Translations under genes and position numbers: made by a program
Shown: piece after piece, positions 1-64,000 of the stretch
How positions within the stretch are numbered: the first letter of the stretch is position 1
Layout: each line of letters starts with the position of its first letter
Source: a virus
Length of the DNA stretch: 64,000 nt
Direction: 5' to 3' (one strand)
Virus record (IMG/VR): IMGVR_UViG_3300012944_000004
The notes under the pieces: generated by a model
What the model was told of the DNA's origin: nothing
What the model saw: the letters and a program-made list of their open reading frames with translations, nothing else
Database searches by the model: none

Positions 1-102
1 CCACTGCGGATCACGTTTGGCACGACCCCAGAGGTCTTCCACCCGCGAACTTGCAAACTGCATCGCGCCCGCACCCTTGGCAGGTAGCGCTTCGGTCGTC
101 AT
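1..102 (-). CDS. Hypothetical protein, N-terminal fragment (runs off window start)
   Basis: ATG at 102 overlaps the stop of the upstream ORF (ATGA); frame open to position 1 (MTTEALPAKGAGAMQFASSRVEDLW...). Confidence 0.6.
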   Translation of the reverse strand, partial: MTTEALPAKGAGAMQFASSRVEDLWGRAKRDPQW

Positions 103-401
103 GTCTTCTTCTCCTTTTCCAACTTCTTCTTGAAGATGTCCATCGCTTCGCGATCGATGATGCCGTCGTCGTTGCACATACGGCACCCGCGCGCCTCGCC
201 ATGGCAAACCGGGCAGATGTAGAAGCCCAACTCGGGGCTGGTCGACGGCGCCTCGGGCGGGATGGTGTCTTCTGCACGCGCGACGTCGGTCGGCGGCTCG
301 GTCTCGAAGCCCTCATCCTCGAAGGGCTCATCGAGCATCGGAGGATGGCTCTTCGGTCGATCGGTCGGTCGGTCGCTGGGCGGCTTCTTGCGGCTGGCCA
401 T
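99..401 (-). CDS. Small acidic/Pro-rich protein with C-terminal CxxC...CxxC zinc finger
   Basis: Start re-called at MASRKKPP (401); CPVCHGEARGCRMC motif. Confidence 0.65.
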   Translation of the reverse strand: MASRKKPPSDRPTDRPKSHPPMLDEPFEDEGFETEPPTDVARAEDTIPPEAPSTSPELGFYICPVCHGEARGCRMCNDDGIIDREAMDIFKKKLEKEKKT

Positions 402-978
402 GGTGGGTCGGCAAAATAGCACCAGACTCGTCGGTAGACCTGCCGAGCGCGGTGGTGAGGTTTGCCGGTGGATTGGCCTTGTTTCGATGCAGCGCGCACT
501 GCACACCTCCTGTGACCACAAAGCGTCCGCAGGGGCGAACCTTGCCCAGGCGCTGCGTCGGATAGGTGCATCGCACTTGCGAGAAGGACGTCTGCACAAT
601 GTGGAAACCCATGCGGCACGAGGGGCCGATGTGGACCAAGTTGATGGTCCCAACCCTTCGCTCGAGGCCTCCACGGCACTTGATGCAGAGGGCAACAGCA
701 TGGGCCTCGATGGGTGTCACCACAGCTGATCCCACCGCGAAGCCGGACGTCCGAAGGCCACGAAGACGCGCGTCGTCACGCTCGCGCTGCTCTTCCTTGT
801 AGGCGGTTCGTTTCTCGGAGGTTTCGGACAACCCGGCGGCGCGGCGCGCCTTGCGGTAGGCCCGCTTGTGCGCGCGTTGAGCTTCCACCTTCGCGTTGAG
901 GATGAGCCCCTCCTGCGCGAGCTGGTAGCGATCCCAGTAGGTGCGGTTGGCAAGCGCGCGCTCCCAGAGCTTCTTCAC
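328..978 (-). CDS. Hypothetical Cys-rich protein
   Basis: GTG start coupled to helicase stop (975-978); basic helical N-terminus, CIKC and later Cys residues. Confidence 0.55.
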   Translation of the reverse strand: MKKLWERALANRTYWDRYQLAQEGLILNAKVEAQRAHKRAYRKARRAAGLSETSEKRTAYKEEQRERDDARLRGLRTSGFAVGSAVVTPIEAHAVALCIKCRGGLERRVGTINLVHIGPSCRMGFHIVQTSFSQVRCTYPTQRLGKVRPCGRFVVTGGVQCALHRNKANPPANLTTALGRSTDESGAILPTHHGQPQEAAQRPTDRSTEEPSSDAR

Positions 979-3650
979 CGAAGCACCTTTCGTTTTCCCG
1001 TCTTCAACTCGACATCCCGCGGCGTCGTCATCGCAAAGAGCTTCTCGCCCAGCTTCGCGATGAGGTCTTCCTCTTCATCCCCCGCGAGCGCGCGCGAGAG
1101 GCCATCGGTCTTGCCGATGAGCGTCTCGAAGGTGTCGAGCCTGTCGATGACAACCTCCGCGATGGCCTCCTCGACGGTCCCGAGCGCGATGGGGTACTGA
1201 ATGAGGACGTTGTTCTGTTGCCCGAAGCGGTGCAGGCGCGCCTCGGCTTGCAGAAGCTCGTGGGGCTCGTAGGTGAGCTCCGCGACGATACCTGCCGAGG
1301 CGAAGGTGAGGTCGATGGCGACGGCGGTGCAGTCGATGGTTGCGCAGAGAAGCACAGGACCGACCTGGGAGGCGTCGCGCAGCTCGTTGAGGATGCGATC
1401 CCGCTTCTTCTGTAGGACGTCGCCGTGGATGAAGCGGCAGGGAAACCCCGTTGCGCTCAGCTTCGTTGTGATGTGCTCGGCCACGATGCGCCGGAAGGTG
1501 AAGACGACGACGCTCTGGCCGCCCTCCAAGTGGTCCTTGGCGAGCTGGATGACCTGCGGCAGTTTGCCGTCGACCGCGCGCACCATGACGGCGTTGAGCA
1601 GCCGCTTGTTGATCTTCTCGACGGACTGCTGCTGAAACTTCGCCGGCACTTCCATGCGAATGATCTGCCGCGTCTTGGGAGGCAACTCCAACTTCACTTC
1701 TTCCTTCGTCCGGCGAAGGGTGAAGCGCGCGAGTCGCTTGCGTAGCTCGTCGAGGTTGGATTGTCCTGTGAAATCCCAGACGGCGCCGATGTCGCGGCTC
1801 ACTTCTTCCTGGTGGCCGGCGCAGTAGCGGATGCCGAACTTGAAGAAGTTTTTCCCGACGCGCCCCGGCGAGATGATGTCGATGAGATTCCACAGATCGC
1901 GCACGCGGTTAGTGAGCGGCGTACCCGTCAGCGCCAGCGCCGTCAGGACGGTAGGAGATTGACGGACCTCGCGCGCCGCCTTGCTCCGGCGGCTCTTCTC
2001 GTTTTGGTAGAGGTGTCCCTCGTCGAGGACAATGTTGGACGGGCCCCACTCGATAATCTGATCAACCCACGAATGCAGAATGTCGACGTGGATGACGAAG
2101 ATCTGCGCGTCGCCCGGCCGGTGGCCATCGCAGGTGTTCGGCGTCTTCGGCTTTCGGCCGAGCGGCGCCTCCGGCGACGGCGCGTCGCCCTGGTCGCCAT
2201 CGACGGGCGGCACGCAGTTGCAGAGCTTGCACACGAACGCCTTGTGCTTCTGCAGGTATCGCCAGACGTGCTTGGTCGGATCAGCAACGGCAGGTTGAAA
2301 GACGCCTCCCTTGAAGCCCTTCCACCACTTGGCGATCTCCCCTCGCTGGGGATCGGCCCACACGCTCCGCGCGCTGCTCGGGCACACGACGAGCGTCTTG
2401 CCGCCAAAGGCGCGCGCTGCAATGACCGCTTCGGCACTCTTGCCGCAGTTGTGGACAACAATGCCATTCGCGACGAAGTTACGGTGAGGGTCGGCGCAGA
2501 CGACGTCGTAGACGTGCGCTTCACCGGCGGCCACACGCGCGACAACACGATCGGTCTTGGGCTCGAAGACGACGAGACCTCCCTTGGCGCTGACGCCTCC
2601 ATGCAATCGTCGGAAACCGCCATCGCGACCGTGCAAGCGTGCGTGCTCTGACTTCGTCAGCAACTCCAAGTTGGAGTCAACGTTGTCGTGCTTGATCTCG
2701 TTTTTGTGGTGAACACGTTCGTCGTCTGTTAGATGCCGCCCCAAGCGCTTCTCCATGACGAGAATGTGCTCAAGCACCTGCCCGGCACGGTTTGCACGCG
2801 GATGATCTCTATGCCCACTGATGCGAACATAGCCGTCTTTGTCACGAACTTCACCTGCAGGACGTGCGCGACCATTCGTCCGCAACGCGCCATAGATGCA
2901 CTTGCGGCAGAAGCCGACGAACTTCTTGGTCGTGTCGACGACCACATTCTTGATGCTTCCGCACCGAACGCATCGCGGCACCCCGTTGGTGATGACATTG
3001 TCGAGCGGTTGGAGTTCATCGACGCGGACGTAGCCAGTGTCTGTGAGAATCTCATGGTCGCCAGTCGCTTTGATGCGTTTGCCGCTGTTGAGTGTGATCT
3101 CGAAGACAGGGCGCGTGCCCTTGTCGAGGACATCGACGATATCGTTCAGCCGAAAGACACCATCACAGAGCGAACGGATCTTCGTCGATCCAGGAGCCCA
3201 TGTCTTGAACTTCGAGTAGAACTCCGCGAGAGTGCATTCGAACGAAAGACCAGCGCGACACACACGAACAATGGCTTCGCCGTCGATACAACCCATCTCG
3301 TCAGCCAGGATGGCGCCCGTCGGCGCTTGGCAGATAGCGAAGTCGACGCCCGTCTTCTGGTAGGCCCGTAGGAGGCGACCATCGGCGCCGTGCGTCGCGA
3401 AGAACACGTGATGGGTGTAGTTGTCCGCCTCGTATTTCGCGAGCAGGGATCGCTCGACGAGCACCTTGCGGCTCACGAGCAAGTCGGCGGTCGCCTCGAC
3501 GGCGTCCACGTAGCCGACCCACGATCGCCTCGCGGCGTCCCAGGTCATCCCGGGGATTTCCTTGGCGGCGGTGACCAGCGCGCGGCTGAAGTAGGAGCTC
3601 TGGATGGCCCAGAGGTGCGAGCCCTGGATGCGGCGAACTGCGATGCCCAT
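975..3650 (-). CDS. SNF2-family (SF2) helicase, intein-containing
   Basis: Walker A region ILADEMG|CGKS split by an intein; motif II VLDEGH; LTGTPLTNRVRDLW; RRTKEEV; motif VI QAEARLHRFGQ. Confidence 0.92.
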   Translation of the reverse strand: MGIAVRRIQGSHLWAIQSSYFSRALVTAAKEIPGMTWDAARRSWVGYVDAVEATADLLVSRKVLVERSLLAKYEADNYTHHVFFATHGADGRLLRAYQKTGVDFAICQAPTGAILADEMGCIDGEAIVRVCRAGLSFECTLAEFYSKFKTWAPGSTKIRSLCDGVFRLNDIVDVLDKGTRPVFEITLNSGKRIKATGDHEILTDTGYVRVDELQPLDNVITNGVPRCVRCGSIKNVVVDTTKKFVGFCRKCIYGALRTNGRARPAGEVRDKDGYVRISGHRDHPRANRAGQVLEHILVMEKRLGRHLTDDERVHHKNEIKHDNVDSNLELLTKSEHARLHGRDGGFRRLHGGVSAKGGLVVFEPKTDRVVARVAAGEAHVYDVVCADPHRNFVANGIVVHNCGKSAEAVIAARAFGGKTLVVCPSSARSVWADPQRGEIAKWWKGFKGGVFQPAVADPTKHVWRYLQKHKAFVCKLCNCVPPVDGDQGDAPSPEAPLGRKPKTPNTCDGHRPGDAQIFVIHVDILHSWVDQIIEWGPSNIVLDEGHLYQNEKSRRSKAAREVRQSPTVLTALALTGTPLTNRVRDLWNLIDIISPGRVGKNFFKFGIRYCAGHQEEVSRDIGAVWDFTGQSNLDELRKRLARFTLRRTKEEVKLELPPKTRQIIRMEVPAKFQQQSVEKINKRLLNAVMVRAVDGKLPQVIQLAKDHLEGGQSVVVFTFRRIVAEHITTKLSATGFPCRFIHGDVLQKKRDRILNELRDASQVGPVLLCATIDCTAVAIDLTFASAGIVAELTYEPHELLQAEARLHRFGQQNNVLIQYPIALGTVEEAIAEVVIDRLDTFETLIGKTDGLSRALAGDEEEDLIAKLGEKLFAMTTPRDVELKTGKRKVLR
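2448..3290 (-). mobile_element. Intein (281 aa) carrying an HNH homing endonuclease, inserted in the SNF2 P-loop
   Basis: Starts CIDGEAIV after DEMG; block B IKATGDHEIL; HNH core EHILVMEKRLGRHLTDDERVHHKNEIKHDNVDSNLEL; ends NFVANGIVVHN followed by +1 Cys. Confidence 0.92.
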
Positions 3651-4030
3651 CAGCGTTTCGCTTCCTCGGTAAAACGCCTCGCATGGGCGATGGCGTCACG
3701 GATGTCGTGAATGCGTGCCTCGTGCGCATCCTTGATGGCTTGCCTCATCGCTGGGAGCGCATGCACTGCCAAGACGCGCCTCTCGATGCTCGACTTGTCA
3801 ACGATGACGCGCCCGTGTGAGTCGATGATGAAGAGGCCCCACGAGCCTTCACCTTTCATGTAGTGGAGCGTTGCCTCGTCGTTGAGCACAACCTGCGCGT
3901 GGACGCGAAGGCCGATTGACGCGAGGGCGACTTCAGCTTCGCGAAGTGCCACATTGAGAGCTTCGCAGAGAGCTGCGAACGATCCATTGTCGAGGTCGGT
4001 CATACCTTGGGGGATGGTCTTGTCGGTCAT
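3650..4030 (-). CDS. Hypothetical protein
   Basis: 126-aa ORF, stop coupled to helicase ATG (TGATG). Confidence 0.7.
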   Translation of the reverse strand: MTDKTIPQGMTDLDNGSFAALCEALNVALREAEVALASIGLRVHAQVVLNDEATLHYMKGEGSWGLFIIDSHGRVIVDKSSIERRVLAVHALPAMRQAIKDAHEARIHDIRDAIAHARRFTEEAKR

Positions 4031-4071
4031 GATGGGCCCGTCTTGAAGTTGAAGTTAGACCAACTCGACAG

Positions 4072-4302
4072 CTACTTCAAGACGAAGCAACACGCGACGG
4101 CGAGAAGTGCGAACGCGATGACGGCGAAGCGGTTCCACCAGCGGCTCTCGCGCTCCGCAAGCATCACCCAGGTGAGATTGCGCCAGAAGCGCGCGGTGAG
4201 CTCCGCGTCGCGGATCGAATAGCTCTCGAGCGGGCCGCGATCGACGTACACGTTGGGGATGGTCCACTTCGACTCGGTGATCTTGCCGCGATCATTGTTC
4301 AT
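4072..4302 (-). CDS. Small protein with C-terminal hydrophobic helix
   Basis: Start MNNDRGK at 4302 (ATGA overlap); C-terminal FAVIAFALLAVACCFVLK. Confidence 0.6.
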   Translation of the reverse strand: MNNDRGKITESKWTIPNVYVDRGPLESYSIRDAELTARFWRNLTWVMLAERESRWWNRFAVIAFALLAVACCFVLK

Positions 4303-4844
4303 TGGCCCTTCGCCTTCAGCCACTCGGCTTGCTTGCGATAGCTCCTCAGCTCCGACACACCGAACTTGCCGAGGTGTTCGCGCACTGCGCGTTCGCACTC
4401 TGCGTAGTCAAGTTCGGACATCTGCAAGAGATAGATAAGATCCGTTTGGTCTTTGTCTCGCTGGGGGATCATCTTGAGAATGACCATAAACTCCGCCGGT
4501 ACAACGTGGATGGGAGCCTCTTCGAGAGCAACCGCCGAGACCAGTGCTCCTGTATAGAGATCAGCCCATTCATCGTCACGCACAATGACATCAACTTCGA
4601 CTCCGTTGGAGGCTCTACCGCGAACTCCACCGAAGGAGAGCTTCTCCTTCCAACCAAGACCGTACGCGGAGCCGGCGATGAGATCGACGTCGTTGGTAAG
4701 TCGCGGGCTTCCGTAGAACTGCATCGCGAGACCGCCAGCTATCGCAACGCTGTTGGCTGGCGTCTCGGTAAGCGAGAGACGCAGTGCAATCTCCTCGGTC
4801 GCCTCGATGAGCTTGTCGAACGACGGAAACTTCTTGCGGCTCAC
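4299..4844 (-). CDS. Pol-beta-fold nucleotidyltransferase (AbiEii/DUF6036-like)
   Basis: GTG start at 4844 after GGAGG; VAIAGGLAMQFYGSPRLTNDVDL, VEVDVI, LK..R.KD..D motifs. Confidence 0.75.
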   Translation of the reverse strand: MSRKKFPSFDKLIEATEEIALRLSLTETPANSVAIAGGLAMQFYGSPRLTNDVDLIAGSAYGLGWKEKLSFGGVRGRASNGVEVDVIVRDDEWADLYTGALVSAVALEEAPIHVVPAEFMVILKMIPQRDKDQTDLIYLLQMSELDYAECERAVREHLGKFGVSELRSYRKQAEWLKAKGQ

Positions 4845-5074
4845 GGGTCCTCCACTGCTCTCAGCCGAACCCCCGACGCGCCCAGCGGCTTGGGCGCATC
4901 GTGGTGGGGGACGGTCGCGAATGCATTCCTCATCTCTGGCGGCATCACCGTGCACTTCCCCGCAGGGAAGTCCGGCGAGGCAAACGCGCAGAGGATGGCC
5001 GCGGTGAGCTCTTCGCCCGTGATGGGAAGAGCCAACTCGAAGTGCAACTTGACATCGAGAGAAGTGCTTTTCAT
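4841..5074 (-). CDS. Hypothetical protein
   Basis: MKSTSLDVK start; stop overlaps next GTG (GTGA). Confidence 0.5.
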   Translation of the reverse strand: MKSTSLDVKLHFELALPITGEELTAAILCAFASPDFPAGKCTVMPPEMRNAFATVPHHDAPKPLGASGVRLRAVEDP

Positions 5075-5276
5075 GCAAGGACCTTCTTGTGCGGTGGAAT
5101 AGGGCCCAGACACGTGATCCGTCAAAAGCCGGCACGCCGAGCCCGTCGTGCCCGGTCTCGCGATTGCATCGCCAACAGGAGCCATTCCAGGGCGAAACAC
5201 GGTTGGCCCGACTCGAACGAGATACGAGCCATGCGAAGGTCGGAGCGACAGCACCCGTAGTTGTACTGAGCAAGCG

Positions 5277-5741
5277 TCATGTGAGCAGCTTGCGGGTTGG
5301 AAACACTTGGCGTGTGTGGTGCGCCCAGAACTCTTCGTTGGACGCGAAGACGAGCTTTTTATTCTGCGGCAGGCTGAGAAGCGATCGATCGCGCGGCGCC
5401 TTGCAAACGTTCGCGCGGAAGGTCGCCGCGCCCGCGCACTGCCAAGCCTGCTCAGGCGACTGCTGCATCGTGTGACACTCGAGCCGTCCCTCGCCGTGGA
5501 TCTTGAAGAGCCACTCTTCGGGCGTCTCAGGCAGCCAGCCCTTGACCGCGATGCGACCAAAGGGACAATCGACGCACGGCTTCTTGTGCTGCGCGGGCGT
5601 CGTCGTCGCCTGCTCGTAGGTCTTGAGCTGGCCCTTGCGAATGGTCACTGGCAGCCTCCACTTCCACCGAAGACCGTCAGGCACCCGCACGCACCTGCGG
5701 ACGTGCAGCACACCATCTGAGAGACGGGAATGCAGCGACAC
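5277..5741 (-). CDS. Cys-rich phage protein (DUF6283-like); true start probably near 5648
   Basis: PCVDCPF...GW...CH...CAG pattern. Confidence 0.55.
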   Translation of the reverse strand: MSLHSRLSDGVLHVRRCVRVPDGLRWKWRLPVTIRKGQLKTYEQATTTPAQHKKPCVDCPFGRIAVKGWLPETPEEWLFKIHGEGRLECHTMQQSPEQAWQCAGAATFRANVCKAPRDRSLLSLPQNKKLVFASNEEFWAHHTRQVFPTRKLLT

Positions 5742-6043
5742 GCGCTGAGGTCGCAGGTGCCGGCCTCATCGGGCTCGGTTGCTTTACCGTCCCCCGCGTC
5801 GGCCGTCGCGATGGGCTCCGCGTCGACCCCCACGTCCTCCTCCGGAGACGCCTCCAGAGAGGCCTCAGGCGCCCCAGGGCTGGCCTCCGGCAGCGCCCCG
5901 CCGCCGTCCGCCTCCGGCGCGCCCGCGTCGCCCAGGACGGTCAGCAACGGGCCGTCGGTGACCCGCGCCGCGGGGTCGGCCGTGGTGAAGGGCTGGCCGA
6001 TGCAGCCGGAGGCGAGGAGAGCGAGGAGGGCGATGGTTTTCAT
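5645..6043 (-). CDS. Lipoprotein with Ala/Pro/Glu linker and Cys-rich C-terminus (myxobacterial style)
   Basis: Signal peptide with lipobox MKTIALLALLASG|C; DAG-type linker; 8-Cys C-terminal domain. Confidence 0.75.
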   Translation of the reverse strand: MKTIALLALLASGCIGQPFTTADPAARVTDGPLLTVLGDAGAPEADGGGALPEASPGAPEASLEASPEEDVGVDAEPIATADAGDGKATEPDEAGTCDLSACRCIPVSQMVCCTSAGACGCLTVFGGSGGCQ

Positions 6044-6210
6044 TCGACTTCGTCCAGTTCGATGGGCGGAGGGAGACCTTGCTCGTGCTCGAGGTCCACA
6101 AGCATCGCGGCGAGTCCTTGCGGCGAATGCGTGTGCACGTAGTAGTCGATGCAGGCGCGGCGATGCGCCTCGTTCATGGGCGCGCGCTTCGCTGGTGTGG
6201 TTTTCGGCAT
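6040..6210 (-). CDS. 56-aa hypothetical protein (absent from the ORF track)
   Basis: Manual translation MPKTTPAKRAPMNEAHRRACIDYY...ELDEVE*; stop overlaps the lipoprotein ATG. Confidence 0.5.
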   Translation of the reverse strand: MPKTTPAKRAPMNEAHRRACIDYYVHTHSPQGLAAMLVDLEHEQGLPPPIELDEVE

Positions 6211-6227
6211 GTTCAACTCGTCAGACG

Positions 6228-7277
6228 TTAGAGGCTAGCCCATTCTTCAAACAGATGCACCGGGTCATACTCCCACGGCTGCAACTTCGACTTGCCTACT
6301 GGATGGGGAGCTCCCATGTCGCGGCACGCCTGATCGCAGTAGCGGCACCGCTCGATGGCGTCGGAAGGCGTTGCGAGGCGCACGACGCCTTGACCGGTAG
6401 GAAGCGGGGCTCCGCAAAGCGTCGAGTCGGAAAGCGTGGGGCCGTACCGCGACGCGTCTGCGAGCAGCATGTACTTGAACGCGTGCGCGTAGGTCACGCT
6501 CGCGCCGTCGGTGCGGCGGGGGGACGGCCAGGCAAGCCAGCGGAGGGAGGTCATGGGCCCACGCGCGCGGCGGAGAACACGAACAGGAGCACCGAGATCA
6601 GCGTCATCGCAATGAAGAGCGTGTGAAACACGAAGTCGATGGGTCGATGGCGCGAAGCTCTTACGCTCATGTACACGTAGCTTGCGTTGTAAACAGCCAG
6701 AATCGCGAACGTCCAGGCATGGGGGAAGGTCATGGTGAGGCAATCTTCTTGATGCGCCCTGCGCCCTGGGCAAGGTGGTGACGATGAAGCGCGGCGCGCG
6801 TCTTGGCTCCAACGCGGCTCACCGTGACGCCAACCTCGGTGTTCGGCTGCGAGTTCCACGCTTCTTGAAAGGCGCTCACGGCAGTGATTGCAGCGGCTTG
6901 CTCGTCGGTGACTTCGAAGCCCTTGATGAGCTGCGTGATGGCGAACCGCGAGATGGTCTGCGGTAGGCCTGCCGCGCCGCGCGCCGCGTTCAGCGTCTGG
7001 TCGATGCGGAAGTAACTGCGCCGATGCTTCCACGAATAGGTCACGGGTCTACCTCAACTTGAAGACGGCTGATCAGAATCGGGATCGTGCCGATCCAATA
7101 GGTGTACTCCTTAGTCGATCCGGGAAGCGCGTATGGTAGCGATTGGACGTGAGCGTAGGCATCGCCTCCGAATGCTTTGGTGATGTGCTCGACCTTGCCC
7201 GGCACGCTGTACCAAACGCCACAAAAGCTGAAGGCCACCCACACCTTCGAGCCGACGCGCACCTCTGCGTCGCTCAT
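6228..7277 (-). other. Four coupled small early genes (6228-6554, 6551-6733 with two hydrophobic helices, 6730-7044, 7041-7277)
   Basis: Consecutive start/stop overlaps; protein-like translations, no recognisable family. Confidence 0.6.
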
Positions 7278-7559
7278 CGACGTTTGATCTCGTCGAACGT
7301 CGCAAACCAGCGCCGCAGGATGCGGTTCTGCTCCGGGAAAGCCTCCGACACGGCGCGCGCCCGATGCAGCTCTTCAGGTGCGAAGGCCTTCGTGATGTCA
7401 ACCGCCTCCACGGGCTCCGTCCACGGGACACTCGCAGCGAGCAGGTATTCGTGGTCGTGGCGGGCCCCGCAACTCGTCGCCGCGCGGGAGCCAAAGCTGC
7501 TGGCGCACGAAGTCGAAGAAGATCCGCACGCGCGGCGGTGGCTTGTAGTTGGTCTCCAT
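7274..7559 (-). pseudogene. Frameshifted small gene (or single-base sequence error)
   Basis: ATG at 7559 (coupled upstream) reads METNYKPPPRVRIFFDFV...RGP; the C-terminal frame (HDHEYLLAASVPWTEP...EIKRR*) is offset by 1 nt near 7460 and its stop is coupled to the next ATG. Confidence 0.5.
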
Positions 7560-9383
7560 CAGCGGACTCCTGTTCGATAACGATTCATGCTCTCGACACT
7601 CTCGCGCATCGCCTGTAGTGCATCGATGCGCCGCTGCGGTGTGGCAGCGCCAAGGGCTGTCAGAAACTCCCGCACGGCCTCCTGGAAGAGCGACACTTCG
7701 GTGTTGTCGTCGTAGCGCGCGCGTATGGCATCGCAGGCGATCAGGAGCTCCAAACGAGCATTCTCCTGCTCCTCGACTGCCGCCGTGCGCTCCGCGCGCG
7801 CCTCGTTGTCCTTGCGGATGGTGCCGGCAAGCGAGTGTGCCGAGACGGGGCGATGGTGCGGACGCTCGCCGAGGGCGGTCGCCAAGCTGTCGAGCTTGGC
7901 GCGTAGCTTGGCGGTCGAGACGGCGAGATCGGGTGGGTGTGAGGAGCTCATGGCGTGCCCGCTTCTATGCTCGCGGCTTCTTCGATGACGTCGCATGCTT
8001 CCCGGAAGTGAATGCCGTCGAACTTTTGGAGCTCCGTTAGCAGCCGACCGTCGATCCAATTCCCCGGTTGGCCCCACGATTCGTAGCGTGGTCGCCCCTG
8101 CAGCGCAGGAAGCAGAGTCACCTCGCCGTCGAGCGTACGCCCATCGGGGAACGTGACACGCACATCCACGTCGACCCCGCGCGCGACCCCCGTGTCGATT
8201 GGACGCGCGTCACTCGCTGTTACCGTGATCATCGGACATCCACGCCTCGCAGCGTGCTCTCGTAGGGCGACTCGCCGGGGTGCGTTGCGCCGCTGGTCAG
8301 CGGCCGATCGAAGATGAGAAACGAGGTCTCTTCGGGTTCGTCGATGATGACCTTGGGAAGATCGGTCTCGGGGTGACGCCAGGTTGATGGGTTCATGATG
8401 CATCTCCGTAGATCTCGAGCGTAGACCATTCCGGCAAGTCGAACTTGCACTCTTCGGCGAACTCGCGATTGCGGTCGCGCCGGAACGTGAGCTCGTGACG
8501 ATGGCAGCTACGGCAGAGAATGAGGTTGCCGTGGTGGCCGTCGCTGCCAAGGGGCAAGAGGCGGACTTCGCCTTGTGAGCTTCCGCAGTGATTGCCGTCA
8601 CACATCGGATTCTGGCACATCAGAAGCTCTCCCGGCGCACGCGGTTGGCGTACATCTCGTGTCCCTTCGTAGCGTCTCCTTCGTCGTCGCAATCGAAGGC
8701 CTCCTTGACTGCGTCTAGAGCCTCGTCCGCCGTGGCATAGGGGCCGTCCCATGACGTGCAATCGAGGTACCCTGAGGCCGATAGGCGGCCGTACCAGCCC
8801 TCTTTGCGCTCGACACCTGCGATACGTGGATGCTCCAAGTAAGGCAGGAGAGTGCGCACGTCATCCGGCATTCCGTCAACATTCAGATTGAGCACTCCGC
8901 AAACATCCTCAGGCACAATCTCCGTGCCTGCGTTCGTCTCCACGTGGTAGGCCGCCATGTGTTCGGCGACAGGGACCATGAAAGCCATCGTCATCTCTCC
9001 TTTTTGAACTTCCGCTGCTGCCTACCGTTGGACGGAAGGCAGGGGCCGATATTCAAACAAGTTCAACTTGCTCGATGAAACTCCGGTGTACCCCAGCGAG
9101 AGGGCCGGCCCTCGGCAATCGCTCGCAAGTCTTCGGCACACTTGCCCATGGGAAACTCAACCGCATGGCGCTTTTGCGGGGCGAGCTTGAGGTGTCCCTC
9201 GGAAAGCGACCATTCGTAGCCTTTGGCGGCATTGTAGGCGTCCTTGACGAGGGCGAACGCTTGCTGGTCGTTGAGGCCTGCCTTGATCGCTGCACGGTAG
9301 ACATTAGCGAACTTGTCATCGCTGGTCGGCATGCCCATTGCCCACATGACCTCTATGATCTTGCTCGTCCGAATCATCATCAT
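7559..9383 (-). other. Cluster of small early genes (7559-7951, 7948-8232, 8229-8396, 8393-8620, 8620-8994, 9063-9383)
   Basis: Coupled start/stop overlaps; SD-like motifs before 8994 and 9383. Confidence 0.6.
9028..9055 (-). promoter_or_regulatory. ECF-sigma-like promoter copy (TGAAT-N15-CCGTCCAA)
   Basis: One of five copies, upstream of ORF start 8994. Confidence 0.6.
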
Positions 9384-9407
9384 CCGCCTTTCCTTGGGTT
9401 CGTACCG

Positions 9408-9435
9408 TTAGACGGAGCCCTAGGCCGATAATTCA
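9408..9435 (-). promoter_or_regulatory. ECF-sigma-like promoter copy (TGAAT-N15-CCGTCTAA)
   Basis: Upstream of ORF start 9383; same spacing as other copies. Confidence 0.6.
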
Positions 9436-9446
9436 CCCAAAAGTTC

Positions 9447-9491
9447 AAGTTGAAGTTACAGCCAGACTGTAGCGAAGTTGAAGTTACAGCC
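9447..9491 (+). repeat. 17-bp direct repeat AAGTTGAAGTTACAGCC x2 (9447-9463, 9475-9491)
   Basis: Exact match read from the sequence; 28-bp period. Confidence 0.9.
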
Positions 9492-9507
9492 TGGCTGGAA
9501 TGAATAC

Positions 9508-9738
9508 CTAGGTGGGCTCGCTCGTCTTACTTGGGACAAGAGTGATGCCAAGTGGAGGGAAGCCAACGTGAGCAGGGCCAGGACGAGCGAGGTAACAGTC
9601 ATCGGCAATGTTGAGAGCTCGGCGCTCTTTCTCTGCCTGGGCTCTCGTGTCGAAGGGACCGGCGAGAAAGGCCTTCGGATCTTCGTCGAAACGATCGATG
9701 ACGTACCACTTGCCTGCGATGACGCTCTTGTCAGCCAT
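9508..9738 (-). CDS. Hypothetical early protein
   Basis: 76-aa ORF downstream of promoter copy 9787-9814. Confidence 0.65.
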   Translation of the reverse strand: MADKSVIAGKWYVIDRFDEDPKAFLAGPFDTRAQAEKERRALNIADDCYLARPGPAHVGFPPLGITLVPSKTSEPT

Positions 9739-9786
9739 GAGACCCTCATGTTCAAGTTGAAAACCGCTTCTTTGGCGGCATGCTCT

Positions 9787-9814
9787 TTAGACGAGCCCTC
9801 TCGCTTGCTATTCA
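9787..9814 (-). promoter_or_regulatory. ECF-sigma-like promoter copy (TGAAT-N15-TCGTCTAA)
   Basis: Upstream of ORF start 9738. Confidence 0.6.
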
Positions 9815-9966
9815 CTCGGCCCTACTCTTTTTTTCAACTTGCCTACCCTCCCACACCGAACGCTCGAAAAAACCTTGGCGGATAAAAAACTAGCTAAGTG
9901 CTTGATATTACAAGCTTTTTACGTGAAACGCTGTCGCCGTGCGGCAAGGGATATTAGGTACCAGGG

Positions 9967-9994
9967 TGAATTATCTCGCAGGGGGACCGTCTAA
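9967..9994 (+). promoter_or_regulatory. ECF-sigma-like promoter copy (TGAAT-N15-CCGTCTAA), probably giving a leaderless mRNA
   Basis: ATG at 10000 lies 5 nt after the -10-like element. Confidence 0.6.
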
Positions 9995-9999
9995 AGGGC

Positions 10000-10221
10000 A
10001 TGAAACCGAAACCGCCCACTGCAATGCCTCAGGTAGTCCTAGAAGGGGACGCCTTAGAGCGTGCCACGGCTGCAAAGCTAGGCGTTCTAGCCTCCTTACG
10101 AGGCGTCCAGGCGACGATCGTATGGGACGGTGCGCAGTACCTCGCCAACGGTGTGCCGTGCGGTCGGAGCGTCCACGGGGTTTACGCACGGCTTGAGGCG
10201 CAATCCAAGGTCCAACCGTGA
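10000..10221 (+). CDS. Hypothetical early protein
   Basis: 73-aa ORF directly after the promoter copy. Confidence 0.55.
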   Translation: MKPKPPTAMPQVVLEGDALERATAAKLGVLASLRGVQATIVWDGAQYLANGVPCGRSVHGVYARLEAQSKVQP

Positions 10222-10304
10222 GGTTTCCGCCTCGCCTGGCGACGGTTTTACCCCCCTCGCCAGGGTTTCCGCTCCCCTCGCCGGAGGTTTCTCGACCGGC
10301 CGAA
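10222..10304 (+). repeat. Four degenerate ~21-bp tandem units starting GGTTT(C/T), three containing CTCGCC
   Basis: Units start at 10222, 10244, 10264 and 10286 in an intergenic stretch. Confidence 0.5.
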
Positions 10305-10359
10305 GGCTCGCCTACATGGCGCGCCGTGCTCGAAACCTCCCGGACAACGGTCCGGCCGA

Positions 10360-10388
10360 TGAATAACCGGACGCGCTAGGCCGTCCAA
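10360..10388 (+). promoter_or_regulatory. ECF-sigma-like promoter copy (TGAAT-N16-CCGTCCAA)
   Basis: Upstream of ORF start 10405/10417; spacer one base longer than the other copies. Confidence 0.5.
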
Positions 10389-10404
10389 CGCTCCGAAACC
10401 GACC

Positions 10405-10777
10405 TTGGAGACTGTCATGACCGATGTTGAGATCGCCACGTTCGAAGCCGCCTACATCGCAGCGGCCCTCTGGAGTAGCACCGACGAGTCGCGCGACGAT
10501 GGGGGAGACCCTCTCGACCGCAACTACGGGCCGGCCGACTGCTCAGAGGAGCTTCGCATGGCCATCTCGGCCGACTGCAAGGCTTTCCTCGCCGCGCACT
10601 ACGACGACATCGCGAGCGACCTTGCCCAGGCAGGCCATGACTTTTGGCTCACCCGCAACGGCCATGGCTGCGGTTTCTGGGATGGCGACTGGCGAGCGGC
10701 TCACCGAGGCGAGCAAGGCCTTCGGAGAGGTCAACCTGTACGTGGGCGACGACGGCGCCATCTACGGGTCACCATGA
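10405..10777 (+). pseudogene. Conserved phage protein (AGHDFWLTRNGHG.GFWD family) broken by a frameshift near 10690
   Basis: One frame gives ...AGHDFWLTRNGHGCGFWDGDW; the natural continuation GERLTEASKAFGEVNLYVGDDGAIY is in the +1 frame. Confidence 0.65.
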
Positions 10778-11440
10778 TCGATCGCAAGTCACTGGCGCCC
10801 GGCGCATGGATCGAAGTGGCCGATCCCACCAAGCGGATCTTCTACGGAGGCCTGTACCAAGTCGTGCGCGCGGGGCGCGTCAACGTGCGTGCCTCGTGCG
10901 ACGTGCGATTCTCGCCGACAGGCCCTTGGTACCATCAGGAGCACGTCATCCCGCTGGCGCACGTGGTGCGTGTGGTGCCAGCGAGCGAAGTCGCACCGCG
11001 CGAGGGGTTGCCATGAGCCAGCGCGCGAAGCCGCTCTGCGCCGATCGCCGGTTCAAGGTCAACCTGATGCACGCGCAGGATGCCCGATGGGTGTTCGTGC
11101 GCGTCATCAAGGGCTTTTGGATGCGCCTCGACGCCTGCGTCGCGACCACGCCGTGTGAGCTCTGTCGGGCTCCCATCGGCGAGCCCTGTCGCGGCGCGAG
11201 CGGCCTGCCTCAGAGCGCGACGCATTGGGTGCGTCGCAAGACAGCCAGCAGGAGACGCAAGTGAAACGCATCAGGCACATTCCCGACGTCGCGCGTCTTG
11301 GCTACACCTACTGCGGGCGCTTCTACGTCAAGGGTACGTTGGCGAACATGGGTCTTCGTTTGGCCCTCATCGATCTCGCCCGCGACTGCATCGAGGACGC
11401 CCCTGTTGGGAAGTTGAACATCGACTTCGCAGCTACCTAA
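10774..11440 (+). other. Three coupled small genes (10774-11016; 11013-11264 Zn-finger-like; 11261-11440)
   Basis: ATGA/GTGA overlaps; CELC...PC...H motif in the middle gene. Confidence 0.55.
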
Positions 11441-11494
11441 ACGACGGTGGCGCCAAAGCGCGCGACTTCGTCTTCCGAGCCTACCACGAGCACA

Positions 11495-12895
11495 TCAGGG
11501 AGGAAGCCTCACCCAGCGAGCCACGTCCTCCGCCCCCACGTCGCTTCCGTCTCCGCGCCGTACCCCGGTCTTGACCAGCGCGCTTGCGATGCGCGCCGCG
11601 GGGATCCCCATAGCCGCGAGCGTGCGAACCTGGCCCGTAACCCACAGCATGTCGAGAGGTGCCCCATGACGTAGAAAGTCCGGCTTGCGAACGAGACGAC
11701 GGTTCACCAACCTCTGCCCTGTCGCCGGATGTTCAACTTTTTGCGAAAGGAGTGTTGCATCTTCAACTTGAAGAGCTAGTGTCTCTACCTGCGCCACTGG
11801 CAGTGGCTGCCCCCCCGGCCCTGTTGGTGGCGCCTTTTTTTCGACGTGTTCGCGGACGGTCGCGGTGAGCGGCTTCTTCATTGCATCTGCCTTGGTTGTT
11901 GGGGCTGCATCGAAACCCCACCCCTCGAGCGTCCCAACGGCCTTGTCCGCGGCAGCAGCATCTCGACGATCGTAGCGCACCGTCGTCGCAACGTTCTTGT
12001 GTCCCATCAGTTTCTGCGTGCGCGCCAGATCGCTCTTGTCGAGCATGCGCGAGGCGAAGGTGCGGCGAAGATCGTGCGGGGTGAAGTGCGCGCAACCGGC
12101 GCGTTGACCCGTCTCGGTGATGAGGTACCAGACGTCCTTGACGCTCATGGGCGCGTCGGTGAGATACGACTTTCCGGCCCCTTGGACGAACAGGCGATCG
12201 GTCTTCAAGCCCAGCTTCGCGCGGACGATCAGCCAGCGAGCGATCGTCTCACCTGCCCAAGCCGGAAGCGTCTGGACGCGTTCCCGGTGGCCTTTGCCAT
12301 CGACTAGCAGGTGCGTCTTGTCGTCGGAGAGCGACTGGGCCCGCAGCAAGGCCAATTCCTCGCGCCGCAAGCCCCCGCCAAGGGCCGCGGCGAAGACGGC
12401 CTCCACCATGGGTCCCCGGGGTGGCTTGAGACCTCTGGCATAGGTCGCCAGGCAATGGATCTCGCCTTCCGTGAGCATCCGTCCCGCAGGGGGACCATCC
12501 CCCTTGACGCTCGAGAGCAGGATGGCCCGCTGGTAGTCCTCCGCGGTCATCAGGCCCATGCGAAACGCCTGCCGAAGCACACCCTTGAGCATGCTGATCG
12601 ACAAACGTGCGGTGGCTGGCGAGAAGTCGCGGATGAGGGCGCTGCGCAGATAGGTCGTCTGCTCGGCCCGCAAAGCTTCCCATGGGAGAGTCTCCCAGTC
12701 GGGCTCGCGCAGAAGCTTGGTGAGCCTCTTGAGGGTCTCGACGGCCGCCTTGCGGCTCTGCCAGGTTGTCAACGATGCGATGTAGAGCTCCGCAGGCGAG
12801 ACCTTGAAGCCTTGACGTTGGCGGTCGAGAACCGCATCGGCCGAGACGATTATGTCGGCCATCGTGTGGCCTGCCATTTCGAAAATGTCTCGCAT
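11495..12895 (-). CDS. Tyrosine recombinase / integrase with C-terminal extension
   Basis: Catalytic residues R (GLRREEL), HxxR (HDLRRTFAS), H (LMGHKN), Y (TTVRY). Confidence 0.92.
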   Translation of the reverse strand: MRDIFEMAGHTMADIIVSADAVLDRQRQGFKVSPAELYIASLTTWQSRKAAVETLKRLTKLLREPDWETLPWEALRAEQTTYLRSALIRDFSPATARLSISMLKGVLRQAFRMGLMTAEDYQRAILLSSVKGDGPPAGRMLTEGEIHCLATYARGLKPPRGPMVEAVFAAALGGGLRREELALLRAQSLSDDKTHLLVDGKGHRERVQTLPAWAGETIARWLIVRAKLGLKTDRLFVQGAGKSYLTDAPMSVKDVWYLITETGQRAGCAHFTPHDLRRTFASRMLDKSDLARTQKLMGHKNVATTVRYDRRDAAAADKAVGTLEGWGFDAAPTTKADAMKKPLTATVREHVEKKAPPTGPGGQPLPVAQVETLALQVEDATLLSQKVEHPATGQRLVNRRLVRKPDFLRHGAPLDMLWVTGQVRTLAAMGIPAARIASALVKTGVRRGDGSDVGAEDVARWVRLPP

Positions 12896-13428
12896 ACGTG
12901 CGCGAGCATGTTGGCTCGTGCCGACGCGCGCGTCCCTGACGCTGAGCGGGCGTAGCCTTCAGCCATGAGACCATCGAAAGTAGGTGCTACCTCAGCGGCC
13001 CATAGAGCAAAGGCACCAGGATGTTGCTCGCGAGCTTGAAGCTTCTCCAAAAGCTCTGCGGCGCGTGACAACACGAAATTTACTTCGGATTGTCTCTCAA
13101 TGAGCCAACGTTCCTGTTCGCTGCGCGATGCCCCATCAGGTTGCTCATCATGGCAACGCTCGCAGAGCAAGAAGAAATTGCCTGGCTCGTTGGTTCCATC
13201 ATAGCAACATGCGATGACATGGGCGCGTATCGGAAGACAGCAAGCGCCGCAAGCCCAACACTCGGCACAAGGGTCTTCTCCAACTTCAAGTCGAATGAGA
13301 AGCTCTTTGTTCGCTGCAGCAATAGCTGCGAGCGACGGCATAGCTGATCGCGGTCGCATCAGGGAAGGGCAAGCGCTCGTGCGCGGCACCGCACGCATGT
13401 CTTGCACGCCGGTGAGCTCACACTGCAC
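12850..13428 (-). CDS. HNH-like zinc-binding endonuclease (true start probably MPSLAA near 13341)
   Basis: CWACG...AH...DGTNEPGNFFLLCERCHDEQPD; more A/T-rich than its neighbours. Confidence 0.65.
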   Translation of the reverse strand: MQCELTGVQDMRAVPRTSACPSLMRPRSAMPSLAAIAAANKELLIRLEVGEDPCAECWACGACCLPIRAHVIACCYDGTNEPGNFFLLCERCHDEQPDGASRSEQERWLIERQSEVNFVLSRAAELLEKLQAREQHPGAFALWAAEVAPTFDGLMAEGYARSASGTRASARANMLAHVCETFSKWQATRWPT

Positions 13429-13994
13429 TCGAGGGCCTTGATGTCGTTGAGCAGCCGCAGCGCCAAGGCGAGCTCACGCTTCTCGAGCAAGATCTCCGTA
13501 CACCGCTGCTGGACGGTAGTGAGGGCATCGAAGAGCAACTTCAACTCCTTGGCACACGCGAGGAGGCGCGCTTCGAGAATGTTGCACCCGATGCCATCGG
13601 TCTTGGCGACCTCGGCGTAGCCTTGTTCGAAGTGCTCTTTCATAGAGACCACACCCATCGCCCAGTGATGAAGAATGCCTTCAGGGCTTGTCCGATCGCC
13701 CGGTGCGCTGGCTTCACATAGGCGTTGAGCTCGACGTACAACCTCGGACGGAGGATGAGCAGTGGCGTAGCGGACGTGAGACCGCGGCACACCACGCACT
13801 TGTGAAGGCCCTCACCCATGATGTTCGCGAACTTGAAAACCGGTCACGCTCGTGATGTTGCATCTGCAACGTGCGCACAGGCTGTAGTCGCCTGCCTGGC
13901 CGACACGCTCGTCCGAATCGCGCACGCAGCGCAAGCACACGTTGACGGTGGGGAGCCCAAACAGCTGACCGACCCACTTGCCGAAGATCTTCAT
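13359..13994 (-). other. Three coupled small genes (13359-13643, 13640-13819, 13812-13994)
   Basis: Manual translation with start/stop overlaps; CxxC motifs. Confidence 0.5.
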
Positions 13995-14641
13995 GCGGCC
14001 CTCATCCACATCGGCCGGTCGCCCAGTGCATCCTCGCCGCACATGTCGATGTCGATCGGGAAGCCCAGCGCGCGTGGGGTGAAGTCCTCGACGACTTGCA
14101 CCTTCGCGAAGCCGCGCACAGGGAGCGTGTAGCGCGGCGAGGCGGCCCAGTACGTCCGAACCGTTGGCAGGCTGTGGTAGAGCTGCGAGGCGCTGAGGAT
14201 GGCGTTGAAGCCGTCGTAGAGGCCATGCAGGTACCCCTCGGCGAGCAGGACGGTGCCGTAGGCCCCGCAGTAGTCGATCACCGCTTGTCCGGAGGTCCCC
14301 GCCAGGATGCCCTCCAAGTCCTGCCAGAGGACCGCGCCGCCGATGTAGCCGGCGAGCTGCGCGTTGCGCACCGCGGCCTGCCCATGAGACTGGCCGAGCT
14401 GCATCGAGGGCGACCACCCAGGGTTGAGCACGTGTTGGACGACCCAGAGCGCACCGATCTCACCGAGGATGATCTGCGTCTCGTTGACGTCGATGTCGCC
14501 CGGGTTGGGATGGCTGATGCCTACGTAGCGCGTCGCGAACTTGAAGCCCATCGCCGCGGCGATGCGCGCCGACGCCACAGTCAACTTCGTGTTGCAGTCG
14601 AAGCCGATGGCGTCGTTGCAGGGCGCGGCGAAGGGCGTCAT
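13991..14641 (-). CDS. DUF1906 (GH25-related) glycoside hydrolase, putative peptidoglycan hydrolase
   Basis: GFD....A...GFKFATRY, G..HG..A...A..AG, W.DLE, GLYDG, W...QY-like pattern, IDID. Confidence 0.8.
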   Translation of the reverse strand: MTPFAAPCNDAIGFDCNTKLTVASARIAAAMGFKFATRYVGISHPNPGDIDVNETQIILGEIGALWVVQHVLNPGWSPSMQLGQSHGQAAVRNAQLAGYIGGAVLWQDLEGILAGTSGQAVIDYCGAYGTVLLAEGYLHGLYDGFNAILSASQLYHSLPTVRTYWAASPRYTLPVRGFAKVQVVEDFTPRALGFPIDIDMCGEDALGDRPMWMRAA

Positions 14642-14647
14642 GGGGGG

Positions 14648-14920
14648 CTACCCTGGATGATAGCTAAAGATCGATGCGAGGGCCCCCGTCTCGGGCGAGA
14701 ACCGCAGCCGGTTTTCCCCATCGCGCCAGAGGACAATGTCGGTCCACGCGTCTTCGCCCCGCGAGTCGCGCGCGTAGGGCCGCGTGCAGTGCTTGCCGTG
14801 CGTCAGCGAGATGTAGACGACGTCGAGGTCCCCGTTGTGGGTGTGGCGCTCGGCCAACGAGACGGGGACGTAGAGGCCACCCTTGTAGTGGCGGTAGAGC
14901 GTGTGCAGGCGAAGGCTCAT
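14648..14920 (-). CDS. DUF1653 family protein
   Basis: YRHYKGGLY...A.....VVY.SL...TRP motif. Confidence 0.8.
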   Translation of the reverse strand: MSLRLHTLYRHYKGGLYVPVSLAERHTHNGDLDVVYISLTHGKHCTRPYARDSRGEDAWTDIVLWRDGENRLRFSPETGALASIFSYHPG

Positions 14921-15144
14921 CTCACCAGTCCAGTCATGCGCCGACCCTTTTCTGTAAGCGCCACGCAGATCTTCGGGCCTCCCTTGTAGAGGGCCAAAAA
15001 TTCGATGACGCCGTTGCGCTCGAGAAGATCCTCAGCCTCCGTCGAGCAACCGAGCGACCCACGACGCGGCGCGTAGCCGTTCTTGACTGTGTAGCGCAGC
15101 ACGTGCCGTGCGATGTCGTAGGCGTCAATGAACTTATCGGTCAT
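14917..15144 (-). CDS. Small winged-helix-like hypothetical protein
   Basis: MTDKFIDAY start coupled to the groES stop; LLERNGVIE...ALTEKG. Confidence 0.45.
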   Translation of the reverse strand: MTDKFIDAYDIARHVLRYTVKNGYAPRRGSLGCSTEAEDLLERNGVIEFLALYKGGPKICVALTEKGRRMTGLVR

Positions 15145-15473
15145 GGCTCGATGACCGCGTCGATGAGCTCCCCGCGCACCAGCCAGAAGTCGGTGTCCTC
15201 GAGCGCGCTCTCCGCCCCGGCGTATCGACCAAAGCAGACGTGATCCCCCGGTTCGACCTCGGGCGCCGGCAGGCGTTTCCCCTTGCCATCGAACCGCCCA
15301 GGTCCCACCGAGACGACGATGCCCTGGAAGGGCCGCGCGTGCTCGGCTGCGGTGTGCGGGATGATGATGCCTCCATCGGACACCAACTTGGGGGGCAAGC
15401 GCTTGATGGCGACGTAGTCCTGAAGCGGACGGCCATCTTTGTAGAACTCGTTGAGAGAATCGGCGATGCTCAT
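15141..15473 (-). CDS. groES: Co-chaperonin GroES (Cpn10)
   Basis: RPLQDYVAIKR, GGIIIP, G.VVSVGPG, V.PGD.V.FGRYAG; start re-called at 15473. Confidence 0.92.
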   Translation of the reverse strand: MSIADSLNEFYKDGRPLQDYVAIKRLPPKLVSDGGIIIPHTAAEHARPFQGIVVSVGPGRFDGKGKRLPAPEVEPGDHVCFGRYAGAESALEDTDFWLVRGELIDAVIEP

Positions 15474-15804
15474 GGAGACGTGTCCCCGATCTTGACTGAG
15501 GTGGAAGGGTCGTCGTTTTCGAAGACGACAAAGCTGTCGCCAGGTTGAAGTTGTCCGATGCGGTTGCCTGAGGCGTCGACCAGGTGCTTTCGAAGACCCT
15601 GACTGAGCCACCCGACGAAGGTGTACTTGCACCCGACGTGATCGGGCAAGTTGGCCATGAGCTCTCGGTCTTGGGTCTCGAGCGCTTGCTTGGCGAGAGC
15701 GAGCGCCTTGGCGGCGTCCTCAGGACGAATCACTGCAAAGCGAAACCCATTGGGCGCCCGCGCGATGCCGTCGTGGGCCCCGTGGGCACGCCTATCGTGG
15801 CGGT

Positions 15805-16626
15805 TCACGGTGTGTCCGGTTGCTCGGGCGCGTCGTAGTCGTCGAGCATCTTGTTGCCGCACTTGGCGTTGCAGAGAACAATGAAGCGCTCGTCGCCCTC
15901 GTCCTCATCCTCATCCTCATCGTCCTCATCGACGACGGTCATGCACGTGATGAGACACCCGAGGGGGACGGTGAAGAGATCGGGCGCCTCCGGGTGCATA
16001 CTCGAGAGGATCTTGACCTCGATCTCCTGCCCGCACTCGAAGCACTCCCACGTCTCGACGTTCACTTTTCGCTCAGCCATCAAGTCGACTCCCGCAGCTT
16101 TGAATGGATGCCCTTTTTCCCACACCAGTGCCGTGCGCAGTCGCACCTCGGCCTTCGGACAGTCGCCGCTCTCGCCAGTATACCAGCAGAGGCCCTTGCC
16201 GGCGTCGAGCGACACGCGCATGCGCGCGATGGCCTCGCGGATGGCGACACGTCGATCACCGATCATGGCCTGTCCTGTGGGGCCAGCGAAGGGGTGAATC
16301 TGCCAGAGGGAGAAGGCGTGGCCCCCATCGCACGTCGAGCCATGGTGAATCTCGAGCGACACCAACCGCCAGGCGGCGTCGTTGCATCGTCCGTCGTCGA
16401 CCCAGTCTGCAAAGCTGCTCTCGAAGCGCGCGACGCTGGCAACGACGAGCGCCGTCCGCACACGCAGTGGGTCGTCGCGAAAGAGTGGCGCCTCCTCGAG
16501 ACTCACAGCGGCGATGTCGTCGGCAATGCCGGTGAGCCACGCTCGATCCGCATCGTCTCGCGGCACGCCGTGGGGGCGCGTCCAGGCGAGCATCGCCGCA
16601 AGCACGTAGATTGCGAGACCGATCAT
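15805..16626 (-). CDS. Lysozyme/SLT-like peptidoglycan hydrolase with N-terminal signal anchor, in frame with a C-terminal Zn-ribbon/acidic module (possibly a separate gene starting MAERKV)
   Basis: Hydrophobic MIGLAIYVLAAMLAW; catalytic-type ARFESSF; GHAFSLWQI (SLT motif II-like); CFEC and poly-D/E downstream. Confidence 0.6.
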   Translation of the reverse strand: MIGLAIYVLAAMLAWTRPHGVPRDDADRAWLTGIADDIAAVSLEEAPLFRDDPLRVRTALVVASVARFESSFADWVDDGRCNDAAWRLVSLEIHHGSTCDGGHAFSLWQIHPFAGPTGQAMIGDRRVAIREAIARMRVSLDAGKGLCWYTGESGDCPKAEVRLRTALVWEKGHPFKAAGVDLMAERKVNVETWECFECGQEIEVKILSSMHPEAPDLFTVPLGCLITCMTVVDEDDEDEDEDEGDERFIVLCNAKCGNKMLDDYDAPEQPDTP

Positions 16627-17126
16627 TCGTGGGCTCCTGGAGGGCATTCGGAGCGCAGAACTACAATCGGTTCGGCGGCAGCATAGTTGGCGATCTGCTT
16701 GGCCTGCGCGACGAACCGAGGCGGTATCCACCCGTTGGGATGGAGCGTCGCGCCGCAGTCATTGCAGAAGACGTTCATGCCTTCATGCGAACAATGAGAG
16801 AGCTCGAAGATGAGGTCGACGCAGTCATCTTCGAGTTCGCCGCACTTGGTGTCGAAGGCACGATTCATCGCGCGCTTCTTCTTGATGGCACCAAGGTTAC
16901 GCGGCATGAGAACGGCCGTCATCGCAACGGCGATGGGACCCAACACGATTGCAAGGACGATAACCCACGCCGTCCACCGACTGACCTTCAAGCGCTCCTC
17001 CAAGAGAGCGAGGCTGTTGCCCATGCGGTGGTAACGCAGCACAAAGTGAAAAGCTAAGTTGACGAGCCAATCGCCCAGGCCGATGGCAAACCACATCGCG
17101 AGAGCCGGATGCGCGAGATGGCTCAC
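16623..17126 (-). CDS. Two-helix membrane protein with C-terminal Zn ribbon
   Basis: GTG start at 17126; hydrophobic segments; CSH...CNDC. Confidence 0.55.
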   Translation of the reverse strand: MSHLAHPALAMWFAIGLGDWLVNLAFHFVLRYHRMGNSLALLEERLKVSRWTAWVIVLAIVLGPIAVAMTAVLMPRNLGAIKKKRAMNRAFDTKCGELEDDCVDLIFELSHCSHEGMNVFCNDCGATLHPNGWIPPRFVAQAKQIANYAAAEPIVVLRSECPPGAHE

Positions 17127-17281
17127 GTGAAAGCCTCCATGATGGCGAGCGCGATGCGGACAAGGGCCACCGCGGGCCAACCGATGATGAGGGCCCAGTC
17201 CTCCCCCTCGACGCCGCCCAGCGCTTCGTGCGTCATTGGCATCCCGAGCAGCCAAAGGGCCGCGCCTACTACCCAACCCAT
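17123..17281 (-). CDS. 52-aa two-helix membrane protein (holin candidate; absent from the ORF track)
   Basis: Manual translation MGWVVGAALWLLGM...WALIIGWPAVALVRIALAIMEAFT*; stop overlaps next GTG. Confidence 0.45.
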   Translation of the reverse strand: MGWVVGAALWLLGMPMTHEALGGVEGEDWALIIGWPAVALVRIALAIMEAFT

Positions 17282-17301
17282 GCGAGCCTGCCTTTCAACC
17301 G

Positions 17302-17779
17302 TCAGCCGTCGTCTTCGAGCGTCGCGTCGACCACCACTTTCTTGGCCGGCGCTGGCGTGTCGTCCTCGACGGGCGGTGGGGCCGGCGGCTTATCGATGCG
17401 GCTACGGGCCTGCTTCACCCGGCGCCTGCCCTCGAGCAAGACGTGGTCGAGATCTTCAAGAGCACCATCGACGCCGCGCTCGGCGACCCGCTTGCCAATC
17501 TTGGCTGCAGCCACACCGACCTTGCGCGCGAGCGCATCCCAATCAATCGGAGGCATCGGATGGCCTCAACGCCGCGAGCTCGACTTCGAGTCGAATTGCG
17601 AGTTGGACTGCTCGACTCGGGATCTTGTCGTCCGCGACGCCCTTCTCGACCAGCTTCTCAGCAAGGCGGTAGGCGCTGTCGCAGATGCGCCAGAATTTGC
17701 GGAGCTCATTGCTGGATCGCCGTCTGAGCAGCCGAGGTCGACGCTTTTTTGCAGCAGCTTTTTTTGCGGCCATGGCCAT
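17302..17779 (-). other. Two small hypothetical genes (17302-17556, 17543-17779)
   Basis: Overlapping ORFs with protein-like translations. Confidence 0.55.
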
Positions 17780-17799
17780 GAGGTAACCGTAGATACCGC

Positions 17800-17828
17800 T
17801 TGCGTCAACTCCAAGTTGAACCTACCGT
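17800..17828 (+). promoter_or_regulatory. Sigma70-like promoter TTGCGT-N17-TACCGT with CCAAGTTGAA in the spacer
   Basis: Canonical spacing, 23 bp upstream of ATG 17852. Confidence 0.5.
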
Positions 17829-17851
17829 CCCTCATAGAGGACACAACTCCC

Positions 17852-18307
17852 ATGACCAGTTCGCAGATTCACAGCATCATCAAGAACGCCGTCGAGACGC
17901 AGGGCTTGTACGTGGTCGCCAACAAGATCGGCGTCACCCACAGCACGCTGACGCGCTTCCTGAGCAAGCTGCACTGCCAGAAGCACGTCACCGACCGCAT
18001 CGAGGCGTTCGCCGGCTCCAAGGCCGCGACCGCGAAGGGCCCCAAGAAGGTGGCGGCGAAGAAGCCGAAGGCCAAGAAGTCGAAGAAGGCGAAGGCCAAG
18101 GTCGCGAAGCCCAAGAAAATCGCCAAGTCGAAGGCCAAGTCGAAGGCGAAGAAGGCCGTCAAGGCGAAGGTCTCCAAGCCGAAGGCGAAGGCCAAGTCGA
18201 AGGCGAAGAAGCCCGTCAAGCGCTCCAAGCCGCGTGCTGCGAAGAAGGCGCCGCTCCCGCCGGCCGAGTCGACTCCCGCGGCCGTCGACAGCGCAGCGGC
18301 GGAATGA
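17852..18307 (+). CDS. HTH DNA-binding protein with histone-H1-like Lys/Ala tail
   Basis: N-terminal LYVVANKIGVTHSTLTRFL (Cro/XRE-like HTH); KAK/PKK repeats; start re-called at 17852. Confidence 0.75.
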   Translation: MTSSQIHSIIKNAVETQGLYVVANKIGVTHSTLTRFLSKLHCQKHVTDRIEAFAGSKAATAKGPKKVAAKKPKAKKSKKAKAKVAKPKKIAKSKAKSKAKKAVKAKVSKPKAKAKSKAKKPVKRSKPRAAKKAPLPPAESTPAAVDSAAAE

Positions 18308-18798
18308 GCACTCAGTGCGCCTCCTGTGGCCATCTCTACGATCCGCTGGGTCATTCCCCTCAGGGCGAGTGCCCAGCGTGCGGGATGCCGCCCCTACAGC
18401 AGGGGACCGTCCTGGAATCCGTCGTGCGCAAACTAGAGCAAGAGACGCCCCCGCGCGACACGTATTCGCTTATCGATGAGGCGCAGCGTGGTCCATGGCG
18501 CTTCGAGCTTTACGGCAAGGAGATTCTCCGCTTCGAGCCGGACGGTCGCGTCTTCGTGCGCGGCGAGTGCGTGGACGACAACGGGACCATCTACGGGGTC
18601 CTGCGTGAGTTCTACGACACTGCGCGGACGGCGCCTATAAAAGCCGCACGCGAGGTCGAGCGCGAAGCCATCGTGGCATGGCTACGTAGCGAAGGCCGCA
18701 CGTACGTCAAGATGTTCGATGCCGTAGAAGTCGCCGTGACTTCGCGACTGCTCGCGGACGCCATCGAGGAAGGCGAGCACTTGAAAGCGGGCGATTAG
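18304..18798 (+). CDS. Zn-ribbon hypothetical protein
   Basis: ATGA overlap; CASCG...CPACG. Confidence 0.6.
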   Translation: MSTQCASCGHLYDPLGHSPQGECPACGMPPLQQGTVLESVVRKLEQETPPRDTYSLIDEAQRGPWRFELYGKEILRFEPDGRVFVRGECVDDNGTIYGVLREFYDTARTAPIKAAREVEREAIVAWLRSEGRTYVKMFDAVEVAVTSRLLADAIEEGEHLKAGD

Positions 18799-19223
18799 GC
18801 GTTGGTGTTGGCCGGTGGCGGAGCCACGATGTAGTTGATGACGCTCGTCTGCGTTGTGCGCGTCGTGGTGTCGAGCCACACGTAGGTGTGGGTGATGGGC
18901 CCCTGAAACTCGAAGGGTTGGGGCGCGACGGTGTTGCCGGCGGCGCCCGCTCCGTCGATGCTCACCCACCGGCCGCCCAGCGGCAGCCACGCGATGACGA
19001 CGGCGCCCACCTGGACCTGCTGGGTGATGTTCTGCCGCGGGGCGACCGTGACGTCGATGCGCGTGGAGGCGTCGCCGGAGGTCAGCTGCAGGGGCGCAGG
19101 CGGGGGAGGAGGCACGATCGACCCGGTGGTGTCGGTCTTGCGATGCTCCCACGCCCGCAGGGCCAGCGCGCCTGCCAGCGCACCAGCCACCCCTGCGAGC
19201 AATAGCTCCGTCGAAGTCTTCAC
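18795..19223 (-). CDS. N-terminally anchored beta-domain protein (paralogue family A)
   Basis: TM LLLAGVAGALAGALAL, Pro linker, WLPLGGRW...VWLDTTTRTTQTSVI. Confidence 0.75.
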   Translation of the reverse strand: MKTSTELLLAGVAGALAGALALRAWEHRKTDTTGSIVPPPPPAPLQLTSGDASTRIDVTVAPRQNITQQVQVGAVVIAWLPLGGRWVSIDGAGAAGNTVAPQPFEFQGPITHTYVWLDTTTRTTQTSVINYIVAPPPANTNA

Positions 19224-19231
19224 AGCGCGGC

Positions 19232-19792
19232 TCAGAACTCGCCGCAGCTGGCCGACAGGGTCATCGCCGAGAGGTTGTGCGTCGCGGAGATCGCGAAGAC
19301 GAGCCAGAACTCGCCCGGCGCGACGAAGAGGCCCGAATGCGAAAGCGTCTGGCTCAGGTTGCCCGTGGCGAACGTCGCCGATTGCGTGGAGGGCACAGCC
19401 ACCGGAGCGCCGCCCGTCACCGTGATGGCTGACGACTCCCAGGTGAAGATGGGGGCCGGCGCAGGGCCACCGACGTTGGTGCCACCGGAGACGCTGGTCA
19501 CACCGCCGAAGATCGACACCGACGACAGGACCGTGTCAGCCGCCGAGTCGGTGTAGAGCAACTGGAAGTCGAACATGAAGCGCGCCGTGATGACGGGCTT
19601 CATGTGAAAGAGCGCGACGACCGCGCTCGAGGGCGCCGTCAGGTTGGCCGGCGAGACGGGAGCGACGTTGGTCGGCACCGCCGTGTTGCGAACACCTGCG
19701 GATCGCGCGCCGACGCCGCCGGCCATCGACGCCGCGAAGTCAGCCATCTCCTGCTGTCCAGGCATTCCGCCGTAGATGCTGCCGGGGTTCAT
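19232..19792 (-). CDS. Beta-rich putative virion protein
   Basis: Alternating hydrophobic strands, Gly/Pro turns; inside the structural operon. Confidence 0.6.
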   Translation of the reverse strand: MNPGSIYGGMPGQQEMADFAASMAGGVGARSAGVRNTAVPTNVAPVSPANLTAPSSAVVALFHMKPVITARFMFDFQLLYTDSAADTVLSSVSIFGGVTSVSGGTNVGGPAPAPIFTWESSAITVTGGAPVAVPSTQSATFATGNLSQTLSHSGLFVAPGEFWLVFAISATHNLSAMTLSASCGEF

Positions 19793-19825
19793 GATGATCT
19801 TTCTTTCGTTGGGAAACTTGTGGGA

Positions 19826-20329
19826 TCAGTATTCTTCAACTTCGAACTGCGTCGCGCGGGTCCGGAAGATGATATCCGATGCCGCATCCGCGCCGACGAG
19901 CAAGTTGATGGGGGTCGTCGATCCGACCGGTGCAGTGAAAGCCGCGGCGGTAGGCAAGTCGATGACGAATGCGACCGTCGACACGGCTCCCTCGCCACTC
20001 GGCTGCACCAAGAGGGGAAACTGCACGTAGTCGGCCACCAGCACACTCGCGCCGTGGCTCACGCTTCCGAAGAGGTTGTGTGCGCCGGCATCGACGTTGG
20101 AGACGTAGCCAAACCAGCGCGCGCGAAACCGGCCCGTGCCCTTGGCGACCATCGAGAGTGTCGCTGCGATCTGGTAGACCGGGCTGAGTGCGGTGACGGT
20201 CAGCGGCGCCACCGAGACCCACTTCTTGTTGCCCAGGATGTTGAGCGCCTGGACTGCAGCCGCGCGCGACCACTCGACGTCGGGGACGCCAAGAGCCGGT
20301 GTTTCGAGAGGTCGTCGTGCGTCGCCCAT
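19826..20329 (-). CDS. Beta-rich putative virion protein
   Basis: Strand-rich 167 aa; operon context. Confidence 0.6.
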   Translation of the reverse strand: MGDARRPLETPALGVPDVEWSRAAAVQALNILGNKKWVSVAPLTVTALSPVYQIAATLSMVAKGTGRFRARWFGYVSNVDAGAHNLFGSVSHGASVLVADYVQFPLLVQPSGEGAVSTVAFVIDLPTAAAFTAPVGSTTPINLLVGADAASDIIFRTRATQFEVEEY

Positions 20330-20332
20330 GGC

Positions 20333-20746
20333 TCAGTGCCTCTTCTTGCGTTTGCTGTAGGTGTAAGCGGCCAGTGCGCCGGCCACGATGACGCCCACCG
20401 CGATGTACGGCAGGGGACCCACCCCCGAAGAACCGCTCGAGACGACGACGGGCGGATTCGACCCGCCGCCGCCCCCGCCCCCGCCCTGCGAGACGCAACC
20501 AGGAGGCGCCGTCTGTCCGGCGAGGGCCGCGTTGCCGTCGTTGGCGTTGATGGTGGCTTGCAGTGCCGCGCTCGTCTTGGGGCTATAGCGACCATCGACG
20601 GCGAGTGCGGGCGAGCCGCCTGCCGCGTTGTAGGCGGCCTGGAAGTCGCTGACGCTCGTCTTGGCGACATCCTGGCAGCCGTTGTCGGTGAGGTCACCGT
20701 AGAGGAAGCTGGCGGCCGACTGGAGGCCCGAAGCGCTGAGGCTCAT
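20333..20746 (-). CDS. PG_binding_1-like domain with C-terminal TM and basic tail (family B)
   Basis: VSDFQAAYN...LAVDGRYSPKTSAAL; tail SSGVGPLPYIA...VAGALAAYTYSKRKKRH. Confidence 0.75.
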   Translation of the reverse strand: MSLSASGLQSAASFLYGDLTDNGCQDVAKTSVSDFQAAYNAAGGSPALAVDGRYSPKTSAALQATINANDGNAALAGQTAPPGCVSQGGGGGGGGSNPPVVVSSGSSGVGPLPYIAVGVIVAGALAAYTYSKRKKRH

Positions 20747-21144
20747 GCGTGTCTGCCCTTCTTCTTGCTGTACGTGTAGGCGGCCAGCGCGCCGGCCACG
20801 AGGAGAGCCGCGGCGAGATACGGCAAGGGGCCGACCCCCGAGGAAGCGGACGATCCCCCACCGGGAGCCGGCACGGGAGGCAGTGGCCCTGGAGGCGTGG
20901 GCGGTGTGGGGTGCGGCACGGGGCCGCCGAAGCAGTTGGGCGGGACATCGGTGAGCCCGAGCGCCGTGCGCAGCGCGCCCTCGGTCAGCGGTCCGTACTG
21001 GCCATCCTCATTGAGCGTGTCGGTTGGATTGGCGGCGTTCCACGCGTTCTGAAAGTCGGCCACCACTTGCACGAAGTTCTTCGTGCATGGGTTGGCTGTG
21101 AAGTACGCGACGATGGCCGCTCCAGTGGTCTGTGTATCGCTCAT
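20743..21144 (-). CDS. PG_binding_1-like domain with C-terminal TM and basic tail (family B)
   Basis: VADFQNAWN...LNEDGQYGPLTEGAL; tail SSGVGPLPYLA...VAGALAAYTYSKKKGRHA; start re-called at 21144. Confidence 0.75.
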   Translation of the reverse strand: MSDTQTTGAAIVAYFTANPCTKNFVQVVADFQNAWNAANPTDTLNEDGQYGPLTEGALRTALGLTDVPPNCFGGPVPHPTPPTPPGPLPPVPAPGGGSSASSGVGPLPYLAAALLVAGALAAYTYSKKKGRHA

Positions 21145-21419
21145 CGACGTCGCCTCTTCGGTTGAGTCGCAAGATACACGACTGTGCCCCCGGCGACTGC
21201 CGCGCCGAACACCATGAGCGCGATGTTGGTCGACGAGACTGTGTAGGTCGCCGCGCCCACCTGCCGCTTGGCGAGGCCCGCGACGCGCGTGCCGCCCTCG
21301 GCGATGGGGACAGTCGATGCGATAGCGGCAGCGGCCTGCGCGCAGGGCCCACATGGCTTCTTCTTGACGATCGCGGTCGCGTCGGCGAGCGCGGTCTTGT
21401 CGTGGCAGTTGCAGCTCAT
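21141..21419 (-). CDS. Small Cys-rich tail-anchored membrane protein
   Basis: MSCNCH...PCGPC; C-terminal TM followed by KRRRR. Confidence 0.7.
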   Translation of the reverse strand: MSCNCHDKTALADATAIVKKKPCGPCAQAAAAIASTVPIAEGGTRVAGLAKRQVGAATYTVSSTNIALMVFGAAVAGGTVVYLATQPKRRRR

Positions 21420-22318
21420 GTCGACCCCGGATTGCGCCTTGGAGACGCAGCCAGTTCGTAGTTGTCGGCTGCGACTTCGTCCTCGAAGAGGATGGAGCCG
21501 TAGATGCGCCAGAACTGGGGCCCAGCCGCGGGAGCAATCTCACCTCCGGGGAAGCTGTACTTGAAGATGAAGTCCTCTTCCGGGGGGCCGCCGAGCGCCG
21601 TGCCGTTGGAAGCCACTGCGGGGTTGAAGACGATGCCAGGGCGCGTCGCAGGATCGGTCTGCAGGATCGACGCGTAGAGCGAGATGCGCCAATTGCCTGG
21701 GACGTCCTCATTGATGCTGTCCCAGGCCTGGTCGCTGGCCCACGGGTACCTGATGTCTCTAATGGCCTTGAGGCCTGCGATGGGCTGCCAGTCCTGCGCC
21801 CAGGTCGGCGGCGCGTAGGTAAGCAGCGTGAGGGGGTAGTTGACCGGCGCGCCCTTGACGTCGACTGCGGACGCCGTGAAGTCGCTGTAGAGGAAGGCCG
21901 GCGTGTCGCTGCTGTTGAAGGCCCACGAAGCGGTCTGTCGCGGGTCGGTCTGGCCTGGCCGCTGGATCATCGGCTCCTTGACCAGATGCCAAGACACGTT
22001 GGCGCCGTCGGAGAAGCGGAAGGTCGGCGTGGTCACCAGCAAGCTCACGGGCCGCTCGGTCGTCACGTCATTCATGAACGGCGCGAGATCCATGCCGATC
22101 TCGAGGCCTTGGCGGATACCGCACACGCGCGTCGAGTAGTTCTGAATGACCCGCGTCGAGAGCAGGACGAGATAGCGGGTGTCGAACGTGTTGACGAGCG
22201 AAGGGATACGCAGACCCGTCGCGACGGGCGTCATTCGAGGCGAAAAGGGATCACTCGAGAGCCCCTGGAGGGCCTCGTCGACACCGCTCGTCGCTATCTC
22301 GAACCGCCTCGTAGGCAA
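21416..22318 (-). CDS. Beta-rich putative virion protein (minor capsid/vertex candidate)
   Basis: 300 aa, strand- and Pro-rich, no TM; operon context. Confidence 0.6.
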   Translation of the reverse strand: MPTRRFEIATSGVDEALQGLSSDPFSPRMTPVATGLRIPSLVNTFDTRYLVLLSTRVIQNYSTRVCGIRQGLEIGMDLAPFMNDVTTERPVSLLVTTPTFRFSDGANVSWHLVKEPMIQRPGQTDPRQTASWAFNSSDTPAFLYSDFTASAVDVKGAPVNYPLTLLTYAPPTWAQDWQPIAGLKAIRDIRYPWASDQAWDSINEDVPGNWRISLYASILQTDPATRPGIVFNPAVASNGTALGGPPEEDFIFKYSFPGGEIAPAAGPQFWRIYGSILFEDEVAADNYELAASPRRNPGST

Positions 22319-22343
22319 CGTGAAGCTCCCATCGGAACGTGAA

Positions 22344-22691
22344 TCAGGTGAAGGTCAGGACAGTGGTCTGGATGACGTTGTTGGAGTCGGACCACGCAAC
22401 GGTGGCGATGCTCCCCTTCTGCACAGTCAGGTGCAAGTGTGACGTCGGCGACGACGGGACGGTCACGACGCCGGAGACTCCACCGAGCGCGAGCACCGCC
22501 GCTGCCGACCAGCCCGTGGCGCCATGAGGCAGCGCGAGGGCGATGTTGCCGTTGCTTGGCGTAGGCAAGTTGGCGGTGCCCGAGCCGATCGTTGTTGCGG
22601 CGTAGAACTTCTCGTACGCCCAGACTCCGCCGCCGGCCACCGCGGCCACGCCGAGGATGGTCATCCAGATGTGCTTGGAGCTCTTCTTCAT
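22344..22691 (-). CDS. N-terminally anchored beta-domain protein (family A)
   Basis: Start MKKSSKH at 22691; TM ending AYE; LALPHGATGW...VAWSDSNNVIQTTVL. Confidence 0.75.
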   Translation of the reverse strand: MKKSSKHIWMTILGVAAVAGGGVWAYEKFYAATTIGSGTANLPTPSNGNIALALPHGATGWSAAAVLALGGVSGVVTVPSSPTSHLHLTVQKGSIATVAWSDSNNVIQTTVLTFT

Positions 22692-22726
22692 GTAATTCGA
22701 CCGACGGCCGCCTCTTCGCTGCGCCA

Positions 22727-23119
22727 TCAGCTCACCGAGATGTTGATGGTCGTCGTCTGCGCGTTGCCGCTCGCGTCCGTCCACAGCGCCGTCAGCGGAA
22801 AGACGCCCGTCTGCGCGCTCATCTGCACGTTGAAGGCGATGTTGCCTGTCGGCTGCACCGCGGTGGGGTTGAGCGGCTTGATGGGCACCCCAGACGCCCA
22901 GGAGGCGCCCGTCGGCAGCGTCAGCACGACGTTGCCGTTCTTGGAGACCGAGACCGTCGTCGCGCCGGGCTGCAGACCCACCTGCGCGCTCGCCGGAGCG
23001 CTCGAGGGGACCGGTGGAGTAGCGGCCTTGGCGTGCTTCTCGTAGACCATCAGCGCCAGCGCGCCCGCGGTCGCCGAGAGGGCCGCCGGCAGCCAGTTCT
23101 TCTTGATCCAATCCAGCAC
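22727..23119 (-). CDS. N-terminally anchored beta-domain protein (family A)
   Basis: TM ending VYE; LTLPTGASW...ALWTDASGNAQTTTI. Confidence 0.75.
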   Translation of the reverse strand: MLDWIKKNWLPAALSATAGALALMVYEKHAKAATPPVPSSAPASAQVGLQPGATTVSVSKNGNVVLTLPTGASWASGVPIKPLNPTAVQPTGNIAFNVQMSAQTGVFPLTALWTDASGNAQTTTINISVS

Positions 23120-23132
23120 GTGGTGGCTCCTG

Positions 23133-23798
23133 TCAGCGCCCGACGGGCGCAGCCTGCGCGGTCGTCAGCGCCGCGGTCATCTCGGGGTCTGCCGCGTAGA
23201 TCGCGAGCAGCTCCTTGAAGGCCTGCCCGTTGCTCATCGACACGAACTCGTCGGTCCCGTACGGCTGCCAGAGGCGCAACGACGCGATGACCGTGAGGGG
23301 GAGACTCGGAAGAGGAACCTCAGCCTGGAAGTCGAACTCCACCGACTGGGTGTAGGTGAGAATCCAGCCCATCGGCCACGCGGGGCTGTTGCCGATGACG
23401 TCGGCGAGCGTTTCGAGCGGCGTGAAGAAGGGCGCCACCGCGTAGCGTGGCGCGCCCATCACGTTCATCTTCGCGCTGATGCCCGAGTTCTGCTTGAACT
23501 CGTCGTCGCTCTGGTTTTTGAAGATGTTGCCTGGGAAGCTGCTCGGCTGCTGGAAGGTGAACTTCAAGCTGTCGACGACGGAGATCTGGGTGATGCGGCC
23601 CTGGCCGTTCTCGAGCGCGACGGTCGGCTTGACGTTGACGTCGGGGCTGGTGAAGGTCGCCCGCGCGCTGAGGATGTACGGCGCGAAGGGCACCTTCCAG
23701 GCGCGCGCGAGGGCGAGCAGGGGGCTGTACTGGGCCACTTCCTGGATGGGCGCCGTCATCCACCGCGGGGTGTTGGAGCTGCAACCGCATCCGGACAT
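23133..23798 (-). CDS. Beta-rich ~221-aa protein, candidate single jelly-roll capsid/penton protein
   Basis: Directly follows the 431-aa candidate; strand-rich, no TM; start MSGCGC. Confidence 0.5.
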   Translation of the reverse strand: MSGCGCSSNTPRWMTAPIQEVAQYSPLLALARAWKVPFAPYILSARATFTSPDVNVKPTVALENGQGRITQISVVDSLKFTFQQPSSFPGNIFKNQSDDEFKQNSGISAKMNVMGAPRYAVAPFFTPLETLADVIGNSPAWPMGWILTYTQSVEFDFQAEVPLPSLPLTVIASLRLWQPYGTDEFVSMSNGQAFKELLAIYAADPEMTAALTTAQAAPVGR

Positions 23799-23865
23799 GG
23801 GGAAAACCTCTGGTGACAACTGCGGGGGAAAGCGGGGAGAGAAGAAGCGAAGAAGGACTTACGCG

Positions 23866-23892
23866 CTGCGGGGCGCTGCCTCCCTCAGCGGC
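23866..23892 (-). terminator. GC hairpin after the capsid candidate, followed by a pyrimidine-rich tract
   Basis: CGCTG.GGG pairs with CCC.CAGCG; downstream run is mixed C/T, not a clean U tract. Confidence 0.35.
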
Positions 23893-23895
23893 TTC

Positions 23896-25191
23896 TCAGG
23901 AGGCCGTCATCTGAACGCCGCACTCCTGCATGAGGGCGGTGGACAGGTCCACGCTCTTGAGCGCATCGGCCTGGTCGTCGGTGAGCTCGAAGCCCTTGAT
24001 CGTCTCGGTGATCTTGAAGGGCGCGAACTTGAAGTACATGCGCTGCGCGAGCATGGTCTCGGAGGCGATGCCGTTGTCGAGCTGCAGCTCCTGCGCGCCC
24101 ACGCCCGCGCCCGAGTTGATGTTGGGGAAGTCGGTGAACTGCGCCGGGGTCGTCCCGCCGAGCTGGAAGGTGGACGACAGCCACGCCTGCATCATCGCCT
24201 GCTCGTCGGTGTCGCTCACGTCGGCGCGCAGACCGATGGGAACGCCCGGCTTGAGCAGGTACGGCACCGTCAGCTTGCGGAAGTCCGTGTTGCCACGGAG
24301 GTACGCGCGGACGCCCGAGCCGCCGTAGGTCGCGGGGACCAGATCGTTGCGGTACGGCCGGAAGGACGACGAGTTGGCCGGCGTGCCGAGGGCGCCCGTG
24401 CCGCCGACGCGGATGCGGTCCATCGTGAGAAACACGAACGGCGACCCGAGGGTGTTGGCGTAGTAGTCGTTGCCCTGGTTGATGTCGTAGCCGGTGTCGC
24501 GCATCGAGCTGGAGGCCGAGCCATCCTGCGCGTTGCTCGGCACGTAGGCCGTGTAGCGCAACGAGTCACGCACGATGTTGGTGCGGCTTCCGAACTGCCA
24601 GATCAGGTTGTACGCGCGGACCATGTGGTACATGAACCGCTCCTGCCAGCCGCCGAAGTCGGCAATCGCAGGGATGAGCGGCGTCGCGCCGCCCGTGTTG
24701 AGCGCCGTGTCGGTCGCCGTGAAGACGTCCGGGCTCGGGGGCTTGGCGACTCCAGCTTCGGGCGTCGCGAACGCGTTGCCGGTGGTTGTCCAGATCCAGG
24801 GGATCGGCTCCAGATGCCAGCCGATGGCGCAGACCAGGCCGAAGGTCTGCAGCTTGCCCGGCTCCGCGAATGTCGACTCCACGCTCGACGCGCCCGGAGG
24901 CGGCGTCACGCTCGAGGCGCCGAAGGGGTTGATCGAAGCGCCGAAGCTGCCCTGCACGTCCTGCGGGCTGAGCGGCCCGCCGTAGTGGATGCGCACGCTC
25001 TCGATCGTGGGCAGGTTGTAGGTCGGCGACGCCAGCTGCTGCGTCAGGCGCCCGACGAAGCGCTTCTTGTCGCCTTCGGCATTGGCACCCGCGGTGGCGG
25101 GTACCCAGCCGAGGGCCATCTTGCGCGTCGCGGTGTCGCGCGCGAGGTCCATCTGAACGAATTTCGCGGGCTTCTGTCCGTTGCGAGACAT
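23896..25191 (-). CDS. Candidate major capsid protein (jelly-roll type), 431 aa
   Basis: Largest soluble beta/Gly/Pro-rich ORF in the operon; follows the basic core-like protein; no HK97-like context. Position and composition only. Confidence 0.5.
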   Translation of the reverse strand: MSRNGQKPAKFVQMDLARDTATRKMALGWVPATAGANAEGDKKRFVGRLTQQLASPTYNLPTIESVRIHYGGPLSPQDVQGSFGASINPFGASSVTPPPGASSVESTFAEPGKLQTFGLVCAIGWHLEPIPWIWTTTGNAFATPEAGVAKPPSPDVFTATDTALNTGGATPLIPAIADFGGWQERFMYHMVRAYNLIWQFGSRTNIVRDSLRYTAYVPSNAQDGSASSSMRDTGYDINQGNDYYANTLGSPFVFLTMDRIRVGGTGALGTPANSSSFRPYRNDLVPATYGGSGVRAYLRGNTDFRKLTVPYLLKPGVPIGLRADVSDTDEQAMMQAWLSSTFQLGGTTPAQFTDFPNINSGAGVGAQELQLDNGIASETMLAQRMYFKFAPFKITETIKGFELTDDQADALKSVDLSTALMQECGVQMTAS

Positions 25192-25283
25192 GGGGGAATC
25201 TTCTTTCCGACCGGCCTAGGGTAGTCCAACGACCATTTGCCCTAGGACGCGTCGAGGGGTGGTGGAGAGCGTGACGGTGGGGT

Positions 25284-26525
25284 TCAGGACTCGGTGGCAG
25301 CGAAGGGGTTGAACGGAGGACGGCTGACGTAGCCGGGTCCGACGTCCAGAGAAGGAGTCTGCTGGGGAGCGCCCGCGACTTCGCGCCGTGGGGCATCGAA
25401 GGCGGGAGCCGGCGGGGGAGCGTTGTTCTGCTTGACGGCCTGGGTGTTGCCACCGACCGGCGAGCCGTTGAGGGCCTGCTGCTTGGGGGCGCCCGCGAAG
25501 GTACCCGGGGCGGCACTGGGGAGCGCCGCGGTGGTGGCCTGAGCGAGCTTGGCCTGCGCGGCGAGCTCCGGCGCGTAGAGCCGGAGGCCGAACGAGGTGC
25601 TCTTCATGGCCAGCGACATGCCGTCTTCGGCCGCCTTGCCGAGGGTGCGCGCGGCAGCCGCAAACGCCATCAGCTGGAAGAAGGACTTGGGGCCCTTGCT
25701 CTTGATGAAGGCCGAAAGGCCCATGGGCACGGCGATGGCGAGCGCGTTGTACGCGACGCGCATCCCCGAGCTCCAGATGGGAGTCTGCGGCGACTCGCTG
25801 TCGTAGATCTGCCCGGCGGCGGGCGCGTCCACAAAGCCGCCCTGCGCCGACGACGCGGTGAGCGCGTGGGTCGAACCCATGCGGTCGGCGCCGGCAGCGA
25901 AGAGGTAGCCGATGGTGACGGCGAAGAGGCCCGAGAAGAAGTCCAAGCCTCCCTCGAGCGGGATGGGGTTGTACTTCGCGAGCGGGTTGCGCTTCACGCG
26001 GCGATGCTTCTTGCGGCCCTTGCGCGACTCGGCTGCCTCGTGCGCGTAGCCCGGCGGGTGTGCCCAGCCCTTGGGATGGCCCTTCTTCTTTTTCCCGATT
26101 TTCTGGAAGCCCTGGAAGCCGCCACGCGACTTGGCCTTCTTCTTGGCGCCCTTCTTCTTGGAGCGCGCCTTGGCTGTAGCCTTCTTTTTCTTCGGATGGC
26201 TCTTTGCCTTCTTCTTCGGATGGCTCTTGCCTTCGTTGCGCTTGCGCGTCTTGGCCCCTTTTTTTGCAGCGGCGCTCCGTGCAGCCTTGTTCTCGGCGCG
26301 AGTCTTTGCAGCCTTTTTGGCGGCGAGAGACTTCTTCGATCGGCCCTTCTTCTTGGGATGCGACTTCTTGGCCTTCGACTTCGTCTTCTTGGCAGATGAA
26401 GATCGACTCGGCTTGCGCGGGCTCTTGGTCTTGCCACGCTTTTCCGCTCGACGCTTGGCCTTCGCGGCTTTCTGCATCTTCTCGGTAGCGGCCTTCTGGG
26501 CCTTTGATCGCTTTTTCTTTGCCAC
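25284..26525 (-). CDS. Very basic histone-like protein with two to three membrane segments (core/membrane-DNA linker candidate)
   Basis: GTG at 26525 after GAGGAG; ~190 aa K/A/S-rich N-terminus; RNPL..YNPIP junction; hydrophobic helices; Pro-rich tail. Confidence 0.7.
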   Translation of the reverse strand: MAKKKRSKAQKAATEKMQKAAKAKRRAEKRGKTKSPRKPSRSSSAKKTKSKAKKSHPKKKGRSKKSLAAKKAAKTRAENKAARSAAAKKGAKTRKRNEGKSHPKKKAKSHPKKKKATAKARSKKKGAKKKAKSRGGFQGFQKIGKKKKGHPKGWAHPPGYAHEAAESRKGRKKHRRVKRNPLAKYNPIPLEGGLDFFSGLFAVTIGYLFAAGADRMGSTHALTASSAQGGFVDAPAAGQIYDSESPQTPIWSSGMRVAYNALAIAVPMGLSAFIKSKGPKSFFQLMAFAAAARTLGKAAEDGMSLAMKSTSFGLRLYAPELAAQAKLAQATTAALPSAAPGTFAGAPKQQALNGSPVGGNTQAVKQNNAPPPAPAFDAPRREVAGAPQQTPSLDVGPGYVSRPPFNPFAATES

Positions 26526-26598
26526 GACGTTCTCCTCGGAGGCGCCCGGAGCGGAGGTTCGTCGTTGCGGAGAGTGTCTGGAAACGCGCTTGTCGAGC

Positions 26599-26627
26599 AT
26601 TCCAGCTCTACGGCTGGTCCTTGTCAA
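26599..26627 (-). promoter_or_regulatory. Sigma70-like promoter TTGACA-N17-TGGAAT for the core/capsid operon
   Basis: Perfect -35 and 17-bp spacer. Confidence 0.55.
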
Positions 26628-26771
26628 GCGCTTCCACCGCTTTTTCGATTGACGACGCGCAGCGGCGGTCGGCGCGACGCGCCCTATGGCCTTGTCGTAC
26701 ACGTCGAGGTAATTCGTCGTCACCAACGAAGAACTACGACAAACCGCGGTGTTAGTCGACTCCGCGCGATC

Positions 26772-27218
26772 CTATTGGCCATCGTCCAAGAAGCCCCGCC
26801 AGTTCATCTTCGTCTTGCCGCGCATCACCAGGCAAAGCACGCGCCCGCGGCGCAGCAAAAGAGGCTTCGGCGACGCGAAAGAGTGCTGGTAGCGATCTTC
26901 GTGCTCGCCGACTCGGTCATATTCGATCTTCGAAACTTCGCCTAGGCAAGTCCAACTTGAAGTTCGAATGAGCTCGCCGCGAGCACCTGGGATGCTCACA
27001 GTAGCATGATACGGAACGTACGTTGGACCAAACCACTTGGTCTTGCGAACAGGCTGCTTCGTTTTTGAAATTGAAGTTATCAAACAGCGCTTCGCAGGGA
27101 AGTCCTGCCCGCTCTCGTCGTGCAGCATCATGCCACCCGGCTTGATTGTGCGGCCATCATCGAGGGTGATGACGAGGTGACTTCCCTTGGCGATGAGCAT
27201 CAGGTGCCGCTTCCCCAA
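26772..27218 (-). CDS. Basic hypothetical protein (IEYDR...YQHSF..P.L motif)
   Basis: 148-aa ORF in the structural operon. Confidence 0.6.
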   Translation of the reverse strand: MGKRHLMLIAKGSHLVITLDDGRTIKPGGMMLHDESGQDFPAKRCLITSISKTKQPVRKTKWFGPTYVPYHATVSIPGARGELIRTSSWTCLGEVSKIEYDRVGEHEDRYQHSFASPKPLLLRRGRVLCLVMRGKTKMNWRGFLDDGQ

Positions 27219-27508
27219 TTCAGACGGGGCCAGTCCGGTGCCGGTACGTTGGTCCCAGCCATCGCGTGTGTGCAGTCAACTAGGTACTGCCATACCCCAT
27301 CGACCATGAAGGAGTGACAGACCTGTGGAACACGCGCTTTACCCTTGTGCCAATCCACGCGCATAGATGGCGAAAAGGTAGGCGCTTCATGGGAGCCGTT
27401 GAACGTCCAACGCTCGTCGAACATGTGCGGCCCATCGCACGCAGGACACCACACGCTCATGCCATACGGCTGACCGTCCTTTGTGATCGGGCGTGTCTTG
27501 ATACCCAT
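27200..27508 (-). CDS. DUF6527-like Zn-binding protein
   Basis: WCPACDGPH...WTFNG..APTFSPS...CHSF..DG.WQY..DCTH. Confidence 0.65.
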   Translation of the reverse strand: MGIKTRPITKDGQPYGMSVWCPACDGPHMFDERWTFNGSHEAPTFSPSMRVDWHKGKARVPQVCHSFMVDGVWQYLVDCTHAMAGTNVPAPDWPRLNWGSGT

Positions 27509-27512
27509 CGCC

Positions 27513-27686
27513 TTACTTCTTCTTCATCTTCCAGGCGATGCGCTTGTCGGAGAAGCGCCAGTCTGGTGCAATGGTAAGTCCTTGCTTGATCTTCACGTCG
27601 ACCTTGCTTTGGTCGATCGATGCCAACAGAACGAGGCAGCGCACCCCTTCGATCTTGCCATCGCCACTCGGAGGTGAATCAGCCAT
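27513..27686 (-). CDS. Small basic protein
   Basis: MADSPP start coupled via TGATG. Confidence 0.5.
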   Translation of the reverse strand: MADSPPSGDGKIEGVRCLVLLASIDQSKVDVKIKQGLTIAPDWRFSDKRIAWKMKKK

Positions 27687-28126
27687 CACGCCACCGTCTT
27701 CGGTGGAAGAGCGCCCGACAAACCAATGGTTCCGGGGATGCGATTGCGTACACCCCACCCTTGGATCCCCGCGTCTGTCTGGTCATCGAGCACGCCATCG
27801 GTTCGTCCGACAAGTGCACCTGGTTGAGCATTTTTCCAAACCTGGAACGCCGCAACCGATGCGCTTTGGCCTGTCGCGGTAGCCCACGCCTTCAGGATGG
27901 TGTTGTCCGAAGAAATTCGTGTCGCATCGGTGATCGCTGGCTGACTTGTCGGCAGGGCCTTGTACTTGCTGTAGGCCATGAGTGCACCCTCGCCGAGCAC
28001 GCCACCAGCAACGACACCGAGAATGCGATGCTTCGAGCCACCGACGAAGAAGCCCGCGATGGCGCCGACGATCGGAAACCCTAGGATCGTAACAAGAGCG
28101 CCTGTGCCTCCAATGTTGGCCGTCAT
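27686..28126 (-). CDS. Two-TM protein with PG_binding_1-like C-terminal domain
   Basis: Start MTANIGG at 28126; VAAFQVWKNAQ...TDGVLDDQT; ends LPPKTVA. Confidence 0.6.
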   Translation of the reverse strand: MTANIGGTGALVTILGFPIVGAIAGFFVGGSKHRILGVVAGGVLGEGALMAYSKYKALPTSQPAITDATRISSDNTILKAWATATGQSASVAAFQVWKNAQPGALVGRTDGVLDDQTDAGIQGWGVRNRIPGTIGLSGALPPKTVA

Positions 28127-28305
28127 CACGCCACCGTCTTCGGCGGCAGCTTCGCCCCGCCTTGCGGCGCCGGAGGCTTCAAGGCGCCTGCCAGGCGCGT
28201 CGCCACGGGGCTTGCCGCATAGGCGATGTTGACCACCGCGCTGATGGCGACAAGGCCGAGGAAGAAGGTCATCCAGGGGTGTTTTTCGGGGAAGCTCATG
28301 ATCAT
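28126..28305 (-). CDS. Small membrane protein ending LPPKTVA
   Basis: ATGA overlap at 28305; TM WMTFFLGLVAISAVVNIAYA. Confidence 0.6.
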   Translation of the reverse strand: MIMSFPEKHPWMTFFLGLVAISAVVNIAYAASPVATRLAGALKPPAPQGGAKLPPKTVA

Positions 28306-28826
28306 CCTTTCGCGGGCGCTTTGAACAGACGAACGGTGGAAGCGATCTGCCCGACGACGTAGGCAGAGCCCACGAAGCCGGCGACAACCGCGGCGTACTT
28401 GATGGCCGTCATGACCGTCGGATCGAGGGTCTTCTTGTCCTCGGGCGGCTTGGTGTTGGGCGCGACGAGGGTGCAGTTGAGGGCTTCGACTTTCTGGCCC
28501 CACTCGTAGAGCTCCTTGGTGAGCGCCTGGGCGTCATCGGCTGTGCGCCCGTCGCCGCCACCCACGTGCGTGCTGCCATCGGGCGTCACCGTCGTCACCC
28601 AACCGAAGTCGGTGGTTGCGAAGCGTGTGAGGCGCCCCAGAAACTCGTTCCAGGCAGCAGCGATGTTCGCTGGAAGCGTAGTGCATGCCTTGATCGCGAT
28701 ATCGAGCGCCTTGGCGTGCTGGAGCATGTCGTTTTGGATCTGCTTCAGATCCCCAGGTAGCCAGTTCTTGCCGAAGACGGTCTGCGCGACGACAAGCAGT
28801 GCGAAGATGGAAGCGACGATGGGCAT
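28302..28826 (-). CDS. Helical protein with N-terminal signal/anchor and C-terminal TM
   Basis: Start MPIVASIF coupled via TGATG; C-terminal YAAVVAGFVGSAYVVG. Confidence 0.65.
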   Translation of the reverse strand: MPIVASIFALLVVAQTVFGKNWLPGDLKQIQNDMLQHAKALDIAIKACTTLPANIAAAWNEFLGRLTRFATTDFGWVTTVTPDGSTHVGGGDGRTADDAQALTKELYEWGQKVEALNCTLVAPNTKPPEDKKTLDPTVMTAIKYAAVVAGFVGSAYVVGQIASTVRLFKAPAKG

Positions 28827-30025
28827 CAGCGTTTCCTTCGAGGACGCGACTGGCCGAATACGTACACAACGCCCGCCACCGCGCCCGCGGCAATGGCCCA
28901 TCCGGTCAACTGGCCGAGGCTCATCGCAGAGTCGCCTGGCGGCTTGCCGTTGAGAGCCGCTGTGCCGTCGATGATGGCCTGGCGATAGAGCGCGAGGTTG
29001 TTCTTGGCGATGGTCTGCGCCTTCGAGGCGATGGCCGCTGTTGCCGCAGTCGCAGAGAGTGCCTGGATGTCGCCGTTGGAGAGCCATGCCTGGTGGGTGA
29101 AGGGCTGCGTCGTGGGCGCCGCACCGGCCGCGTCGATCTTGGGGCCAACGATGGTTGCGCCGGCCTGCGCAGCTGCCTGGTAGGATTGCACTGCAGAAGC
29201 GAGCTCCGGCGGCGAGGCAGTGAGGTAGGTGTCACCCGCGTCGATGACGGCGGCCACCTGGTTGCCCAGATCGGTTGCTGCGCTCGTCATCTCCGCAACG
29301 CTGCCAAGACGACGCATACCGACCTCTCGCTGTGGAAGGCGACCGAGAGTCACTTTCGGCATCACAAGCTCCCCATCGAGGATGTCGCGCAGCGCCCCCA
29401 GGTACCGCGCGCGTCCGACGGCGACTAACTCCACATCGCGCACCCCAGCAACGGCCAAGTTCTCCTTGCCGAACGGGTCGATGCGGTATTCGCTCACCGC
29501 GCGCGGCTTCCAGCCCACCGGGTTGTTCGCCGAGTTGAAGTTCGAAAAATCCGTCGCGAGCCACGTCCCATCGTCATCCTGAATCTCAAGCAGGACATGA
29601 TCCGTGTTGGAGTCGAAGTGCTGCACCAGCAGCCGCACCGGGATGCCGTAGCCGGTGCCAAGCCAACCGAGCGTCGCTGTCCCGTCGTCGCAGTCGCCCA
29701 CGGGGATGCACGCCGCGGCCCCCGGCACGCACAGCGTGATCATCGGGTTCTGCACCGTCTCGGTCATGTGCGCGTCCGGCCGATACCGGACGTTGTCGCG
29801 CACAAAGTCGAGGAACGCCTGCATCGCCTGGGCGTTGGTGAGGCGCGCATTGGGCGCGTAGCCAGCCTGCTGGATGATCCCTTCGGCGAACTGGCGTGCG
29901 AGCTGGTTGTGCCGCGCCTCGTGGATGTACGAGATGACCTTCTCGATGGCCTTCTCGGGGCCCGCGGCGCCGGCCGGGTAGTCCTGCCGGCTGACCGACA
30001 GTCCGGAGATGGTGGGCATCGCCAT
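28826..30025 (-). CDS. Transglutaminase-like (papain-fold) Cys protease with C-terminal TM and basic tail
   Basis: VRYRPD, GDCDD (Cys), DHVLLE (His), WLATD (Asp); tail WAIAAGAVAGVVYVFGQSRPRRKR. Confidence 0.8.
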   Translation of the reverse strand: MAMPTISGLSVSRQDYPAGAAGPEKAIEKVISYIHEARHNQLARQFAEGIIQQAGYAPNARLTNAQAMQAFLDFVRDNVRYRPDAHMTETVQNPMITLCVPGAAACIPVGDCDDGTATLGWLGTGYGIPVRLLVQHFDSNTDHVLLEIQDDDGTWLATDFSNFNSANNPVGWKPRAVSEYRIDPFGKENLAVAGVRDVELVAVGRARYLGALRDILDGELVMPKVTLGRLPQREVGMRRLGSVAEMTSAATDLGNQVAAVIDAGDTYLTASPPELASAVQSYQAAAQAGATIVGPKIDAAGAAPTTQPFTHQAWLSNGDIQALSATAATAAIASKAQTIAKNNLALYRQAIIDGTAALNGKPPGDSAMSLGQLTGWAIAAGAVAGVVYVFGQSRPRRKR

Positions 30026-30051
30026 GACTCTCCGACAACGCTACCATTCGA

Positions 30052-30080
30052 TTGTCAAGCGGTCATCTACCCTCTAGAGT
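30052..30080 (+). promoter_or_regulatory. Sigma70-like promoter TTGTCA-N17-TAGAGT, probably leaderless to ATG 30088
   Basis: -10 element ends 7 nt before the ATG. Confidence 0.5.
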
Positions 30081-30087
30081 TGAAGGC

Positions 30088-30594
30088 ATGACCAAGGGTG
30101 GCGTCTTCGCGGTGGTTGCGCTCGGATCGGCAATCGGCGCTGTCGCGGGAGCTGCCGCCATCGGGAAAAAGCGGGGGCCGATGAGGCAGCAGCCCTACGC
30201 GCCCATCGGCGCTGCGGTGCTGGCGACGGGAGTCGCCGCGGTGGCCTACAAGGCGCCCCAGTGCCCTCCCTGCGCCCCAGGGTTGGTCGCGAATGGAGTC
30301 GTCACCAGTCTGCCGGCGCTCTCGCACGGGGGCTACGGCGCGGCGGTGGCGCTCGCGTCGGCCATTGGCGGGGTCGTCGGAGCGATGGCCATCGGCAAGC
30401 AGAAGTCGAGCAAGCTGCTCGGCCAGCAGCCCTACTCGGCCATTGGCGCAGCGCTCGCGGGCGCGGGCGCGGCGGCCATCTTCTACCCCAACGCGCCGAG
30501 CTGCCCGCCGTGCGTCGCACCGACTCCCCCGCCGGCCCCCTCGCCGAACGACGGCAATGGAGCTCCGACAGGTGCACCCTCGCCGCCGCGCTAG
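30088..30594 (+). CDS. Internally duplicated four-TM membrane protein, oriented opposite to the structural operon
   Basis: Two ~70-aa units, each TM-basic-QQPY-TM-CPPC. Confidence 0.7.
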   Translation: MTKGGVFAVVALGSAIGAVAGAAAIGKKRGPMRQQPYAPIGAAVLATGVAAVAYKAPQCPPCAPGLVANGVVTSLPALSHGGYGAAVALASAIGGVVGAMAIGKQKSSKLLGQQPYSAIGAALAGAGAAAIFYPNAPSCPPCVAPTPPPAPSPNDGNGAPTGAPSPPR

Positions 30595-31121
30595 ACGTGA
30601 AACGTCAGCGGCTTCGGAGCAACGACCAGCGGTAGCGAGACGACGGTCTGCTGCGCGCGGCCCGCGCTGTCCTTCCAGCCGGCGACGATCATGTTGGTGC
30701 CAACCAATTGCCCGATCGAGAGCGAGATGGCGCTCGTCGTGTCCCCGTTGAGGCCCACCTGCGCGAAGATCGCATGCGTTGAGGAGTTGCCGATGATGAT
30801 GGTCGTCCACGAGGCGCCTGGGGGCAAGATGAGGGTCACCCATGAGGTGCCCGTCAGCTGCGTCGACATCGCGCCGGGGGCCATTGTGAGCTGAGGACCT
30901 GCGGGGGGCGCATTGCTCGAAAAAGTACCGGCCCCCGTCGAGGGGATAGGCCGCAGGACGTTGATCAGCGGCGGAGGAGGACCCGTCTTGGCTGCGAGCT
31001 GCGCGGCGAATGTCGCCCCTGCCGCGGCGGTCTTACGGCTCTGCACAGCCTCATAGGCCATGACGCCCGCGACGCCCACGCCCACGATACCGAGCCCCAA
31101 CATCCACGGCTTGACCTTCAC
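30591..31121 (-). CDS. N-terminally anchored beta-domain protein (family A)
   Basis: GTG at 31121; TM ending AYE; LILPPGASW...AGWKDSAGRAQQTVV. Confidence 0.75.
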   Translation of the reverse strand: MKVKPWMLGLGIVGVGVAGVMAYEAVQSRKTAAAGATFAAQLAAKTGPPPPLINVLRPIPSTGAGTFSSNAPPAGPQLTMAPGAMSTQLTGTSWVTLILPPGASWTTIIIGNSSTHAIFAQVGLNGDTTSAISLSIGQLVGTNMIVAGWKDSAGRAQQTVVSLPLVVAPKPLTFHV

Positions 31122-31132
31122 AGGGACTCCTC

Positions 31133-31456
31133 TCAGGCGACGTGGTAGCCGAGCGCGGTCATGATGCTTTGCAGCTGCGGGTTCATCTGCGAGTAGAGAG
31201 CCGAAGGGATGCCAGTGGCTTGCCAGTCGGAGAGCGACGCGTGGTCGATCGACGCAGCGAAGTTGGCCCACTGCGCGTAGGTCATCGTCTGACCTGCGAT
31301 CGTGGCTGTCTGGTTGGCGACGTTGGCCACGGCAGTGCCGCCTCCGGTTGGAGCCGCCGGCTGGCTCTTCTCGTAGAAGTAGATGCCGATGCCAGCGACG
31401 GTCAGCGTCCCGAGTCCCACGAGCCACGCGAGCGCGGCGTTGTCTTTCTTGGCCAT
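31133..31456 (-). CDS. N-terminally anchored small protein
   Basis: TM ending FYE. Confidence 0.7.
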   Translation of the reverse strand: MAKKDNAALAWLVGLGTLTVAGIGIYFYEKSQPAAPTGGGTAVANVANQTATIAGQTMTYAQWANFAASIDHASLSDWQATGIPSALYSQMNPQLQSIMTALGYHVA

Positions 31457-31468
31457 GACGTCCTCATC

Positions 31469-32734
31469 CTATCGCAAACGACCGACGACGGCGCGTACGC
31501 CACTTTTGCCCAGGGAGATCGTACGAAACGAACCCTTTTGGAAGTCACCAGGGTCGCGCTGGCGAATCCGAACGGTGTTCGGCTTGATGTCCGGCTCCTT
31601 GTGCACCGCGTAGTTGTGACTACGGGCCCACGCCTTGGCGCGTGAAGGAGAAAAACGCGGGCGGGGGAAGAGCAGCGTTTGCACCGTCGTCTTCTTGCTC
31701 GACTCACTCGCAGTGAGTGGCAGCGGGTTGACCTTGGCGATGAGTCGCCCAGCAGAGCCCTTCCAGACGCCGCGCGCGGCGCCGAGGTAGCTCTGCTTCG
31801 TCAAAAGGGCCCAGACGCCAATGCCGGCTGCGCCAGTCGCCAACGTGATCGCAGCGATGATAGCGATGCGTTTCGCTGTTGACGGCGCGGTGGCCGCGGA
31901 AGCGCCTGCCTTCTGCAAGGCCGCCATCGAGTCCGCCGTCGTAGGCAGATGGCGAAGCGTGATCGGCGTGAGAATGAGACCCCCCGTGTTGACCGTGAAG
32001 GAGCTCGTTGTCTGATCTGGCCCGTTGTAGTTTGCAGGGTTGACGAGATCGGCGAACGTCGCGTTGTCAGGCAAATGAGTGTATTTGGCGACAATCGCAT
32101 TGTAGAGCGCGTCGGCGATCGGATCGTAGTTCGGGTTGGCCCCGAAGCTGGTGATGTGATCGAAGACACGCTGGACGACTCGCGTCGAGGACGGCGCGTG
32201 CTTGGCGTTCCAGCTGGCGATGAGGCTCGCGAGCAAGACCTGCGGCGGCAACTTCGCCTGAGGAAAACAGTTCTGCGCGAGCAGCCAGTTGTACTCGAGG
32301 ATGGGATTCGCGTAGGCCTCGAAGCTCCCCGGAGCATCGGGGCCGTAGCTTCCATTGAACGAGGCCCACGACGTGAAGTTGGGCCACGAGGTCAAGTCGA
32401 GCGGCGAATTGCTCCGCGGGGGGTTCGCACACGTGCCGGCGCCACCACTCGCGTGCGGCGCTACGTTGTATAGCTCGAGGAGCCCGGCGAAGACGGGGCC
32501 TGCAATGGGTACTGCGGCTGCAGCCGTCGCCGCCATGGCCTGAAGGACCGCCTGCGAGGCCGCGTCGGAGATTTGGATGGTGCCATTGGGCCCAAGGGTG
32601 ACACCCTGCGGCGCCTTGTTGAACGACTCGTAGTACGCAGCACCCGTCGCGACATCCGTTTGGATGTCGTCGGGAACATACGAAGTCAGGTCGAACTGCT
32701 CGTTGATCTGGCCCGCGATGCTGGCTGCGCTCAC
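31469..32734 (-). CDS. Membrane-anchored virion protein candidate with a basic C-terminal domain
   Basis: TM IAIIAAITLATGAAGIGVWALL; tail VQTLLF...AKAWARSH...RIRQRDPGDF..FRTI.L..GVRAVVG. Confidence 0.65.
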   Translation of the reverse strand: MSAASIAGQINEQFDLTSYVPDDIQTDVATGAAYYESFNKAPQGVTLGPNGTIQISDAASQAVLQAMAATAAAAVPIAGPVFAGLLELYNVAPHASGGAGTCANPPRSNSPLDLTSWPNFTSWASFNGSYGPDAPGSFEAYANPILEYNWLLAQNCFPQAKLPPQVLLASLIASWNAKHAPSSTRVVQRVFDHITSFGANPNYDPIADALYNAIVAKYTHLPDNATFADLVNPANYNGPDQTTSSFTVNTGGLILTPITLRHLPTTADSMAALQKAGASAATAPSTAKRIAIIAAITLATGAAGIGVWALLTKQSYLGAARGVWKGSAGRLIAKVNPLPLTASESSKKTTVQTLLFPRPRFSPSRAKAWARSHNYAVHKEPDIKPNTVRIRQRDPGDFQKGSFRTISLGKSGVRAVVGRLR

Positions 32735-32794
32735 CGCCTCACAGTAGCGCTAGATGGGCCTGTTGGACAACTAGAGGCTTGACAGCGAGGCGAA

Positions 32795-32950
32795 CTAGGC
32801 TTGGCCGCGGCCGACGGGTTTGCCTTCCGCGTCGAGCTTCTCCGCGAATGTGGCGATCGGCTTTACCTTCGCCAAAAGGGCCAAGAAGTCGGGGCACTCC
32901 GGAACTTGATGCGCCAGGCCACAAAACGGACAGAGCTTGTTGTGGATCAT
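32795..32950 (-). CDS. 51-aa zinc-knuckle-like protein (absent from the ORF track)
   Basis: MIHNKLCPFCGLAHQVPEC...; ATGA overlap with the upstream ORF. Confidence 0.55.
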   Translation of the reverse strand: MIHNKLCPFCGLAHQVPECPDFLALLAKVKPIATFAEKLDAEGKPVGRGQA

Positions 32951-34434
32951 CCGATGTTGGGGGTCCACCCCGCGGCGCGTGACTGGCTTCCATTGGCCTG
33001 CGGCTGCGCGGCGTTCGGCGGCAGATTTCGCACGGCCTGTGCCTGCTGCCCTCCCATGTTAGTGAGCGCGGAGACCAGCTTGCCGAAGGTCCCCTGGTCG
33101 AGCATCTGCATCCCCTTCTCGAGGATCTTGCCAGAGATCTTAGGGTTGCCCAGAGCGTTGCGCGTCAGCCACTGCAGCGTCGTCTCGCCCTCGGCCTGCT
33201 TGCCATACATGACCGGCTCCCCCTCGAAGCGGATGAACTGCTCGTTGACCGGCTGCATCGCGTGCTCGTCGACTTCGGGGGCGACGACGACGGTGGGAAG
33301 CGCGGGAGCCGCGACGGGCGTCTCCTCTTCCTCTTCGGGGGCGAACATCTCGCGCATCTCCGCTTCCATGCGGCGGAACTCGCGCATCTGCGTGAAGAAC
33401 TCCTTGGCTGCGGTCATGGGCGCCGTCACGGCCTGCGCGACGACGGGTGTAGTGAGCGGCGGTGCCGCGGGGGCCAGTGGAGGAGCGCCAGGAGTCGGGA
33501 TGACGCCCAACGTCTGCAGCGTCTGCGTCACCGTCCGCGCGATGCGCTCCTCGAGATTGTCGACCGCTGGCGCCGCAGGTTGCTGCATGAACGTCCGCGG
33601 ATCGGGCGGTGGAGGCGGAGCCTGGCCGAGGCGTGCAGCCTCACGGCGTTCGCGCTCGTACATCCCCCAGACGCGATCGAACATCGACTCCATGAAGGCG
33701 TTGCCCCCCGCTGCTGCAGGCGCCGCCGGAGTTGGCATAGACCCTCCATCGAAAGCCTGTGGCGCATGCCTCTCCGGCGCGCCCGCGTAGGTGGGCCTTC
33801 GGTAGGACGGCGCCGCACCCCCGAAGTCCCGCTCTCGCTCGCGATCTCGCTGCATCGTCGCGACCGCCTCCCAGCGCTTGCGGATGTCCGCTGCGCTCTG
33901 GAGCACCACTTCAGCCGTGCCGAGGCTCCGATCGTTCTTGGCCCCGCCTCGCAGTTGAAACCAGAGGCGGTACTTCGCAGGACCCGCGTTGGTTGCAACT
34001 TGGAAAACCCGCTCGAGGTAGTCGATGAGGTCTTCGCCCGGCGTCCTGCTCGAGGTGCCGGCCACCGACGCGCCGTCGATAGGGGCCATCTGCTTGGCCT
34101 CCTCGCGATTGGGGCCGATGATGGTCTGCCGCGCGGCGATGGAGACCTGCTCGGCGCCGCCGAGGCCTCGCGCGCCGATACGCTCGATGATGTCCTCCCA
34201 GATGGCGCCGACGTCGAGCTCCCGCGGGCCAACGTCGGCGGGTTCGGGTGAGGAGGCCGACGTCGCGGGCTGCGAGATGGGGCCGGAGTTCTTGCGGGGC
34301 CGGCCGCCCTTGTTTTTCTTCACAGGCGAAGCGGGAGCCGGTTGGGGAACCGGCGGGGCGGCAGCCTGCGGCTGATCGTCGTCCTCTTCATCTTCGGCGA
34401 GAGCGGCGGCGAGATCCGAGTCGACTTCACTCAC
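32947..34434 (-). CDS. Pro/Ala-rich 495-aa hypothetical protein
   Basis: Long ORF with acidic N-terminus, one globular segment and coiled-coil/Pro-rich regions. Confidence 0.8.
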   Translation of the reverse strand: MSEVDSDLAAALAEDEEDDDQPQAAAPPVPQPAPASPVKKNKGGRPRKNSGPISQPATSASSPEPADVGPRELDVGAIWEDIIERIGARGLGGAEQVSIAARQTIIGPNREEAKQMAPIDGASVAGTSSRTPGEDLIDYLERVFQVATNAGPAKYRLWFQLRGGAKNDRSLGTAEVVLQSAADIRKRWEAVATMQRDRERERDFGGAAPSYRRPTYAGAPERHAPQAFDGGSMPTPAAPAAAGGNAFMESMFDRVWGMYERERREAARLGQAPPPPPDPRTFMQQPAAPAVDNLEERIARTVTQTLQTLGVIPTPGAPPLAPAAPPLTTPVVAQAVTAPMTAAKEFFTQMREFRRMEAEMREMFAPEEEEETPVAAPALPTVVVAPEVDEHAMQPVNEQFIRFEGEPVMYGKQAEGETTLQWLTRNALGNPKISGKILEKGMQMLDQGTFGKLVSALTNMGGQQAQAVRNLPPNAAQPQANGSQSRAAGWTPNIG

Positions 34435-34721
34435 TGGAGTGCTCCTTTTGAAAGACCGAGGCGATCGAGAACGAGATCCTTGAACGTTTCGGACTGTTGG
34501 TCACCGACAAGGTATGGCGCCAGAGTCGCCTCGACAACTTCAACAGGATCGACCTGAGGCATGTCGGCCAGAAGGACGCGCAAGTAGCCGGCGAGCACCG
34601 CAGCTCCCGCTACGTCCGATCCTGCAGCGAGCTGCATGAGACGTCTGCCGGTCACCATGAGCGCGTTGGCCATCGCAGTGCCTTCACGCTCGAGACCCAT
34701 GAGCTCTTCCTCTGTCGCCAT
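34431..34721 (-). CDS. Hypothetical helical protein
   Basis: Start MATEEE at 34721. Confidence 0.55.
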   Translation of the reverse strand: MATEEELMGLEREGTAMANALMVTGRRLMQLAAGSDVAGAAVLAGYLRVLLADMPQVDPVEVVEATLAPYLVGDQQSETFKDLVLDRLGLSKGALQ

Positions 34722-34732
34722 CTTCAACTCCG

Positions 34733-35530
34733 TTACGAGATCACGAGCGATGTCTGGTAGACGGGCAAGGTCAGCTTCTGCGTAAAGGTCGCGCCCATCC
34801 AGCTCTGCAGCATGGACTTCTGGCTGTCGGGAAAGCCGTCGTCGCAACACGACGAGAAGAAGGGTTGGAAGGCGAGCGCGGCGACGGTTGCGTAGCCGTT
34901 GCCGGGCGACAGCAAGTCGAGGGCCGTCACCTTGAGCGTGGGGCTGATGATGCCTCCGGAGCCGCCCGAATCGGTCACCACGGCCACCGGCGGCACCTGG
35001 TAGGGCCCTCCGGGGTTGGTAATCACAGGCACCTGCAGGTTGCCACCGATCTGCGTGATGGTCGCCGTCGCCTGTGTCCCGCCGGGGGCCAGCTGGCCAC
35101 CGACGAACGCGATAGTAGGCGCCACGTAGCCGGCCCCGCCCGCGATGACGATGCACCGACCGACGCCCATGTCAGCGCGCACGCGCGCGATGACATTCTG
35201 GGCGGTCCCTGGGACCGTAACGAGGGGCGGCGCTGCGTAGTCCGCTCCAGCGACACCAAGGGCCACCGACTTGACCGGCGAGCCGTTGGTGTTTCCGGGG
35301 AACAACGTTGCAATACCCGTCGCGTCGGTTGTCGGCCGCGCGCGAAACTGGATGGTGCGCGTGACGACCTGCCCCACCTCCGACGTGTTGTCCGCCACGT
35401 AGAGCAGCCCCACCTTGTTGGGCAGGAACAGATCCACGGGGATCGCCAGCATGCGCAGAGCGAGCGCGTTGGCTGAAACCGCTCCAACGGCGGTGAACTT
35501 GTAGACGGCGGTGAGCAGGGTGGTCGTCAT
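34733..35530 (-). CDS. Beta-repeat structural protein (G.GY..P.V repeats)
   Basis: Four repeats of V...G.(G)Y..PP.V type. Confidence 0.6.
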   Translation of the reverse strand: MTTTLLTAVYKFTAVGAVSANALALRMLAIPVDLFLPNKVGLLYVADNTSEVGQVVTRTIQFRARPTTDATGIATLFPGNTNGSPVKSVALGVAGADYAAPPLVTVPGTAQNVIARVRADMGVGRCIVIAGGAGYVAPTIAFVGGQLAPGGTQATATITQIGGNLQVPVITNPGGPYQVPPVAVVTDSGGSGGIISPTLKVTALDLLSPGNGYATVAALAFQPFFSSCCDDGFPDSQKSMLQSWMGATFTQKLTLPVYQTSLVIS

Positions 35531-35545
35531 GGTGGGCGCAGTATC

Positions 35546-35884
35546 CTACGGCGATTCCTCTGCGTCGAGAGCAGCCAGGTGAGCGCGCCCCATGCGCTCG
35601 TTGGTTTCTGCCAGGGGCGCCTGGCGGAAGGCAGCGACGCGCGCCGCTTCCTCCCTGCGAGCTTGCATCTTCGCCGCGTGCACCGCACCACCCTTGCGCC
35701 CCGCCTCGCGCGCTTTCTCGCTACCCTTCTGGAACTCAAAGGCGGTCCCCTTGACGTGGGCGGCGATGCCGCCCTTGCGAGCGATTTCGCTTCGGCGCTC
35801 GGGCGAGACGGAGGTCATGCCTGGCTTGCGGCGCGGGGGTTCGACGGTTGGATCGAAGTCTTGAACGAGAATGTGCTGCGTCAT
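35546..35884 (-). CDS. KGG-repeat general-stress-like protein (YciG/GsiB/Con-10 type)
   Basis: SPERRSEIARKGG..AH..G.AFEF...SEKAREAGRKGG. Confidence 0.8.
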   Translation of the reverse strand: MTQHILVQDFDPTVEPPRRKPGMTSVSPERRSEIARKGGIAAHVKGTAFEFQKGSEKAREAGRKGGAVHAAKMQARREEAARVAAFRQAPLAETNERMGRAHLAALDAEESP

Positions 35885-35886
35885 GG

Positions 35887-37266
35887 TCAGTGTCTCCTTT
35901 TTTTCGCGGTCGTTTTCTTCGTCTTCAGCGAGTCCCGCGCAGGGCCCATCTCGAGCCACATGCCGTCATTGGTCACCGTTATCGAGAAGGCGCGCCCGCC
36001 TTCGTTGACGGCTTTCTCGAAGAGCACGAGAAACTTTGTGTAGTTGGCAGCTGGCGAACGGCTCATACGCACCGTCGCCAGCTTCTTGCGAACTCTTGTC
36101 GTCTTCACGGCGTCTCGGGCTCTTCGTCGTCGCCGCCCAGAAGCCCGATGTCATCGGCCACGGTGAGCTCCTCGAAGGCCACCGCATCGACGAACGCGTC
36201 GAGCGTCATCCTGTGCGTGGTGGTCTTATTGACCACCATGTTGATGGTCAGGCGCCGGTACTCGCGCGCGCCCGGGGCCACCACGGTCAGGGGGACCAAG
36301 TAGATCCGCAGGTCGCCCTGCATGTACTCGGCGACGCGCTCGTTGCTCTCGCCCTGGTACATGGCCAGCACGTGGAAGGCGTCGTTCTTGGGCGCCGGCT
36401 TTGATACGGCCCAGGTGACGTCACCGACTTGAACTTGGCCGAGGACTTCGATCTTCTTGATGTCCTCGACGTCCATCTCGAAGTCTTCGATAAGCGTCGC
36501 GTGGATGCGCGCGACGATGTCCGCAACGGAGAGCTGCTGGACGGTCGCGGGAGGCGGCGCTGTGGGCGCCTGCGGCTGCGGCGCGGCGGGACCTTCGGAC
36601 ACGGGGGTACCCACCGTGTCGATCACGGGAGCGTTTGACATGAGAATCTCCTTTTTTTCTCAGAACTGTGGGATCGGACCACCAAAAGACATCGCGTTGC
36701 GTAGTGATCCGATGGCCATGGCGAGCTGCATGAGACTGACCGTGTAGAGTGCGCCATTGACGGCTAGCTCCACCGTTTGACCGCTGCCCTTGTAGACAAT
36801 GTTGATGCTACGGCCAACGCATGGCTGGCCGTCGACTGCCAGAAGTGGAATCTGGATGTGGTAGGTAGCTTGACGCTCGGGAGGCGGTGGTTCACCAGCT
36901 TTTAGCCCTCCCTCGAGCATTTTTACAACTTCGCTAGGATCGCCTGTACGGATGGCCTGCAAGTTGGCTTCTACTATCCGGCGTGTTGCCGGATCACCAA
37001 TAACCAGAGGAGGTAGCATCTTTTTTCTCCTTTTGAAGTTGCAAGCAGTAAGGCGAGAGAGTCAGTCGCGCAAGGGGCTAAGGGCACCGACAACTGCAAG
37101 TTGGCGCTGGAGGCGGTCCGGCGTCAGGGCAGTCGTGAAAGTATTGACACTTGTAGGCCTCTGGGTGGCCCCGCCAGAGGGCGTTGGAAGCAGGGTCGAA
37201 GTAGTTGAGCGCAGCCATCCCCATGAACATGATGACGATGAATGCCCAGACGCCTCGATCGTGCAT
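35887..37266 (-). other. Four small hypothetical genes (35887-36108, 36105-36641, 36660-37019, 37078-37266)
   Basis: Same-strand ORFs with SD motifs/overlaps; the last has a signal-like N-terminus and Cys-rich end. Confidence 0.55.
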
Positions 37267-37793
37267 CAGACCTTCGTCACCTTCTCCTCTTGGAAACTGT
37301 AGAACTCCGTCGGGGTGACCACCAGGTGGTCGCCGAAGACGATCTTCGGGCAGGCGACGGCCATCCCCTTGCGGATGCTCTTGGTCAGCTCCTCATCCTG
37401 GGGGCTGGGCCGCGAGTCGCCGGACGGATGGTTGTGGCAGATGAAGTAGAGGTCCGGGCGGTCCTTCAAGAGCGCCTGGGCGATCTGCTCGTTCTCGACG
37501 TGCACCACGTGCTGACCGCCGTGGGCGATGCGCTGGTAGCACACGAGCTTGCCGTCGAGGTTGCCGTGGGCACCGATGCCGAGCACGTAGAACTCTTCGT
37601 GGGTGAGGTGGGCGATCTCGGGAGCGACGACGGCGTAGATCTGCCGCGGGTGCTTCAACTTGCCGAGCGGCTCTGCACGCTTCTTGGCCTCGATGAGTGG
37701 ATCGCAACCGCATACCGACCCATCGACTGGCGTTGGGACGTTGGAGTGCTCTTTGGGGAACGTCCAGCCTTCGACGGCCGAAGGTTCCCTCAC
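37266..37793 (-). CDS. RadC-like JAB/MPN domain protein
   Basis: EEFYVL...; HNHPSGDSRPSPQD; GDHLVV. Confidence 0.9.
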   Translation of the reverse strand: MREPSAVEGWTFPKEHSNVPTPVDGSVCGCDPLIEAKKRAEPLGKLKHPRQIYAVVAPEIAHLTHEEFYVLGIGAHGNLDGKLVCYQRIAHGGQHVVHVENEQIAQALLKDRPDLYFICHNHPSGDSRPSPQDEELTKSIRKGMAVACPKIVFGDHLVVTPTEFYSFQEEKVTKV

Positions 37794-38740
37794 GCTAAAG
37801 GGTTGGCCGTCCCTCCAACTTGAAGTTCAGCGCGCTCGCGCTCCTCCTCGCGCCGGGCGACTTCGAGCCGCGTGCCGGTGCCGAACACTTCGTGCCAGGT
37901 GCCCCCGCCGAATTCCTTGACGTAGCGCTTGGCCGCCGCGTCCACCCAGTACATCCAGAGCTTGAGGGCCTTCTCCTTGTCGTAGGTCCCCTTGGCGATG
38001 CGGCGCCGCATGTTTTCGATGATCGAGAGCTTCTGGTTGTAGAGCTCCGATGTGTTGTCAGCGTAGAGCTCAAGCTCGGTGGCGGCGTGCTCGTCGAAGG
38101 CGTGCGACGTCTTGGCCTCCGCCGCAGTGGCCGGTTCAGCCGCCACGCTCACCGCCTTCTTCGGTCCGAAGGTCACCGCCACCTTGTACTGCTTGGCGAT
38201 GGCCCCGGCGACGCGCGAAGCCTCAGTGTCGTCGTGGAAGCCATCGATGACGATCTTGTTGCCGGCAGGGAAGGCGTGGCCCGGGCCGCCCATGCTGAGG
38301 ATGTGACCCCGGTGGGCCAGCGGCGGGTCGGTGACGACGACTTCCCATTCTTCGCGCGTGGGAGCCTCACCAGCGCGGCCGCAGGCGGCGTAGGCCTCTC
38401 CCGCGTGCGCCGGGGGCGTCTCGGAGGCGACGACAGCAACAGGGACACCCTGCGGGAGCCTGTCGTAGATCGCAGCTTCTGCCTTGAGCTTCGCAAGCTC
38501 GTCGTTGCTCATCGGCTGGCCGTTGAGCATTGCTGGCTTGTTGTCCAAGAGAAGACACCACTTGAAGATGCCTTGGCGGCGATTCGGCTTCTGCGCTTCG
38601 ATGCGGTAGATGCCCTTGACCCCCTTAGCGTGAAGACCTCCCTGATGTCCTTGCTTGTGCCACGTCAGAGGCTTCACCCCCTCCTCCGGAAGGTAGCGGC
38701 GCTTCTTGCGGGAGCCTTCGTACGCGACGTTCGCCTTCAT
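37790..38740 (-). CDS. Multidomain hypothetical protein
   Basis: 316-aa ORF with SD; C-terminal ELELYADN...YDKEKALKLWMY domain. Confidence 0.75.
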   Translation of the reverse strand: MKANVAYEGSRKKRRYLPEEGVKPLTWHKQGHQGGLHAKGVKGIYRIEAQKPNRRQGIFKWCLLLDNKPAMLNGQPMSNDELAKLKAEAAIYDRLPQGVPVAVVASETPPAHAGEAYAACGRAGEAPTREEWEVVVTDPPLAHRGHILSMGGPGHAFPAGNKIVIDGFHDDTEASRVAGAIAKQYKVAVTFGPKKAVSVAAEPATAAEAKTSHAFDEHAATELELYADNTSELYNQKLSIIENMRRRIAKGTYDKEKALKLWMYWVDAAAKRYVKEFGGGTWHEVFGTGTRLEVARREEERERAELQVGGTANPLA

Positions 38741-38816
38741 GGGGATTCTCTCCGGAATCGATTGGCCGAGCAGGCTGCCAGCTTACACCGGCAGAGCTCG
38801 CGGGCGCTACCCTAGC

Positions 38817-39146
38817 TCACTGGCGGTGGTTGCCGACTTCGACGGCCAAGTCACCTAGGGCCTTGATGATGCCAGTCTGACCTTCGCGAGCCAGTTCGAC
38901 GTCGGTCGCCATCTCTTTGCCGAGCAGGACGAGATCCCTGAGCGAAGAGTCGATCGACTTGAAGACGTCGAGGAAGCTCTTGAGTGTCGCCATGCCGACG
39001 CCGAGCAGGAGCGTCTCTTCGGTGGCGCCTTTCTTGATCGCATCGGTCAGATGCTCAAGCGATTCCTTCAAGTTGGCGCTTGGGCACATCGAGGAGAGCT
39101 CCTCGAGCGCGGGGACGACCGATTCCATCTCACGTTTCATGTTCAT
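38817..39146 (-). CDS. Helical hypothetical protein
   Basis: ATGA overlap with the kinase gene. Confidence 0.65.
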   Translation of the reverse strand: MNMKREMESVVPALEELSSMCPSANLKESLEHLTDAIKKGATEETLLLGVGMATLKSFLDVFKSIDSSLRDLVLLGKEMATDVELAREGQTGIIKALGDLAVEVGNHRQ

Positions 39147-39949
39147 GTTGAAGTTTCCTCCATGATGCGCGCCACGATGGCGGGTAGAGTTGTGACGTCA
39201 TCAGCCCAGGGGATGACCCATGACTCCTCGTGTTCCCAACGAGGGGTCAGTGCACGTTCGCTGCCATGCTGACCTGCTGGCCCCTCAAGGCCTCCACCTG
39301 GCCGGTACCAGATGCGCCCCCCAGCGGCGCGAACAGCCGCGAGCTCGTTGTCGAAGCGGATGTCGCTGACGACGACGCCAGCGATGGGTTTCGGAGGCAG
39401 CGGCTCGCCAACGGTTACCTCCGGCCGGCCGTAGTCGTTCCATTCGTAACCATGATGCTGTCGATGGATGCCGCGCTCAGCCGAGTAGTACGTGAAGAAG
39501 ACCCCATGCTCGTCGTCGTCCACGTTTCTGTTGCCCAGGAGAGCGGATGCAGCCGCGATGACCTTGTTGATCCGCACGTCGGGGTACATGCGCCGGCCCC
39601 ACTCGGAGCCAAGCTGCTGCAGGGCGAATCGCGGGGTAAGAAAGCACTGAGGCACTTCGTCGCTGATTTTGTTGAACCGACGCTCATTATTGACGCCGCA
39701 GCAATCGCACACCTTCAGATCTCGCGCGATGGGGGTCCATTCATGGCTTCGAGGGTAGCGCTTGTCCGGCTCGTTGCGTCTGCTCGAAGGTCCCCACAGT
39801 TGGTCGGTAGAGAAGTCGAACATCTCCTGGCAGAACTTCTTCATCGCGTCCGCGCACGCGACCTTGACGAAGCTGTGGTTTTTGACGAGCAGGTCGGCGA
39901 CGGTGTCCTTCCCGGCCCCTGCTCGCCCGGCTATCCCTATGATGTTCAT
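39143..39949 (-). CDS. Deoxynucleoside monophosphate kinase-like protein
   Basis: IIGIAGRAGAGKDT; PRFALQQLGSEWGR; VVSDIRFDNE; HGSE. Confidence 0.88.
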   Translation of the reverse strand: MNIIGIAGRAGAGKDTVADLLVKNHSFVKVACADAMKKFCQEMFDFSTDQLWGPSSRRNEPDKRYPRSHEWTPIARDLKVCDCCGVNNERRFNKISDEVPQCFLTPRFALQQLGSEWGRRMYPDVRINKVIAAASALLGNRNVDDDEHGVFFTYYSAERGIHRQHHGYEWNDYGRPEVTVGEPLPPKPIAGVVVSDIRFDNELAAVRAAGGRIWYRPGGGLEGPAGQHGSERALTPRWEHEESWVIPWADDVTTLPAIVARIMEETST

Positions 39950-40717
39950 GCTCCTGTCGCTTTCTTCGCCTCACGCGCCCGGCGCGCGTCCGAGGTTCGC
40001 TTGGTGAAGTGGATGCCGCAGTAGGATCGCCCTGGAAGGCGCGTGGCGGCGCAGTCGAGGCAGGGCTTGTCCGGCTTGGGCCCTGCGGGCAATTTGGCTC
40101 CAGAGTTCAATGGGTGTCTCCCTTCGACGACGGAGGCATCGCTGACTTCAAGATAGCCTTGTCGGCCTCGGTGATCTGGAGGGCCTCGGCGATGAGCTTC
40201 ACATCGATCGTGCGCTCGAGACCTTCGCGCTGGACAGAGTCCCACATGAGGATCATCTCGTCGGCGCAGAGCTTGGCATTGAGCGCGATCGTCTGCGGTC
40301 TAAGCGGCGCGGCTTGACGCTCTGCTTCACGGATCATCGCGGCGAATGCGATGTCCATGTAGGTCTTGTGTGCATCGCGGCGCATGCGCTCGACGGCCTG
40401 CACCGTCGCGAGCTTCTCCCGGTTGACGGCCGTCATCTCCACTTCCGTCGTCATCTTGTCGACGAGGGTGTAGAGCTCTGCGATCTTCATGTTGTCTTCT
40501 CTTTCACGAGCAAGCCGATGACTTCCCCAGGCTGAATCGGAAAGGCCGGCAGGTGTCTCTCGACGCCGATGCATTCGTAGAGCTCATCGTCGATGATGAC
40601 GTCGCCTCGAAGGCCGGGAGCGTTACGGTCGCGCTCCTTGTCGCATTCGACGACGACGATGAACCGCCCGTTGATGCGGAGCCACTCGCGCGCGCGAAAC
40701 CTGGGGACGGCCATCAC
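39946..40717 (-). other. Three small genes (39946-40110 Cys-rich, 40107-40490, 40487-40717)
   Basis: Coupled overlaps. Confidence 0.55.
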
Positions 40718-41658
40718 CAGCCTCGCGTCTTGATGATGAGTTCTTTGACGGCCCCGCGCTTGGTGGCGTCGGAGTTGATGCGCCGCTTGACGTCGACTTC
40801 GACGATCTCGAAGACCTTCTTGTCGGCGTAGAGGCCCTTGATAAAGTCTGCGCTCGAGTTGGAGATGATGACCTTCGCGCCTCGCTCGTGGGCGAGCAGG
40901 GATTCGTTGCGCAGTCGCGTGTGGTCGCCCTGCGTGAAGCCCGTCTTGGCGTAGGCCGTGAAGTTGCTCGTGTCGCTCAGCGGCGCGTAGGGCGGATCGG
41001 CGTAGATGAAGTCGCCCTCCTTGGAGCCCTTGAAGACATGCGCGAAGTCGAAGTTGCCGAACACGACGCTTCGCGTCTTGGTGCGCTTCATCGCCCGCGA
41101 GGCCGCGCGAATCGTCTCTGCGTCGCAGATCGTCGGAGGCGACTTGAACTTGCCGTGCGGGACGTTGAAGAAGCCAGCGCGGTTGACGCGGTAGAGGCCG
41201 TTGAAGCAGGTCTTATTGAGGAAGATGAATCGCATCGCCAGACGAAGCTGCGAGAGCCGCGAGAGCTGCCACTTGCGCACGTCGTAGTAGAACGGCGCGC
41301 CACGCTTGCGGTACTCCTTCTCTAGCCGCGCCAGGCCACCAATGAGCGCATCGGGCTGGTCGCGAACGACCATGCACGTCGTGATCAAGTCGTCGTTGAT
41401 GTCGTTGATGAAGGCTGCGGGCGGCTGCAAGGCGAAGAAGAGGGCTCCACCACCGAGGAACGGCTCGCGGTAGGTCGCGAAGCTGTTGGGGACCATCTGC
41501 AGGAGCGTCGGCAATAGGCTTCTTTTCCCACCAGCCCACTTGATGAAGGGCGTTCCCCAAGGGACCCGTACGTACGAAGGGCCATCCAGGGTGATCTGTC
41601 TGACTCTTGGGAGTGCGCCGTGTGCGGTGAGCAGCTTCTCGTACTTGTCGACCTTCAC
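40714..41658 (-). CDS. dam: DNA adenine methyltransferase (Dam/D12 class)
   Basis: PFIKWAGGKR, YREPFLGGGA, INDIN, CFNGLYRVN..G.FNVP.G, FIYADPPY. Confidence 0.93.
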   Translation of the reverse strand: MKVDKYEKLLTAHGALPRVRQITLDGPSYVRVPWGTPFIKWAGGKRSLLPTLLQMVPNSFATYREPFLGGGALFFALQPPAAFINDINDDLITTCMVVRDQPDALIGGLARLEKEYRKRGAPFYYDVRKWQLSRLSQLRLAMRFIFLNKTCFNGLYRVNRAGFFNVPHGKFKSPPTICDAETIRAASRAMKRTKTRSVVFGNFDFAHVFKGSKEGDFIYADPPYAPLSDTSNFTAYAKTGFTQGDHTRLRNESLLAHERGAKVIISNSSADFIKGLYADKKVFEIVEVDVKRRINSDATKRGAVKELIIKTRGW

Positions 41659-42550
41659 GAAGACATCCTCCAGCGCTCGATGGCGTACATGAAGTTGGTG
41701 GCGGTGGCGCGTACTTCGCGCAGCTTTCGGATGTGGGCTGTGTCGATAGAGCCATCGCTCATCTCGTCATTGCCAGCATCACGAAGCACCTCGTCAAGGC
41801 GCTTGTTGAGGCGGCGGATGCCGTTCTCGAGAATCTTTGCCTCCTCTCCAAGAAGAGCGTTTTCGAGATGGGCCTCCATCTGCTTGACGAAGTTGTCGGC
41901 GAGCTTGCGCTGTGTCAGCTTCTTCAACTTAGCCACTCGGAGCCTCCAGCTTCTCTTTCCTGACCGTCGTGCCGTGCGCTGCGGCGATCTGCTCGAAGTT
42001 CAACGCGCACGCTTCGCAGACGAGAACACGATCCCCGTCGCGGAAAGTGACGCGATGGGTGACGTCGGCGCCGCAGCCGGTGTCGGCAGGCGGGATGATG
42101 GCGCGGCACTTCAACGACATCTCTTCACCATCTTTGCTGCCGCATTGGCGGCCTTCTTAGTCTTGAAGAACTCATGCCAGTCACCGTCGTGCTCCTCACA
42201 GCGCCAGCGAACTTCGAAACCCAAGTGCGACGAGCGTACGTAGTTGACGCCGTCCCACTTGCCCGACTTCGCGTAGCATCTCTGTGCCACTACTTCTGCG
42301 TCTCCCGACTCGGTGCCTCGTCGATGAGCTTCGGCCGCTCCTCGAGCGCCGAGGGCCCAACCTCGACGCACGAGACGATCGTGTAGCGCTTCGCAACGCC
42401 GTCGACCTGCAGCGCCTTGGCTGACGCGCCTTCGATGTCGTGGGCGAAGACGATGACCTTGCGCTCGAGGACGACCTCGAAGCGCAGGGCGTCCGACTTC
42501 GGGAGGCCTTCGTCGGCAACTTCAACTTGCTCTGTCGCACCGTTTTCCAT
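41655..42550 (-). other. Four small genes (41655-41936, 41929-42120, 42111-~42290, 42290-42550)
   Basis: Coupled ORFs; 41929-42120 has CxxC...CEAC. Confidence 0.55.
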
Positions 42551-42562
42551 TGGCTTACCTCG

Positions 42563-42622
42563 TGGACCTGGCGGGATTCGAACCCGCATACCTAGGCCGC
42601 GGCTCCAGCCGCTTTCAGGCCC
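42563..42622 (-). ncRNA. 60-nt tRNA-like RNA with Ala identity (G3-U70, A73) and no anticodon arm
   Basis: GGGCCUG/CAGGUCC acceptor; GCGGC-UGGA-GCCGC D-like arm; perfect T arm GCGGG-UUCGAAU-CCCGC; only 11 nt where anticodon and variable arms should be. Confidence 0.6.
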
Positions 42623-42854
42623 GCTGCGATTCCTTGCGAGTCACGGTGATTCGCACGACCTTGTAGGTGGGCCCTGCGCTGTCTCTACGTTTGCTCCACA
42701 CGGCGATGTGGGCATCGGCGCGTCCGCGAGCGTGATGGAAGGTCGTACGCCCTTCAAAACCATCGCCCCACTTATTGTCTGGGTAGAGCCACTCCTTCTG
42801 CGTGGCCCCAACAAGAAGCCTGGAGATAGCCCACTTCTGAAACGACTCAGCCAT
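42615..42854 (-). CDS. Hypothetical protein
   Basis: 79-aa ORF; stop overlaps the 5' strand of the tRNA-like element. Confidence 0.55.
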   Translation of the reverse strand: MAESFQKWAISRLLVGATQKEWLYPDNKWGDGFEGRTTFHHARGRADAHIAVWSKRRDSAGPTYKVVRITVTRKESQRA

Positions 42855-42860
42855 GGAGAC

Positions 42861-43577
42861 CTACCCTACCACGACCTTCGTCTTGAAGTTGAACTTTTCA
42901 TCGGCTGTGCAGTCTTTCATCCACCGTTTTGAAGTTGGCTCCCAGGAGAAGCCAGCGGCCTTGGCCAAGTCCTTGTTCTCGAAGGAGACGAGAGCTTGGA
43001 GCTTCACGCGCGGGGCCATTGCAGCACCAACGAGCGCTTGCAGGTCCGTCCCACGTTCCTTCAGGCGTGTGAGCACGCGGGCGAGGGTGTCGACATCGAT
43101 TAGCGCTCGGTGGGCGCTGAGAACGCCGACGCCGTACGAGAGAGCGAGCGAAGTCAGGTTGTTGCTCGTCTTGGCCCCCGCCTCGACACCCGGCCAGGTG
43201 ATATGCGAGTGGGTGCAGATCCACGGCAGCGCCTTGGGCTCTGATTTCCACATCTCCTGAAAGCCAGCGTCGGCCTCGACGAAGCTTTTGTCGAAGGAAG
43301 CCTTGTGCGCGAGGATGACATCGGCATGGGCCATCAGGTCACAGACGCCAACCCAGACGCGCTCTTGCTCGAATGCCTGCGAGAGGAGCGCTACCGAGAT
43401 GCCGTTGACATGCTCGGCGGCGTTGGTCTCGCTGCGCGCGAGCGCGGAGAAGACGGCGATGGGGCTGCCCAGGGCGAGATCGTAGAGACAGACGGCGATC
43501 TCGATGATGCGATCCTTCTGGGGGTCGGTTCCTGTGGTCTCGGTGTCGAGGAGCAGAGCGCGACGGGGGCGGTTCAT
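42861..43577 (-). CDS. DEDDh 3'-5' exonuclease (DnaQ-like)
   Basis: LLDTETTG, IIEIA, AHKASFD, AHRALID; start MNRPRR at 43577. Confidence 0.9.
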   Translation of the reverse strand: MNRPRRALLLDTETTGTDPQKDRIIEIAVCLYDLALGSPIAVFSALARSETNAAEHVNGISVALLSQAFEQERVWVGVCDLMAHADVILAHKASFDKSFVEADAGFQEMWKSEPKALPWICTHSHITWPGVEAGAKTSNNLTSLALSYGVGVLSAHRALIDVDTLARVLTRLKERGTDLQALVGAAMAPRVKLQALVSFENKDLAKAAGFSWEPTSKRWMKDCTADEKFNFKTKVVVG

Positions 43578-44025
43578 GATGGCTCTCCGCCTTCCGGTGG
43601 CAAAGGCGTCTTGTCGAGCTCCTCTGCGATCTGCTTGATGATGTCGACTGACAAGCCAGAGCGCTTGCACGCGTACACAGCGCACGCGACGCATGCGCGA
43701 ATGGTCTCGTCTAACGGCATGCGTGAGACGCCGAAAAATGTGGCCAAGGTGCCGGCTAGCGCAGCTGATGCTTCAGTTTGCACTTCGAACGGGATTTTCA
43801 CAGCCACACCTCGTGCTTCTCACCGTCCCAGAAGCCTGAGGCTGTCTTCCCGTACACGTTGATGACGAGAGTTGTGATCCAATCGCCGTCCGCATTGCGG
43901 ACGTCCAGCGCCGACGTGCTGACGAGGGCGACCCCTGCTTCGACGCAGAGCTTCAAGAGCTTGCGCATGAACGCGTGACGTTCGCTTTCCATTACGGCGT
44001 CCTCCATTCCTTGTCCTTCGCCCAC
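43574..44025 (-). other. Two small genes (43574-43807, 43798-~43995)
   Basis: Coupled ORFs. Confidence 0.5.
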
Positions 44026-44726
44026 ACGTCGAACTGCTCTTCAGTCCATCCGCAGCCGAAGTCGCCGAGTGGCAGCATTGCGTGGCGCTTGAAGGAGGCG
44101 CGCTGAGCGCGGCCATCGATGGCGAGATTGCCGTAGGACCAGTCAAGACGCTGCTCGGCCTTCTGCTGCGGCGTCATCTCGGGCAGCGCACGAGCACGTT
44201 CCTTCAACCCGATATGGTTGATGTGCTCCCAATCCATCAGCGATCGGATGCCACGGCATTGCTTCTCGATGACCCCTGCGATGTCCGGTGGCGTCCAGCC
44301 TTCGGGCTTGAGCGTCTTGCCGTCCTCGCGCTTGACGATCTTGCCGTCGTGCAGCTTCGCCATGTTGGCGCGATGCACCTCGTCGGCGATGGGATCGCCG
44401 TTGAGGCCGAACTCGAGACGGGTACCCTCGACGACGTAGTCGAGATCCGCGAGCGCGTCGGCGAAGAGCGGGAGGTCGACCTTGATCGAAGTGTGTTCGA
44501 CGACGAAGCTGAGTATTTCACGAGCGCCCTCGAGCGCAGTTCGCGGAGACCCCTCGGCTTGATCCAAGTCGAGCACCGCGTCGAACCCTTCGAGCAGCTC
44601 CTCAAGTAGGAACATGAGCCGGAAGCGGATTCGATTCTCCGGCGGGATGGTCGGCGACTCGGCGATCGGATGTTCGAAGGCGCGGTGGAACTCGAGAACT
44701 TGATGTTGAAGTTTTGACACGGTCAT
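43992..44726 (-). CDS. MazG-like all-alpha NTP pyrophosphohydrolase (DR2231/dUTPase-like)
   Basis: V.EFH..F, EEL.E, DALADLDYV, EVHRANMAK, REDGK.LKP.GW; start MTVSK at 44726. Confidence 0.85.
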   Translation of the reverse strand: MTVSKLQHQVLEFHRAFEHPIAESPTIPPENRIRFRLMFLLEELLEGFDAVLDLDQAEGSPRTALEGAREILSFVVEHTSIKVDLPLFADALADLDYVVEGTRLEFGLNGDPIADEVHRANMAKLHDGKIVKREDGKTLKPEGWTPPDIAGVIEKQCRGIRSLMDWEHINHIGLKERARALPEMTPQQKAEQRLDWSYGNLAIDGRAQRASFKRHAMLPLGDFGCGWTEEQFDVWAKDKEWRTP

Positions 44727-45539
44727 TTTCCTTTTTTCGTGAGGAGCTTCTCGTCGAAGACGGATCCTACGACGATCATGTTGCCGCAGTCTGGGCACTC
44801 GAAGTGCGAGCTCACTTCCAACTTGAACTCGTTGCTCATTGTCACCACGTAGCCTGCAGGGAGCTTGATGCTGTGCTGGAACTTATGTGGCATGTGCCAA
44901 CCGCACATGACGCAGTTGTGCTTCGGCGGCTCCTTAGCTGGAAAAAGGACAACGTTGTCGATGAAGTTTTCGATGTTTGGATCGTCGCTCATCGGCTCGC
45001 CTCCACAACAAACGGTGGCGCAGGAAGGTCTTCCCGCCCATCAACAAACGCGCGCGCCCACAAGTACGCCCGCCCCTGCGTCTCACGGCTCCAGGTGTGG
45101 ATGGTCACCAGGCTCACGTTGTAGCCAGCTCTTAGCAGCAGGCTTGCGAGCGCGAGACGAGCCGCAGCGCTGCGGTTCTCCGCTTCCATCTTCGCGACGT
45201 CGCGCGCGCGAAGACCTCGTTTCCAGAGAGAGTCGGTGGCCATCATCGACGCCCTGGGGGCTTCAGCGGAAGCGGCTTGCGAAGTACGTCAGGAATCGTT
45301 GTGCGAAGCGCCTCGCCCACAGGAACTCTCCCCGCGCTCACGTCGTTGGTGTACTGCGGCTCGTCGAAGACCTTCCCGTAGATCTCACAGATGTAGAGTG
45401 CTTGCTTGACCGAGAAGAACGTCTGACCACTCGCTAGCATGTCGCGCATCGCAGAGGCCCAACGCGGATCCTCTTCAGCTTCGTCGGCGTAGTTGACGAG
45501 CTTGCGGAGCATCTCGGTGAACGGCTTGTCGCTTTTCAT
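44723..45539 (-). other. Three small genes (44723-44992 Zn ribbon, 44989-45246, 45243-45539)
   Basis: Start/stop overlaps; CVMC...CPDC in the first. Confidence 0.6.
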
Positions 45540-48500
45540 GCGAGCTCGCTCAATCGGTCAGCGACCTTCAAGTCGATCGGCAACATGAACTCGGCTCCGT
45601 TTGCGCAGATGATGCTCTTGGGGATGACGGAGGGCCGAGCCCACACGCGCTTGAGCAGGTCCTGCATCGGATCGACGAGGGCCAGCGGGGTTTCGAAGGC
45701 CGCCGCGTCGTGGAACTGCCCTGCGAGCAAGATGTCGTTCGACGGCAGTTGATCCGTGATCTCGAGCAGCCGCATGTTCATCTCGTCGGCGACGCCGCTC
45801 TGCGGAGGCATGTTGTAAACCTCCTCCGGCTTGGGGTGGAAGCCGAACTGCCGGCGTCGAAAGAGGTACGGGCTGATGAGGTAGCCGTGCTTCTCGACGA
45901 AGCGCACGTTGCGATCGACGTAGCTGAAGTAGACGCGGTACTTCTTGCGGAGCAAGTCGAGCAGCTTGTTGACCTCGCGGAGCGTGACCTTGAAGCCCTT
46001 GGCGAGCAGGAACTTGTGGATGGTGTCGGCGGCGGCGCCATAGACGATGCCGAACATGAAGTTCTTGGCGACGTCGCGGTACGGCTTGCCGCGACCCTTC
46101 GTATCCCCTCGGATGATCTCTTCGTACTGTGGGAAGATGGCGCAGGCATTGCCGGTGTGGACATCACCCTTGCAGGTCTCGATGAACGCCGGGTCGCCGG
46201 AGATGTACGCCGCGATGCGGGCCTCGGCCTGCGAGATGTCGAAGTAGACGAACCGCGTCCCTGGGCGAGCGACGTAGATCTCTCGGCAGCGGCTCTCGAG
46301 CAGCAACTTGCCTTGGAGTGTCTTCTCCGGCCGGGGGACTGACTGGAGTCGAGAGCTCCACCTTCCGGTAGGAGTCCCATAGACCTTCCAGTTGACCCGG
46401 ATGCGCGGTCCCAAACCGGACACCTCGGTGACGGTGAGCGCTTCGATGTACGTCGACCGGGACTTCGTGACGGCGCGGTGCTTGAGGACCAGATCGCAGA
46501 GTGTCCCTGCTTTGGTCCCGTTGTTGCGGTAGACCTCGAGCGTCCCTGAGGCCGTCGAGGGAAGGCCGGTTGGCGTCGGCATCAGCACTGGCGCGTGAAA
46601 GCGCTTGAAGAGCGCCTGTCTCACGTGTGAGTGGACGTCTGGGTTGAACTTGGAGTTCTTCACCAACTTGCGCATCATCCCCTTGAGGGCGTTGGCGCGA
46701 AATCGCATCTTCTGGCGCAGAAACTCGCGGCGCTCGACGTCGACACCGACGCCGGTGGCGATGAGACCGAGCGAGATGCGCGCGAGGCGCATGTCGTGCG
46801 CGTAGATGTCGCGGTACTTCGCGAGGTCATCCTGCATCGCGTCCCACAGGTTGATCGTCAATACCGCATCGGCCGCGTTGTACATGTAGAGCTCTTTGGG
46901 CTCCATGTGCTTGGGCGCGATGCCCTTCTCTTCGGCGCCCTTGCGTCCGAACTTGATCTTCCACGGACTCGCATCCAGATAGACGCTTACGCAGTGGTCC
47001 AGTCGCTGCGGGTAGCAGGAGCCGATGACGTGATGGGCGATGATCGTGTCGTCGATGCTGTCATCGTCGATGACGACGCCATCTTTTCGTAGGGCCAGGA
47101 TGTCGAAGTTGACGCCGTTGTGAAAGACCGCCCGGCGCTTCTTGAGCGCGGCGGTGAGGATGTCCGCATGGATGGTCGGGTCCCATGGACCGATGACGAG
47201 CGTGCGTTCGCCGTCGGAGATGCCAACGCAGAGCACATTGAGAATCAATGGGTCAACACCATCGCTCTCGATGTCGATCGCGACCGTCGACTTGAACTTG
47301 GCGAGGAAGCGCCGAACGTTCTCCGGCTTGGCGTAGACCTTGTACGGTGTGCGCTTGTCGACGAGCGTCGCCTCGGTGAGCTCTCCGCGCAGGACCCGCC
47401 CGAAGCGACGGACGTCTGCCTGGATGACCGGCTTCCAGACGTCGGCACGCAGGACGAACGCAGGGTGGACCGTCGGCAACACAACACGCCCAGCGAGCTT
47501 CGACCGACCCTCGATGGTTTGCGCCTTGCGCACCAGATCGGGGTGCTTGACCTTTGCGCTCTTGCGAAGCGCCGCGTTGACCGTCGATTCGTCGATCTCG
47601 GGGGCCTTCCAGTAGAAGCCCCGGGCGAGAAAGAGCCTCGCCATGCCGAGCACCGGCTTCATGGCGAGCTTGCCGAGCGTCATGATGGGGATGTCGGCCG
47701 GCAGCTCGGCGAGCTCTCGGAGGAGCCGTGGGGAGCAGCACTCGGCCGCCCGCTGCTTCTCCTTGTCGGTGTCGCCGCGGCAGAGCGAGACGTTGGCGAT
47801 GTGGCCCTGCCGGCGATCGATGCGGGCCTCTTGCAGGAGCCGGTTGAGGAACTGGCCGGTCGGACCGCAATTGTGAACGATCAGACCGTTGGCGATGAAT
47901 GTGCCTGAAGTCGTGGTGATGTCGATGACCCTACGTTCGCCGACGAAGGTCTTTGACAACACCTTGTCTACAGGAAGCTTGCGCGTAGAGATACGCCCTA
48001 CAACTTTTTTGAAGTCTTCAAGTAGGCGAACAGGACGAAGACGCCCCAAGGCGCACATCGATGCAAGTGTGCCTCCAGCGAACTTGGCATGCATCGAAAC
48101 GTTGATGGAGAGCAAAGATCGGTGCTTCTCATTAGCTCTCAGCGCAAAGCCTAAGCGTTTTGCAACGACAAGTGCATGATCGAAGGTCGGACCAGCGTTT
48201 TGCACGAAACCGATCTCACCGGCTCGTCTAACTCGAAGTGACTTCGATCCCGCGACAAACCCTTCGCCATCCATAAAACCCGCAAGCCATCCAGCATCAC
48301 GTGAGACATCTGAGCTCCACGGCACCCCTATGGAGGCGACACTCGATCCCCTTTTCGACGTGCACATCAGTTGGTCTACGCGCAACCAGCGTCGCTTTGT
48401 CCTAGAACCGAGGCGGTTCAACTTGTAAGCCGCCAAGACCCGATGGTCTTCTGTAGCCACCAACGTCATGCCAGAAGCAAACTTCAACTTCCAAGCTGGC

Positions 48501-49288
48501 CGTACGTGCTCATACTTGGCTGTCACACGCGCTAGCTCAAACTTTCGTGCAAGACGCTTGGACACCCCAGCGCCATTTGGCGCCTCTTCATTGACTGAGA
48601 TGATCTCATCGCCAACTTGAACTTTATCGAGTGTCTTCCATGTCAGATTGGACATGAGCACCAACGTGCTAGGTCCAAGGCAAAATGGGACACCTTGAGC
48701 GTCCTCGACACGCCCAGGGCCCTCGCCGACGATGATGAACTTGGGGTCGGTGACGCGAGACGCCGGCACCATCAGGGGCGCCAGCTTGCCCTTGGAGAGC
48801 GGGCAGATGTCGCAGAGAGCGCCGAGGGCCTTGGCGTCCTTGGTGGTCATCCGGCCCGGCGGCGGTGGCCGTTGGCGGAGAGCAGTGCCGCTAGCGAACG
48901 GGTTGGCCAGACCTCCCTGGATGACCTTCAGAGCCACCTTCTCACGCACGACGACCTCGACGCGCACGTTCGCGGATCGGGCTTTGGCCATCATGTCCGC
49001 TGTGCCGGCGCCTCCAGGGAAGGCCACGACGAGCGCTGGCTGCTCGGCCGAAAGCATCAGCTGGTTGCGCCGCGGCCCTGCTGCGGGACCGTACTTGGTC
49101 CACTGCGCCACGTAGACCTTGTGCGGGATGTTCCGGGCGCGGGCCCAGGTCGCGGCCATCTGATCGGCACCCTTGGCGCCGCCGAAGACCATGAAGGTAA
49201 TGGGCGTCTTGGTGTTGAGGAGGTCGAGGGCGCGGTTGAGCCACGCCGAGTCGGTGAAGTCGCGACCTCCACAAACGAGAACTTTCAT
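45536..49288 (-). CDS. polA: Family A DNA polymerase fused to N-terminal YspA/SLOG and family-4 UDG domains; intein in the UDG
   Basis: Start MKVLVCGGRD at 49288 (ATGA overlap); UDG motifs IVGEGPG, HPAFVLR; exo DIESDG; PolA motifs FDISQAEARI, RDVAKNFMFGIVYG, QFHDA. Confidence 0.9.
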   Translation of the reverse strand: MKVLVCGGRDFTDSAWLNRALDLLNTKTPITFMVFGGAKGADQMAATWARARNIPHKVYVAQWTKYGPAAGPRRNQLMLSAEQPALVVAFPGGAGTADMMAKARSANVRVEVVVREKVALKVIQGGLANPFASGTALRQRPPPPGRMTTKDAKALGALCDICPLSKGKLAPLMVPASRVTDPKFIIVGEGPGRVEDAQGVPFCLGPSTLVLMSNLTWKTLDKVQVGDEIISVNEEAPNGAGVSKRLARKFELARVTAKYEHVRPAWKLKFASGMTLVATEDHRVLAAYKLNRLGSRTKRRWLRVDQLMCTSKRGSSVASIGVPWSSDVSRDAGWLAGFMDGEGFVAGSKSLRVRRAGEIGFVQNAGPTFDHALVVAKRLGFALRANEKHRSLLSINVSMHAKFAGGTLASMCALGRLRPVRLLEDFKKVVGRISTRKLPVDKVLSKTFVGERRVIDITTTSGTFIANGLIVHNCGPTGQFLNRLLQEARIDRRQGHIANVSLCRGDTDKEKQRAAECCSPRLLRELAELPADIPIMTLGKLAMKPVLGMARLFLARGFYWKAPEIDESTVNAALRKSAKVKHPDLVRKAQTIEGRSKLAGRVVLPTVHPAFVLRADVWKPVIQADVRRFGRVLRGELTEATLVDKRTPYKVYAKPENVRRFLAKFKSTVAIDIESDGVDPLILNVLCVGISDGERTLVIGPWDPTIHADILTAALKKRRAVFHNGVNFDILALRKDGVVIDDDSIDDTIIAHHVIGSCYPQRLDHCVSVYLDASPWKIKFGRKGAEEKGIAPKHMEPKELYMYNAADAVLTINLWDAMQDDLAKYRDIYAHDMRLARISLGLIATGVGVDVERREFLRQKMRFRANALKGMMRKLVKNSKFNPDVHSHVRQALFKRFHAPVLMPTPTGLPSTASGTLEVYRNNGTKAGTLCDLVLKHRAVTKSRSTYIEALTVTEVSGLGPRIRVNWKVYGTPTGRWSSRLQSVPRPEKTLQGKLLLESRCREIYVARPGTRFVYFDISQAEARIAAYISGDPAFIETCKGDVHTGNACAIFPQYEEIIRGDTKGRGKPYRDVAKNFMFGIVYGAAADTIHKFLLAKGFKVTLREVNKLLDLLRKKYRVYFSYVDRNVRFVEKHGYLISPYLFRRRQFGFHPKPEEVYNMPPQSGVADEMNMRLLEITDQLPSNDILLAGQFHDAAAFETPLALVDPMQDLLKRVWARPSVIPKSIICANGAEFMLPIDLKVADRLSELA
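47870..48682 (-). mobile_element. Intein (271 aa) with LAGLIDADG-type endonuclease, inserted in the UDG domain
   Basis: Starts CLGPSTLV after VPF; block B LVATEDHRVL; WLAGFMDGEG; ends TFIANGLIVHN followed by +1 Cys; visibly lower GC than flanks. Confidence 0.92.
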
Positions 49289-50742
49289 GCGCTGCGCCGC
49301 TTGTTCTTCGCGATGCGCGTGGCGCGCGGCTTCTCTGTCGGCCAGCGTCGCTGCTTGGCCTTGGGTTTCTTCTCGTTGCCCGGCATCTCGACGACCTTGC
49401 CTTGCTCGCCAGTCCAGATGCGTGGGACCCAACGGCGAGCTGCACAGTCGTCGAGGAACTTCTCGCCCGCCGCGCGCCAAGCCTCGCCCTTGCGCCGCAC
49501 GAGCTCACGCAGAAGCGAAACGCGGTAGCCCTTGAGGACCAGGAGCTCGCACTCGTTGATCGTCAGTGGGACGCCTTCGCGCATAGCGACGAAGCCGATG
49601 GCAGCGGTCGCAGCGTGAAGCCAGGCGATGGAGACATCCTTGTCGACGCACTGGCCGGGGCGGTAGTTGGCGAGGACGTCGCGCTGGAGACGTCTTGGGA
49701 CAGCCGACCAGTGGGGTCTACACATCAATAGCTCGGGCGGCACCGGGACAGTGCAGCAACGAGCATGGCAGGTGCGCACTTTCATGGCCGATGCATGAAG
49801 AAGAACGTCGTGTTGATGCCGTGGACATCCCCTTTGGATGCCACCGCGAATGCATTCTGCGCGAACGCGGCGGCACACCTTTGCGAGCAGACATGTAGAT
49901 CATCGTTGGTTTCGGCCTGCTTCTTCCCGCCTGGTGTGTAGTAGGTCGAGATGGAGCCGGACATCCAACCGTCAGGCGCGAACGGCACATTGACTGCTTC
50001 GGCACCGCACGTGTTGCACTTGAAGTTGAAGTACATCGTTTTCATGAGTGTCTCCTGTACCGCATCCACCCGATGGCTCCGAGCGCCGCTAATCCACCCG
50101 CGCTGAAGAGAAGAATCTTCTGCCACACAGTCATCATTCTGAGGCGGTACGTGCCGCGCCACTGTGCAGCTCGTGCCTCAGCGCGCGTGTGAATGTCAGC
50201 CAGCACGTAGGCCTTATCGAGATCCGTAGGGATGTTCAACTTGGACCACCGACGTGCTGCGATAGCGTTCATGTCATGTTGCGATGCAAGCCATGCGACG
50301 CGGTAGCCGACCTTGGAGACAGCGCGGTTGTGAACGTTCATGCGCATGTAGAGGTTCATGCTTCCCTCTCGATTGCCTCGACCATCGCGATGAGGATGCT
50401 CTGTACGGTCATCAGCTGACCGCTGTGCTCGAGACGAAAGCGGTCGATGATCTTCATCGCTTCGCGTTTGGCATCGCGCCGACCCAAGGCGTAGCTTTGC
50501 TGCAACTTCTCTGGTTCGCCGTCACGTGCCTCATCGACTTCGACGATCAACCCAGAGATCCGTTCGTGTTGTTGCTGCTCTCGACGGAGCGCCGCGCCAA
50601 GCTGCGCAGAGCGCTCCTCAAGCGCCGTCGCGTTCAATGCATGTGCAACGCGGCGTGCGTAGCCTTCGTCCGGAAGCTCGACGCGCTCGAGGTCACGACA
50701 GATGACATTTCGCGCTTCGTTGTCTATGAACCAGTGGCTCAT
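49285..50742 (-). other. Four small genes (49285-49785 Cys-rich, 49782-50045 Zn finger, 50042-50359, 50356-50742)
   Basis: Coupled ATGA overlaps. Confidence 0.6.
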
Positions 50743-50757
50743 TGCGGGTCTCCAACT

Positions 50758-52080
50758 TCAAGTCAGAAGCGTTAGCCGTTCACTCGCGCGTGTGACGAGC
50801 GTGTAGAGCCAGCGTCGATACTCGCTGTCGCCCGGGTTGGCTGGTCGGTCAAGAACACCGATCGCGTGCTTCAAGGAGCTTCCCTGGAACTTGTGAACCG
50901 TGGCGCAGTAGCCGAAGTCGAAGAGCAGCCCCGCCTCGCTCATGCGCTTGAGACCAGGGACCATCCGCTGGAGCTCTTCGACGTTGGCGAAGGTCTTCTC
51001 GCGATTGAACTGGTAGCCGCACAGCTCGAAGTCGCCATGGACCTCTTCGTATGGGAAGCTAAGTTCAACATCGAGCTTGTAGCCAAGTTGGTCGCCGTCG
51101 CGCTGTAAGACTCCGCGCATGCCGTTGGAGATCTCGGCATCATTGTTGTTGCGCAAGCACATGAGCGCCTCACCTCCCTTGGGGGCACCGACGTAGCTGA
51201 GCGCCTTACGGATGATGCGATTGGTTGTGATGCGCGTCTTGTTGGTCCAACAGAGAGCCCCGACGTCGAGGATGCGCTCTGAAGGCACACCGCTATCGAT
51301 GCCGCGAAGAGCCAGTCGAAAGGCATCTCCAAGCTGCGCACGGGTACCGAACTTGATCTTCGCTTCGAGCGCTGTGCTTCCGAGACTTCGATCGAGCCGC
51401 CCCGTCTCCCGAATCACCTTCGACAGCTGGATGATCGGGTTGCCCTCCGCCTGCCGATGGATCTTCTCGAGGCGAATGTCCGGGTCCTTCATGAGTGACC
51501 CCACGTCCTTGACGGGGCTCAATTGGCCATGATCGCCGACGGCCAGGATGGGGACTCCATGGCGCCGGATGTCAGCGAGCATCGTGTCGCCCACCATGCT
51601 CGCCTCGTCGACCACGATGAGGCCGTAGCGGCGATCGAGAGTCTGGCGGGTTCGCCAGCCTAGGAGCTCATCGGTGTTCTCGTTGATCATCGGCGCATAG
51701 AGAAGGCGATGGAGCGTTCCGCAAAACGCCATGCGCTCCTCACCTTCGTTGAGGAAAAACTTGGCGAACTTGCCTTCGAGTGCGCGCGGGTTGCTCGCCT
51801 TGAGGCGGTTGGCGGTGACGACGCCCTGGTCGGTCAGCTTTCGACTGAGAATGGTGCTAGCCCGACCAGTGAAGGTGGCGTAGGCCACCAGAATACCTTC
51901 ATCTTCAAGTTCTTTAGCGAGCACGCCGAGGACGGTAGTCTTTCCACATCCAGCGTAGCCGGCTAGCTTGAGGATCTCACCTGGAACACCTTCGCGCCAC
52001 GTGTCGCATCGGTCACGAACCCAGGTGCGGATGGTCTCGCAGGCGCGTGCCTGATCAGGGGAGAGCGAGAGGAGGGTCAC
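50758..52080 (-). CDS. SF1B RecD/Dda-like helicase
   Basis: LSPDQ, GYAGCGKTT, IVVDEASMV, VGDHGQLSPV, IHRQAEG, YCATVHKFQGS, YTLVTRA; GTG start at 52080. Confidence 0.92.
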   Translation of the reverse strand: MTLLSLSPDQARACETIRTWVRDRCDTWREGVPGEILKLAGYAGCGKTTVLGVLAKELEDEGILVAYATFTGRASTILSRKLTDQGVVTANRLKASNPRALEGKFAKFFLNEGEERMAFCGTLHRLLYAPMINENTDELLGWRTRQTLDRRYGLIVVDEASMVGDTMLADIRRHGVPILAVGDHGQLSPVKDVGSLMKDPDIRLEKIHRQAEGNPIIQLSKVIRETGRLDRSLGSTALEAKIKFGTRAQLGDAFRLALRGIDSGVPSERILDVGALCWTNKTRITTNRIIRKALSYVGAPKGGEALMCLRNNNDAEISNGMRGVLQRDGDQLGYKLDVELSFPYEEVHGDFELCGYQFNREKTFANVEELQRMVPGLKRMSEAGLLFDFGYCATVHKFQGSSLKHAIGVLDRPANPGDSEYRRWLYTLVTRASERLTLLT

Positions 52081-52313
52081 GATACGACTTGCCAGTCCTC
52101 GGCAAGAAGGTCCGTCTGCGAGCAAAGCCATGGCACGTGCTCGCCTTGCGCGGTGACCATCATGATGAACGGCGAGAAGACAGCGAACTTGCCGATCATG
52201 GCGCCTCCCTCGCGCCGCTCGACGCGATAGAGGAACATGCCCTTGCCGTTCCACCCAACGCGCTCCACGTGCATACCGTGCTTCAGTGCCTCTACGGCTC
52301 CACCGATGTTCAT
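52077..52313 (-). CDS. DUF2829 / Tad2-like putative immune-signal sponge
   Basis: M..G.A.EALK.G..V.R.GWNGKGMF...W..SQTDLLAEDW. Confidence 0.8.
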   Translation of the reverse strand: MNIGGAVEALKHGMHVERVGWNGKGMFLYRVERREGGAMIGKFAVFSPFIMMVTAQGEHVPWLCSQTDLLAEDWQVVS

Positions 52314-52328
52314 GTTGAAGTTTCTCCG

Positions 52329-52435
52329 AGGATCGCCGACGAGTCGAACGTCGGTCCCTGCAATGCGCGCAGGTCACCCGAGCTGCCTGACACGCTGGCA
52401 GCCAATCCCATAAGCCCTCGGAGGGCTAGCAACCC
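52329..52435 (-). ncRNA. Second tRNA-like fold (107 nt) in a hairpin-rich leader
   Basis: Acceptor GGGUUGC/GCGAUCC with G3-U70; U8A9; GCCC/GGGC D stem; T arm CGACG-UUCGACU-CGUCG; two extra hairpins in place of a canonical anticodon arm. Confidence 0.4.
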
Positions 52436-52550
52436 CTTTACAGACCACCAGCTGGAGCGGCTGGTCCCGACGGTCTGCCACGGCGCCGAGGACGCCGATT
52501 CCCTGCGACACCCGTAATGCCCTACGGGCCTCGCGAGGGAAGCGTCTACA

Positions 52551-53224
52551 TCAGCGTCGGCCGCCCGCGGCCTTTTTGCCGTTTGCAGCAGGTTTCGTAG
52601 CGGCCGGCTTCGCAGCCGCCGGCTTGGCGGCAGGGACTGCCCGCACGGGAGGCGTAGCCGCAGCTGCGGTCTCTTCCTCCTCTTCCTCTTCCTCCTGCTC
52701 TTCCTCCTCTTCCTCCTCGCCCGCGCCGGCTTCGACGACGGGCGGGAGCGCGGAGCCGGTGGAGCCGGGGGCCTTGTAGAGCACCTTGACGCGCACGATC
52801 TCCTCGTTGGTCTCCTTGTTGACCTGCGTCTCGTGCACGGTCCAGATGTCGGCCTGCTGGCCGTCGATCGCCGCGATGAAGTCGGCGAAGTCGTCGGACG
52901 ATGCGATGTGCTTGGGGATGACCGAGAGCGGGATGCCAAGCTTGGTGCAGAAGCCCTTGAGGCGCACCTTGCTCATGCGCGCCGCCTGCACGCGCGTGTC
53001 GGGGAAGAAGGTCAGGAAGTCGGACACGCGCGAGCCGACAAAGCCCTCGTTCTCGTCGTCGTAGGCGGAGTCGAGCTCCCAGTCGACGACGATCATCGGC
53101 AGCGAGTCCTTGCTCGTCTTCGCCGCCTTCGCCGTCGCGGTCGCACGCCAGGCGCCCGGGGGAGCGTCGGGCGGGATGTTCTCCGCATCGTAGTCGATCG
53201 GGGCATAGGAAATTACGTCCACCA
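52551..53224 (-). CDS. Putative single-stranded DNA-binding protein
   Basis: Start MVDVISY at 53224; OB-like N-terminus; poly-Glu tract; located in the recombination cluster. Confidence 0.55.
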
Positions 53225-53791
53225 TTAGAGACTCCTTTGTCTTCGAAGCACGTAGTACCCAACACTCGCCGAGCTCAGTCCGAATGACCGAGCGACAGCT
53301 GCTTTTGGCATGCCGATGGCTACAAGAGCCTTCAACACGACAATGTTGTCCAGTGAGATGCGACGCTTGCAGCGTGCCCAACGATCGCGACTATTGTCGA
53401 GCGTTGTACCCGCGTAGACATGTACCGAGTTCACACACGCCTTGTTGTCGCAATGATGACAGATCTTCAATCCCTCAGGGATGGGGCCGACGTAGAGGAT
53501 GTAGCTCACTCGATGCGCAAGTGACTCCAACTCGTATCGAAAACGACCGTAGCCGTGAGCGATTTGTCCCATCCACACCCAACAACGTCCAAGTTCAGGA
53601 CAGTGCGATGGGATCGGCCCATTCTTGTCGACTTTCTCTTCGAAGCGTTGACGCATTGGCGTCATGCGCTTTTTCAAGATGGTGCGAACGGCACACAGCT
53701 GCGAACAGTACACGCGTCGCGCAAAGCGAGCCTGGGACTCGAACTTCCTCTGCGGCGGTACGGGCGCACCGCATGTGACGCATGCCTTCAT
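53225..53791 (-). CDS. Free-standing HNH endonuclease
   Basis: CWVW.G...GYG...AHRVSY...GPIP.GL..CHHCDNKACVN..H...GT..DN. Confidence 0.9.
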   Translation of the reverse strand: MKACVTCGAPVPPQRKFESQARFARRVYCSQLCAVRTILKKRMTPMRQRFEEKVDKNGPIPSHCPELGRCWVWMGQIAHGYGRFRYELESLAHRVSYILYVGPIPEGLKICHHCDNKACVNSVHVYAGTTLDNSRDRWARCKRRISLDNIVVLKALVAIGMPKAAVARSFGLSSASVGYYVLRRQRSL

Positions 53792-54222
53792 TTTTGATTT
53801 TCTTGTTCAACTTGACATGTCGCGCACGGCATATGCGAGTGCGGCAACGCTAGACCGTGGATTGCATCCACACGGGGGATGTGTCCGAGGATGGACGTGT
53901 ACTCGATGTGGACCTTCAACTCGGCTCCCTTGAGACAGTCAGCGACCATGCCCGTGCTGGCGCCGAGGTCGAGGTAGCAGAGCGCGATCGAGCAAGTCTC
54001 GAGGAACGCGTACGCGGCGTTCATGCTGAACATGCGCTCCTTCGGGTCGTTGTCGTTGAGCACCTGCGGGTAGAGGAGGTGCCCGGCGAAGGGCGCGTAG
54101 CCTCGCGCAAATGCGTCATGCATGCACTTCTTCGCGTACTGGATGTTGCGTACGACATCACCGGAGAGCGGCGAGATGATGAAGGCCCGCTTGAATTCGA
54201 CCGCGCGTCCTAGGCCGATCAT
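53788..54222 (-). CDS. Nucleoside 2-deoxyribosyltransferase-like (DUF4406/DUF7768-like) protein
   Basis: FIISPLSGD...NIQYA, GYAPFAGHLLY, D.G.S.GM. Confidence 0.6.
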   Translation of the reverse strand: MIGLGRAVEFKRAFIISPLSGDVVRNIQYAKKCMHDAFARGYAPFAGHLLYPQVLNDNDPKERMFSMNAAYAFLETCSIALCYLDLGASTGMVADCLKGAELKVHIEYTSILGHIPRVDAIHGLALPHSHMPCATCQVEQENQK

Positions 54223-54410
54223 CGCGAAGCCTCGAGCGCTGCCCGTAGGACATCGCGGATGACTGTGAGGTGCATGATCGCTGGGCCTGTATCGGCGGGG
54301 CCCATGCGCATCGCGTTGTGGACAATGTCCGCCTCGACGAACTTCAAGGCGGCCTCGATGTCACGCCGAGGGCGTGGGGTGCCCGTGACGTCTTTCATCT
54401 CGACGCTCAT
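54219..54410 (-). CDS. Small hypothetical protein
   Basis: MSVEMKD start coupled by ATGA. Confidence 0.5.
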   Translation of the reverse strand: MSVEMKDVTGTPRPRRDIEAALKFVEADIVHNAMRMGPADTGPAIMHLTVIRDVLRAALEASR

Positions 54411-55324
54411 CGCGCCACCGGCTTCGGCAGTCCAGAGGTGAGCGACCTTGGCGCTAGGCCAGCGCGGCGCTCGGCGCGCTTCTTCTCCGCCAACTTCAAA
54501 AAGTTGCTGATGTCCGCCACGATGGTCTGATTGCCGCTGAGCGACCGACAACCTGGGCCGAACACACCATCGAGCCCCGTGACGAAGAAACGCTGCTCCT
54601 GACCAGGGCCAGTGACCTGCTTCTCCATGAAGATTACGTCGTCGAAGAGCGTGCCTGCCTCGGCGCGGAAGGCGCCATAGAGCATCGGCACGATTCCAGG
54701 GCCAGCCTTGGCGGTCTTCTTGACCGCCTTGCCGTTTTCGTCCTTCGCATCGTCTTCGTCGCTAGAGCCCCCCGCATCGAGGTAGTGCGAGATGACCACG
54801 ACGTGGCACTTCAAGTTCAAGAGGCGCTTGACGTTTGCGCGCATCGTCTTCCGGTAAAGAGGCGAGGCCTTGCGGCCATCCTCCTTGCCGTTGCTGGTGA
54901 GCGTTGCCTTGAAGGCTTCAGCTTCGACGATGGGCGAGAAGCCGCTCATCGTGTCCCAGACGACTGTCTGGACTTCCTTGTTCTTGACTAGTTGCCTCGC
55001 AAGCTCCAGGGCTTGGTTCATCTCCTCCGAGGACTTGACGTACGTGTGAAGGAACTCGTTGTTGAAGTCGAGCGCGGGTTCCAGCGAATTGGGTTGGTCG
55101 GTGTTGATGACAAAGACTGGCTGCGGGGAGGTGGCGACCACCGCGGTCGTTTTGCCGATCTTTTGGAAGCCCAGCAGTAGGATGCGCAGGTAGTTGCTCC
55201 CTGCCATCTCACTGGCCTTCATGACCACCAACCGCGCCGGTTGCGCGATGACTGGTTTCGGTTTCACTGCAACCGCAGGCGATGCGGACGCAGGACGTTG
55301 CGGCGTTTCTATCGCCATGAGCAT
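54407..55324 (-). CDS. AAA_24 / Sak4-like phage ATPase
   Basis: Walker A GFQKIGKTT; Walker B VVWDT; HVVVISH. Confidence 0.8.
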   Translation of the reverse strand: MLMAIETPQRPASASPAVAVKPKPVIAQPARLVVMKASEMAGSNYLRILLLGFQKIGKTTAVVATSPQPVFVINTDQPNSLEPALDFNNEFLHTYVKSSEEMNQALELARQLVKNKEVQTVVWDTMSGFSPIVEAEAFKATLTSNGKEDGRKASPLYRKTMRANVKRLLNLKCHVVVISHYLDAGGSSDEDDAKDENGKAVKKTAKAGPGIVPMLYGAFRAEAGTLFDDVIFMEKQVTGPGQEQRFFVTGLDGVFGPGCRSLSGNQTIVADISNFLKLAEKKRAERRAGLAPRSLTSGLPKPVAR

Positions 55325-55394
55325 GTGTCTCCTTTTTGAACTTCAACTTCAGGGTCGGGCGCTAGACCGACATCACCGAAGTTGGGAAGGGAGA

Positions 55395-55423
55395 CCCTAG
55401 CGCTTGCAACTTGAAGTCGTCAA
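55395..55423 (-). promoter_or_regulatory. Sigma70-like promoter TTGACG-N18-TAGGGT with TTCAAGTTGCA in the spacer
   Basis: Upstream of the ATPase gene; coordinates approximate. Confidence 0.4.
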
Positions 55424-55543
55424 GCGTGTTGGGAACAAAAGCGCCACGAGTGACAAAAAAGAAGAAGGCCACCTTACCGGCGGCCTCTTCACCCAAACGC
55501 CGAAGCAAGTGGGTTGATGTCGTCAAGCTATCAGCTTGCGCAC

Positions 55544-55585
55544 AAAAAAACAGCGGGGCCCCACCTCGCCTGATGGGGCCCCGCC
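55544..55585 (-). terminator. Rho-independent terminator
   Basis: Perfect 12-bp stem AGCGGGGCCCCA/TGGGGCCCCGCT, 10-nt loop, followed on the minus strand by T7. Confidence 0.85.
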
Positions 55586-55651
55586 TAGCGCGTATCCGTC
55601 GCTCTTCGCAACGACCGAGTGATCTGGAGGGTTAGGAGTAACCTGATGGAC

Positions 55652-56543
55652 CTACTCGACAAGTTGAAGCCTACGAAGCTTCGTGGATGACGTCAAGTTC
55701 CAGAAACTCCGCGCGGTTGCGGGATGCTCGTGAGCAAGTGGCAGGCGCCGCATTCGATGACATCCCCCGGCTTTCCGCGGCACAGCATGGGGATCTTGCA
55801 GTGGGCGCAGTCGAGCCACCGCTGACGCCGGTAGGCAGGGCCCATCACCGCGATGGTGAGGCGATCCATGGCCTTCGCCGAAGCGCGCTTCTAGGAAGCG
55901 AGACCGCTCGATGGGCAGCCGGAGGGTCACTGGGGCCCCCAGACCTCGCGGGCCACCGGCGGGAGGTAAGTCGTGATGTCGAGCGGCGCTCCACGGCGCG
56001 CATCGCGGTGGATGCGCAGCCACTTGCGGCGGCCGTACAAGGTCCATCCGATGGGACGACAGACGGCCCCGCGCGCCGCTAGCGAGCGCTTCTGCGCTTC
56101 GTCCATGGGCGCCGTGAGGCGGTTCACCGCCGGCCTCCATTGCCCAACCCAGGCATCGGCGGCAGCTTCGCGTTGGCCGGCGCCAACGTCAGACCGGCGG
56201 CCTGGGCGCTCTGCGCGCGGATGGCGTTCTCGGTCTGCTCGATGAGCTGGGCGAGGTACTGCTGCTCCTCGGTGTTGAGGGCTTCGCCAGCGACCCATAT
56301 GCCGGGCCGTGGCAGGGTCAGTGAGCGCACCGACATCAACCCGAAGGGGGGTTTGATGGTCGGCTGCGCGGCGATGCCCTGGGGCGTCTGGACGGGCACC
56401 AGGGCGTACTCGTAGACGGGGTTGAGGGTCATGGGGCCATCGCCCGGCGGCAGCGGCATAGGGGTGGCCAGCTTGCCAAGGTAGGACTTGCCCTCCAGCT
56501 GTGTGATGACCCATCCGGCTAGTGGCGATGTTCTCAGATTCAT
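55652..56543 (-). other. Small genes downstream of the origin (56124-56543, 55927-56127, and a CxxC...CxxC ORF near 55690-55870)
   Basis: 56124-56543 has an SD and protein-like translation; reading frame of the last gene is ambiguous. Confidence 0.5.
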
Positions 56544-56559
56544 TGACGTTTTCTCCTTT

Positions 56560-56845
56560 TGTAGGGCGCGTAGGGAGCTCGTAGGGGCCTTTTTTTCGGA
56601 AGTCCCTACGGACTTTCCCTAGTCATCTCGAGATGTTGAAGTCGTTGTAGTGAGTGTAGTGAGCTTTTTCCGGACCTTAGCGGCTATATACATATGAGGC
56701 CTTTTTGTGATCATACGGTCTATAGGTGTATTTTTTGTCACTACACTCACTACAAATAAGATCTACAGCCAAAAACACGAGAAAAGTCTGTAGTGAGTTC
56801 CGAAAAAAAGGTCACTACTTTCTCACTACGCCGCGAAAACCCTCC
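56560..56845. other. Probable replication origin with GTAGTGA iterons
   Basis: AT-rich; perfect 18-bp inverted repeat TTGTAGTGAGTGTAGTGA (56645-56662) / TCACTACACTCACTACAA (56738-56755); more copies at 56789, 56811, 56822; abuts the D5-like helicase gene. Confidence 0.7.
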
Positions 56846-58306
56846 CTACAACTCGCCCGGGTCCCACCGCTTGAGGGCCGCGCGCTCCGCCTTGGACGAC
56901 AGGCGCACACCCATCCAGCCGTCCACCGGAGGGCCCGAGATGGGCTTGTCAGCCGGGCCCATCTTGGTCTCCCGGACGCTCGTGTCCGAGCAATCCTTCT
57001 CCCGAAGGCGCCGGTAGAACTTGATGGGGCCCAGGGGGGTGGTGCCGATCTCCTCGCACCACTGCTCGTAGGACTGGCGAAGCTTGCGCTTGGCGACACG
57101 CTCCTCGGCACCGAAGACGGTGCACTGGTGGAAGAACATGCCAAGGAGATCGCTCTCACGGCGGTACTGCCGCGTCGCTTTCTGCACCGACCCGGGCGGG
57201 TCGAGCCGGCGCTTCTGCCACGCCATGCACCCGCGTATCGCCCACGCCAGGATGCCTGGCATCTCGACTCGCAGCTTCTTGGTCAAGTTCAAGTCGCGCT
57301 CACCCTCCGGGATGGTCACCTCCCACGGGATGAGCATGATGCGCCGCCACACCCCGCCGTCGGTCCCGGTGATGACCGGCTTGTGGTTGCCAGCGAGCCA
57401 GAGCTTGTGGGTCGGTTCGAACTCCCAGAAGTCCTCACGCATGCGGTGCGCTGAGATTCGTTCGCCGCCTGTGAGATCTTTGAGCAACGCCTCGTCGAAG
57501 CGTTGGTCCTCGGGGACCTCGCTGCAGGTCACGACACGCTTGCCGAAGAGCGTCGTCAGCTCGGTCGGGTGACGATCGCCGATCCCCTGAAAAAGAAGCT
57601 TTCTCGGTGCTGCGGCGCCATACCCGCCAACCAGCTCCCGTAGGATGTTGAGAAAGGTGCTCTTGCCGTTCATCCCCTTCGGTCCATGGCAGAAGAAGAG
57701 GACATGCTCTCCTACCGATCCGGTGAGGGAGTAGCCCACGCAGCGCTGAAGGAAGTCGACCATCTCGACATCGCCGCCCATCGCCTTGAGCAGGAACGCC
57801 TCCCAAAGCGGGCAGAGCGCCAGGGGGTCGTATCGAATCGGGATGGTGAGGGTGGCGTAGTCCTCACGCTTGCTGTTGCGAACCGCGCCGTTGTTCAACT
57901 CGACCGTCCCGTTCTTGACTGGGAGGATCATCGCGTTGCCGTCGAGCTTCGTGTGGGCCAGCGCGACACCAGCGCGGTAGCGAGCCAGCTTGATCATCGC
58001 CTCGATGGCCGTTGCGCTCTCGCTCTTTCTGGCGAACACCTTGGCGGCCTTCTTGAAGCCCTCATCCTGCGACGCTTTGTCTCCCTCGCGGATCTTCAGC
58101 GAGTCGGCCTCGGCGTGCATCTTGCGGGCAGTCAGCTCCGCCATCCGGTAGAGGTACCCTTTGTCAACTTCCCAACGGTTGCCGTGCCAGGAGATCCAGC
58201 TCTCCCACGCGTCGATGTACCGGACGTTCTCCCCGTGCTCCTTGATGAGCCTCTCGCTGTTGCCCGCGTCGGTCCACGGGTAGTCGCGAATGAGCGAGAC
58301 AGGCAT
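56846..58306 (-). CDS. D5/P4-family SF3 helicase (phage/plasmid primase C-terminal type), no primase domain
   Basis: D5_N TDAGNSERL...W..W.G.RW; Walker A GPKGMNGKST; motif LTGGERISA.RM; KLWLAGNHKP; WRRI; start re-called at 58306. Confidence 0.9.
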   Translation of the reverse strand: MPVSLIRDYPWTDAGNSERLIKEHGENVRYIDAWESWISWHGNRWEVDKGYLYRMAELTARKMHAEADSLKIREGDKASQDEGFKKAAKVFARKSESATAIEAMIKLARYRAGVALAHTKLDGNAMILPVKNGTVELNNGAVRNSKREDYATLTIPIRYDPLALCPLWEAFLLKAMGGDVEMVDFLQRCVGYSLTGSVGEHVLFFCHGPKGMNGKSTFLNILRELVGGYGAAAPRKLLFQGIGDRHPTELTTLFGKRVVTCSEVPEDQRFDEALLKDLTGGERISAHRMREDFWEFEPTHKLWLAGNHKPVITGTDGGVWRRIMLIPWEVTIPEGERDLNLTKKLRVEMPGILAWAIRGCMAWQKRRLDPPGSVQKATRQYRRESDLLGMFFHQCTVFGAEERVAKRKLRQSYEQWCEEIGTTPLGPIKFYRRLREKDCSDTSVRETKMGPADKPISGPPVDGWMGVRLSSKAERAALKRWDPGEL

Positions 58307-58512
58307 CAGAACTTCCAGGACTTCCGTGGAAGACCGGAGGCTTGGATGAGGGCAAACCACTCGCAGCCGTCTTCGTGGTGGAAGGTCTCCTCATCGTAGT
58401 CCTGCCAGCCTTGGCACTCAGGGCACGCCGATTCGGCGTCGTAGTTTTGCGAGGCACACCCCTCGTGCGCGACGAGCAATGCGAGCGCGCGCTTACCCAG
58501 ATCGTCTTCCAT
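58306..58512 (-). CDS. Small Cys/His-rich protein
   Basis: CPEC...HHEDGC. Confidence 0.6.
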   Translation of the reverse strand: MEDDLGKRALALLVAHEGCASQNYDAESACPECQGWQDYDEETFHHEDGCEWFALIQASGLPRKSWKF

Positions 58513-58640
58513 CCGACAACCTCCGAAGGCGCCCAGTTGAACTTCGGCGAGCGGCGCCTTGACGAGCGGCCAGGATGCCAGCTAGAGCTGAGGGTGTCTA
58601 GCGCACTCGCCAAGAGCGCTGACGAAAAAGGAGAACGCAC

Positions 58641-59361
58641 GTGATCTGCGAAGCCTGCAAGCAGCAAGGACTTCGAAGCACCGTCACCGAAGGCGGCTCG
58701 ATGTCCACGCTGATGCACTGCCCGTCGTTCTACGACGAAGACGGCAAGCTGCACACCCACGACAGCAACGTGACGACGCATCGCTTCCGGTGTTCGAACG
58801 GCCACTCGTTCAGCACGCAGTCGCGCGGAAGCTGCTGGTGCGGATGGGGGACCAAGTGAGCGATCTCGTAGACAAGGCCCTCGCCGCTGCTAACAAGGAG
58901 TTCGCTGACGACGTCAACGACTTCGGCGATGTGGGCTACTCACTCAAGCTCGCGCAGGAAGCGCTGCAGAGTATCAAGGACAGCACGTGCAAAAACTGCA
59001 AGCACTGGGTCTTCCCAGCTAACTGGGGCTCCATACCGAGCAAGGGCGAATGCACCACAATCGTCCAGCGCTTCTGGGAGCCAGAGAATGATGCCATCGC
59101 GCTTGCTGTTGTGCAACGCGACGGACTTGGAGCTTGCCTTCGAACCGCAGCGGAGTTTGGCTGCATCCTCTTCGAGGCCAAGTGAGCGCCCGCGCACGCT
59201 ACCGTCCGTGGTTTTCCGTTCGACAACTTGAAATCAACGCCGAGCTCTTTTGGGAGATGGTCGGCTACGAGCTCCACTACTTGCGTAGCCTCGAGATCAT
59301 GTCGCCGAGGCCTCTTGTCTGGATGCCTGCCGAAACGCAGCCGCCCTGGTACACAAAGTGA
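58641..59361 (+). other. Three small genes (58641-58859, 58856-59185, 59182-59361), Cys-rich
   Basis: GTGA overlaps; CEAC, CKNCKHW motifs. Confidence 0.6.
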
Positions 59362-60590
59362 CCCTCCAAGCCTCCGCCTCCAAGTCCGAGCTACTCATCC
59401 AGTGCGCCCGGCCCTTCGAAGACGGCATCACCACCGACGACGAGGCAGGCGAACCGGCCCGGTATGGCAGCGCCTTCCACGAGCTGATGGAGCTGCCGAC
59501 GTGGAAGGTCAACGTGCTGACACCGGTCGTGCTCAAGATGGAGCGCAAGTGGAACATTCCCGGCGCTGCCTCTGAGCTCGTGGGCCACGTTCGCGCTGCG
59601 CGACGTCTCCTCAAGCGTTGGATGCGCGGGGAGAACCAGTTCAACATCAACTTCGCTGCCGGCAAGGTCGAGAACGAGGTTGCCTTCGCGATCAACCCGC
59701 ACGAACTGACGGTGAGGCGCATCGAGCTGCCGAGCGTTGAGGACCACGTCTACCAGGATGTCGATGCGCTCGTCGAGATCCCAGGGACTGCAGACCGGAT
59801 CACCAACTTCCCGCTTGTGATGGATTACAAGACGGGGAGAGACCCGTTCGATTTCTTTACCGTCCCGGAGGATGTGTCGCAGTTGAGGACCCTCGGCGTC
59901 GCCGTGTGGCTAGAGACACGCGAGCGCGTCGATGTCTTCGAAGAGGAGGTCATTCTCGCCGTCCTGCACACCCCTCGCGGCTCGATGCCAGCCATCTACG
60001 CCGACGCGGTCTCCGTCAAAGACCTGCGAAAGCACGCCCAGCAGCTCAGCGAGGCACTCGCTCGACGAGGCGACGGGAGTATGCGCCGTGGCCCCTGCTG
60101 CCGCGTGTGCTCCGCGCGCTACGACTGCCCGCTGCAGCTCTCGACGTACATCAAGGGCGCCGGTGAGGCGCTCGAGATGGCTCGCAGCGCTGGGATCGAG
60201 CTCAAAGACCTCGTCGAGTACGGCCGCAACGACTTCGAGTTGGTGCGCGGCGATCCACCGCAGATCTTTGACCAGGCAAGCTCCGCGATCGTCACCTCTG
60301 ACGACGTAGGCAAGTTGCACTACTTCATCGCGCAGTTCGATCGCCTGCAAGGGGCTGCCCAGTCGCTGATGAAGCAGTGGGTCATCGACAACACCGGCAA
60401 GGACGTCGCCGTGCGCCCCGACGGCAAGGTGCTCGTCATCAAGACCAAGGAGCAGGAGAACCTCTCCAAGGCGTCGATCATCCGCGCACTCGGCAAGCTA
60501 CGCGGCGAAGCCCTGATTCAAGAGCTCCGAGAGAACGGCGTCATCGAGATGACCGAGCGCACCGAGCTGCACGCGGTCGACGACAAGTAG
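59358..60590 (+). CDS. Cas4/AddB-like PD-(D/E)XK exonuclease with Fe-S cysteines
   Basis: SASK...QC; GSAFHE; GTADRI; VMDYKTG; GPCCRVCSARYDCP. Confidence 0.85.
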   Translation: MTLQASASKSELLIQCARPFEDGITTDDEAGEPARYGSAFHELMELPTWKVNVLTPVVLKMERKWNIPGAASELVGHVRAARRLLKRWMRGENQFNINFAAGKVENEVAFAINPHELTVRRIELPSVEDHVYQDVDALVEIPGTADRITNFPLVMDYKTGRDPFDFFTVPEDVSQLRTLGVAVWLETRERVDVFEEEVILAVLHTPRGSMPAIYADAVSVKDLRKHAQQLSEALARRGDGSMRRGPCCRVCSARYDCPLQLSTYIKGAGEALEMARSAGIELKDLVEYGRNDFELVRGDPPQIFDQASSAIVTSDDVGKLHYFIAQFDRLQGAAQSLMKQWVIDNTGKDVAVRPDGKVLVIKTKEQENLSKASIIRALGKLRGEALIQELRENGVIEMTERTELHAVDDK

Positions 60591-60591
60591 C

Positions 60592-60738
60592 TTACCGACC
60601 AGGGGTCATCATGAGCATGCTGCCCGCGTCCGGGATGCTCGCGCCCCCGCCCAGCGTGAGCTCGCGCACTGTTCCCAAGCGTGTCAACTTCGGCGGCGAG
60701 TACGGTTTGCGCGGTGGTTTGTCTTTGTCTGTTTCCAT
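60592..60738 (-). CDS. Lasso-peptide-type RiPP precursor (29-aa leader, 19-aa core)
   Basis: SD AAGGAG; leader YSPPKLTRLGTVRELTL matches YxxPxLxxxGxxxxxTx; core GGGASIPD(8)AGSMLMMTPGR with Gly1 and Asp8. Confidence 0.8.
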   Translation of the reverse strand: METDKDKPPRKPYSPPKLTRLGTVRELTLGGGASIPDAGSMLMMTPGR

Positions 60739-60761
60739 GTTCCTCTCCTTTTCGAAAGCCT

Positions 60762-63700
60762 TCAGTTGTAGGAAGCTTCGGCAAAGATCGTCATATCGAT
60801 CGTTCCGATTGCACCCACGGTAATGCCGCACGTGAGCGTTATAAACAATGTGTTGGCCATGACGCCGATGTTGACCGTCCCGCGGATATTGGTACCAGGG
60901 GTAAAGCTGGTGTCTGGGACTATCACGGGGGTCGTTGGGGTTTGCATCAGACCCGCCACGTTGTAGCTGCGGCATATCGTAACAACACCAGTCGAGTTCG
61001 CACTGGCAACGGCCGAGCCACGCTCAATCCATGTGTCCCCTTGCGTCTCGCCTGAATTGGCTGTGGCAACCTTCATTGTGGACCAGATGTCAACGTACAT
61101 CCCTGCCAAGCTAGGCAATGGGATGGCCAAAGTGATACCTGTATTCACAACGGAGATGCGCCCAAACTGGGAGTACGGGACTTTCTTGGCAAGTTGTGTG
61201 TTGATCGATCCCCCCACAACTGGATTGAGCACCCGAATCGCCTGGCCAGTTGGGAGATTCGAGAAGCCGTAGACCAGCGAGGGCGCTGCGAAGTTGGCTA
61301 GGACGAGCCCACTCTTGAGGTTGCCGCTCGCGTCGGCGTTGGCCAAAAACCCTGCCGGTGCCGTGACGGACAAGATCATCTTCTCGTTCGCCGATGCGTC
61401 GGTCGACGCCAGCTCCACTTGCGCAGGCGTAACGTCAAGCTCGTTGATCGCCGTCCCGCCAGGGTTGGTCGACGTCACGCGAAGCCCTGAAGTCCCCGAC
61501 GAGAGGTTCATCGTCGTGGCTGCAGGACCACTCTGTGCGAGCGCGGAAATGCCCGCTGGGGCCACTGCGAACGTTGTCGGAGCGCCGCCACTGGTCGCGC
61601 TCAATCCGACATTGCCAGTTCCCTGATTGATCTGCGTGTTGGCAGCGCCTGCCGCGACCTCAGTTGTGATCAACGTCGGTGTGACATTGACGGTACCGGT
61701 GTTGGTCCCATCGGTCGCGTTGGTGAGCACACCCGCCGTCGTCGCCGCGACGAGGTTGTGGATCGCTCCGCTTTGCGCCTCGATGGCTGCAACACCGGCT
61801 CCGACACCCACAGTGGCGACGTTGGTCGCGTCGTGCATCGCCGCAGTCGAGGTGTCCATCGACAGCGACGTGCCGCCAGCCACTACGGCATTGAAGGTCC
61901 CCGGCCCTGCAGTCACTGCGACGGAGTTGGTGCCGTCGGTGTTTGTGATGTTGACACGAGCGTTGTTGACATCGATGCCGCTGATGTCTGGCCCCGAGAT
62001 GGCCGTCATCTGCGCATCGTTCTCGGTGACGACGAGGTTTGCGCTCCCATCGTTGGCAGCGATGAAGGCGCTGCCCTGCGTCACCTGCATCCGGAAGTTC
62101 GCCGACACCGCCGAGATGTTCGATGGCTGGACGTTGAAGGTGACTGCCGCCGCTCCAGCGCCCGCGGTGAAGGGAGGCCCACCGACGCCCGCGGTTCCGG
62201 AGGCTCCAGTGGCGCCTGTGACGCCGGAGATGCCCGGAGTGCCGCTGGCGCCAGTCACACCGGTGACCCCTTGCGCGCCGGAGCCCGAGACACCCGTGAC
62301 GCCCGTAGTGCCGGTGGTCCCCGTGATGCCGCTGAGGCCCGTCGCGCCGACCGGTCCAGTGACCCCGGTCGCGCCTGAGGGGCCGGTAGCGCCTGTCGTT
62401 CCTGTGACGCCTGAGATGCCCGTAGGTCCACCAGGAGCTCCCGAAGCGCCAGTAGTGCCGGAGACGCCCGTGGGGCCCATCGCGCCCGTGGTGCCCGCGC
62501 CGCTGACGCCCGTGGCGCCCGCCGGTCCCTGCACCGCGCCGACGACCTCCTTGATGATGATCGAGAGCCGCCCTGCGGTGATGGCGTTGCCGCCAAGGGT
62601 ATCGGAGAGCACCAGCTGGAAAGCCACTGGCGTTCCGAGCGCCTGCGCGCCGCATGTTGCGACGAGCGAGAAGGTCATGAAGTTGCCGGTGGGGCTCACC
62701 TCCACGGCAGTCGACAGGATCGTGAACCCAAGGCCGACGCCCGTCACCGATAGCGGTGAGCCTGCGGCGTACTTGAGAGCTGCTCCGCCAGCCGTTCCGA
62801 TATTCGTTGCGGAGCCGCCTGAGAGCACAAGGCTTGTGCCCGTGACGAGCGATGCAATCAGCGAGATCGCATCGGCGGCTGTGGCTGCGTTGAGCTTGAG
62901 CGTCCCATCGATCTGAAAGATACCGCTCGTCTGTGGAGTCACCAGCGCCGCTGCGATGGTGGTCCCCGTGCTGACGGTGAAGTCGCTGAGGGTCACTTGC
63001 TGTTGGGTGAACGCCGCATTCGAGGGGGCCGTCCCAAGGGCCCCAGTGGCCCCCGTTACGCCGCTTGGACCCGAGGCGCCTGAGGGTCCCGTTGTGCCAG
63101 TGACGCCCGTGTTGCCCGTCGCGCCAACGGGACCTGTCGAGCCAGAAGCGCCGCTGACTCCTGTTGGCCCTGAGATTCCGGTGGGACCGGTGACGCCCGT
63201 GACGCCCGTTGTGCCAGCGCCAGTGACCCCTGTGACGCCCGTCGGACCCGTCGCTCCTCCGCCAGGTCCGGTGGGCCCTGTTGGTCCCGTAGCGCCACCG
63301 GAGTGCAACTTGAAGTAGTCAAGTGCAACTTGAACATTGCTCCCGATGCTCGGCACCGGAACGATCCCATCGTTATAGGCGAGAAGCGCTGCCAACGTCT
63401 GGAATGTGATGTTTGGATTGCTGCCGATGAAAGCAGAGACATCAGAAACGAAAACAGTGCCGACTCCGCTTCCAGTGAAGAGATTCGAATCAGCCGTGGC
63501 TTGCGACAAGGCAACTACGTCAACTGTGGCTCCCGCACCGATGATGAAAACGGGGTTTGTCCCATCTCCGATGGCTGACGCTTCGTCGAAGTCTGCGCCC
63601 CACCGCGTTCCCACTCCAGTGAGGGAAAAGAACGGTGACGCGTAGTCGACAAGCGACGTCTGGTAGAAGAGCCCGCCGTGGAAGCCCCCCGACGTGAACG

Positions 63701-64000
63701 ACATAACAGGAGAAGAGCTCAAGCTCTGAAGATTCAAGAACCGGTACGTAGGTGCGTTGATCGTCGAGAACGTGGCCCCGTTTGCGAAGGACACAGTCGT
63801 AGAGATAGGTGCGTCGAGATCTCCGCCAATCCAAACAACATCCGGATTGGAGAAGTTGTTTGTGCCGGTGATCGTGCAGACGCCGCCATTGAGCGACCCG
63901 TCGAAGAAGATCGTGATGGGGCCATTGACTGCATTGGCAGCAGCAAAGAGCGTCGCCCACACGGTGTAGACGTTGCCGCTCGCGACGCCTCCCGGTTGGA
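60762..64000 (-). CDS. Collagen-like spike/fibre protein, over 1079 aa (N-terminus beyond window end)
   Basis: Frame open to the window edge; two G-X-T collagen blocks; long Thr/Ala/Val beta-repeat regions. Confidence 0.8.
62182..62528 (-). repeat. Collagen-like G-X-T block 2
   Basis: [10 protein letters not shown]...[10 protein letters not shown]. Confidence 0.9.
63031..63299 (-). repeat. Collagen-like G-X-T block 1
   Basis: [10 protein letters not shown]...GVTGATG. Confidence 0.9.

Follow-up and report, generated by a model that had tools for sequence, protein, structure and literature searches.

A 60-nucleotide anticodon-less tRNA-Ala-like element between two genes of an uncultured soil virus

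Genomic setting and fold of the element

The window analyzed here is a 64,000-nucleotide stretch of an IMG/VR virus record, an uncultured soil virus with a genome of 77.7 kb and 77-bp terminal repeats that would fit a circular assembly. Genes for PolA, a MazG-like protein and a DnaQ-like exonuclease are followed on the same strand by ORF79, a 60-nt tRNA-like element, ORF86, further small ORFs and a Dam methylase gene. The element is intercistronic and oriented as this early/replication operon, and no promoter-like or terminator-like site was found to flank it. A tyrosine integrase is encoded at about 11.5-12.9 kb, ∼30 kb from the element. When a capsid-like protein was used to search for a host, no match was obtained in 401 Acidobacteriota genomes or in five genomes that carry the 25-nt 3′ end of the element.

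ORF79 (42615..42854, minus strand) is an orphan reading frame, and its UGA stop codon (42615-42617) coincides with nucleotides 6-8 of the element. A word-indexed search revealed no homologues of ORF79, no Pfam or PHROG match was obtained, and an exhaustive search returned one weak, repeat-inflated match to Big_13/Big_6 Ig-like repeats. Its coding bias is weak, with a GC3 of 0.69 where eight other ORFs in the operon have 0.72-0.85. The downstream ORF86 (42290..42562 including its SD sequence, minus strand) is an 86-codon gene that is conserved in relatives. Its SD sequence, GAGG (42558-42561), lies 7 nt from the ATG at 42550 and is separated by a single C from the last base of the element, A73, in agreement with the original prediction that the element ends just before the SD sequence of the next gene.

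The minus strand of positions 42563-42622 reads GGGCCUG-AAA-GCGGC(UGGA)GCCGC-GGCCUAGGUAU-GCGGG(UUCGAAU)CCCGC-CAGGUCC-A. The observation of a 60-nt anticodon-less tRNA-Ala-like element at 42563..42622 is confirmed, drawing on sequence, fold, Rfam and covariance-model analysis. Nucleotides 1-7 (GGGCCUG, 42616..42622) form the 5′ strand of the acceptor, with G3 paired to U70. The 3′ acceptor strand (CAGGUCC, 42564-42570) and the discriminator A73 (42563) together occupy 42563..42570. A 3-nt AAA junction (42613-42615) leads into a D-arm-like hairpin, GCGGC-UGGA-GCCGC (nucleotides 11-24, 42599..42612), for which an analogue, CCUC-UGGA-GAGG, is found in an unrelated viral contig (L178, see below). 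Then follows an 11-nt linker, GGCCUAGGUAU (nucleotides 25-35, 42588..42598), which on alignment with full tRNA-Ala occupies the place of the anticodon arm and variable loop and includes a variable-loop-like AGGUAU. The T arm, GCGGG-UUCGAAU-CCCGC (nucleotides 36-52, 42571..42587), was recovered by folding, Rfam and pattern scan alike.

At −29.8 kcal/mol (z = −2.1 against shuffled sequences), the minimum free energy structure of the element comprises its 7-bp acceptor, D-arm-like hairpin and T arm, and this fold was still the minimum-energy solution within 221 nt of context. All 17 pairs (7 + 5 + 5) are intact and standard, the sole wobble being G3:U70. The 7-bp acceptor, 5-bp T stem, 7-nt UUCRANY loop and discriminator base of a tRNA are all present, and the alanine identity set of G3:U70 and A73 is complete by sequence and fold. 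There is no anticodon arm and no 7-nt anticodon loop in the 28 nt between acceptor and T arm, and CCA is not encoded, CGA being the next sequence after A73. The original prediction had described this sequence and fold, with its G3-U70 pair, A73, GG-containing D-like loop, T arm and missing anticodon arm, and the description was borne out exactly by folding.

Relationship to tRNA-Ala, tmRNA and other tRNA-like RNAs

The Rfam tRNA model, RF00005, gave an end-to-end alignment to the element at 26.4 bits, short of its gathering score, 29. The corresponding E value was 0.002 for a 401-nt search space, 0.32 for the whole window searched with all 4227 families and about 8e-5 for the whole window searched with the tRNA family alone; at gathering thresholds, Rfam gave no match over the window. 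ARAGORN, run as the kind of tRNA finder by which the original prediction was to be checked, made no call on the element: with default settings it reported neither tRNA nor tmRNA in the window or in the 77.7-kb genome, so that no other tRNA gene was found in this virus. A relaxed ARAGORN search did call a 72-nt “tRNA-Arg(gcg)”, which has a mismatched acceptor and was set aside in favor of the perfect 60-nt fold. A covariance model was also constructed from nine sequences, of which seven were viral minis (short tRNA-like sequences described below) and the other two a full tRNA-Ala and the window element. Here, the window element, being among the training sequences, scored 59.9 bits against 14.4 bits for the next-best site in the window.

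Loose scans for acceptor and T-arm combinations identified similar chance sites elsewhere in the window. One site passing such a scan, at 52329-52435 on the minus strand (GGGUUGC..CGACG-UUCGACU-CGUCG-GCGAUCC-U), precedes an SD sequence and ATG; it was rejected as a second tRNA-like element, with no Rfam tRNA match at E ≤ 10 and none from our own model. Given that the 3′ 25-mer of the 60-nt element and its 5′ GGGCCTG are identical to those of true tRNA-Ala(CGC) genes, the element is more than a chance site of this kind.

Both acceptor strands, the T arm and A73 match Anaerolineales/Chloroflexota tRNA-Ala(CGC) at 32 of 32 nt, an example of the parent type being found on the minus strand of such a genome at L027 4311-4383. 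Relative to this tRNA, the element is shortened from 73 to 60 nt, the anticodon arm is gone (the alignment suggests that 17 nt have been reduced to about 4), 5 bp and a 4-nt loop make up a reshaped D arm, and position 8 is A rather than U. The identity of acceptor and T arm implies that the element either descends from tRNA-Ala or is under the constraints that apply to one, and is no chance hairpin. Its 28-nt middle has diverged in the alignment beyond recognition from any tRNA-Ala. That all 17 stem pairs are intact beside so divergent a middle argues against simple decay. An alanine-type acceptor also occurs at six Acidobacteriota loci (L019, L032, L045, L078, L099 and L121) called tRNA-Asp by ARAGORN, with anticodon GTC or ATC. 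These have the acceptor GGGCCUG/CAGGUCC with G3:U70 and A73, at least some with C in place of U33, and may represent dual-identity or non-canonical tRNAs.

The 3′ 25-mer is, in addition, identical to acceptor pieces of permuted tmRNAs from phage contigs and Alphaproteobacteria, so the resemblance to tmRNA 3′ ends originally noted for the 3′ half of the element was well founded. The closest described phage RNA is that of “Mycobacterium phage DS6A (TLD only)”, listed by Hudson et al. in 2014 (PMC4131195); according to these authors, tmRNA is strongly inhibited by a molecule of this kind, whether or not it can be charged, perhaps because SmpB is titrated (PMC4131195). Further CDS-less tmRNAs of ∼65 bp, from jakobid mitochondria and Mallomonadaceae plastids, are given in a 2025 tmRNA database paper (PMC11915505). 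We located the DS6A RNA at JN698994 28478-28557 (L152), an 80-nt sequence between gp33 and gp34; it is unannotated in that GenBank record.

Both the DS6A RNA and the window element are phage-borne, stand alone between protein genes, carry G3:U70 in an acceptor of 7 bp, have A73 and a canonical T arm, and possess no decoding or mRNA part; the length is 80 nt in DS6A, ∼65 in the organelles and 60 here. In DS6A, GGUCGAC follows the acceptor, a P2 helix is present and GCAC precedes the T stem, the tmRNA model wins the clan competition (RF00023, 34.7 bits), and our own model gives 32.3 bits. In the window element, by contrast, the junction is 3 nt long, the hairpin is D-arm-like and the linker includes AGGUAU. 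Of the two tmRNA signatures, it has neither GGnUUCGAC behind the acceptor nor (G)GAC ahead of the T stem, and the tRNA model wins the competition within clan CL00001. Thus, the element has the outline of a TLD, with G3:U70, A73, a T arm closed by the acceptor and no anticodon arm, yet the missing motifs and the clan result place it outside tmRNA. A tmRNA-like frame, GCG GCU GGA GCC GCG GCC UAG (AAGAAA-stop), can be read within the element, but was dismissed as a chance product of GC-rich sequence, given that the 28-nt middle holds no helix or pseudoknot for a resume codon; the frame in L178 is similar.

The mascRNA/MEN-β RNAs and the t-elements of plant mitochondria are tRNA-like folds that are cut from longer transcripts by RNase P and RNase Z. 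In common with these, the window element is a tRNA-like fold of ∼60 nt within a longer, here predicted, transcript; RF01684, the Rfam family of mascRNA/MEN-β RNAs, aligned to it end to end at 21.4 bits (family gathering score 42.5). The known examples are eukaryotic or organellar and have no common descent with the window element. RNase P, RNase Z and the CCA-adding enzyme need no more of a tRNA than an acceptor/T-arm minihelix, and neither does AlaRS if G3:U70 is present; alanylation in vitro proceeds on such a stack when it has G3:U70 and A73. Minihelix-Ala and microhelix-Ala were reportedly described as AlaRS substrates by Francklyn and Schimmel in 1989. Whereas those molecules are synthetic, the window element is a natural genomic sequence with the same G3:U70 and A73 stack and is a candidate substrate. 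Taken together, the element is a tRNA-derived form of the little-studied phage top-half tRNA or TLD-only RNAs.

Related loci, a sister-virus mini and other viral minis

Homologues of the exonuclease define a virus family with genomes of about 77 kb. Six related loci were read around this gene, with exonuclease identities to the window of 85% (L138), 83% (L140), 65% (L137), 63% (L134 and L135) and 61% (L136). None of the six has the element at the window position. The slot between exonuclease and ORF86 (42551..42860, minus strand) contains a ∼290-nt insert, ORF79 plus the element, that is absent in L138 and L140. The ORF86 homologue directly follows the exonuclease in L138 (slot 1600-1611), and an unrelated 59-codon ORF fills the slot in L140 (6738-6974). 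ORF79 with the element is thus an accessory insert in a hypervariable slot. The next slot is variable as well, with a 59-codon ORF in the window virus and a tRNA-like mini in L140.

The element itself was seen in one virus, represented by two identical assemblies. Searches of IMG/VR with the exonuclease and PolA gave no relatives, and a metagenome scan for the exact ends of the element with a short gap gave 0 matches. Since the element is private to one virus, covariation within the lineage and purifying selection are not measurable on it. The covariation expected in homologues by the original prediction is missing to the extent that the homologous loci have no element at this position. Analogous minis of unrelated phages do carry compensatory changes in their free T-stem pairs. 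Those minis, together with the mini in L140 and the documented TLD-only tmRNA of DS6A, speak against a plain refutation.

The mini of the sister virus L140 (contig Ga0307474_10000063, 7181-7238, plus strand) was identified with our own covariance model. This 58-nt sequence scored 22.4 bits (E = 0.003), whereas everything else in 83 kb of relatives scored ≤11 bits. Its acceptor is 6 bp long (GCCCCG/CGGGGC) and includes C3:G70, the discriminator is A73, and the T arm reads GCGGG-UUCGACU-CCCGC. The sequence takes up exactly the space from the stop codon of the ORF86 homologue to the next gene, whose ATG is 3 nt away. The window and L140 minis (60 and 58 nt) occupy adjacent but different intergenic slots, and their acceptor sequences are entirely different, which suggests derivation from different parent tRNAs. 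The presence of two unlike minis in adjacent slots of sister viruses argues for selection of the mini form. Alanine identity is not the common feature of the lineage, given the C3:G70 pair in L140.

Similar sequences were sought in two pattern scans of IMG/VR, in which an alanine-type acceptor and T loop were fixed, three T-stem pairs were left free and the gap between acceptor and T arm was too short for a real tRNA. The 17 + 11 = 28 contigs recovered (L158-L185) contain at least 26 distinct minis of 51-69 nt with alanine-type acceptors, a set that includes at least one short true tRNA-Ala (L182) and two sequences that ARAGORN also labels as tRNAs (L177 and L185). The unconstrained T-stem pairs were complementary in 75 of 78 cases, against about 29 expected by chance, with 4-6 pair types at each free position. 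Versions of both patterns with G3:C70 yielded 2 + 3 = 5 contigs only, making G3:U70 ∼5-fold commoner as raw contig counts that are not normalized to full tRNAs per acceptor. CCA is encoded by 11 of the 26 distinct minis. Some minis lie in phage tRNA arrays, most are standalone and several adjoin an SD sequence and ATG. In a sample of 17 viral minis, 10 matched the RF00023 tmRNA model end to end at 27-53 bits. Judged by sequence, tmRNA-like minis from which the mRNA part has been deleted look far commoner than the single literature case of DS6A.

The features shared by the viral minis and the window element are an acceptor, a short hairpin, an 11-13-nt linker and a T arm. On unrelated contigs, the layout of the window element recurs at L178 10164-10222 (59 nt, with the same UGGA loop), L184 5964-6021 (58 nt) and L175 7962-8022 (61 nt), and the same order of parts is seen at L169 676-736 (61 nt). 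For L178 and L184, the tmRNA score is slightly the higher (27-28 bits), whereas the window element scores better as tRNA. The 358-kb phage L169 contains two minis, at 673-736 and 954-1029, and further examples are found at L166 6083-6141 and L173 623-689.

Two minus-strand RNAs in phage tRNA arrays have the exact acceptor and T arm of the window element around a different middle. The first (L004 3276-3467, 192 nt) has a good D arm and a ∼120-nt insert and matches RF00023 end to end at 22.6 bits. The second (L012 3381-3469, 89 nt; 48.7 bits with our own model) begins, as does the window element, with GGGCCUGAAA; it contains an arm interrupted by a symmetric GUGAA/CUGAA internal loop, and an SD sequence and ATG come after it. 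An unannotated 87-nt tRNA-like sequence was also noted in Streptomyces phage Heather (L191 244-330; MK686069 about 31910-31996). It has a good acceptor, D arm and T arm and an irregular, enlarged anticodon region, and was not called by ARAGORN.

Proposed processing, alternative readings and significance

The element may be excised from the early transcript by tRNA end-processing enzymes, which would at once divide the message and set free a minihelix RNA that can be charged; we rate this model at close to, though just under, an even chance. Transcription of the element, every cleavage step, charging and a trans-acting role are what we infer within it. The element would be transcribed as part of a polycistronic early RNA and then be recognized as the top half of a tRNA, a 12-bp stack of acceptor and T arm. 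Cleavage by RNase P would fall 5′ of G1, the 3′ end would be made after A73 by RNase Z or by trimming, and CCA would be added. The message would thereby be severed between ORF79 and ORF86, with loss of the ORF79 stop codon, and ORF86 would be left with a 12-nt leader carrying its SD sequence. The ∼63-nt stable RNA released would be chargeable by AlaRS but useless to the ribosome for decoding, and could act as a competitor or decoy for AlaRS, EF-Tu, enzymes that target the CCA end or acceptor and possibly trans-translation. The version in which it is a decoy for tmRNA/SmpB is weakened by the absence of tmRNA-specific motifs. The original prediction is thus borne out in part: its structural reading holds, and its processing mark and its chargeable decoy both stay candidate roles. 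If ORF79 is translated, ribosomes at its stop codon would have to melt the acceptor stem, and an RNase P cut would give a non-stop ORF79 message. The overlap of stop codon and acceptor either serves regulation or indicates that ORF79 or the element has no function.

If the element is functional, that the trans-acting small RNA matters most falls somewhat short of an even proposition; the excess of G3:U70, the encoded CCA, the members in tRNA arrays and the DS6A precedent favor it. That the cut in the mRNA matters most in cis is a weaker possibility, favored by the L140 mini and by adjacency to the start codon. The sub-threshold tRNA score and the missing ARAGORN call count against excision, as does arrival in a hypervariable slot with an orphan ORF, as would be expected of a passenger fragment. 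The C3:G70 pair of the sister mini counts against an alanine-type model in particular, alanine identity not being common within the lineage.

The element could instead be an inert relic, a tRNA-Ala gene that came with the ORF79 insert or from a host or phage, lost its anticodon arm by deletion and has no function. This is unlikely, but its absence at the window position from all sampled relatives, its place in a hypervariable slot beside an orphan ORF of weak coding signal, a score below the tRNA gathering threshold and a virus with no other tRNA genes all agree with it. Neither one-step deletion nor neutral decay predicts what is found, namely 7 + 5 + 5 pairs and a canonical T loop intact around a 28-nt middle diverged beyond recognition, and a relic sits poorly with a second, independently derived mini of near-equal size in the sister virus or with dozens of like-sized minis elsewhere that have compensatory T-stem changes. 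A role as purely cis-acting punctuation of the mRNA, in which the fold is a cleavage or stability signal like a t-element or mascRNA site, the excised piece is discarded, and the ORF79 and ORF86 transcripts are separated or their levels set, is decidedly unlikely. Such a role would suit an element that fills an intergenic gap in operon orientation, ends 1 nt before an SD sequence, has no flanking promoter or terminator and is aligned end to end by the mascRNA model, and would suit a sister mini that adjoins the next start codon without alanine identity. It does not explain why G3:U70 and A73 are kept and why G3:U70 predominates ∼5-fold over G3:C70 among viral minis; moreover, many minis encode CCA or sit in tRNA arrays with no mRNA to cut, and relatives express the same downstream gene without such an element.

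It is improbable that the element is a true TLD-only tmRNA as in DS6A, binding SmpB so that host trans-translation is blocked or redirected. The G3:U70 pair, A73, the T arm, the 3′ 25 nt shared with permuted tmRNA acceptor pieces, the DS6A precedent (PMC4131195) and the 10 of 17 sampled minis that score end to end with RF00023 point in that direction, but the tRNA model wins the clan for the element where tmRNA wins for DS6A at 34.7 bits, GGnUUCGAC and (G)GAC, found in DS6A and the RF00023 consensus, are both absent, and the junction lengths (3 nt, then a hairpin) are those of a tRNA rather than a tmRNA TLD. An attP or other recombination core matching a host tRNA-Ala or tmRNA gene, which the original prediction had also proposed, now appears most improbable. 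The virus does encode a tyrosine integrase, and integrated elements of Anaerolineales do duplicate the 3′ half of the same tRNA-Ala(CGC). Partial copies of this gene occur in Chloroflexota (L036, L069, L083, L090, L098, L103, L106, L122, L131 and L133); they start in the anticodon loop, adjoin unrelated upstream DNA and do not include the 5′ strand, and look like att junctions of integrated elements. In contrast to these duplicates, the window element retains a perfectly paired 5′ acceptor strand. Comparison of the 3′ end with bacterial and phage tRNA and tmRNA genes did find a match, over 25 nt, but the match to tRNA-Ala(CGC) is not confined to the 3′ half, the 5′ strand being shared too. The presence of both acceptor strands and the ∼30-kb distance to the integrase argue against attP; in addition, its location is internal to an operon, no element is present in relatives whose gene order is the same, and a scan of the window found no T-arm-like site or candidate attP near the integrase.

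The usual explanations for tRNA genes in phages are that they add to codon supply or let the phage escape anticodon nucleases. Neither purpose can be served by a tRNA that has no anticodon, so that keeping such a molecule points to another use of the scaffold. Among phages, only the TLD-only tmRNA of DS6A has been described, as a side note in the tmRNA literature; to it are added here a tRNA-derived version from a tailless virus, an independent second version in its sister virus and dozens from viral metagenomes, recovered by two simple pattern scans. On a broader reading, which we hold to be rather unlikely, anticodon-less tRNA top halves would form a widespread and largely undescribed class of virus small RNAs, swapped between intergenic slots and excised by the tRNA-processing enzymes of the host, with the alanine-type members charged and acting as decoys while their excision re-cuts the viral operon. 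Decoys of this class could jam trans-translation or soak up defense enzymes that attack acceptor and CCA ends. If they are processed and charged, such RNAs would give viruses a compact means of acting on AlaRS, EF-Tu, trans-translation or defenses directed at acceptor ends, and would be a bacterial-virus counterpart of the logic by which organelles use tRNAs as punctuation.

Follow-up and report, generated by a model that had tools for sequence, protein, structure and literature searches.

Lasso peptide leaders follow the pattern YxxPxLxxxGxxxxxTx, with Thr at position −2, and the core starts with a small residue and carries Asp or Glu at positions 7–9 for the macrolactam. The YxxP motif is a known RRE recognition element, and maturation requires an RRE (PqqD-like), a B2 protease and an Asn-synthetase-like cyclase. 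Complete RiPP clusters exist on prophages, e.g. sublancin on Bacillus SPbeta. There a temperate phage gives its host a ribosomal peptide natural product, as the virus described here may do; however, sublancin/SPbeta phages also carry the modifying, export and immunity genes, whereas in the present virus the precursor stands alone. The closest precedent that we found for a stand-alone RRE-dependent precursor is pqqA: phages of methylotrophs carry the gene of this PqqD-dependent precursor without its pathway (Coutinho et al. 2020, Microbiome 8:163, PMC7678222). In both cases the phage has just the small precursor of a RiPP pathway that depends on an RRE (PqqD), and it would have to rely on the enzymes of the host. 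PqqA, however, gives rise to a fixed redox cofactor with which the host's metabolism is boosted, whereas a lasso product would belong to another RiPP class, would have its core defined by the virus and would probably serve a different purpose. Phage-borne stand-alone RiPP precursors are thus already known from pqqA, and it is the lasso peptide that would be new here.

The same precursor family occurs in lasso clusters of Polyangiales, such as those of a 'delta proteobacterium' MAG (L001/L004) and of Labilithrix luteola DSM 27648 (L017), which are of the type methyltransferase – precursor – cyclase – HprK-like kinase – PqqD RRE – B2. The viral precursor is 44–70% identical to theirs and shares with them the leader, Thr at −2, Gly1, Asp/Glu8 and the Met-rich tail. 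In contrast to the bacterial genes, the viral one is accompanied by none of these enzymes, neither next to it nor elsewhere in the viral genome, it lies behind a fibre gene and it has a viral ribosome-binding site; moreover, its core ends in Arg where the bacterial cores very often end in Met, and its leader is shorter N-terminal to the Tyr motif than is usual for the family.

The viral ORF and the lasso precursor family

The ORF (P0001) occupies 60592..60738 (−) of the window, by which we mean the whole stretch of 64,000 nucleotides of viral DNA that was analysed. It comprises 48 codons plus stop and forms the end part of a 127-aa shadow ORF (60592-60975, (−)) that overlaps the 3′ end of the upstream gene. 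A Shine-Dalgarno sequence, AAAAGGAGAGG (60742..60752, (−)), precedes it, in which AAGGAG (60745-60750) is separated by 6 nt from the ATG (60738). This AAAAGGAGA-type ribosome-binding site is common to the precursor ORF and many confident genes of the same virus, and in the whole viral genome AAGGAG stands before only 13 of the 2221 ATGs. The GC3 of the ORF resembles that of the neighbouring genes and is higher in frame (0.76) than in the other two frames (0.58 and 0.56). The first-pass annotation, made from the letters of the window, had described the 48-aa ORF, its translation and coordinates, its place as the tail of a shadow ORF and its AAGGAG site, and all of these were exactly as described. 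Around the ORF, no terminator, promoter or RNA structure rose above shuffled controls, and no promoter of its own was found.

The leader, residues 1-29 (60652..60738, (−)), contains the complete YxxPxLxxxGxxxxxTx motif (Tyr13, Pro16, Leu18, Gly22 and Thr28 at −2). It is followed by a predicted core of 19 residues, GGGASIPDAGSMLMMTPGR (60595..60651, (−)), with Gly1 and Asp8 as the putative macrolactam site and a Met-rich tail, which lies within the lasso range (small residue at position 1, Asp/Glu at 7–9, ~15–26 residues) and for which the computed mass of the predicted lasso product is 1786.816 Da. Every motif position therefore fits, core Gly1 and Asp8 included, as had been claimed. The NCBIfam profile NF033521 (lasso_leader_L3) matched viral residues 13-31 with 31 bits against a curated cut-off of 19 (E 1.6e-7 against 18,950 models). 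A word-index protein search with the viral peptide returned only the peptide itself, and phmmer, run exhaustively against 1.84 billion representative proteins, returned 49 relatives at E<=1e-3. Nearly all of these are 45–67 aa long and read KPYxxPxLxRLGsVReLTL followed by a Gly-rich core, and the likeness to the viral peptide covers the leader and continues into the core. The closest, P0005, is 70% identical over 38 residues and has a Met-rich tail like the viral one. When 42 family members were aligned, Tyr13, Pro16 and Gly22 were invariant and Leu27 and Thr28 nearly so; the core started with Gly after the Thr-x cut site in 34 of them, and in 31 the sole acidic acceptor was at core position 8. 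The profile and phmmer statistics exclude a chance ORF. Judged by its sequence, the viral ORF is a true homologue of lasso precursors, and the description 'virus-encoded orphan lasso precursor' is supported at that level.

The bacterial relatives lie in lasso clusters. P0004, 62% identical to the viral peptide, is encoded on an 11.8-kb contig between a class I methyltransferase gene and the genes of a cyclase, an HprK-related kinase, a PqqD-type chaperone and a B2 protease, where the cyclase is an Asn-synthase-like macrolactam cyclase and the protease scores above its own curated cut-off. Scanning one genome per species (185,579 species) for the leader pattern gave 31 confirmed genome loci, all labelled Myxococcota (Polyangiaceae, Polyangiales, Labilithrix including L. 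luteola DSM 27648, and Sorangium). In nearly all of them the cyclase, kinase and RRE genes directly follow the precursor and the B2 protease is usually present; an HprK-related kinase and a class I methyltransferase are regular additions in the clusters of the family (L004-L034). A metagenome scan added 53 loci, which had the same neighbours wherever the flank was long enough and among which no genes of this virus were seen. The relatives in named genomes are all from Polyangiales, an order of the Myxococcota.

Two features of the bacterial family were seen besides. The cores in L004-L034 are Met-rich. In addition, some members carry, fused to the lasso leader, a Peptidase_S74 domain, which is known from phage tail fibres as a self-cleaving chaperone. 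Two such fusions (L024:4559-5041 (+) and L033:7956-8426 (+)) stand at the precursor position of Polyangiales lasso clusters, with Peptidase_S74 scores of 25.5 bits (cut-off 22) and 19.3 bits. In P0002, P0010, P0014 and P0028, a unit made of a leader-like segment and a short core is repeated in tandem; the first three match Peptidase_S74 through its SDxRLK start motif (83.8 bits for P0010), and P0028 matched nothing in Pfam. It looks unusual for a lasso precursor to carry a self-cleaving C-terminal domain.

The viral genome and the cassette behind the fibre gene

The source record, from IMG/VR, is a soil virus of 77,712 bp that CheckV rates as 100% complete. Its first 77 bases (1-77) recur at its end (77636-77712), and we therefore take the record as closed, although a repeat of 77 bp resembles an assembler k-mer overlap and so may indicate circular closure and not physical terminal repeats. 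The whole closed record contained no match to PF00733 (Asn_synthase), PF13471 (Transglut_core3) or PF05402 (PqqD). The first-pass annotation had seen no maturation gene in the window, which is correct and extends to the entire record; a full lasso cluster just outside the window, which it had named as evidence against its reading, was sought across the record and none was found. The combination that defines a lasso biosynthetic cluster, precursor, RRE, protease and cyclase together, is not present in the viral genome. An orphan precursor in a genome that has no knot-tying enzymes most likely depends on those of the host. We also considered a transglutaminase-like Cys protease (28826-30025, (−)) as a hidden B2 and rejected it; it gave only a sub-threshold match to PF01841 (E 0.003) and none to PF13471, NF033537 or any other NCBIfam model.

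The virus encodes a tyrosine integrase (11495..12895, (−); phrog_1, E 2.7e-29), which suggests a temperate lifestyle and bears on the reading of the precursor as cargo, and also a D5-type primase, a PolA fusion and helicases. A second assembly (ENA) is 100% identical over 12.7 kb. The window and the IMG/VR genome record differ at two single bases, 16082 (A/T) and 46040 (A/G), neither of them near the precursor.

The precursor ORF had been placed right behind the spike gene, and this is where it lies. Upstream is a gene for a collagen-repeat fibre or spike protein of 1503 aa (60762..64000, continuing to 65273 beyond the window, (−)), whose stop is 23 nt before the precursor ATG. On the other side is a convergent gene for a PD-(D/E)XK nuclease (59358..60590, (+)), whose stop is 1 nt from that of the precursor. 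With spacers of 23 nt and 1 nt the ORF is tightly packed, and no remnant of host cluster DNA remains on either side. Outside the window, directly before the fibre gene, lies a gene for a GT4 glycosyltransferase-methyltransferase fusion of 602 aa (65286-67094; L003:3645-5453) that is kept in most related viruses; this conserved enzyme suggests that the fibre is glycosylated. It was ruled out as a tailoring enzyme of the peptide because it is conserved in relatives that do not have the peptide.

Homologues of the nuclease, 51–72% identical, are found on contigs of 69–78 kb, most of which share the gene order. In six related viruses of ~70–78 kb (L035-L040), the N-terminal part of the fibre, the nuclease and, where present, the glycosyltransferase-methyltransferase gene are conserved, and between these conserved genes each virus has different large proteins. 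The N-terminal part is all of the fibre that the related viruses have in common. The nuclease stop (60590) is precisely where DNA similarity to them breaks off, to return near 64000. From 60592 to ~64000, the distal two thirds of the fibre gene and the stretch up to the nuclease gene form a cassette that differs in each relative and is probably a host-range module.

The lasso peptide family profile found no match in the six related viral loci and no second copy in the virus's own genome. Absence from related viruses had been named as counting against the reading, and on this point the result is unfavourable, as the precursor ORF is missing from all six that were examined. It is therefore strain-specific cargo, for whose function conservation cannot vouch; with one carrier virus, an identical second assembly and six relatives that do not have the gene, nothing in the comparison of viruses points to selection on it. 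The ORF resembles phage cargo genes: it is absent from the six related viruses, it lies at a module boundary (the end of the fibre module) and it has a strong viral-type ribosome-binding site of its own.

Putative host, leader recognition and the possible role of the peptide

Because all 31 genome matches among 185,579 species fall within Myxococcota/Polyangiales, Polyangiales is a plausible host clade. A search for prophages by the capsid candidate found none in 301 Polyangiales genomes, and the nuclease family of the virus was not found in 401 Myxococcota genomes. When 20 kb of viral DNA were compared with the 301 genomes, only short GC-rich matches appeared, which recurred at the same query positions. 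Cultured phages gave no DNA match, and their only protein matches were distant ones to the primase, spread across many host groups. The precursor family occurs in 44 of the 301 sampled Polyangiales genomes; with only ~15% of the genomes having the family, a given host may lack the enzymes. The lasso enzymes are patchily distributed in the putative host order.

Recognition of the viral leader by a Polyangiales RRE was modelled with ESMFold2. The complex of the viral peptide with the B1 protein of L001 scored 0.53 against 0.01 for the best control, which is in the weak range and was obtained with a B1 that resembles the solved TbiB1. Of 78 solved complexes, 51 reached the pass mark of this test, as did 2 of 108 mismatches; at 0.60 or under, the passes comprised only 5 of the 78 solved complexes and all 4 passing mismatches of 180. 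Three runs agreed in at least 90% of contacts, with a partner pLDDT of at least 54. The L001 B1 is a homologue of TbiB1 (E 2.2e-11), which has been solved with its leader (5v1u, 5v1v), and therefore the score may reflect memory of these structures and indicate only likeness. In TbiB1/TbiA the leader–RRE complex is solved, whereas that of the viral leader is a prediction.

The reading that we prefer, and which we hold to be about evenly poised between true and false, is that the ORF is a horizontally acquired lasso precursor of Polyangiales type, a stand-alone cargo gene at the end of the fibre operon that supplies a core to a host assembly line. The fibre gene and the precursor would be transcribed and translated together, or the precursor would be expressed in the prophage state. 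A host lasso cluster would provide the PqqD-type RRE (B1) that binds the precursor's leader (YSPPKL...G...T at −2), the host B2 protease would cleave after Leu29, and the host Asn-synthase-like cyclase would link Gly1 to Asp8 and trap the Met-rich tail. The product would be a virus-specified lasso peptide of 19 residues and ~1786.8 Da, which a host kinase or methyltransferase may modify further. As the peptide would be freed at lysis, no exporter is needed, and it would then act on neighbouring cells. The virus would in this way give the host assembly line a new core, much as phage pqqA gives a precursor to the host PQQ pathway. The full scenario, in which a Polyangiales virus reprograms the host lasso line so that infected or lysogenic cells make a virus-specified threaded peptide that is released at lysis, goes further, and we put it forward tentatively, as slightly more doubtful.

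Could the gene instead be passenger DNA, which came with a swapped distal-fibre cassette or by illegitimate recombination with a host and is intact because it arrived recently, although useless to the virus? Its presence in one virus and not in six relatives, within a variable and recombination-prone cassette, would be expected of a passenger, and 144 nt are too few for intactness to prove selection. However, a useless fragment need not have a strong ribosome-binding site of the virus's own type, keep all residues that are invariant in the family or be free of flanking host cluster remnant within spacers of 23 and 1 nt. A recent arrival also calls for a donor, whereas nucleotide identity to bacterial precursor genes is at most ~72–78% over 56–66 nt and is limited to the leader (60646-60713), apart from two further stretches of 23–26 nt at ~96% identity that also lie inside the leader, and the flanks are unlike; with identity so low and so confined, no sampled genome is a recent donor. 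Although not decisive, the viral-type ribosome-binding site, the clean junctions and the retention of the invariant residues speak against junk DNA, and we consider a passenger unlikely but a serious contender.

Two other roles would use the leader or the lasso-like sequence for something other than a viral product. As a decoy, which the first-pass annotation had proposed alongside the feeding of host machinery, the peptide would occupy the host RRE (B1) and lower the amount of the host's own lasso peptide, with the core irrelevant; this could help the virus if, for instance, the host peptide or its cluster is a hindrance to it. Conservation is indeed highest in the leader, which agrees with the family consensus, the predicted RRE fold lends weak support, and in one metagenomic study host lasso families are tied, through co-expression alone, to interactions with phages (PMC11118758). 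But the core still has all that maturation requires, as it contains Gly1 and Asp8, is 19 residues long and has, like P0005, a bulky Met/Leu tail, none of which a pure decoy needs, and a substrate accepted by the enzymes would be turned over and would not block them. An antiviral role of any lasso peptide was also not found in the literature searched. We regard a decoy as distinctly improbable. It is more improbable still, to the point of being hardly credible, that the ORF encodes a small virion or fibre accessory protein, or has another non-lasso role that reuses a lasso-like sequence, or is a chance ORF. Its position directly behind the fibre gene would suit an accessory protein, and the Peptidase_S74 fusions place the same leader outside classic short precursors too; against this, each of the nearest relatives of the viral peptide is a short precursor of the classic kind within a lasso cluster, the related viruses make their fibres in the absence of the peptide, and chance is ruled out by the profile and phmmer statistics.

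If the full scenario of a reprogrammed host lasso line is true, no lasso peptide encoded by a virus would precede this one, and it would also be the first case in which a virus supplies only the 'template' for a host secondary-metabolite pathway. Should the peptide be made and knotted by host enzymes, a template of ~150 nt would suffice for viruses to diversify bacterial natural products, by a route that genome mining for whole clusters would overlook. Viral auxiliary genes would then reach beyond core metabolism and cofactors (pqqA) into secondary metabolites. It would also become directly testable how far lasso enzymes tolerate precursors given in trans by foreign DNA.

Finally, we looked for comparable genes in other viruses. 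A pattern scan for the family leader found none in other IMG/VR contigs, and tblastn found no homologue in GenBank phage records. The searched literature contained no report of a phage-borne lasso precursor, and no database record of one was found; the first-pass annotation's statement that none had been described thus holds for the searched literature, IMG/VR and GenBank phages. A search of IMG/VR for lasso cyclases gave 22 Asn-synthase-like genes (L042-L063), which have no precursor, B1 or B2 nearby. Among these is a group of viral contigs of ~18–20 kb that carry an Asn-synthase-like PP-loop gene near one contig end.
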